Below, one piece after another: positions 1 through 27,560 of a DNA stretch of 27,560 nucleotides. Under the pieces are notes generated by a model, which was given only the letters and a program-made list of their open reading frames with translations, did not search any database and was not told the origin of the DNA. The DNA is from a virus (taxonomy: Duplodnaviria; Caudoviricetes): the IMG/VR virus record IMGVR_UViG_3300034093_003590, positions 1 to 27,560 of that record. One strand, 5' to 3'. Every line of letters starts with the position of its first letter. The stretch's first letter is position 1. The position numbers and the translations under genes were made by a program.

Positions 1-936
1 TTTGTATTTATCAATGTCTTTTTTATCATCTTCAATGAAACCGTGTGTGGTTGCAAGTATTTTGTTATCTGCGTAACCTAAACCATTCATATGGTTCTTA
101 TGGATACCCACTTTAGTTCTAATTGCAAAATTAACTTTTCTACCCTTATTAGTTGCAGAAAGTTTAGATACTCCAGAACTCTTTTGATTTCCAAACAAAA
201 ATACTAATGCACATGATAGGTAAATAGAATTACCCCCTTTAGGTGCAATTGTTGGTTGTCCAAATGGATTATCAGGTAATGCTACCCAAGGTTGGTTTAC
301 AAATACCATTGTGTTGGTATGTGGATAACTCTCTTTTCTAGAGGATGTTATTCTTTGTGCCAATCCCATACCCCATTTTTCAGATATTACTCTCGCAGTG
401 TGTTGGTTTCCTCCTTTTCCATCAAAACTCATTTGACAAGGTATTGTACCAATAGAATCCCATAAAAATACTATATCATATGGTATTTCACCGTTCTTTT
501 GAGCATCCAATACTTCGGTAACATAATCAAATGCTTGTTCTATATAATCAAAACCTAATTTATATAGTAAGAATCCGTCCCAATACGCAGAAACTTCTCC
601 TGTTGATTCATCAACTTCTTCAATATACTCAGTTTCTAAACCCATTTGTTTGGCGTGTTCGAAACTAAATTTTTGTTCTGTAATAATGAAAACAGGTAAG
701 ATATTTTTCTTTTGTGCGTCTACCGCAGTTTGTAAAAGTGCAGTTGTTTTTCCAGTGTCAGAATGACCTAGAAGCATATTAATCTGACCCATAGCGGGTC
801 CTGGTAATCCAGTCGCCTTTTGAAAGGCTTCCCCTAGATCGAAGTACCTTTGTTCTTTGTACTTCTCACTAGAGGAAAACTTCTTTCTTATAGACGAAAA
901 ATCAGATGCTTTTTTCTTAAGTGGTTGTTTCGCCAT
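1..936 (-). CDS. uvsX: RecA/UvsX-like recombinase (3' end runs off the window; not in ORF track)
   Basis: ATG at 936 reads MAKQPLKKKASDFSSIRKKF...GLPGPAMGQINMLLGHSDTGKTTALLQTAVDAQKK (Walker A GHSDTGKT), FIITEQK, Walker B-like IVFLWDSIG, later VFVNQPW and PKGGNSIYLS, as in RecA-family proteins; directly downstream of the SSB gene. Confidence 0.9.
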   Translation of the reverse strand, partial: MAKQPLKKKASDFSSIRKKFSSSEKYKEQRYFDLGEAFQKATGLPGPAMGQINMLLGHSDTGKTTALLQTAVDAQKKNILPVFIITEQKFSFEHAKQMGLETEYIEEVDESTGEVSAYWDGFLLYKLGFDYIEQAFDYVTEVLDAQKNGEIPYDIVFLWDSIGTIPCQMSFDGKGGNQHTARVISEKWGMGLAQRITSSRKESYPHTNTMVFVNQPWVALPDNPFGQPTIAPKGGNSIYLSCALVFLFGNQKSSGVSKLSATNKGRKVNFAIRTKVGIHKNHMNGLGYADNKILATTHGFIEDDKKDIDKYK

Positions 937-944
937 AATATATA

Positions 945-1847
945 TTAAAACGGTAATTCATCATCATCACCATCTAAAGACGTTGATTCAACATCAAAAG
1001 AATCTGTTTCATCATCACTGAAGTCCTGTTCAAAGGATTTTGTTGTTTCAGTTCTCATAAAATTAATTTCTTCTGTTAAAGACGCAGTTTCTTTTTCTTC
1101 TTTGTCTTCTTCAGCAACAAACTTCTTCTGTTCTGAATCCCAAATAGGTGTTTTGTTAGTTGCGACAATATCTAAGTATTCTTGTGTCTTTTTAGAATAA
1201 ACATCTCTATGTGTTTCATCATTATTAAACCAATCATTAGCCTTTTCTTTGTCTTTAGTTAGGATAGATGAATCATCTGCCATAATAGAATTAACAACAC
1301 TAAAATTTTTGTCGTTTCTACCTGTAGTGATGATAATATCTCTACCTTCTCTAGGATCAGTAATATCACCTTTTACTTTAAATAAAGGAATGATTTTATC
1401 CATAATACCGTCACCAGTATATTTGTGTTTAAATCTCCAAAATTTAACTCCGTGATCTTCATTCTCTCTGTCGATACCTTTAACTACATAGAATTTTCTA
1501 GGTATGAAGTCTTTCGCTAATTTCTTAGCCTTTTCTGAACCATCTTCATATAAGGCATCTTTAGCCTCACATAGTGGACAGTGTTCACCATCGTTTAAAT
1601 GGTTACAATAAATTTTATCCCAATTACCATTAACTAATTTTTCGTGATAGTAAACCTCCGTGAATGGAGAACTACCGTCTTTCTTAGGTAAGATTCGGAA
1701 TGTTTTTGTGTGGGATTTTACCCCTTTAGGTAGTTTCTCACTGAAGTACTTTTTCAGTCGGTCTTCGTTAGAGAGTTTTTTACCACTTTTCGCTGGCTCA
1801 GTGTTTTTTTCGTACTGAGACAGAATTGCATCTAAAGTATTACTCAT
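945..1847 (-). CDS. T4 gp32-like single-stranded DNA-binding protein
   Basis: FRILP, Zn-binding-like H...C-x8-CPLC, RKFYVVKGIDR, DITDPREGRDIII, acidic C-terminal tail ending DDDELPF; next to recombinase. Confidence 0.85.
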   Translation of the reverse strand: MSNTLDAILSQYEKNTEPAKSGKKLSNEDRLKKYFSEKLPKGVKSHTKTFRILPKKDGSSPFTEVYYHEKLVNGNWDKIYCNHLNDGEHCPLCEAKDALYEDGSEKAKKLAKDFIPRKFYVVKGIDRENEDHGVKFWRFKHKYTGDGIMDKIIPLFKVKGDITDPREGRDIIITTGRNDKNFSVVNSIMADDSSILTKDKEKANDWFNNDETHRDVYSKKTQEYLDIVATNKTPIWDSEQKKFVAEEDKEEKETASLTEEINFMRTETTKSFEQDFSDDETDSFDVESTSLDGDDDELPF

Positions 1848-1873
1848 TGTATAAAAATTTTAAATTATATACA

Positions 1874-1902
1874 ATTATACTAACGAAATATCAAAAAGTC
1901 AA
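1874..1902 (-). promoter_or_regulatory. host-sigma-type (early/middle) promoter for ssb-uvsX
   Basis: Minus strand TTGACT-N17-TATAAT(TG), 26 nt upstream of the SSB ATG. Confidence 0.75.
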
Positions 1903-1917
1903 TAAAAAACGGGGTTT

Positions 1918-2649
1918 TTAGTCATTTTCTTCTGTTTTACTAAATGAAAAAGATTTTCTTATGTCCTTTTCATTATAGTTGTCAACATCGCTTTGTTTAA
2001 GAACAAATTCTTCTTCTTCCTCTGTTGGTTCGTATCCTTCTTTATCTTTCCAAAAATCAGTTAACTTAATACTATAAGGGAACGAATCCATAGATCTCAT
2101 TTCTAATCTTTCGACAGGTGTTGGATTTCTTTTCTCAATTTCCCTTTCCAAATCATCAATTTTATTGATTACATTGTCCATACCAGAAACTTGATTTTCT
2201 AAATCAGATAATTTAGTCAACAGTTCATCCATTTTAGTACTCATACCTTCTACAGAAGATTTAGTTTCTTCGGTTTTATCAACAATATCTGTCACATCTA
2301 TTTCAACAGAACTATCATCAGTTCCAGTACTAGTCTCAGGAGTCTCAGCAGCAGGTTCATCCGCATCTACATCTTCTACTTCCGCATCATCCGCCAATGG
2401 ATCAGTTTCAGTTTTCTCCGCACCAGCCTCAGGTGCAGTTTCCGCTCCTGCTTCTGGGGCAGTTTCATCACCACCTACTGACATAAATGGGTCGTCACCA
2501 GCATCACCTGCAGGATCTTGTTCAGTAATGTATTGATCATCTGTAAGTAGATTACCATTTTCATCTTTTTCATTTTCAGGTACATAAAATGTGTACTCTA
2601 ATAATTGTCTATATCTTTTTAATTCCTCGGAAAGTACTTTTTTGTTCAT
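1918..2649 (-). CDS. acidic low-complexity/coiled-coil protein, possible head core/scaffold-like or internal virion protein
   Basis: 243 aa; leader MNKKVLSEELKRYRQLLE; D/E/A/P-rich linker with ETAPEAGA x2; heptad-like segment KMDELLTKLSDLENQVSGMDNVINKIDDLEREIEK; function is inference. Confidence 0.6.
   Translation of the reverse strand: MNKKVLSEELKRYRQLLEYTFYVPENEKDENGNLLTDDQYITEQDPAGDAGDDPFMSVGGDETAPEAGAETAPEAGAEKTETDPLADDAEVEDVDADEPAAETPETSTGTDDSSVEIDVTDIVDKTEETKSSVEGMSTKMDELLTKLSDLENQVSGMDNVINKIDDLEREIEKRNPTPVERLEMRSMDSFPYSIKLTDFWKDKEGYEPTEEEEEFVLKQSDVDNYNEKDIRKSFSFSKTEEND
2419..2466 (-). repeat. 2 x 24-nt in-frame tandem repeat encoding ETAPEAGA
   Basis: GAAACTGCCCCAGAAGCAGGAGCG / GAAACTGCACCTGAGGCTGGTGCG: identical peptide, five synonymous differences. 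Confidence 0.85.
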
Positions 2650-2650
2650 A

Positions 2651-2839
2651 TTACATTAATAGTTGTCTGCCGTCATTAGTTTTATATATCTTATTCACTC
2701 TTTCCACTATTTCTTTTCCATCGTTAATAAGACATTCTTCACCAACACACTCTTCATTTTTGGTGGTATTATCGTTTAAAAAATCATTAAGTGATTTTTC
2801 TAAATTTTCGTTTTTTTTAGTATCTCTATTTGTTTCCAT
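2651..2839 (-). CDS. small hypothetical phage protein (62 aa)
   Basis: ATG 12 nt downstream of an AATATTTATAT motif; stop abuts next start (1-nt gap). Confidence 0.75.
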   Translation of the reverse strand: METNRDTKKNENLEKSLNDFLNDNTTKNEECVGEECLINDGKEIVERVNKIYKTNDGRQLLM

Positions 2840-2851
2840 AATACTTTTATT

Positions 2852-2862
2852 ATATAAATATT
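2852..2862 (-). promoter_or_regulatory. putative phage late promoter AATATTTATAT
   Basis: One of six identical intergenic copies, each just upstream of a minus-strand ATG. Confidence 0.7.
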
Positions 2863-2868
2863 ATGATA

Positions 2869-3291
2869 TTAGGAAAAATGTTTATTTATGTCGATAATTT
2901 TTAATTCATCGTTTTTTACGATTATCATTTTATTTTGATATTCGTCCCAATTTATTTTTACATTTTTATAGTCTATGTTACCAACTTCGTGTTCACTGAT
3001 TTTCTCTATTAATTTATTTAATGCATTAATAGTATAAAAACACTCACCTTTTTTATGAACAATTATTGTTGATGGGAAGAATGAAGAGGTTTCTACTTTT
3101 TGACCTTCTTCAACTTTAACTAAAAAAGTTAAAATTTTTTTATTAACTTCTTCAAAATTATATTGAAATATGTTTTTTTCTTTTATTCCAAATCTTTTAT
3201 ATAAATAATTCTTAAAACTTTCTATTTTATCTTGATATACAAAAGATGCTAATGTTATATTTTTACCGCTCGATTCCATTTCCATTTCCAT
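2869..3291 (-). CDS. hypothetical phage protein (~140 aa)
   Basis: Contains TIIVHKKGECFYTINALNKLI and INWDEYQNKMII, a pattern I recall from uncultured large-phage proteins; ATG start at 3291 (or 3285/3279) preferred over the TTG at 3306. Confidence 0.75.
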   Translation of the reverse strand: MEMEMESSGKNITLASFVYQDKIESFKNYLYKRFGIKEKNIFQYNFEEVNKKILTFLVKVEEGQKVETSSFFPSTIIVHKKGECFYTINALNKLIEKISEHEVGNIDYKNVKINWDEYQNKMIIVKNDELKIIDINKHFS

Positions 3292-3871
3292 AAATGTAAG
3301 GGACAAATCTGTTTTTATTTTTTAATTTATATATTAAATCCCTACATTTATTAAATATCGTATAATCTATCAAAGTATTACCATTTAATCTTTTTATCCT
3401 TTCGACAATTTTTTCTTTTTTACCTTGAAAATAATTTAAAACATTTAAATCTACCCCAAATATTATATTTTCACCATATATGTATACCATATCGTTTTCA
3501 GAAAAATAAACAATTGGTGATTTAAGTGATAATATTTTTTTTATTATCCTGTAATTTATTTTTCTACTATTATAAAGGATATCTAAATAGACATATGGTA
3601 TATTACTACCGAAAGATTCAAAACAATATTCTTTAAATTGTTCAATATCACTTTCAAATTCAGATTTTCTTTCTGTTTTATCAAAAGTCCAAAATAACTT
3701 ATTACTTACTTTTTTATGTATTATGGAAATACCTTCTCCCAATAGTTCTTTAGATAATTTCCTACCAATTATCAATGTGGGTAACTCTTCATTAATACAT
3801 TCTAAACTTTCACAAATTTTAAAATTTTCAATTTCAATTTTTGTCTTTGAAATAATATTCCCTATATCCAT
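3263..3871 (-). CDS. hypothetical phage protein (202 aa)
   Basis: Long ORF with own upstream promoter-like element; IGNIIS...LPTLIIG motifs; overlaps next gene. Confidence 0.75.
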   Translation of the reverse strand: MDIGNIISKTKIEIENFKICESLECINEELPTLIIGRKLSKELLGEGISIIHKKVSNKLFWTFDKTERKSEFESDIEQFKEYCFESFGSNIPYVYLDILYNSRKINYRIIKKILSLKSPIVYFSENDMVYIYGENIIFGVDLNVLNYFQGKKEKIVERIKRLNGNTLIDYTIFNKCRDLIYKLKNKNRFVPYIYGNGNGIER

Positions 3872-3875
3872 ATTA

Positions 3876-3906
3876 CAAATATAGTGATTTTTTTTTAAAA
3901 AGTTAA
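3876..3906 (-). promoter_or_regulatory. host-sigma-type promoter (Bacteroidota-like TAnnTTTG)
   Basis: Minus strand TTAACT-N17-TATATTTG, 4 nt before ATG 3871; same architecture as 1874-1902 and 13555-13585. Confidence 0.6.
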
Positions 3907-3909
3907 GTT

Positions 3910-6900
3910 TTAGGCTGGTTTAAAGTAATCTATTAGTGGTTGTTTATCTTTGCCAACAAAAATTGTGAGTACATTTTGGAATGTATCTATTGATTTATCT
4001 ATTAATGGTGGTTTATACTGTAATGTAATATCTAAACATTTTTTATATGTCGACAATGTACCATTACCTTTTTGGGATGTATAAAAATATGGAGGATTAC
4101 TCCCATTTCCTTTATAGTTTTTCCATTGGGCGATTGATCCTTGTATCGCACCATTGACTGTTTTAGATATTTCGTAAGGACTTATTATTGCAACTTCACC
4201 ACTTTTATTAAACGCATCATATATTTCATAATATTGTTTCCTACCAATTATATAAAGGAAACCTCTTGGTCTAAATCTGTATGCATCTCCTTCAAAAATA
4301 TTATAGTATTTGGTGGTTGTCAGTTGTTCAGAATCTAATTTTTCTAATTTTTTCAATTCAGATTCCAATTTTTCAATCTGAACCTTATCTGTAACATTAT
4401 TTTTGTCTAATGACTGTAATTCTTTATTAATTTCTTTTTTTCTACGTTCAATATTATTGTTTGTCTGATATTCGTTTAACATTTCTTGTGGAGTACCTGG
4501 AAGTTCGTATGCCTTATTTTCGGATGAACCACTAGTTGTTGTAGGTGTTGATGCCAATATACCTTTACCAGGGATACTATTATAATATCTAGTTTGTCCC
4601 GATGCAATTGGGTCACTATCAGGAAATCTAACCACGTGTTCTTCTTTTTTAGGATCATCCCATGGCATTTCTAAATTAATAAAATTTTCTGAGTTTGATA
4701 ACATTGCCGATAATAACATTGTCACTTGTGTATTAGTAATAATATTATTATCTTTAAATTCTTGAGTTAGTGAACCGATTAAAGAAGTTAATTCTGTGTC
4801 CGTATATTTTGTTACACCTAAATTTCTGAAATTACTTAAACCTGATGCCCCACCAAAATTAGTTTCAAAGTCAAATAAATCGTCAGGTGTAATATCTTCC
4901 CTAACACCAACACCAGATATCGTAGTTAAATTAGTAAATTCTATTTTAGGAACATCACTAATCTCATTCAAATCAATATCTAAATCTGCAGTTATTTCTT
5001 TTGTCGGTGGTGATATGAATTTAGATTGTCTAACACCCTCAAAATTTGTGGTCATTTGATTTGGTGTAATGTTGTGACTTACACTAGTTATAAGATATGC
5101 ACCGTTAAAAAATGGTACATTCTGTAAATCAAAATACATTAATGGTTGTATATTCATACATCCTAAAGAGTCTATTTTACATGTGTAAGATCTAGTTTTA
5201 AATAACCTTAATAAATCCGTACCAACATAAGTTTTCTGCGTTCCACCTCTTTTATCAACTAAATCTGATAAGGCTTTAAAATATTCACCTGTTTCTCTAT
5301 GTTCTTGTTGACTAAGTGAGACATTTTTAAATATTGTTTGATTTTGTGCACCAAAAGCCACTCTAAAAGCCACTAAAGAACTATCACCGTTTTCCAACAT
5401 ATCTGGCGGTAATTTACCATCCTTAAAACTGTATCCATCATTAGCAAAAAGGTTATTATTCCTTTCTTTTATATCTAAAACTTCTGAAGCACCACCTATA
5501 TAGATACAACAAAATATTGGTCCTGTAGATTCATTATCCTCTAAAATAGTTTGTGGTTTAAATATTTTAGCAACCTCAGTCCTACTTTTATAATTTATGT
5601 ATGTCGGTAAAATCTGAAATAAGAAATTACTATCTCTTAATAATTTAGACATAAAAAAGTATACACTAGTATCTAAATTACTACCTAAAGTTAAAAAACT
5701 TTTAAGATTAAAAGTCGCTTCTCCTCCGATATCTCTCCAACCTCTATCAATAAATTTAAAATATTCAATTAAAAACTTACTATCTGATCCACCACAAATA
5801 TTAAACGATTTTTTATCTGAACCAACCCATTTACTATTTATGTTTTTAAAATAGTTATATAATTGTAATTTTATTTTTGATGTGCTTTTATTTTCACTTT
5901 GTTTAACTTGTTCTGCGTCGTTGTTTGCACCTTTTTCATTCCCAAGTTCTTCTTTTTTGAATGTGTCTTTGAAATTTTTTATATATGATTTAAGATCTGA
6001 ATTTTTTATTTTTAACCCTAACTTTTCATACTTATCGTTAAAAATATTAGGATTTAATATAATCATATTAGTTGTGTCTTTAAGTGTGTTAAGTACAGAA
6101 CTTTTTGCAGTACCTATGTCATTGGTACTTGCATTTACCACATTTAAAGATGATACATATGTAGATATATTTTTTTCAAATAATCCATTAAATGTGTTAT
6201 TAAAATTTTGATTATCTACCCAATTTTTAAATAAACTTATTAATTTGTTTTTAGTCGATATTGGTAATGCCTTTAAATTTTCTTCTATAGATTTTTTATT
6301 ACTATTATACCCAATTTTAGATAAATATTCGTCTTTTGGTGTTGAGAATTCTGAGTAATCCTTACCATTAATATTAACAAATTTTAAGGGATCTATTGAT
6401 TCTTCATATCTCCACAATATACTACCAATAAAATAGATATATAATTTTGGTATATTAACTATTCTAGCACCGTTAAAGATATTACCTTTAAATACTGAAC
6501 TTAAAAACCCTTCTTTAAAATCTCTGAATGGGAATGTAGATAATAAAAGGTATGCCCTACTATAATTACTTTGTTGATTTTTATATAAGTCACTTTCTGT
6601 AATCAAATCCTCAAACGCTATCGCAGTTTTACTTTTAAAATTACTTATATTTATATATTTACTATTATATGTACCTCCAGATGGGTTGAAATCATCTATT
6701 TTTGTATTAGATAGATTACCTAAAATTTCATCCTTACTAGATTTTAAAATATTTTTACATACGTCAACGTCCCAAACATTGAAAGAATTGTAAGTTGTAA
6801 GATTGTTTGATGACGCATAAAAGTTTTTATAGAATAAAGGTCCTTTTTCGACAACATTAATTGCGTTACCCGCATTTGGATCCGTTAATGCACCGTATAA

Positions 6901-9516
6901 TGCATCTTCTTTTATTTCTTTTATTAATTTTTTAGAGTTATTAATTATATCATTTTCATCGAATAATACATATTCAGCGTTTGAGTTATAAGTACCACTT
7001 ATATTAAAACCATCTATTTTTGGCAAAGTTACGTCTTCCTTAAGTATTAAATCCCCATTATTATTTATCACATTATTTACAAAATAATTAGTGGTTTCAT
7101 AGACACTACTGTTTCTATCCATTTCATCCAATAAATTTGCAATAATTTCTCTAACGTTTTTAGAGTATATTGTCTTATTAGCGGCAATTGCCTCTAACTT
7201 AGAATAATCATCTATTGAACTTAGTCCAGTTGTTTTATTAAAAAGTGAATAATTATCTAATATTATTGACCTAATCACAAATTGTTGGGTTAATTCTTCT
7301 TTAATTGTGTCAATATCATTTAAAGTGTTTATCTTTAACCAAGGGTTTGTTTTATAATCTATAGGATTTATTGGAAACCAATTGTCGGTATCTAATCCAT
7401 TTTTTAAAACAGTTGACTTTGTAACCTCCTCTAAAGTTTTTCTTTTTGAAACTAAAATATCAAATACCTCCTCAGTAAATTTCCATTCAGGAAAATCATT
7501 AGGGTTAATTCCTGTTACATCACCGATATATATCTCTTCTAACCCACCATCAGTATTTTTTTGGTATACTGAAGGCCAAGCCGCACTATTTACACCTGTT
7601 GGTATGTCTGTATCATAACTACTTAAAATAGATTTTCTACTAGTTACCTTACTTTTTTGTTCCGATTCAAAACTTATATCATATATAGTTTCTACCATTG
7701 CCTGAGTATTGTTGGCAAGAATCTCAAAACAATTATTTACTGTTGGTTTAAATCCAAACTTCTTTTTGAAGTTATCTAAAATTTGTTTATTAATTTCTGT
7801 TTGAACGACTTCTCTTTGTTCTTTTATAATCTCTTCTAATTCTATAATTGAATATTCAACTAGTTCTCTTTGTTTTCTGAAATCAGCAACTAAAACTTGT
7901 GTATTACCACTCATAGTTTTAGAGTAGAAGGTCCCATCATTTTTTAATTTTTTAAATAAATCAATATTAAAAAAATTGTTTTTACCTGAAGTATCTCCAT
8001 CGTAACTATTAATTAGGAATAAATTATTTGTACCACCACTAAAATAAAATAAATCTAAAATATCTTCATATCTTTTAGAAACAACTTTATTATCAATACT
8101 TTTAGTTGGTGATACTATGTAATCCTCCCAAGCATTTTCTGAAGTTATATTGAAAAAGGACTTTATTAATTCTTCATCCTTTGAATTCATTTTGTTTTCT
8201 ACACCAGATACTTTTTGTATTTTTTTTATATATGTCTCTTTTGCTTCTGAGACAGTATTCGTTGGTTTATATTCTATTCTTTTGTCTGACGCCAAATATT
8301 CTTGATATTTTTTTATTATATCACTTAGGGTATAAATATAAGATTTAAATGCAGAACGATTGACTGAGTTAAAAACTATATAATCTCTTATAGAAAAATA
8401 ATTATTTTTATTTTTTAATTCATCATCATTTATTGTGGTTGTTTCAATAACATCTTTTCTATTTTCTAATTGTATAAAAGGTTTAGAATCTGTTACGTTT
8501 GTTTCCGTACTACCATTATAATTATTGTTACTTTCTTTTGGTAGGCTACCACCGATGAATGACTTCAAAGTTTTTAAAATATTTAATTTACCATTTAAAT
8601 CTTTTAGAAATTGAAAACTATTTGAGTCTGTTTTTATGACTTCGGTTTCTATTTGAAGTTTACCTATCTTTGTCATAAAATCATCGATTTTTCTTATATT
8701 TAAACTATCTTCAGAATTTGAAGATGTCAATTCTTGAACAAATCCACCAGTTGGTTGTGCAATCCTATCATTAAAAATTCTATTCAAATTTGCAAACCCT
8801 CTTTCTGTATTGACAACACCTATTATGTTACCCATAACCATATCATTTAGGAAAGCCTGTTGGAATCCTAAAAAGTTTGCAGAAATATCAAAATTACCTG
8901 TACTTCCATCAAAGTTTGATGTCCAATTCACCATGTGTAAACAATAATCTACTTTTTGACCAAAATATCCTTTTACTGATAACCTAAACACAGGATAAGG
9001 CATTTTAAAAAATATACTATAAGGCGATAATCTATTATCATCCTCTATTACATCGAATAGTGCACCACCCCTTACATCAGTAAATGTTATATCTACCACA
9101 GGTACTAAACTAGCGTTATATTTAATGTCAATAGATTTAATACCAAAACCTTCTAAAATTCCTGCACTTCTGGTTTCTGAATTATTTAAACCACCTATTT
9201 GGGTCCATTCTGTTGTTGCATAACTTTTTTGAAGTGATGGGTCTAATTTACCATTATTATTATAACTTATTTTAGTCGATATAAAGTTTACTTCATCTTC
9301 AACACCACTGTCAAAAATTATAGGCTTACCCGCTAATGTATTACCACCATATGTAGTTCTACTTCTAGGGTAGGCAGAAAATTTTACATAAATAAATAAA
9401 TCTTCAGGTGGAACTATGTCCATGCCTGGTGGATTCGGATCGACAACGAAAACACTTCCAGTTTTATCGTTACCAATCTTATTAGAGCTTAACTCTTGAA
9501 CATTATTTACATCCAT
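3910..9516 (-). CDS. giant baseplate hub / tail-associated protein with C-terminal degenerate GH19 (lysozyme-like) domain
   Basis: 1868 aa after the wedge gene; hub-like C-terminal beta segment RSYTCKIDSLGCMNIQPLMYFDLQNVPFFNGAYLITSVSHNITPNQMTTNFEGVRQ (gp27/gpD/VgrG-type); GH19-like GDAYRFRPRGFLYIIGRKQY. Confidence 0.65.
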   Translation of the reverse strand: MDVNNVQELSSNKIGNDKTGSVFVVDPNPPGMDIVPPEDLFIYVKFSAYPRSRTTYGGNTLAGKPIIFDSGVEDEVNFISTKISYNNNGKLDPSLQKSYATTEWTQIGGLNNSETRSAGILEGFGIKSIDIKYNASLVPVVDITFTDVRGGALFDVIEDDNRLSPYSIFFKMPYPVFRLSVKGYFGQKVDYCLHMVNWTSNFDGSTGNFDISANFLGFQQAFLNDMVMGNIIGVVNTERGFANLNRIFNDRIAQPTGGFVQELTSSNSEDSLNIRKIDDFMTKIGKLQIETEVIKTDSNSFQFLKDLNGKLNILKTLKSFIGGSLPKESNNNYNGSTETNVTDSKPFIQLENRKDVIETTTINDDELKNKNNYFSIRDYIVFNSVNRSAFKSYIYTLSDIIKKYQEYLASDKRIEYKPTNTVSEAKETYIKKIQKVSGVENKMNSKDEELIKSFFNITSENAWEDYIVSPTKSIDNKVVSKRYEDILDLFYFSGGTNNLFLINSYDGDTSGKNNFFNIDLFKKLKNDGTFYSKTMSGNTQVLVADFRKQRELVEYSIIELEEIIKEQREVVQTEINKQILDNFKKKFGFKPTVNNCFEILANNTQAMVETIYDISFESEQKSKVTSRKSILSSYDTDIPTGVNSAAWPSVYQKNTDGGLEEIYIGDVTGINPNDFPEWKFTEEVFDILVSKRKTLEEVTKSTVLKNGLDTDNWFPINPIDYKTNPWLKINTLNDIDTIKEELTQQFVIRSIILDNYSLFNKTTGLSSIDDYSKLEAIAANKTIYSKNVREIIANLLDEMDRNSSVYETTNYFVNNVINNNGDLILKEDVTLPKIDGFNISGTYNSNAEYVLFDENDIINNSKKLIKEIKEDALYGALTDPNAGNAINVVEKGPLFYKNFYASSNNLTTYNSFNVWDVDVCKNILKSSKDEILGNLSNTKIDDFNPSGGTYNSKYINISNFKSKTAIAFEDLITESDLYKNQQSNYSRAYLLLSTFPFRDFKEGFLSSVFKGNIFNGARIVNIPKLYIYFIGSILWRYEESIDPLKFVNINGKDYSEFSTPKDEYLSKIGYNSNKKSIEENLKALPISTKNKLISLFKNWVDNQNFNNTFNGLFEKNISTYVSSLNVVNASTNDIGTAKSSVLNTLKDTTNMIILNPNIFNDKYEKLGLKIKNSDLKSYIKNFKDTFKKEELGNEKGANNDAEQVKQSENKSTSKIKLQLYNYFKNINSKWVGSDKKSFNICGGSDSKFLIEYFKFIDRGWRDIGGEATFNLKSFLTLGSNLDTSVYFFMSKLLRDSNFLFQILPTYINYKSRTEVAKIFKPQTILEDNESTGPIFCCIYIGGASEVLDIKERNNNLFANDGYSFKDGKLPPDMLENGDSSLVAFRVAFGAQNQTIFKNVSLSQQEHRETGEYFKALSDLVDKRGGTQKTYVGTDLLRLFKTRSYTCKIDSLGCMNIQPLMYFDLQNVPFFNGAYLITSVSHNITPNQMTTNFEGVRQSKFISPPTKEITADLDIDLNEISDVPKIEFTNLTTISGVGVREDITPDDLFDFETNFGGASGLSNFRNLGVTKYTDTELTSLIGSLTQEFKDNNIITNTQVTMLLSAMLSNSENFINLEMPWDDPKKEEHVVRFPDSDPIASGQTRYYNSIPGKGILASTPTTTSGSSENKAYELPGTPQEMLNEYQTNNNIERRKKEINKELQSLDKNNVTDKVQIEKLESELKKLEKLDSEQLTTTKYYNIFEGDAYRFRPRGFLYIIGRKQYYEIYDAFNKSGEVAIISPYEISKTVNGAIQGSIAQWKNYKGNGSNPPYFYTSQKGNGTLSTYKKCLDITLQYKPPLIDKSIDTFQNVLTIFVGKDKQPLIDYFKPA

Positions 9517-9519
9517 AGT

Positions 9520-9849
9520 TTATTGTTTTTGGACATATAATGTCATATATTTATTAACTTGATCAATATATTGTTGTAAACTATCTCTCAAAGGGAATGG
9601 TATTCTAATTATTTCTTTATCAGTAATATTTTCTTCAACACCTCCAAATTGAGGATTCGCCAATAAAATTAACCAACCATGATATGGATTATCATAATAT
9701 TTTTGACTTAATTTATCTAAACGTGTAGTTAAAGTACTATAAACAACTGATTTATCACTACTTTTAGTAGGTAATATGATATAAGGTAATGGTAAATATT
9801 TACCATCAAACTTAAAATTTTGATACCTGTCATAATATTCTTTTCCCAT
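9520..9849 (-). CDS. baseplate wedge protein, gp53/LysM/P2 gpX-like
   Basis: RLDKLSQKYYDNPYHGWLILLANP...IIRIP pattern, 109 aa, between tube initiator and hub. Confidence 0.8.
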   Translation of the reverse strand: MGKEYYDRYQNFKFDGKYLPLPYIILPTKSSDKSVVYSTLTTRLDKLSQKYYDNPYHGWLILLANPQFGGVEENITDKEIIRIPFPLRDSLQQYIDQVNKYMTLYVQKQ

Positions 9850-9853
9850 AGTA

Positions 9854-12800
9854 TTAGTTTATCCCATTTGCAGTAACTGTAAAGTCTTTCTGAACTTTTG
9901 TTTTACCTTTATTTTTTGAAAAGTATGCCTCTACTTTTATTTTTGTTTCTTTACCTTTCAATTGAATTTCTTTGTATTGTTTAGCATCTTTTAAATTATT
10001 TTCTGCAGTTTTTACTGCCTTTTTAGTTGTTGGGTTTTTATCGTTTTCAAAATTTGTTTTAGCAGTAGTTAGTTCATTTTCTTTAGTAGTAATATTATTA
10101 TCTAAGTTGGCAATTTCAGTTGGCGTCGCCAATTTAGTAAATAATGATGTTGGTTTGGTTATAGTTGCACTATTTTCTTTCGATTCTTCTTTTTGACTAC
10201 CTACTTTAATTATTACTTCTAATTCGTTTTTATCGTTCGCACTATTTTCTTTATCCGTTGGGTTTGTCTCACTTGGTAATTTACCACCTCTAGTTTTTGC
10301 AACTATATCAGTACCATTTATTACGATTTCTATTGGATTATCCGATTCAACTTGTTCTGTGGTTGCGTTTTTTTCATCTTGTTTCACTTGATTAATAGTA
10401 TCTTGTGTTTTTAAACTACCGTATATAGTTTTAACTTTATCTTTTCCGATTAATTTTTCTTTAAGTTGCCCTAATTTTACTCCGTCCACTATTTTACCAT
10501 CTTTAATTGTATCAGAACGTACATCATACATTTCAGTATTTGCGTAATAATTAAAAGATACTGCGTTTTGTAACCTATTAATTGGTCCAACTAATGAATG
10601 TCCACCTATTAAATCAATACTTAATTGTACTGAAGCAATCATTGGTTGAACACCTATACCCTCAGGATTAATGTCCCATTTAGGTCCGTCATAAGAAATT
10701 TGTAATGAGTTTATTGCAACTTTAGTGTGGAAGAAATCACCAATTCTTAAAATACATATAGGTGGTCTACCAAAAGAAAGGTTTTGTGGTTGAACTCCCA
10801 CTTCAACCCCATCCGCAGATGTTTTTTTATCATAAATACTCGGACCTTGTCTCATACATTGATTAAGAAATGTTAATCTACTATTTAACCCTTCAGGTGT
10901 TATACTATGAAAACCTGCATGAAAATATCTAATCTTTTCAGATATTGTTTTAAAGTAGTTTGGGTAATTTGCGTCGATAAAATCGAAATAAGGTCCCTCA
11001 TCAATAATTAGATTGTCAATTAAATTAATTGCCTCTGTTGGATCAATTTCCACAGGTGTCTCGCCTTTTTCAGGTGGTTGTGCCTCTGTAGAATTTTCAG
11101 TATCATTTTCCATCTGTACATCCACTCTATATGAATTAGCATCGTTTGTACTAACACTAACACCACTTTCAATTTTTATAGGTGAAATATTTTTAAATGT
11201 TTTTACATCTAAATTTTGTTGTAAAAAAGTTAATAATTTTTCTTTCAGATCTTTAGAAAATGAATCTGCCAATGGAATTGGTTCTACCTTTTTTGTATCA
11301 TTTTCCAATACTTCCGTACTTGCAAAACCTTTAAGTGTTATTAAAACTTTAGGATTAGTATTATTTAATTGTTTTTTTATAAACTCAAGTACTTTAATTT
11401 TTATTAAATCAAAAGAAGGTTCATTTATAACTCTTTTTGCAATACAATTTTCAGTTGCAACATTACATTCCTTTACTTGATCATATAAAACTGAACCTTT
11501 CTCCTGATCTTTTTCAGGTAAATTTGTTTTGGGTTTTTCTTTTTCATATATTTTTTTCTCAACCTCATCAATATCAGTTTGTGGTACCGCACATTCTAAT
11601 GCCCTAAGAAAATCTTCAGGTGTAACACAACCAGCAAAGAACCTTTCAACAAGGTTATTATTTTGTCCTCTATAACAATTTATCACTCTTGGGTGATCGA
11701 CTATTATCTTAAAAGATAAGGATCCACTTCTTTTAGAGTTGTTATATGTATATACAGGTTCACTTCTACCGATAAATTCAGTAGGTGTCCAATTTGCACT
11801 AGTATTCTCATCAAATGTAAGTTCATAAGGTGGGAACCACATAATTCTACCTTTAGTACCTGTTAATGGATCACCAGGACCAATTTCAAATAAAGGTAAA
11901 TCTGATAAATTATCCGCCCAAGCCAAATTTTCCAAAGATAACATAAATTTCTTCCTAGTAGTCTTTGAATCTAATATACTAGGATGATACTTAGGTATAC
12001 CATTCTCCATTAAAACACTAAGTGATGCCTTATCTTGTCTCGATGAAAATCCTTCACCAGGGCTCTCCGCATTGAAGAATAGTCCTGTGTTCCTTATTGC
12101 GTTGAAATAACTGTATCTATCGTTTACTGTCCACACCCTACAATAATTTGTGTTACCCTCAATAGATAATAAAGACAATTCTGAAATTGCGTTACCTCTA
12201 CTTATAACCCTATCTTGTTCTTTATCTCTAAAGTATTTTTTAGTTTGGTTAATAAAGACATCGTTTTCACTATTATTAACTAATTGTTGTGTTTTATATA
12301 ATAATGTCTTAGGGTTAAAGTTTTGTTCCCCACCAGTTGTCCAGAAAAATTTATTTTCTTCACCTGATGGTTCACCTACACCTTCAATAGTAGTTCTTAA
12401 CCCATTACCAGTATTATCTGTTTCACCATTAAAGTCTTTACTAGTAAATCTTGTGGTTATCCTATTACCTCTGTTGGTATTTCTTTCTGTCCCAACATAG
12501 TATCTTGAATTAATTCCTGCGTTATCCGTACCTGACAATCTACTATCTTCATATTGTGGTCTGTAACTATTTCTGTTCAAAAGATTAAATGCGAAGGAAA
12601 CTTGTTGGGTACTTGTTCTTTCAAACAATACTTTCATTCTCAATTCAGTTGATAGAGTTGGTTCAACACCTTCTTGAATATCTAAATTTGATTTTAATAA
12701 CTCATCACCTGATTTAACACTACTATTATATTCATTCCAACCAACTGCCGCATTTGGTAATGTATTATAGAATTGGGCACTACCTCTCATTCTATTAACA

Positions 12801-13426
12801 TATTCGTTAACTCTATTACCTATAGGTTGGGTAATATACCCATGAATTAATTGTTCATCATTGGTGAATCCTTCTACTTGACCAATTTTATCAATAATTG
12901 TTTTCTCCAATTGTTGTCCTCCAATAATACCTAACGAAGTTTCTTTTTGAAAATTTAGTGATTTATATGTATCGATAACATTAAAAGGAAAGTCTACACC
13001 TTTTTTAACTCCATTATTAATTAATGTGAATTGATCTTGATTATACGATATTGGATAAAATCCATTTGTTTTAGGACCAAATGATGTAGGTAATGGATAC
13101 CATAAAACAGGTGGTACTGTTAATTCAAAAGTTATGTATTGATCATTTTGTGGTTTGTATTTATTTAAATTGACATTTTGTGTCATTCTAAATAATGTAC
13201 CTAAAGGAAATAATTTTTTCTCTTCGTTATAATGGATAGGAATATTCTCACTCTGAGTACCCATCACAGGTACATTAATAACTTTACCAATGTCTTGTAA
13301 TTTAGATACAAGTCCTGACTGAACTAATGTTTCGTTTACTGGTGGTGGTAAATTTCTATTTAATAACCTATTCCTAAATTCTTGTGTAGAATAAATACCT
13401 TTATTATAATCTAATATTCCTGCCAT
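9854..13426 (-). CDS. large baseplate / tail-tube-initiator-like protein with inserted OmpA-C-like segment
   Basis: Tube-fold motifs GRIMWFPPYELTFDENTSANW...IGRSEPVYTYNNSKRSGSLSFKIIVD and RPPICILRIGDFFHTKVAINSLQISYD; directly after tape measure. Confidence 0.65.
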   Translation of the reverse strand: MAGILDYNKGIYSTQEFRNRLLNRNLPPPVNETLVQSGLVSKLQDIGKVINVPVMGTQSENIPIHYNEEKKLFPLGTLFRMTQNVNLNKYKPQNDQYITFELTVPPVLWYPLPTSFGPKTNGFYPISYNQDQFTLINNGVKKGVDFPFNVIDTYKSLNFQKETSLGIIGGQQLEKTIIDKIGQVEGFTNDEQLIHGYITQPIGNRVNEYVNRMRGSAQFYNTLPNAAVGWNEYNSSVKSGDELLKSNLDIQEGVEPTLSTELRMKVLFERTSTQQVSFAFNLLNRNSYRPQYEDSRLSGTDNAGINSRYYVGTERNTNRGNRITTRFTSKDFNGETDNTGNGLRTTIEGVGEPSGEENKFFWTTGGEQNFNPKTLLYKTQQLVNNSENDVFINQTKKYFRDKEQDRVISRGNAISELSLLSIEGNTNYCRVWTVNDRYSYFNAIRNTGLFFNAESPGEGFSSRQDKASLSVLMENGIPKYHPSILDSKTTRKKFMLSLENLAWADNLSDLPLFEIGPGDPLTGTKGRIMWFPPYELTFDENTSANWTPTEFIGRSEPVYTYNNSKRSGSLSFKIIVDHPRVINCYRGQNNNLVERFFAGCVTPEDFLRALECAVPQTDIDEVEKKIYEKEKPKTNLPEKDQEKGSVLYDQVKECNVATENCIAKRVINEPSFDLIKIKVLEFIKKQLNNTNPKVLITLKGFASTEVLENDTKKVEPIPLADSFSKDLKEKLLTFLQQNLDVKTFKNISPIKIESGVSVSTNDANSYRVDVQMENDTENSTEAQPPEKGETPVEIDPTEAINLIDNLIIDEGPYFDFIDANYPNYFKTISEKIRYFHAGFHSITPEGLNSRLTFLNQCMRQGPSIYDKKTSADGVEVGVQPQNLSFGRPPICILRIGDFFHTKVAINSLQISYDGPKWDINPEGIGVQPMIASVQLSIDLIGGHSLVGPINRLQNAVSFNYYANTEMYDVRSDTIKDGKIVDGVKLGQLKEKLIGKDKVKTIYGSLKTQDTINQVKQDEKNATTEQVESDNPIEIVINGTDIVAKTRGGKLPSETNPTDKENSANDKNELEVIIKVGSQKEESKENSATITKPTSLFTKLATPTEIANLDNNITTKENELTTAKTNFENDKNPTTKKAVKTAENNLKDAKQYKEIQLKGKETKIKVEAYFSKNKGKTKVQKDFTVTANGIN

Positions 13427-13444
13427 ATATAATATTTTCTTATT

Positions 13445-13455
13445 ATATAAATATT
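13445..13455 (-). promoter_or_regulatory. putative phage late promoter AATATTTATAT
   Basis: Identical motif 18 nt upstream of ATG 13426. Confidence 0.7.
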
Positions 13456-13554
13456 AGGTCTATAAAATTCAGGTGATTATTTATTATATAATATATTCGA
13501 GTATTCTTGTTTATTTAAAAATCTAGAATTATTTCTTGAATAAACTGGTCCTTG

Positions 13555-13585
13555 CAATAATAGTAATAATTTTCTGTAAAGTCAA
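13555..13585 (-). promoter_or_regulatory. host-sigma-type promoter
   Basis: Minus strand TTGACT-N17-TATTATTG in the 187-nt intergenic region. Confidence 0.55.
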
Positions 13586-13613
13586 TAGTAAATCAAAAAT
13601 AATTTTATTTTTT

Positions 13614-15689
13614 TTAAGATGCCATATAATCTGTTGCTTCTTTACTAGATGCAACTCCACCATTTCTGAATTGACCATTTAAATGAGAAATAATAGTTTT
13701 CTCAATCATTGGTTTTATAGATGCCATATCCATATTTTTTGTAGAACCGTCAGGTGAAACTAATTCTATCCTTCCTGTTATATTTAAACTACCAAATTCA
13801 ACTTTAGATGAACTAGACGGGGCACCATTAGAAGGTAATCCATTACTAAATAATCTATCAATTGGTCCACCTTTTTTTGCTCCAACAACATCATCCTCTG
13901 TTGAAAATTTAGTCATTGCCCCCGAAGATCTCATTAAAAAGTCACCTGCACCTGGATCATTTAAATCATCCGTTCCTCCACCTAAACCACCATCTCCGTT
14001 TGCATTTAATGTTTCTGACAATTTTTCTGAAGATTTAGTTAATTCTTGAAAAGATTTAATTGTACCATCTTTAATTTCTGTACCCAAATTTTGCATTTCT
14101 TCCATTGCAGTGTCAATAGAACTTTTATCACCTTCATTATTCTTAAACATATCTTTAATAAAAACATCTGCTTTATTAATATATTCAGTTGCTAATGTAT
14201 CTATACCATCTTTCATACTTTGCATCATAGGTGCAACTTCATCTGCGGTTAATTCATATATATTTGTTAAACCAGCAACTTTTGCTTGACCACCTGCCTG
14301 CATATTAGTTATCTGATCAGACATCACTTTAGTGTTAGTTGCAATGTCTCTAAGACTTTCTTCAGAAGTTTGATTTTCTTCCATTATAGTCTTAGCCATA
14401 TCATCAGTAACTTGGTCTAAACCTAAATCACCAAATTTCTCCGTTTCTATTACAAATTTACCATCTTTAAATTTAGCCATAGATGCTAAACTTTCTTTCA
14501 TCTCATCATCTCCAACAGAGGTAAATTTCATTTTAATATCTTTGATTTTAGATGTCTGTCTAGCCATCTCAATCATTTTATCTGTATTAATACCTAATTG
14601 TTCTCCCGCTGATTTCAATTGCATTCTAACTTCCGCAGGAAACTCATATTCACCTGTTTCTTCATTAAACTGCATCATATTCTCAGTCATCTCACCAACT
14701 TTCTTCGCTAACTCTTCAGGTTTATTCCTAGCCATATACATTGTTTCAAATGGATCACCGAAAGCCTTTGCGATATCCCCACCTAACATTTGTAAATTTG
14801 CAGCCGCTTCAATTGCCGCCTCAGGTTGGTAGAACTTATCTGCCATAGTTAAAACATCTGACACGTCCAAACGCATTTTTACTGCTTGTTTAGCCATTTC
14901 AGTCATACCTTTAACACCACCAGCGAAAGAATAACTTTGCAAACTACCCATATTCGATTGTAAGGTTTTAATTACTTTAGTTGCATTTAATCCCATAGAT
15001 TGAGAGGATTTATATGTTTCTAAAATATGATCCTCCATTTTTTCTGTACTAACCCCCATTAACATAAATGATTCCGCCATTGATGCAGATTCAGAGGCAG
15101 ACATATCCATAGATTCTGCTACTGCACCTATCCTAATAGCATCTTCTTTGGTAAGTGTACTTACTCTTCCTGTTGCGTTACTAATATCGGTATAAATTGA
15201 TGATAAATCATCCGCACTTAAACCCATTTCTAACATTGCAGGTAGAGCCCCTTTGAAACTTTGTTCCATAAATTTGGCATTCTTACCTGTCATACCGATC
15301 TCTACACCTATTTTTTTATAGGAACGAGCCATATCCTCAGCCAATTTAAGTTGTTTGGTTGAGTCTATTAAAAATGATCTAAAATCGTTACCTGCTGCGG
15401 CAATATTATGGTAAATCTGCCCAGTTGCAGTACCCATCGCCTTAAGAGTTTTTAAACTATCTTTTAATAATCCTTGAAATTTTTTGGTTTTTTCAACTTC
15501 TTCATCGCTAATATCATTGCTTTCGATTGCAACATCTCTTTTCCTTTCTAAGGCTTTAATTTGTTTTTCGTACTCTTTTATTTTTTCTTTTTCGTACTCA
15601 AGTTCACCAATACTAATTTTTTCTGAATAGAGTTTAAGGTTATTAACCAACTCCTCCATTTTTTTTGAAATATCGTCTCCTGTTGCCAT
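13614..15689 (-). CDS. tail tape measure protein
   Basis: 691 aa, A/M/K/E-rich helical composition (e.g. EAAIEAAANLQMLGG), located between chaperone and baseplate genes. Confidence 0.8.
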   Translation of the reverse strand: MATGDDISKKMEELVNNLKLYSEKISIGELEYEKEKIKEYEKQIKALERKRDVAIESNDISDEEVEKTKKFQGLLKDSLKTLKAMGTATGQIYHNIAAAGNDFRSFLIDSTKQLKLAEDMARSYKKIGVEIGMTGKNAKFMEQSFKGALPAMLEMGLSADDLSSIYTDISNATGRVSTLTKEDAIRIGAVAESMDMSASESASMAESFMLMGVSTEKMEDHILETYKSSQSMGLNATKVIKTLQSNMGSLQSYSFAGGVKGMTEMAKQAVKMRLDVSDVLTMADKFYQPEAAIEAAANLQMLGGDIAKAFGDPFETMYMARNKPEELAKKVGEMTENMMQFNEETGEYEFPAEVRMQLKSAGEQLGINTDKMIEMARQTSKIKDIKMKFTSVGDDEMKESLASMAKFKDGKFVIETEKFGDLGLDQVTDDMAKTIMEENQTSEESLRDIATNTKVMSDQITNMQAGGQAKVAGLTNIYELTADEVAPMMQSMKDGIDTLATEYINKADVFIKDMFKNNEGDKSSIDTAMEEMQNLGTEIKDGTIKSFQELTKSSEKLSETLNANGDGGLGGGTDDLNDPGAGDFLMRSSGAMTKFSTEDDVVGAKKGGPIDRLFSNGLPSNGAPSSSSKVEFGSLNITGRIELVSPDGSTKNMDMASIKPMIEKTIISHLNGQFRNGGVASSKEATDYMAS

Positions 15690-15697
15690 AAAAATTT

Positions 15698-16843
15698 TTA
15701 ATTATCTCTAAAAGATTTTATCTTACCGTCCCAAGTAGTTTTGATGTTACTTACTGCACCACTACTATCTAAAACCCAAAAAGTATTATCACTTTGTGCT
15801 TTTTTTACTGTAGCAGTCTCAAAACCTAAAATAAATTTATCCCCACCATGTTGTACTAAAACAGTATCATTTGCAGAACCATAAGTTTTTAATATCTCAA
15901 ATAAAATAATATCACCACTGTTAAATAAAACATTAGGGGTTCCACCTCTAGGTGTATGTACTACATCACTACTAAATTCTATTTCGACATAATCGTGTAA
16001 TATTATTTTTTCTGCAGGTGTCTTTTTTTCTTTATTATATTTAGTTTCTTCACTCGATTTTTTATCATAACCAACAACCTTAAAAGATTTTTGTAAATCT
16101 GAAATTAAATCATCTAATATTGACTCACCCTCCTCATACCAACTTTCTAAAAAATCGCAACTTTTTTTTGTATCTTGTCTATCATCTTTTTTATTAATTT
16201 TAGAACCGTATTTACTTTCACAAAAATCCCAAGTATTGATTAATTCTTCTTGTATAAAATCTGGTTGATCCTCAACATCTGTTAGATATATCGATTTGTC
16301 TGCGTCACCTGTGGCATCATCAGTATGTTCATCAAATAAACGTAAACAATAACATAAACTATGTTCTGATTTTTTACCATACTTGTCCACGAATCTTTTA
16401 GCCTCTACTGCCTTTTTAGCGGCTTGTTGCATTTTTCTAAGAGTTCTAGGACCATATTTAATAATTTTACCACCTACTCTTAAAGTAGTTCTCTGTCCTA
16501 AAATTATTTTTTCTAAAGTTTTTGCATCAATTTCATCTGATTTAAGGAATTCTAAAATACCTTCTTCATCCATAGAATCTAAATCGGCTACCTCTATTTC
16601 TATTTCATCACCAACTTTAACACCACTTTTATACATTAGTGCATCTTTTAATTCTATATAGAATTCATTATCTGTGTTAGGTGGTAATTGACCATTTTCA
16701 ACTACAATGAATTTTTGTTTTTTTGTTTTCACATTATCACCTCCATATGGTGTGACAACAACATCTTGTTCTAAAAGATGATCTATGGATTCATTTAGAT
16801 AAGAAATAATATCTAATACTCTACCATTTTTTTTATATACCAT
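15698..16843 (-). CDS. hypothetical protein with leader peptide, putative virion-packaged protein
   Basis: 381 aa; N-terminus MVYKKNGRVLDIISYLNESIDHLLEQ; preceded by late motif. Confidence 0.7.
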   Translation of the reverse strand: MVYKKNGRVLDIISYLNESIDHLLEQDVVVTPYGGDNVKTKKQKFIVVENGQLPPNTDNEFYIELKDALMYKSGVKVGDEIEIEVADLDSMDEEGILEFLKSDEIDAKTLEKIILGQRTTLRVGGKIIKYGPRTLRKMQQAAKKAVEAKRFVDKYGKKSEHSLCYCLRLFDEHTDDATGDADKSIYLTDVEDQPDFIQEELINTWDFCESKYGSKINKKDDRQDTKKSCDFLESWYEEGESILDDLISDLQKSFKVVGYDKKSSEETKYNKEKKTPAEKIILHDYVEIEFSSDVVHTPRGGTPNVLFNSGDIILFEILKTYGSANDTVLVQHGGDKFILGFETATVKKAQSDNTFWVLDSSGAVSNIKTTWDGKIKSFRDN

Positions 16844-16858
16844 AACGCATTTATTTTT

Positions 16859-16869
16859 ATATAAATATT
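16859..16869 (-). promoter_or_regulatory. putative phage late promoter AATATTTATAT
   Basis: Identical motif 15 nt upstream of ATG 16843. Confidence 0.7.
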
Positions 16870-16890
16870 ATAAAAATGATAAAATATTAA

Positions 16891-17016
16891 TTAATCAGAT
16901 TTTTTCTGATTTTCGTTTACCATTATTCTTCTTGAGAATGTCGGCATAACCATCAGATCGGAATATGTGTACCCACAATATCTAACTAAGAAATTAATTT
17001 CTCTATGAAGATACAT
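16891..17016 (-). CDS. gp51-like small baseplate/tail assembly chaperone segment (41 aa from ATG; probably frameshift extension of upstream gene); not in ORF track
   Basis: MYLHREINFLVRYCGYTYSDLMVMPTFSRRIMVNENQKKSD; the Y-S-D-x3-MP-x3-R pattern resembles T4 gp51 / chaperone 'T' segments; frame stays open upstream across the gp26-like stop. Confidence 0.7.
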   Translation of the reverse strand: MYLHREINFLVRYCGYTYSDLMVMPTFSRRIMVNENQKKSD

Positions 17017-17023
17017 TAGATAT

Positions 17024-17797
17024 TCAGAGTTCAGGCCAGAAAAAAGTCGAGTTGAATCTAAGAAAGGTTTCTACGGACTCTCCCCCCTGAGTCCTTGCAG
17101 TAGTTTTAAAATCTAATCCTGGTGTTATCTCATCAATATACTTTCTTAAAGATCTAGAATCTATAATTGGTAATTTTTTAATTATATTTGAGATTTTTAT
17201 TTTATCTCTTTCACCATCAATGGATTTTATTTGTTGTTCTAAATTTAAAATGATTTTGTTAGACACACCATCAGGATTTCTTTTTGAATCTTCTTTATCT
17301 CTAATATCAACTACCTCCTCATCTTTTCCAGTTAAAAGTGAAAAAGTTATCCTTTTTTTAGTTTTTGGTAAAACGTAGTCAAATTCACCATTTTCGTCAG
17401 ATTTTACAGTTAATTTTTTTTGTTTGAGAGTAGATAAATTAATTGTACCCTCAACGATTTCACCCAAACTTGGACTATAAACTAATTGATTGTATTCTTC
17501 CCCAAATGCAGTAACCCTTAAATAAATCATCAGTGCGGTTCTATCACCAACTAATAAATCTTCTACGTTAAAACCTAAATCTTTAACTTTTCTTTTTAAT
17601 AGTACATCTATTATTTTACCACCACTAGAAATATTAGGCGAAGTTAATATGGATTCATCCATTGCAGTTAGATATTCTACCTTAACTGACTTAACTTTAT
17701 TTTTGTATAGGATACCTTGTGAAGGTAATTCTATAATATCATACGGTGTCCTATATTCCTCTGGAACATAATCTGGACTTAATTGGTTATCACTCAT
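17024..17797 (-). CDS. T4 gp26-like baseplate hub assembly protein / tail assembly chaperone
   Basis: IIELPSQGILY, YLTAMDESILTS, LLVGDRTALMIYLRVTAFGEEY, DSRSLRKYIDEITPGLD, C-terminal FFWP. Confidence 0.8.
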   Translation of the reverse strand: MSDNQLSPDYVPEEYRTPYDIIELPSQGILYKNKVKSVKVEYLTAMDESILTSPNISSGGKIIDVLLKRKVKDLGFNVEDLLVGDRTALMIYLRVTAFGEEYNQLVYSPSLGEIVEGTINLSTLKQKKLTVKSDENGEFDYVLPKTKKRITFSLLTGKDEEVVDIRDKEDSKRNPDGVSNKIILNLEQQIKSIDGERDKIKISNIIKKLPIIDSRSLRKYIDEITPGLDFKTTARTQGGESVETFLRFNSTFFWPEL

Positions 17798-17842
17798 AAA
17801 TTATATTATATAAAACTTTTATTTCTTGTAAATATTAAAAAA

Positions 17843-20194
17843 TTAATAATTACACAAACTTTTTTGTTTATCGTACCAGTAGTTGAAAGCGTCATCCCAA
17901 TCATCATCCATTCTATCTATAGATGGGAATATTGGTTTGAAATATTCATCGAAAATAGAAAATACCTGATATTTAGTCATAGTTTTTCTTTCTTGAGTTG
18001 GACTAAACATTCCTTCAATACTGTCCGCACCACCACCACAATCTAATTGTGCTACACCCTCTGTCCAAAGAAACTCCATTAAACTTTTTGATTTGGTTTC
18101 ATCTTTACCATTTTCATCACACCATTTTGTAAATTCATCGACAACGTTTTCCGCATTTACAACTTCAGTACTTTCTGAACCTGTGTTACATTTAGCCTCA
18201 ATTACTACCTTATTAATCCAATTATTTAATGTTATGAAAAATTCATCTACTGTAGTTACGGAACCAAATATATCGGATCTTTTCATTATATCAATGTAAA
18301 CTTTAGGGATTTCTTTATTTTTGTCACTTACATCCACAGTTAGATATCCTGCGTCTCCATAAGTTTTCATTTCTTGAATTTTTACATTAACTTCATTTTG
18401 TAATGAATTACAATCACTAGATTCGACAATAGTTAAAATTTCATCCCAAAGAGTTTTAACTCTTTCTTCTACACAAGGTAATGCTTTCTTATTACACTCC
18501 ATTCTTAGAATTTCTACAAAACTCATAGGTTTTCCATCTTTAGTTAAGTACTTACTTACACTCTCATTGTTTTTTGCCTCATTTAGAATTTCCTGTATTA
18601 TTACCTCAGGATCTTCAACGCCCATACCTGTTACTTTTCCCTTTAATATATTAGGATCAATATTTCTAACTGCAGTTTCATATTTATTCCAAAACTCTGG
18701 TTTTGCAATAATAGATTTTAACTTTTCATCGTTATTACAGTCCATACAACATTTTTTGTCACCACTATCGTCTTTAGGACATATTTTATCTACCTCAGTT
18801 AAGATATACCCATTAAATTCTTGCATAGGTCCTAATATATCCTCCTCAAAAATTGACATTGCAATATCCTTACCTAAATTTTTAATAGATTGAAAAATAC
18901 TACCAACGCACTCCGCTAATTTAGTGAATATACCTTTTTCTTTAATGGCTCCATCACCGCCACCTTTTTTCCTTAATGCAATTTGTTCTGGTGTTAATTC
19001 ATCCGAAGATAAAAGACATATAGATGCCCCAATAATAACTGAAGATGCTATTGTAACGTAGATACCAATTTTGATGTTTCTAATTCTTAGGTCTCTTCTA
19101 GCCAACTCTTCTACCGCATTTGTTCCATTTTCTCTAGTCTTAGCCTCAGTAAAATCTATCCCACCATCTTTTAATATTTGTTTGTAATTATCTAAATCTT
19201 TTTTACTTTTAAATTCTAAAATAAAAATAGTTTCAGGATCATTATTTTTATTGTAAAAAACTATACTATTATCCCAATCTAAATCTTTATTTTTAATTTT
19301 ATCTAATGTAAGTGATAGTTTTTTTGATTGCCATATTTTTAGTTTATTTAAAAAACTACTTTCTAAAACTTTATATTTTGGATCTAATGAAAAGGCTTTT
19401 TTAAATAAGGTTTTAAAATCAGTACCATCCCACTCATCCAACCCAACTTGAGATTTGATTCTCCTCCATATGTCATATAATTCTAATTCTTTTGGTGTAG
19501 ATCCATTTTTTAAATCATCTAACATTTTAATTGTATTTTCAATCTCATCTATTGATTTGACACCATCTTCACTGACAAACCCTAAAACAAGTGATCTAAA
19601 ATCTTCTGGTTTATTAAGTTTATTCCACATCTCACTTATTTTGTTTAATTTATCTAAAGCAAAATCAGTTTTAGTTAATTGTGACATCAAATAATTAACA
19701 CTAATTAAATCATTAATTTGTGATTCATTAAGATTTCTAAGTAAGTCAGTTGGTATTTCATTAGACAAACCACTAATATAATTTTTCATTGCAGTATAAT
19801 CTACTACCACACCTAACTCTTTAAAATAGTTCCCTAACGTATTAGCAAATTGAGTACTAAAATTATCCATAGTAACTCTTAAACTTTTCGCATTTAATAA
19901 GTTTTTTAAATTTTCAAAAGAACCTCCTGAGGTAAGATTTCTAATTGCTGAATCATAATCATCTATTGCCTTACTCATAGATGAAATGGCAGACTCTATT
20001 CTATTTATCATTAGTTCACTACTGGAACCCATACCTCTCACTAAACTTCTTGAAAGTCTAATTAAATCATCACCGATTCCTTCCGTAATAATCATTTTTA
20101 TACCTTCACTTACTTGATTGAACGTTTGTCTACCCTCAATTCGTTCCATCATAAGTCTAAACTTATTTCTATCTAAATTTAAATTCTTTTTCAT
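17843..20194 (-). CDS. bitopic membrane protein with Cys-rich C-terminal half, putative virion-packaged/ejected protein
   Basis: 783 aa; single hydrophobic segment IGIYVTIASSVIIGASICLLS preceded by RRDLRIRNIK; leader ending VSEGIKMIITE. Confidence 0.7.
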   Translation of the reverse strand: MKKNLNLDRNKFRLMMERIEGRQTFNQVSEGIKMIITEGIGDDLIRLSRSLVRGMGSSSELMINRIESAISSMSKAIDDYDSAIRNLTSGGSFENLKNLLNAKSLRVTMDNFSTQFANTLGNYFKELGVVVDYTAMKNYISGLSNEIPTDLLRNLNESQINDLISVNYLMSQLTKTDFALDKLNKISEMWNKLNKPEDFRSLVLGFVSEDGVKSIDEIENTIKMLDDLKNGSTPKELELYDIWRRIKSQVGLDEWDGTDFKTLFKKAFSLDPKYKVLESSFLNKLKIWQSKKLSLTLDKIKNKDLDWDNSIVFYNKNNDPETIFILEFKSKKDLDNYKQILKDGGIDFTEAKTRENGTNAVEELARRDLRIRNIKIGIYVTIASSVIIGASICLLSSDELTPEQIALRKKGGGDGAIKEKGIFTKLAECVGSIFQSIKNLGKDIAMSIFEEDILGPMQEFNGYILTEVDKICPKDDSGDKKCCMDCNNDEKLKSIIAKPEFWNKYETAVRNIDPNILKGKVTGMGVEDPEVIIQEILNEAKNNESVSKYLTKDGKPMSFVEILRMECNKKALPCVEERVKTLWDEILTIVESSDCNSLQNEVNVKIQEMKTYGDAGYLTVDVSDKNKEIPKVYIDIMKRSDIFGSVTTVDEFFITLNNWINKVVIEAKCNTGSESTEVVNAENVVDEFTKWCDENGKDETKSKSLMEFLWTEGVAQLDCGGGADSIEGMFSPTQERKTMTKYQVFSIFDEYFKPIFPSIDRMDDDWDDAFNYWYDKQKSLCNY

Positions 20195-20197
20195 AAA

Positions 20198-23100
20198 TTA
20201 TATTTTCATTTTACTTATTAAATCACTTAATGTAAATTCCCCACTTAAAGGTGAAACTAACTTTTCTTCTAAAAACGAAGATAATGTAACACAAGTACCT
20301 GTACTGTCTTTAAATATTTCAGCGCTACCTCCTGTATTATTATCTAAATCCACTAAACTATTTAAATTAATAGGTACATTAGTACCGAGAATATTAATAT
20401 TAAATAAAAGTTTAATCATTTTATTATTTTTATCCATTAACTTAACTGAACTAGAGCCTTTAAGTTTGTAATCAGACCCATCTTTTTCCCAAAAACCTTC
20501 AATCTTAACAAATTTTAAACCACTACCTACTACACCAGTCGAATCATCGTAACCATCCTTTGTAATTATTAGTTTTAAAGATCTACCACCAACATTAATT
20601 ACCTTTTCACATGCATCGTAGTCATTAAACATATAATACATATTAAATCTATTCTTTTCATTTAATTCTTTTTCAAAAAGATTTACTAAATAAAAATGTT
20701 GTTCCCTATCAACTTTAGTTTTCCTAAATATACCTAAGTAACAACCATCTGGAGATGTACCCGACTGAAAAGATAACGTAGTATCATTTTTATATTTTTC
20801 ATAAATTACACCCAATTCAGTGTTTGGACCTAAACATAAATCTCCTTCATTACCAGCCCTTACAATATACCCTTTATCTTTAAGAAAATTAATTGCATCT
20901 GCTTCATTATCACAAACTTCATTTACTAAATTACCATATAACCTTTCATTTGTAAATAATGATTTTATTCTTTTTATTTCTTCGTTTAGTTTCATATTTG
21001 ATTTTTTATATGATTCATTTTTATTGATTTCATCATCAACCTCTTCCTCCACCTCTAATAAAAAGTTTTGAAAAGTTTTTATTTCGTCAGGAGTTAATTT
21101 TTTATTACCTGTTGCAATTACTGCAGTCTTTTCTTCTTTTGGTACCTTAGGTTTTTCAATATCTTTTAATTTAATAATAACATTAGATATTTTTTGGATG
21201 GATTCTGGTTCACCAACAGATTTATTAATTATCCCATCTAAAATAGGTATAACTAAATCAGTAACTTCTTTAATATCTTTGTGTTTATATCTCCTACCAT
21301 CAATTTGATATGATACCTCTTTTTTAAGTGCCGTAACTGAATTTAAAAGAGAATTCCCAATACTACTTTTTAAAATTTCTGAAATTTTAATAGAAAAATT
21401 ACTTAATAATGTAGTCTCTTCAATAAAAGTATCTTTATCTATAAAACCACTCTCACTTAATTTATCCGCTAATAAATCAATTTTCTCATCATTAGAAATG
21501 ATGTCAGTGTAATCTGGAGATAATTGTTCTTGATCTATTTCACCTGTTTCTGTAAATATTCCTAATGGGTCAAAACCGTAATTTAAATAAAGGTTTTGTA
21601 ACCCTTTTGCAATGTCTTCACTAAATACATATAATCCTGCGAATAGAGAACCTTGTATCACAAATTGTTTCACACCTTTAAAGTATGAATTAACCATCTT
21701 ATTTAAATCTTTACCAGATTTATTATATAATTCTTCTATTTTTTTAGGATCTTCGTTTTTAAATATATTAGTTAACACACCCTTTTGTTGTGAATCTAAA
21801 TTTTTTGCTTGTCTATTTAAATCAGTAATTAAATCTCTATATTTTGGATCGTCAATCTTCTTTAATAATTCTTTAAATTCATCAAACATCTTCAACTCTT
21901 CAGGATTTAATGTTCTTGACCATTGGGCGATTTCTCTTTCTAACCCTATTAAATCATCACCATATTGTGTAGTTATTTTACCTAACTCACCTAATTTGGC
22001 GGTAAATTTACTTCCTTTACCTGCCAATTTTAATGCTTCTCCTAAACCACCTAATGCACCTAATGCAGTTAAACTGCTATTAATTTCCCATCCTTCATCA
22101 CCTTCTACAACATAACCTATCGCACTAACTAAATCTATTAATCCACTAACCAATATCCCCACAGGACCAAATGCCAATGAAACTATTGAACCTATATCTG
22201 CTAAACAATGCCAATCAGACGCACAATCAGATGTCCAATCCTCTACTTTTTCCCATCCACTTCTAATATCTCCAATAGATTTACCACACCAATCTTTAAT
22301 GTTAATATCCACAACATAGTCACCCCCAACCCCATTGACAGTCACCTTTGCAGTACCATTTGGTTTAACACAACAACAAATAGTTTTATTATCAGTAAAT
22401 CCTATATTTGACATTCCTGTTGACCTAACTGAAGGATTTGTTGGTGTCATAAACATACCACCATTGTTTTTACATACATCACTCCATTCAAAAGTCTCAT
22501 CTACTTCAGGTGAATGTCCACCAGATCCTGGTGCCCCATAACCTACAGGTAAAGAAACTGTTTTATAAACTGGATTTGAACAGGCATTTTCATGTCTTTC
22601 TTTCGTTTGTAAAGAAATTATAATATTATGTTCATCGATTATCTCTAAAACTTTATCATATTTATTGTAAAAAATTAAATTTTCTTTAAATTCATCACCT
22701 AAACTATTTAATTTTTTTTGCAATTCTATTTTTTCATTATAATCTTTTAAATCATTATTGTATTTAGTTTGTGCCGCAACATTTAATTGATTAATATTTT
22801 GTAAATTTTGATAGTAACTACGTTGTAATCCACCTGAAGGATCTAAAACCATAGTATTCATATCATTGGCATCTCTAGGACCACCTGTATATGTATTATC
22901 CACCATTTCTTTTGGTCTTTCAGGTTTAAACCCTATAGATAAGTCACCAAAATAATTTTTTAGTTTATCATCGAAAGAACGACTAGTCAAAATCCTTTCT
23001 ACATCATCTGATCCAACTACACCTCCAGATAGAGCAGAATTCATCATATCAAATTTCAACTCCTCTAATTTTTCAATTATATATGAAGGGTTAATACATG

Positions 23101-23719
23101 TTGAGGCACCTATTTTACTGTTTAATATATCCGATATCTTATCACTGTTTACCGTTCTCTCACCCGTCCATCCAAAGTAAGTGTGAACTATATCCCAATT
23201 CTTTAAAGAGGACTGAAAGTTTCTATATTCTTTATAATTTTCATATGTTGGTTTAGTGATAGATACACCATCGGCACTATTTAAAGTTCTATCATATGCT
23301 GGATGTTGAGTATCTAAACCTGCAAAATCATCCACACCTTCCCATCCTTTACCTTTATTAGATGATAAATATTCCTTTCCTACCACACCCCAAGCAACTT
23401 TCATATATTCGTTGTTGTATGATCCTGTTTCATCTAACGTACCTGACATTCCTTTTTTCCTAAATTCAGTAATAACTTTAGATAATCTTTTATTATTACT
23501 TCTAACCCATTTCCTGAAATTGTCACCATCAGATTTGTTTTTTATATGATATTTAAATAACTCATCATCAGGTGCAACTTTAATGGCACCCACTCCCTTA
23601 AAAGGACTTGGTGGTGATACTTGTGCACCCATAGGTTTACCTTTTTTCTTAGGTGGATCTTGTTCCGTTAAAAATACCCTTTTAAACTGTTCTTCAGATA
23701 TTATTACTCTTTTTTTCAT
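20198..23719 (-). CDS. large multidomain protein with leader peptide, PT-TG-like hydrophobic hairpin and internal second leader
   Basis: 1173 aa; MKKRVIISEEQFKRVFLTEQ; HCLADIGSIVSLAFGPVGILVSGLIDLVSAIGYVVEGD; internal MKLNEEIKRIKSLFTNERLYGNLVNE at residue 909. Confidence 0.7.
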   Translation of the reverse strand: MKKRVIISEEQFKRVFLTEQDPPKKKGKPMGAQVSPPSPFKGVGAIKVAPDDELFKYHIKNKSDGDNFRKWVRSNNKRLSKVITEFRKKGMSGTLDETGSYNNEYMKVAWGVVGKEYLSSNKGKGWEGVDDFAGLDTQHPAYDRTLNSADGVSITKPTYENYKEYRNFQSSLKNWDIVHTYFGWTGERTVNSDKISDILNSKIGASTCINPSYIIEKLEELKFDMMNSALSGGVVGSDDVERILTSRSFDDKLKNYFGDLSIGFKPERPKEMVDNTYTGGPRDANDMNTMVLDPSGGLQRSYYQNLQNINQLNVAAQTKYNNDLKDYNEKIELQKKLNSLGDEFKENLIFYNKYDKVLEIIDEHNIIISLQTKERHENACSNPVYKTVSLPVGYGAPGSGGHSPEVDETFEWSDVCKNNGGMFMTPTNPSVRSTGMSNIGFTDNKTICCCVKPNGTAKVTVNGVGGDYVVDINIKDWCGKSIGDIRSGWEKVEDWTSDCASDWHCLADIGSIVSLAFGPVGILVSGLIDLVSAIGYVVEGDEGWEINSSLTALGALGGLGEALKLAGKGSKFTAKLGELGKITTQYGDDLIGLEREIAQWSRTLNPEELKMFDEFKELLKKIDDPKYRDLITDLNRQAKNLDSQQKGVLTNIFKNEDPKKIEELYNKSGKDLNKMVNSYFKGVKQFVIQGSLFAGLYVFSEDIAKGLQNLYLNYGFDPLGIFTETGEIDQEQLSPDYTDIISNDEKIDLLADKLSESGFIDKDTFIEETTLLSNFSIKISEILKSSIGNSLLNSVTALKKEVSYQIDGRRYKHKDIKEVTDLVIPILDGIINKSVGEPESIQKISNVIIKLKDIEKPKVPKEEKTAVIATGNKKLTPDEIKTFQNFLLEVEEEVDDEINKNESYKKSNMKLNEEIKRIKSLFTNERLYGNLVNEVCDNEADAINFLKDKGYIVRAGNEGDLCLGPNTELGVIYEKYKNDTTLSFQSGTSPDGCYLGIFRKTKVDREQHFYLVNLFEKELNEKNRFNMYYMFNDYDACEKVINVGGRSLKLIITKDGYDDSTGVVGSGLKFVKIEGFWEKDGSDYKLKGSSSVKLMDKNNKMIKLLFNINILGTNVPINLNSLVDLDNNTGGSAEIFKDSTGTCVTLSSFLEEKLVSPLSGEFTLSDLISKMKI

Positions 23720-23746
23720 ATTATATATTATGAGTCATAACTTTTA

Positions 23747-24907
23747 TTAAACATTAGTTAGTACAAACGAACCAACATCCATTTTATCTGTTTCAACTGC
23801 CTTTTGAATCACAATTCTTTGTTTATTTGGATCAATGTTCAATTCTTTATATATAAAACTTACATATTCTTTTCTGAATTTGATATTCCCCTTATCATTT
23901 TTATCTACTAATGGAACGTTCATTTTTGAACGGAAATTAAATTTGTTTGCCCCAACCTTTCTAATAATTGCAACTTTAGTACCATTTTGATTTTTAACAA
24001 CATATCTTTCTCCTTCTACACCACCTTCTGCCTTCGCATCGTCAAATGTATCTCCAGTAATTTCTTCATCATCTTTACCTGCACCAAGTTCTATCATTTT
24101 TTCGGTTGGTTTAAGACCCAATGTTTTATACATTATTCGTATCTCATCACCTTTTCTAAACAAACCTTCTTTCTCAAAAGTTTGGTAGAAGTTTTTCATA
24201 CAAAACTCTACACCCTGTATATCTTCTTTTTCGAATTCTTCTTTAGTTTTACCTTGTCTTACTTGTTTGTACATATCCTTTATATGATCTCTACATTCCT
24301 CTTTACTCTTATTAATCTCTTTTCCAGTTGCATTAACATCGTCTTTTCTTTGTTGTTTAACATCACCCGCATCCTTTTTTGTAGAGAACTCTGGATTAGT
24401 ACCCGATTTAGATTTAAACCAATCCGAAGCCAATACCGTAGTTAACTGTTTTTTAAAATCGTCAACATTGACATTATCCTTAGTAGATTTAAAAATAAAT
24501 TTATCTTTAATCTCGTCAACGACATATTTTAACTCTTTATCTGCACCAAACGATAATGTACTTTCCCAAGATGTTACAATTTTGTTAGAATCTTTATTTA
24601 AAGTAATAGAAAGTTGTAAAGTTGCCCTATTAAAATCAATTTTTTTAATATCTTCATCAGGATCATTAGTTTCTATAGCATTTTTAACTTTAACAATATT
24701 ATATTGGTTAAATATTTTAGTATATCTTTCACTTTCAGGTTTCAATTGATCCTGTTCAAAACCATCACTTTTTAGTATATTTGAATAATCCTCAACAGGA
24801 TTACCACTAACGTCCTCAGTTATAAGATTACCGAACATTCTCTCTTCAGTAAAAAGAGACTTCATTCTCTCAATCTCTTCGTTTAAAGTATTAATATTTC
24901 TTTTCAT
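23747..24907 (-). CDS. hypothetical protein with leader peptide (386 aa), putative virion-packaged protein
   Basis: Start revised to ATG 24907 (MKRNINTLNEEIERMKSLFTEERMFGNLITE) because the track's TTG start at 24961 lies upstream of the late motif and inside a terminator. Confidence 0.75.
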   Translation of the reverse strand: MKRNINTLNEEIERMKSLFTEERMFGNLITEDVSGNPVEDYSNILKSDGFEQDQLKPESERYTKIFNQYNIVKVKNAIETNDPDEDIKKIDFNRATLQLSITLNKDSNKIVTSWESTLSFGADKELKYVVDEIKDKFIFKSTKDNVNVDDFKKQLTTVLASDWFKSKSGTNPEFSTKKDAGDVKQQRKDDVNATGKEINKSKEECRDHIKDMYKQVRQGKTKEEFEKEDIQGVEFCMKNFYQTFEKEGLFRKGDEIRIMYKTLGLKPTEKMIELGAGKDDEEITGDTFDDAKAEGGVEGERYVVKNQNGTKVAIIRKVGANKFNFRSKMNVPLVDKNDKGNIKFRKEYVSFIYKELNIDPNKQRIVIQKAVETDKMDVGSFVLTNV

Positions 24908-24919
24908 TTTTTTCTTTTT

Positions 24920-24930
24920 ATATAAATATT
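24920..24930 (-). promoter_or_regulatory. putative phage late promoter AATATTTATAT
   Basis: Identical motif 12 nt upstream of ATG 24907. Confidence 0.7.
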
Positions 24931-24959
24931 GAGGATTTATAAAAAAAGTTATTATAAAC

Positions 24960-25000
24960 AAAAAATCCTCACCATATAATATATATACGGTAAGGATTTT
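24960..25000 (-). terminator. intrinsic terminator after tail tube gene
   Basis: Minus strand AAAATCCTTACCGTATA-TATAT-TATATGGTGAGGATTTT(TT): long stem with G-U pairs and T tract. Confidence 0.75.
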
Positions 25001-25022
25001 GTAAATATGTAAATAAACAGTA

Positions 25023-25511
25023 TTAGAATACGTTTATCGCTCTGTCAAATCGAAGTGTACAGGTTATATCCGCTAAGTCTGAAGAAGAGTAATCTAACCC
25101 ACCAAAGTCAACATCATTTAACTGAGTACTTTGAAGAATCCATTTCTGAACAACAACTCCTGTTGGGTCCAACATTTCTAACTCAACATCTTTTTTGTAA
25201 CCTGCAGCATATCCTTGTCTACCAGTTACTGATTCAGAGTGTAAACGAACCCACTCCATTAACGCTTGTGTTGCAGAAGGTCCAATAGGATCTCTAAACG
25301 TTACGGAAATTGATTCCCATCTAAATCTACCGATAACATATGTTTCAGTATTTAGGAAAGGTATCGCTACCTCATCACTTGTATATTTTGGTCTTGACGT
25401 AGTAGATACCCACCACTCTTGAATTCCTAACTCATCAGGAAATCTCAAAATAAACCTATTCTTTCTTAATGGTTCATAAGGAACAGGCATTCTCATTAAT
25501 AAATCCGCCAT
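25023..25511 (-). CDS. tail tube protein (T4 gp19-like)
   Basis: YEPLRKNRFILRF, WESISVTFRDPIGPSATQALMEWVR, YKKDVELEMLDPTGVVVQKWIL, FGGLDYSS, TLRFDRA; 162 aa. Confidence 0.92.
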   Translation of the reverse strand: MADLLMRMPVPYEPLRKNRFILRFPDELGIQEWWVSTTSRPKYTSDEVAIPFLNTETYVIGRFRWESISVTFRDPIGPSATQALMEWVRLHSESVTGRQGYAAGYKKDVELEMLDPTGVVVQKWILQSTQLNDVDFGGLDYSSSDLADITCTLRFDRAINVF

Positions 25512-25555
25512 TTTAATTTGTTTTTAATTTTTTTGTTATAGTTGTATTATTTATT

Positions 25556-25566
25556 ATATAAATATT
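25556..25566 (-). promoter_or_regulatory. putative phage late promoter AATATTTATAT
   Basis: Identical motif 44 nt upstream of tail tube ATG. Confidence 0.7.
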
Positions 25567-25582
25567 CTGTTTTTGAAAAAAA

Positions 25583-26404
25583 TTATTTTTTTATAATTAT
25601 TCTTTTCTTTTTAGGATTTTTAGGGTCAGATGTATCGTAAATAATAAAATTTATTTCAGGATACAATTTTTGTAACTCATCCTCTATTAATTTTTCTATT
25701 ATTTTAACATTATCTTCATCATCGTCACTAAAACCTACACTAATCCCTTCAAACTCTGAATTATTTTTTATATTACCAATTTGTTTCACCACCTTTTCAA
25801 CAAAACTTCTAAAGGCAATCTCCTTCCCTTTTTCAGGATTTGTACCACTCACATTTAAATCAAATTTATTTAAAAACTCTTCAGAAGAAACTGGATGATA
25901 ATCCTGTAAATTTAAATACTCATCGATAGATAAACCATTTAGATTTTTCTCCATTTCTTTTCTCTCATCCCAATTGAGTGACTTTTCAATTAGTATCTTA
26001 ATACCGTCTTTTATGGCTTGTGGTGAATTAGATCTAGCAGTAATAATTGAGAAGTCACTACCACTAATTAAAGCCTCTTTAAACTTATTAAAACTTGGTC
26101 CGTAACTTCTATAATTTAGTGATTCTTTTACATCTCTTATAAATGCGTCATAATCTCTAAAATCTTTAAAAGATTGTTTAATATCATTGTTGAGATATCT
26201 AAACTCTGTCCCTATTTTATGTCTGATACTTCTAAATTGTTCTGTAGAAACTGATATCGGTGCCCACATTAAACCATTAATACTATAATCTAAATGTATT
26301 CTTGTTGGCATATTAAGAATATTGTCATCCCAATCAAATGAGTAAACCTTTTTCTTTGTTTCCTTTAAAATTTTGTATTGTGATTCACTAATTTTAATAT
26401 TCAT
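25583..26404 (-). CDS. HAD-superfamily phosphatase-like protein with leader peptide
   Basis: Motif I YSFDWDDNI, motif II IITARS, candidate motif III Lys in EKGKE, motif IV GFSDDD; N-terminus MNIKISESQYKILKE. Confidence 0.75.
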   Translation of the reverse strand: MNIKISESQYKILKETKKKVYSFDWDDNILNMPTRIHLDYSINGLMWAPISVSTEQFRSIRHKIGTEFRYLNNDIKQSFKDFRDYDAFIRDVKESLNYRSYGPSFNKFKEALISGSDFSIITARSNSPQAIKDGIKILIEKSLNWDERKEMEKNLNGLSIDEYLNLQDYHPVSSEEFLNKFDLNVSGTNPEKGKEIAFRSFVEKVVKQIGNIKNNSEFEGISVGFSDDDEDNVKIIEKLIEDELQKLYPEINFIIYDTSDPKNPKKKRIIIKK

Positions 26405-26407
26405 ATC

Positions 26408-26418
26408 ATATAAATATT
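26408..26418 (-). promoter_or_regulatory. putative phage late promoter AATATTTATAT
   Basis: Identical motif only 3 nt upstream of ATG 26404. Confidence 0.65.
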
Positions 26419-26427
26419 TGTAAAAAT

Positions 26428-26453
26428 AAAAAAACCCATCATAGGATGGGTTT
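26428..26453 (-). terminator. intrinsic terminator after sheath + 96-aa gene
   Basis: Minus strand AAACCCATC-CTAT-GATGGGTTT followed by TTTT. Confidence 0.8.
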
Positions 26454-26477
26454 AAAAAATGATTTTTTTTGTTTTTT

Positions 26478-26768
26478 TTAATATTCTATTGGCATATTAC
26501 CTTTGTCTTTAAGACAATTTAAAGCAGTTACGGCTTTCATACCCATACCAAGTGGATCACTAGCAACCATTTTTGCCAATTCCTCCACACATTTAGCAGC
26601 ATCACCTGACACACATGCCATAGGTGGTTTAATACCAGCATCTTTACAACATTTAGCCAAATCATCCTTTGGATCACTTTCGGCTTCCTCTCTTAATACA
26701 ACCCCAACAATTCTTTTTAAATCACTTTCAGTAAGAGTAATGATTTTTCCATTTTTTTTAATTTTCAT
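26478..26768 (-). CDS. small Cys-rich protein with leader peptide
   Basis: 96 aa; MKIKKNGKIITLTESDLKRIVGVVLREE then a ~68-aa domain with 5 Cys. Confidence 0.75.
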   Translation of the reverse strand: MKIKKNGKIITLTESDLKRIVGVVLREEAESDPKDDLAKCCKDAGIKPPMACVSGDAAKCVEELAKMVASDPLGMGMKAVTALNCLKDKGNMPIEY

Positions 26769-26798
26769 TTTTATTTTTTTTAATTTTATTTATTATTA

Positions 26799-27560
26799 TT
26801 AGATATCGTCAAAACTTGCACCAGTGTTTGTGATATTAAATTCTATTGAGATGTACTCTAAAGATCTTGTTGGTTTAACAAAAATTCTACCATTCAACTC
26901 ATTTCTATCGATAGATTCTGGTGTATCATCCAACACTACTCTAAAGTCTGTTAAACCTCTTTCTTTTCTAATATTATCTAAGATTGGGTTAACTAAACTT
27001 AAGAATTGGTTTCTTACTACCTCATCATTTTGTTCAAATAACAATCTGATAGAAACTGCAGATATAAGTTTTCTTGCTTGTAACAATAATCTTCTAACGT
27101 TGATTCTGTTAAGTGCACTTTCTCTAACTTGAAGTGTTTTGTTACCAAATATTACAACACCTACATCTGAGAATGTTGCCATTGGATTAATTCTACCTTC
27201 ATATAAGTCATCTCTATCATCTAATTTAAGTTTAACTCTTGCTTTAACTGCGTTTGTTGTACCTCTATTTAAACCTGCTGCTGCGAACCAAGGGAACGCA
27301 ATGTTATCGGTAAGTGCGATGTTTCTCATAACCTCTACAGTTGGTGGTAACCAAACGTATCTGTTATTCTCCGTATCATTCATTTGAATCCAAGGCCAGT
27401 AAGTGGCAGAGTAGTTAGAATCTATTCCTGAGTCATCTACTAAGTCAACTGCCTCACTAGGTGTTAAAGCCACACCATCAACGTCAGTATCAGGTGTTGT
27501 CATAACATATAATGAATCCGCTCTATCAACTTCAACCATATCTACTGCATTTTCAATCAA
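26799..27560 (-). CDS. tail sheath protein (T4 gp18-like), C-terminal part; 5' end outside window
   Basis: YSATYWPWIQ, PWFAAAGLNRG, RDDLYEGRINPMATF, GNKTLQVRESALNRINVRRLLL, LLFEQND, IFVKPTRSLEYISIEF. Confidence 0.95.
   Translation of the reverse strand: MIENAVDMVEVDRADSLYVMTTPDTDVDGVALTPSEAVDLVDDSGIDSNYSATYWPWIQMNDTENNRYVWLPPTVEVMRNIALTDNIAFPWFAAAGLNRGTTNAVKARVKLKLDDRDDLYEGRINPMATFSDVGVVIFGNKTLQVRESALNRINVRRLLLQARKLISAVSIRLLFEQNDEVVRNQFLSLVNPILDNIRKERGLTDFRVVLDDTPESIDRNELNGRIFVKPTRSLEYISIEFNITNTGASFDDI

Follow-up and report, generated by a model that had tools for sequence, protein, structure and literature searches.

An internal leader-like tag at the joint of two fused phage proteins as a predicted cleavage site and candidate second translation start

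Introduction

In phage T4, IPII, IPIII, and Alt carry a short capsid-targeting (CTS) leader that is common to otherwise unrelated proteins, ends in I/L-x-E, and is processed by gp21 (PMC9958956, PMC5694885). In this system, Alt is cut at both ends, at ITE-6 and LTE-619 (PMC5694885), and gp23 loses 65 residues (PMC9958956). According to the accessible parts of these reports, the T4 cuts either take off propeptides or break them down, and none divides a precursor into two complete proteins (PMC9958956, PMC5694885), and the choice of head contents in T4-type phages is still unresolved, with one defined signal, which is N-terminal (PMC9958956). Related processing has been described for the ejection-protein propeptides of SPN3US and phiKZ (gp245/gp175), which are cut after Glu at several sites per propeptide; in addition, the paralogues gp53 and gp54 have identical N-termini (PMC10052503, PMC5694885). 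A third group, the polyvalent proteins, consists of phage proteins built from several modules, for which packaging and processing have been proposed, with the cuts attributed to embedded zincin-like peptidases and with known effector domains among the modules (PMC5512222).

Internal initiation offers a further point of comparison. T7 gp4A/4B is a nested in-frame gene with an internal start. In Rpn (10.1101/2023.05.02.539157) and M13 G1p/G11p (PMC9228878), in-frame internal starts allow the C-terminal part to be made separately.

Here, we analyze a 1173-aa protein from a lake phage in which a second leader-like tag lies in the middle of the chain, at the joint of two modules. Like the T4 leader, this tag is short, is shared by unrelated proteins, and ends in a site of the I/L-x-E kind, and a gp21-type protease is encoded in related genomes; the two ends of Alt resemble the cuts that we predict on either side of the tag. 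The T4 CTS, however, is ~10 aa long and N-terminal, whereas the tag described here comprises 26 aa, forms two helices, and occurs at N-terminal, internal, and C-terminal positions. The SPN3US/phiKZ system shares with our locus the cuts after Glu but differs in its A-x-E motif and S80 protease; as far as the accessible text of those papers goes, its substrate cuts give N-terminal propeptides, those of the protease itself excepted, and no internal second leader is described (PMC10052503, PMC5694885). Unlike the nested parts of Rpn and M13 G1p/G11p as described in those sources, the nested part here was once a gene in its own right and carries its own tag, and its relatives show split and tag-duplicated states. 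By analogy, the joint likely works like the T4 capsid-targeting/gp21 system, with packaging and cleavage being predicted. We found no description of the tag or the junction in searches of the open-access literature, and a 2026 review of jumbo phages (PMC13282480) makes no mention of polyproteins, propeptides, or capsid targeting.

Results

The window, i.e., the whole stretch of DNA subjected to our analysis, is a 27.6-kb virus record (27,560 nucleotides) in which every long gene lies on the minus strand; all window coordinates given below refer to that strand. PHROG assignments in the window include tail sheath, tube, baseplate hub, wedge, an ssDNA-binding protein, and a UvsX-like recombinase, and the 1173-aa gene and its neighbors are located between the tail tube and the baseplate hub, outside the head genes. 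The runs in which the window sequence occurs are lake-water metagenomes, and none of those listed is an RNA run. A 54.8-kb record encodes an identical 1173-aa protein, and its CheckV rating of 16% complete scales to a genome of ~340 kb. ORFs of 1164-1182 aa in L003, L006, L007, and L011 represent the same single fused frame, and no match to a cultured phage was found among 50,697 phage records.

A matrix built from 78 tag-led true starts shows that translation starts in this group lack a Shine-Dalgarno (SD) sequence and are A-rich at -13 to -11 and at -3. SD-less starts in an A-rich context have been described in Flavobacterium (PMC6847099), and bS21 is present in two of five related records (G003 and G004); together, these features suggest a Bacteroidota host. 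The bS21-encoding huge phages of Bacteroidetes (PMC9723584) have in common with our group the lake habitat, bS21 (in those two records), SD-less A-rich starts, and the ~340-kb genome. Unlike the bS21 clades described there, in which terminase, portal, protease, and capsid genes form a block with bS21, G003 and G004 carry bS21 far from the protease gene, and the word "leader" does not appear in the main text of that paper.

The 386-aa gene next to the fused gene (23747-24907) is preceded by a promoter-like TATTTAT motif (24922-24928), of which only one other copy, located inside the 1173-aa ORF (23365-23371), occurs between 24921 and 16868. Transcription of the 386-, 1173-, and 783-aa genes as one mRNA probably starts from the copy at 24922-24928. 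Terminator-like hairpins were observed after the tube gene (24962-25000) and after a 96-aa gene (26432-26453), each being followed by TATTTAT and a leader-bearing gene. A variable array of one to three small genes (26478-26768) occupies the space between the sheath gene and a 273-aa gene; the array also occurs at L008 4280-5204 and L011 879-2383, and its leaders read L-[TS]-E-S-[DE]-L while the bodies change.

The fused ORF (20198-23719) encodes 1173 aa (131 kDa) and begins with a first leader (residues 1-19; 23663-23719) that ends in L-T-E19 and belongs to a family distinct from that of the internal tag. This leader type is N-terminal in 82/82 matches, and I-S-E9 and L-T-E19 are kept in 23 and 20 of 26 homologues, respectively. 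The upstream module (residues 20-908; 20996-23662), which is a separate gene in split relatives, is helical and contains a Cys-rich beta region and a conserved hydrophobic hairpin (approximately residues 504-540; 22100-22210; hydropathy up to 2.1) that may be a membrane-inserting segment. It ends in a variable linker, acidic and K/N-rich (residues 887-908; 20996-21061), whose last 13 nt constitute a start-like A-rich context. Met909 opens the 26-aa internal tag (residues 909-934; 20918-20995), and the downstream module (residues 935-1173; 20198-20917) follows, forming a compact alpha/beta fold in the model.

The sequence-only reading had described a second leader at this place, and its details hold: residues 909-934 read MKLNEEIKRIKSLFTNERLYGNLVNE, the in-frame internal ATG is preceded by the A-rich tract ATAAAAAATCAAAT, and the acidic linker LLEVEEEVDDE lies upstream. 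The internal tag matches residues 8-31 of the 386-aa protein (24815-24886), which carries the N-terminal copy, at 17 of 24 positions; the next best match, among 7,292 segments in 11 long ORFs of the window, reaches 7/24. A sequence check across the junction revealed no stop or indel, and bridging contigs (contigs, not raw reads) were obtained in 8/8 runs. Four of these runs (X17-X20) are not flagged as a possible source of the record, and in each of them one contig crosses the junction with neither a mismatch nor a gap; the four runs flagged as a possible source give the same result. The internal tag is kept in 26/26 long homologue clusters, the window's own protein among them, at 32-100% identity over residues 880-1173 (32-85% for the 25 others). 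In addition, relatives carry the downstream module as a separate, tag-led gene, which shows that a 265-aa gene was fused to its upstream neighbor, as the sequence-only reading had proposed. It is virtually certain that the fusion of these two neighboring phage genes is real, and it is old. A second fused variant, of the L011/P0018 type, was found in the same lake sample (run X12, record 7).

Across 139 fetched loci, the tag was found in 124 distinct contexts: 96 N-terminal ones on unrelated proteins, 22 internal, and 4 C-terminal, excluding two contig-end cases. Every internal or C-terminal copy in these loci sits at this one junction. The earlier idea of a mobile module is a loose fit at best: the tag heads many unrelated proteins, but its internal and C-terminal copies are confined to a single place.

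Four states of the junction can be distinguished. In the split state, a separate gene headed by the tag encodes the module, and TATTTAT often precedes it (L043, L046, L049, L050, L058, L100, and others). The window represents the fused state with Met, and a fused state without a near Met is found in P0033 and L032 as well as in P0037 and P0047. In the trailer state (L044, L051, L053, and L054), a tag closes the large protein, and the module gene, which begins 5-10 nt downstream, opens with another copy. These large proteins end in L-I-K-E-stop (L051 and L054), L-I-K-D-stop (L053), or L-I-K-stop (L044, where the stop occupies the would-be Glu codon), such that the stop falls on the residue matching window E934 or directly beside it. 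Purifying selection acts on the trailer tags (pS of 0.38-0.64 versus pN of 0.05-0.12 in five more diverged pairs; 0.07 versus 0 in a close pair), which lack the Met (0/4). At tag position -2, Asn is found in 4/4 trailers and 13/22 fused forms, whereas N-terminal tags have Glu instead (88/98). P0147, probably a truncated record, was left out of the trailers, and P0003, P0005, and P0006, which are called as 265-276-aa proteins and were available at the protein level only, were left out of the split count.

Several neighboring observations concern joints of this kind. Split forms nested among fused ones (L041, ~3590-3680; L042, ~3200-3294) have a stop that overlaps the start region of the next gene, and their C-terminal ends may be a decayed trailer tag. 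Two fused proteins, P0032 and P0048, have two copies of the tag, one N-terminal and the other at the joint. The 273-aa gene of the window (25583-26404) stands alone in most relatives and is fused behind a 720-770-aa module in four (L011 2856-5927, L124 516-3605, L104 4335-7331, and L132 554-3523); three of these joints read K-N-E-S..Y-K-K..L-[TV]-E-S with no Met, and that of L132 reads L-K-E-S followed by Met and a leader. The linker in the window ends (20996-21025) in K-N-E-S-Y-K-K, similar to the K-N-E-S-I-I-Y-K-K found where the 273-aa homologues are fused, and this end is possibly a further joint motif or cut site.

For the upstream-module phylogeny, 60 rows were collected, and 10 with >95% identity, in some cases over a partial overlap, were removed. 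The 50 remaining rows comprise 29 fused forms that have the Met, 2 fused forms that lack a near Met, 15 split forms, and 4 trailers, with six changes of state. In the 15 split rows, the large protein has no recognizable tag, indicating that it does not need one. After removal of 20 more near-copies and long branches, a 30-row IQ-TREE analysis gave at least five state changes and rejected both a single fused clade (AU test, p = 1.3e-46) and a single trailer clade (p = 1e-5). In the module tree (33 rows, tag removed), 10 split rows are separated from 23 others (17 fused, 4 trailer, and 2 split) by a branch with 100/100 support. The trailer L044 is sister to the no-Met fusion L032 in the module tree (100/98), and the trailers L051/L054 are sister to the no-Met fusion P0033 in the upstream tree (84/90). 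This pairing of every trailer lineage with a fusion that lacks the Met suggests that the two states exchange, conceivably via tag duplication or recombination between tandem copies. The simplest reading of these unrooted trees is one fusion followed by at least three re-splittings, two of them by tag duplication. Judging from the sequences, the junction arose by fusion, fission, and tag duplication of two neighbors.

A cut at the joint by a T4-type head protease, after E913/E934, is probable, and the likely cut sites predicted here, L-N-E913 and V-N-E934, flank the tag. The window protein contains 26 [LIV]-x-E sites, of which two, E913 and E934, and no others, occur in 26/26 homologues. All 22 fused loci have Glu at tag +8 and L/I/V-x-E at the tag end (V-N-E934 in the window, with L-N-E913 at the tag start); in N-terminal tags, Glu is found at +8 in 46/96, and L/I/V-x-E lies just past the tag core in 79/96. 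Because the tag is conserved as a block, the retention of these L-x-E sites does not count as separate proof of cleavage. Conservation of the tag stops at the Glu, and the stop at the predicted Glu in trailers gives circumstantial support to a cut. We also considered L-L-E889 in the linker as the main cut and rejected it, since it is kept in only 17/26 homologues. In the full-length model, pLDDT is <50 over residues 891-930 (pTM of 0.43), and the downstream module modeled alone reaches a pLDDT of 85.7; its product would have a computed size of 26.7 kDa if cut and 29.8 kDa if started at M909.

An S77 (T4 gp21-type) protease scored above the cut-off in three of five related records, all of them from relatives that are of the split type or more distant. 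The 54.8-kb record of the window's phage and two further records (0/2), all of which are fragments, yielded no such protease. In the related records, the gene after the protease and scaffold, presumed from its position and size to encode the capsid protein, contains L-T-E60 or L-N-E60, a site close to the 65 residues removed from T4 gp23.

Use of M909 as a start is somewhat probable. Among 38 distinct fused junctions, Met is found at -17/-18 in 33, at -19 to -22 in 3 (hence within -22 in 36/38), at -29 in 1, and not at all in 1, while the chance of a Met at two given positions is 3%; these junctions are related by descent, and their counts, like the p-values below, overstate independence. In 11 further internal tags, Met lies within -22 in eight and at -24 in one, and two have none nearer than -36. 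P0033 has no Met, L032 has one only at -29 in a poor context, and the nearest Met is at -36 in P0037 and -42 in P0047. Some fused lineages thus lack a near Met, which suggests that the start is usual but dispensable.

Scored with the matrix from the 78 true starts, the M909 context falls in the 99th percentile of 764 internal ATGs. Median scores are 3.29 for fused contexts, 3.44 for true starts, and -3.99 for the null; of the 17 fused contexts, 12 lie above the 90th percentile, whereas five (L011, L056, L057, L085, and L087) score like null ATGs. The fused median is higher than that of 112 composition-matched ATGs (p = 8e-5) and of synonymous shuffles (p = 0.004). With a score of 4.73, M909 ranks second of 20 in-frame ATGs, above M1, and third of 144 internal ATGs in the window; the unconserved M1101 outscores it (5.77). 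M909 is preceded by A at -3 and -12, two of the four positions that favor initiation in F. johnsoniae (PMC6847099). Collectively, Met retention and the start-like context give circumstantial support to an internal start.

Two other routes to a separate downstream product were considered and rejected. SD-like words were found in 0/78 true starts and 0/17 fused contexts, and TATTTAT, as a promoter for a nested gene, precedes 0/17 fused Mets versus 46/78 true starts; sigma-70-like sites in the region are at chance (66 versus 57.8 +/- 7.2). Given that no promoter-like motif precedes M909, initiation there would use the same polycistronic message that probably serves the 1173- and 783-aa genes.

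Neither module matches a Pfam or PHROG domain. A search of 48 downstream-module homologues against Pfam gave only four single-member weak hits, one of which was an EF-hand (1/48). PDB sequence searches returned no match for the downstream-module profile and only helical noise for the full-length profile, Foldseek found nothing at E<=0.001 in PDB and BFVD, and the ESM Atlas contained nothing usable for the downstream module, whose best VIA-align match has a Z of 5.3 (rmsd of 3.1, 86 aligned). The absence of a structural match does not show a new fold. A profile search yielded 354 clusters at E<=0.001, many of them via the tag alone.

Other features touch on function. The upstream module contains invariant cysteines, its hairpin region is a weak PT-TG look-alike (cosine of 0.82, rank 20), which we regard as a lead only, and PG-binding Pfam families match weakly in 3/19 upstream-module homologues and not in the window protein. 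An EF-hand- or dockerin-like loop (D-x-N/D-x-D-G-x-I-D) directly follows the tag in many relatives (e.g., the downstream modules of L043, L044, L046, L049, L053, L085, L087, and L100) and is missing in the window. The motif L-x-x-G-S-x-G-x-x-V-x-x-L-Q, which we take to be peptidoglycan-binding-like, often follows the tag in homologues in the position of window 23747-24907 (L030, L045, L046, L049, L051, and L072) and is absent from the window's 386-aa protein. Given the hydrophobic hairpin, the conserved Cys, and the PG-binding and EF-hand-like motifs of relatives, our best guess, held with low confidence, is that the products are ejection proteins acting in the host envelope.

Discussion

The reading that we tentatively prefer, with a probability of about 0.45, is that the 1173-aa protein is a T4-type head-cargo precursor with both a cut at the joint and a start at M909. 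The sequence-only reading had offered proteolysis or independent translation; the two are not alternatives, and a little under even odds would be a reasonable estimate that both apply. A late polycistronic mRNA would give the full 131-kDa precursor together with some 30-kDa protein from M909, and the leaders would draw both into the prohead core. There, a T4-type head protease would cut after E913 and E934 during maturation, stripping the leaders and leaving ~100-kDa and ~27-kDa proteins, the same products that split relatives encode by two genes. Cutting would render the fused and split forms interchangeable, which would allow the joint to fuse and split repeatedly. The products would serve as ejection proteins in the host envelope, the weakest step of the scheme. 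Weighing against the head-cargo reading are the position of these genes among tail genes and the detection of the protease in split-type or still more distant relatives only.

If the protein were a polyprotein only, the head protease would cut the joint, and Met909 would be a relic or a tag-helix residue that never serves as a start. Fused forms without a near Met in several lineages fit this view, as do the lack of a promoter-like motif before all 17 fused Mets and the fact that K/N-rich linkers are A-rich anyway. Met is nevertheless kept beside a hypervariable linker at 33/38 junctions and in 0/4 trailers, and its context beats both composition-matched ATGs and synonymous shuffles, so we judge this version unlikely.

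Another version keeps the start and drops the cut: a long and a short protein would be made, with the tag as an assembly helix for a tail or baseplate partner. The tail-cluster location and the start-like context agree with it, and Glu-rich helices often give L-x-E, as the 26 sites in the 1173-aa protein illustrate. It leaves unaccounted for, however, the trailer stops at the Glu position in two independent lineages, the end of conservation at that Glu, and the recognizable tube and hub proteins that carry no tag, and we consider it rather improbable.

A plain two-domain protein, neither cut nor internally started, would tether two partners, with the tag binding something at the joint. Although the fusion is kept in homologues down to 32% identity and fused forms without Met persist, such a protein is hard to reconcile with repeated re-splitting, Met retention, and a joint without confident packing in the model, and it appears distinctly improbable. 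An assembly error or a recent stop-codon loss in this strain, which the two genes of many relatives might suggest, can be dismissed for all practical purposes, given bridging contigs in 8/8 runs (four not flagged as source) and 25 other fused clusters at 32-85% identity.

Returning to the head-cargo precursor, it resembles the polyvalent proteins in being a multi-module phage protein, but the 1173-aa protein showed no zincin-like peptidase or effector domain by Pfam/PHROG family or fold match. New here are the series of fused, split, and trailer forms, the stops of the latter falling at the predicted cut, and the retention of a start. For annotation, this implies a warning, as gene callers report the same module either as a gene of 265 aa or as the end of one of 1,170 aa. 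The natural series (split, fused, fused without Met, and tag duplicated with a stop at the expected cut site) yields precise predictions of where the cuts fall; it also suggests that the head address works internally and C-terminally. We put forward, as a speculative and on balance doubtful extension, that the tag is a position-independent head address that would function whether it opens a protein, lies in its middle, or closes it. A single joint of 26 codons would then act as the C-terminal address of the large protein, as the cut site, and, for the small protein, as both start and N-terminal address, and lineages may swap protease-made for stop-codon-made products by duplicating or collapsing the tag.
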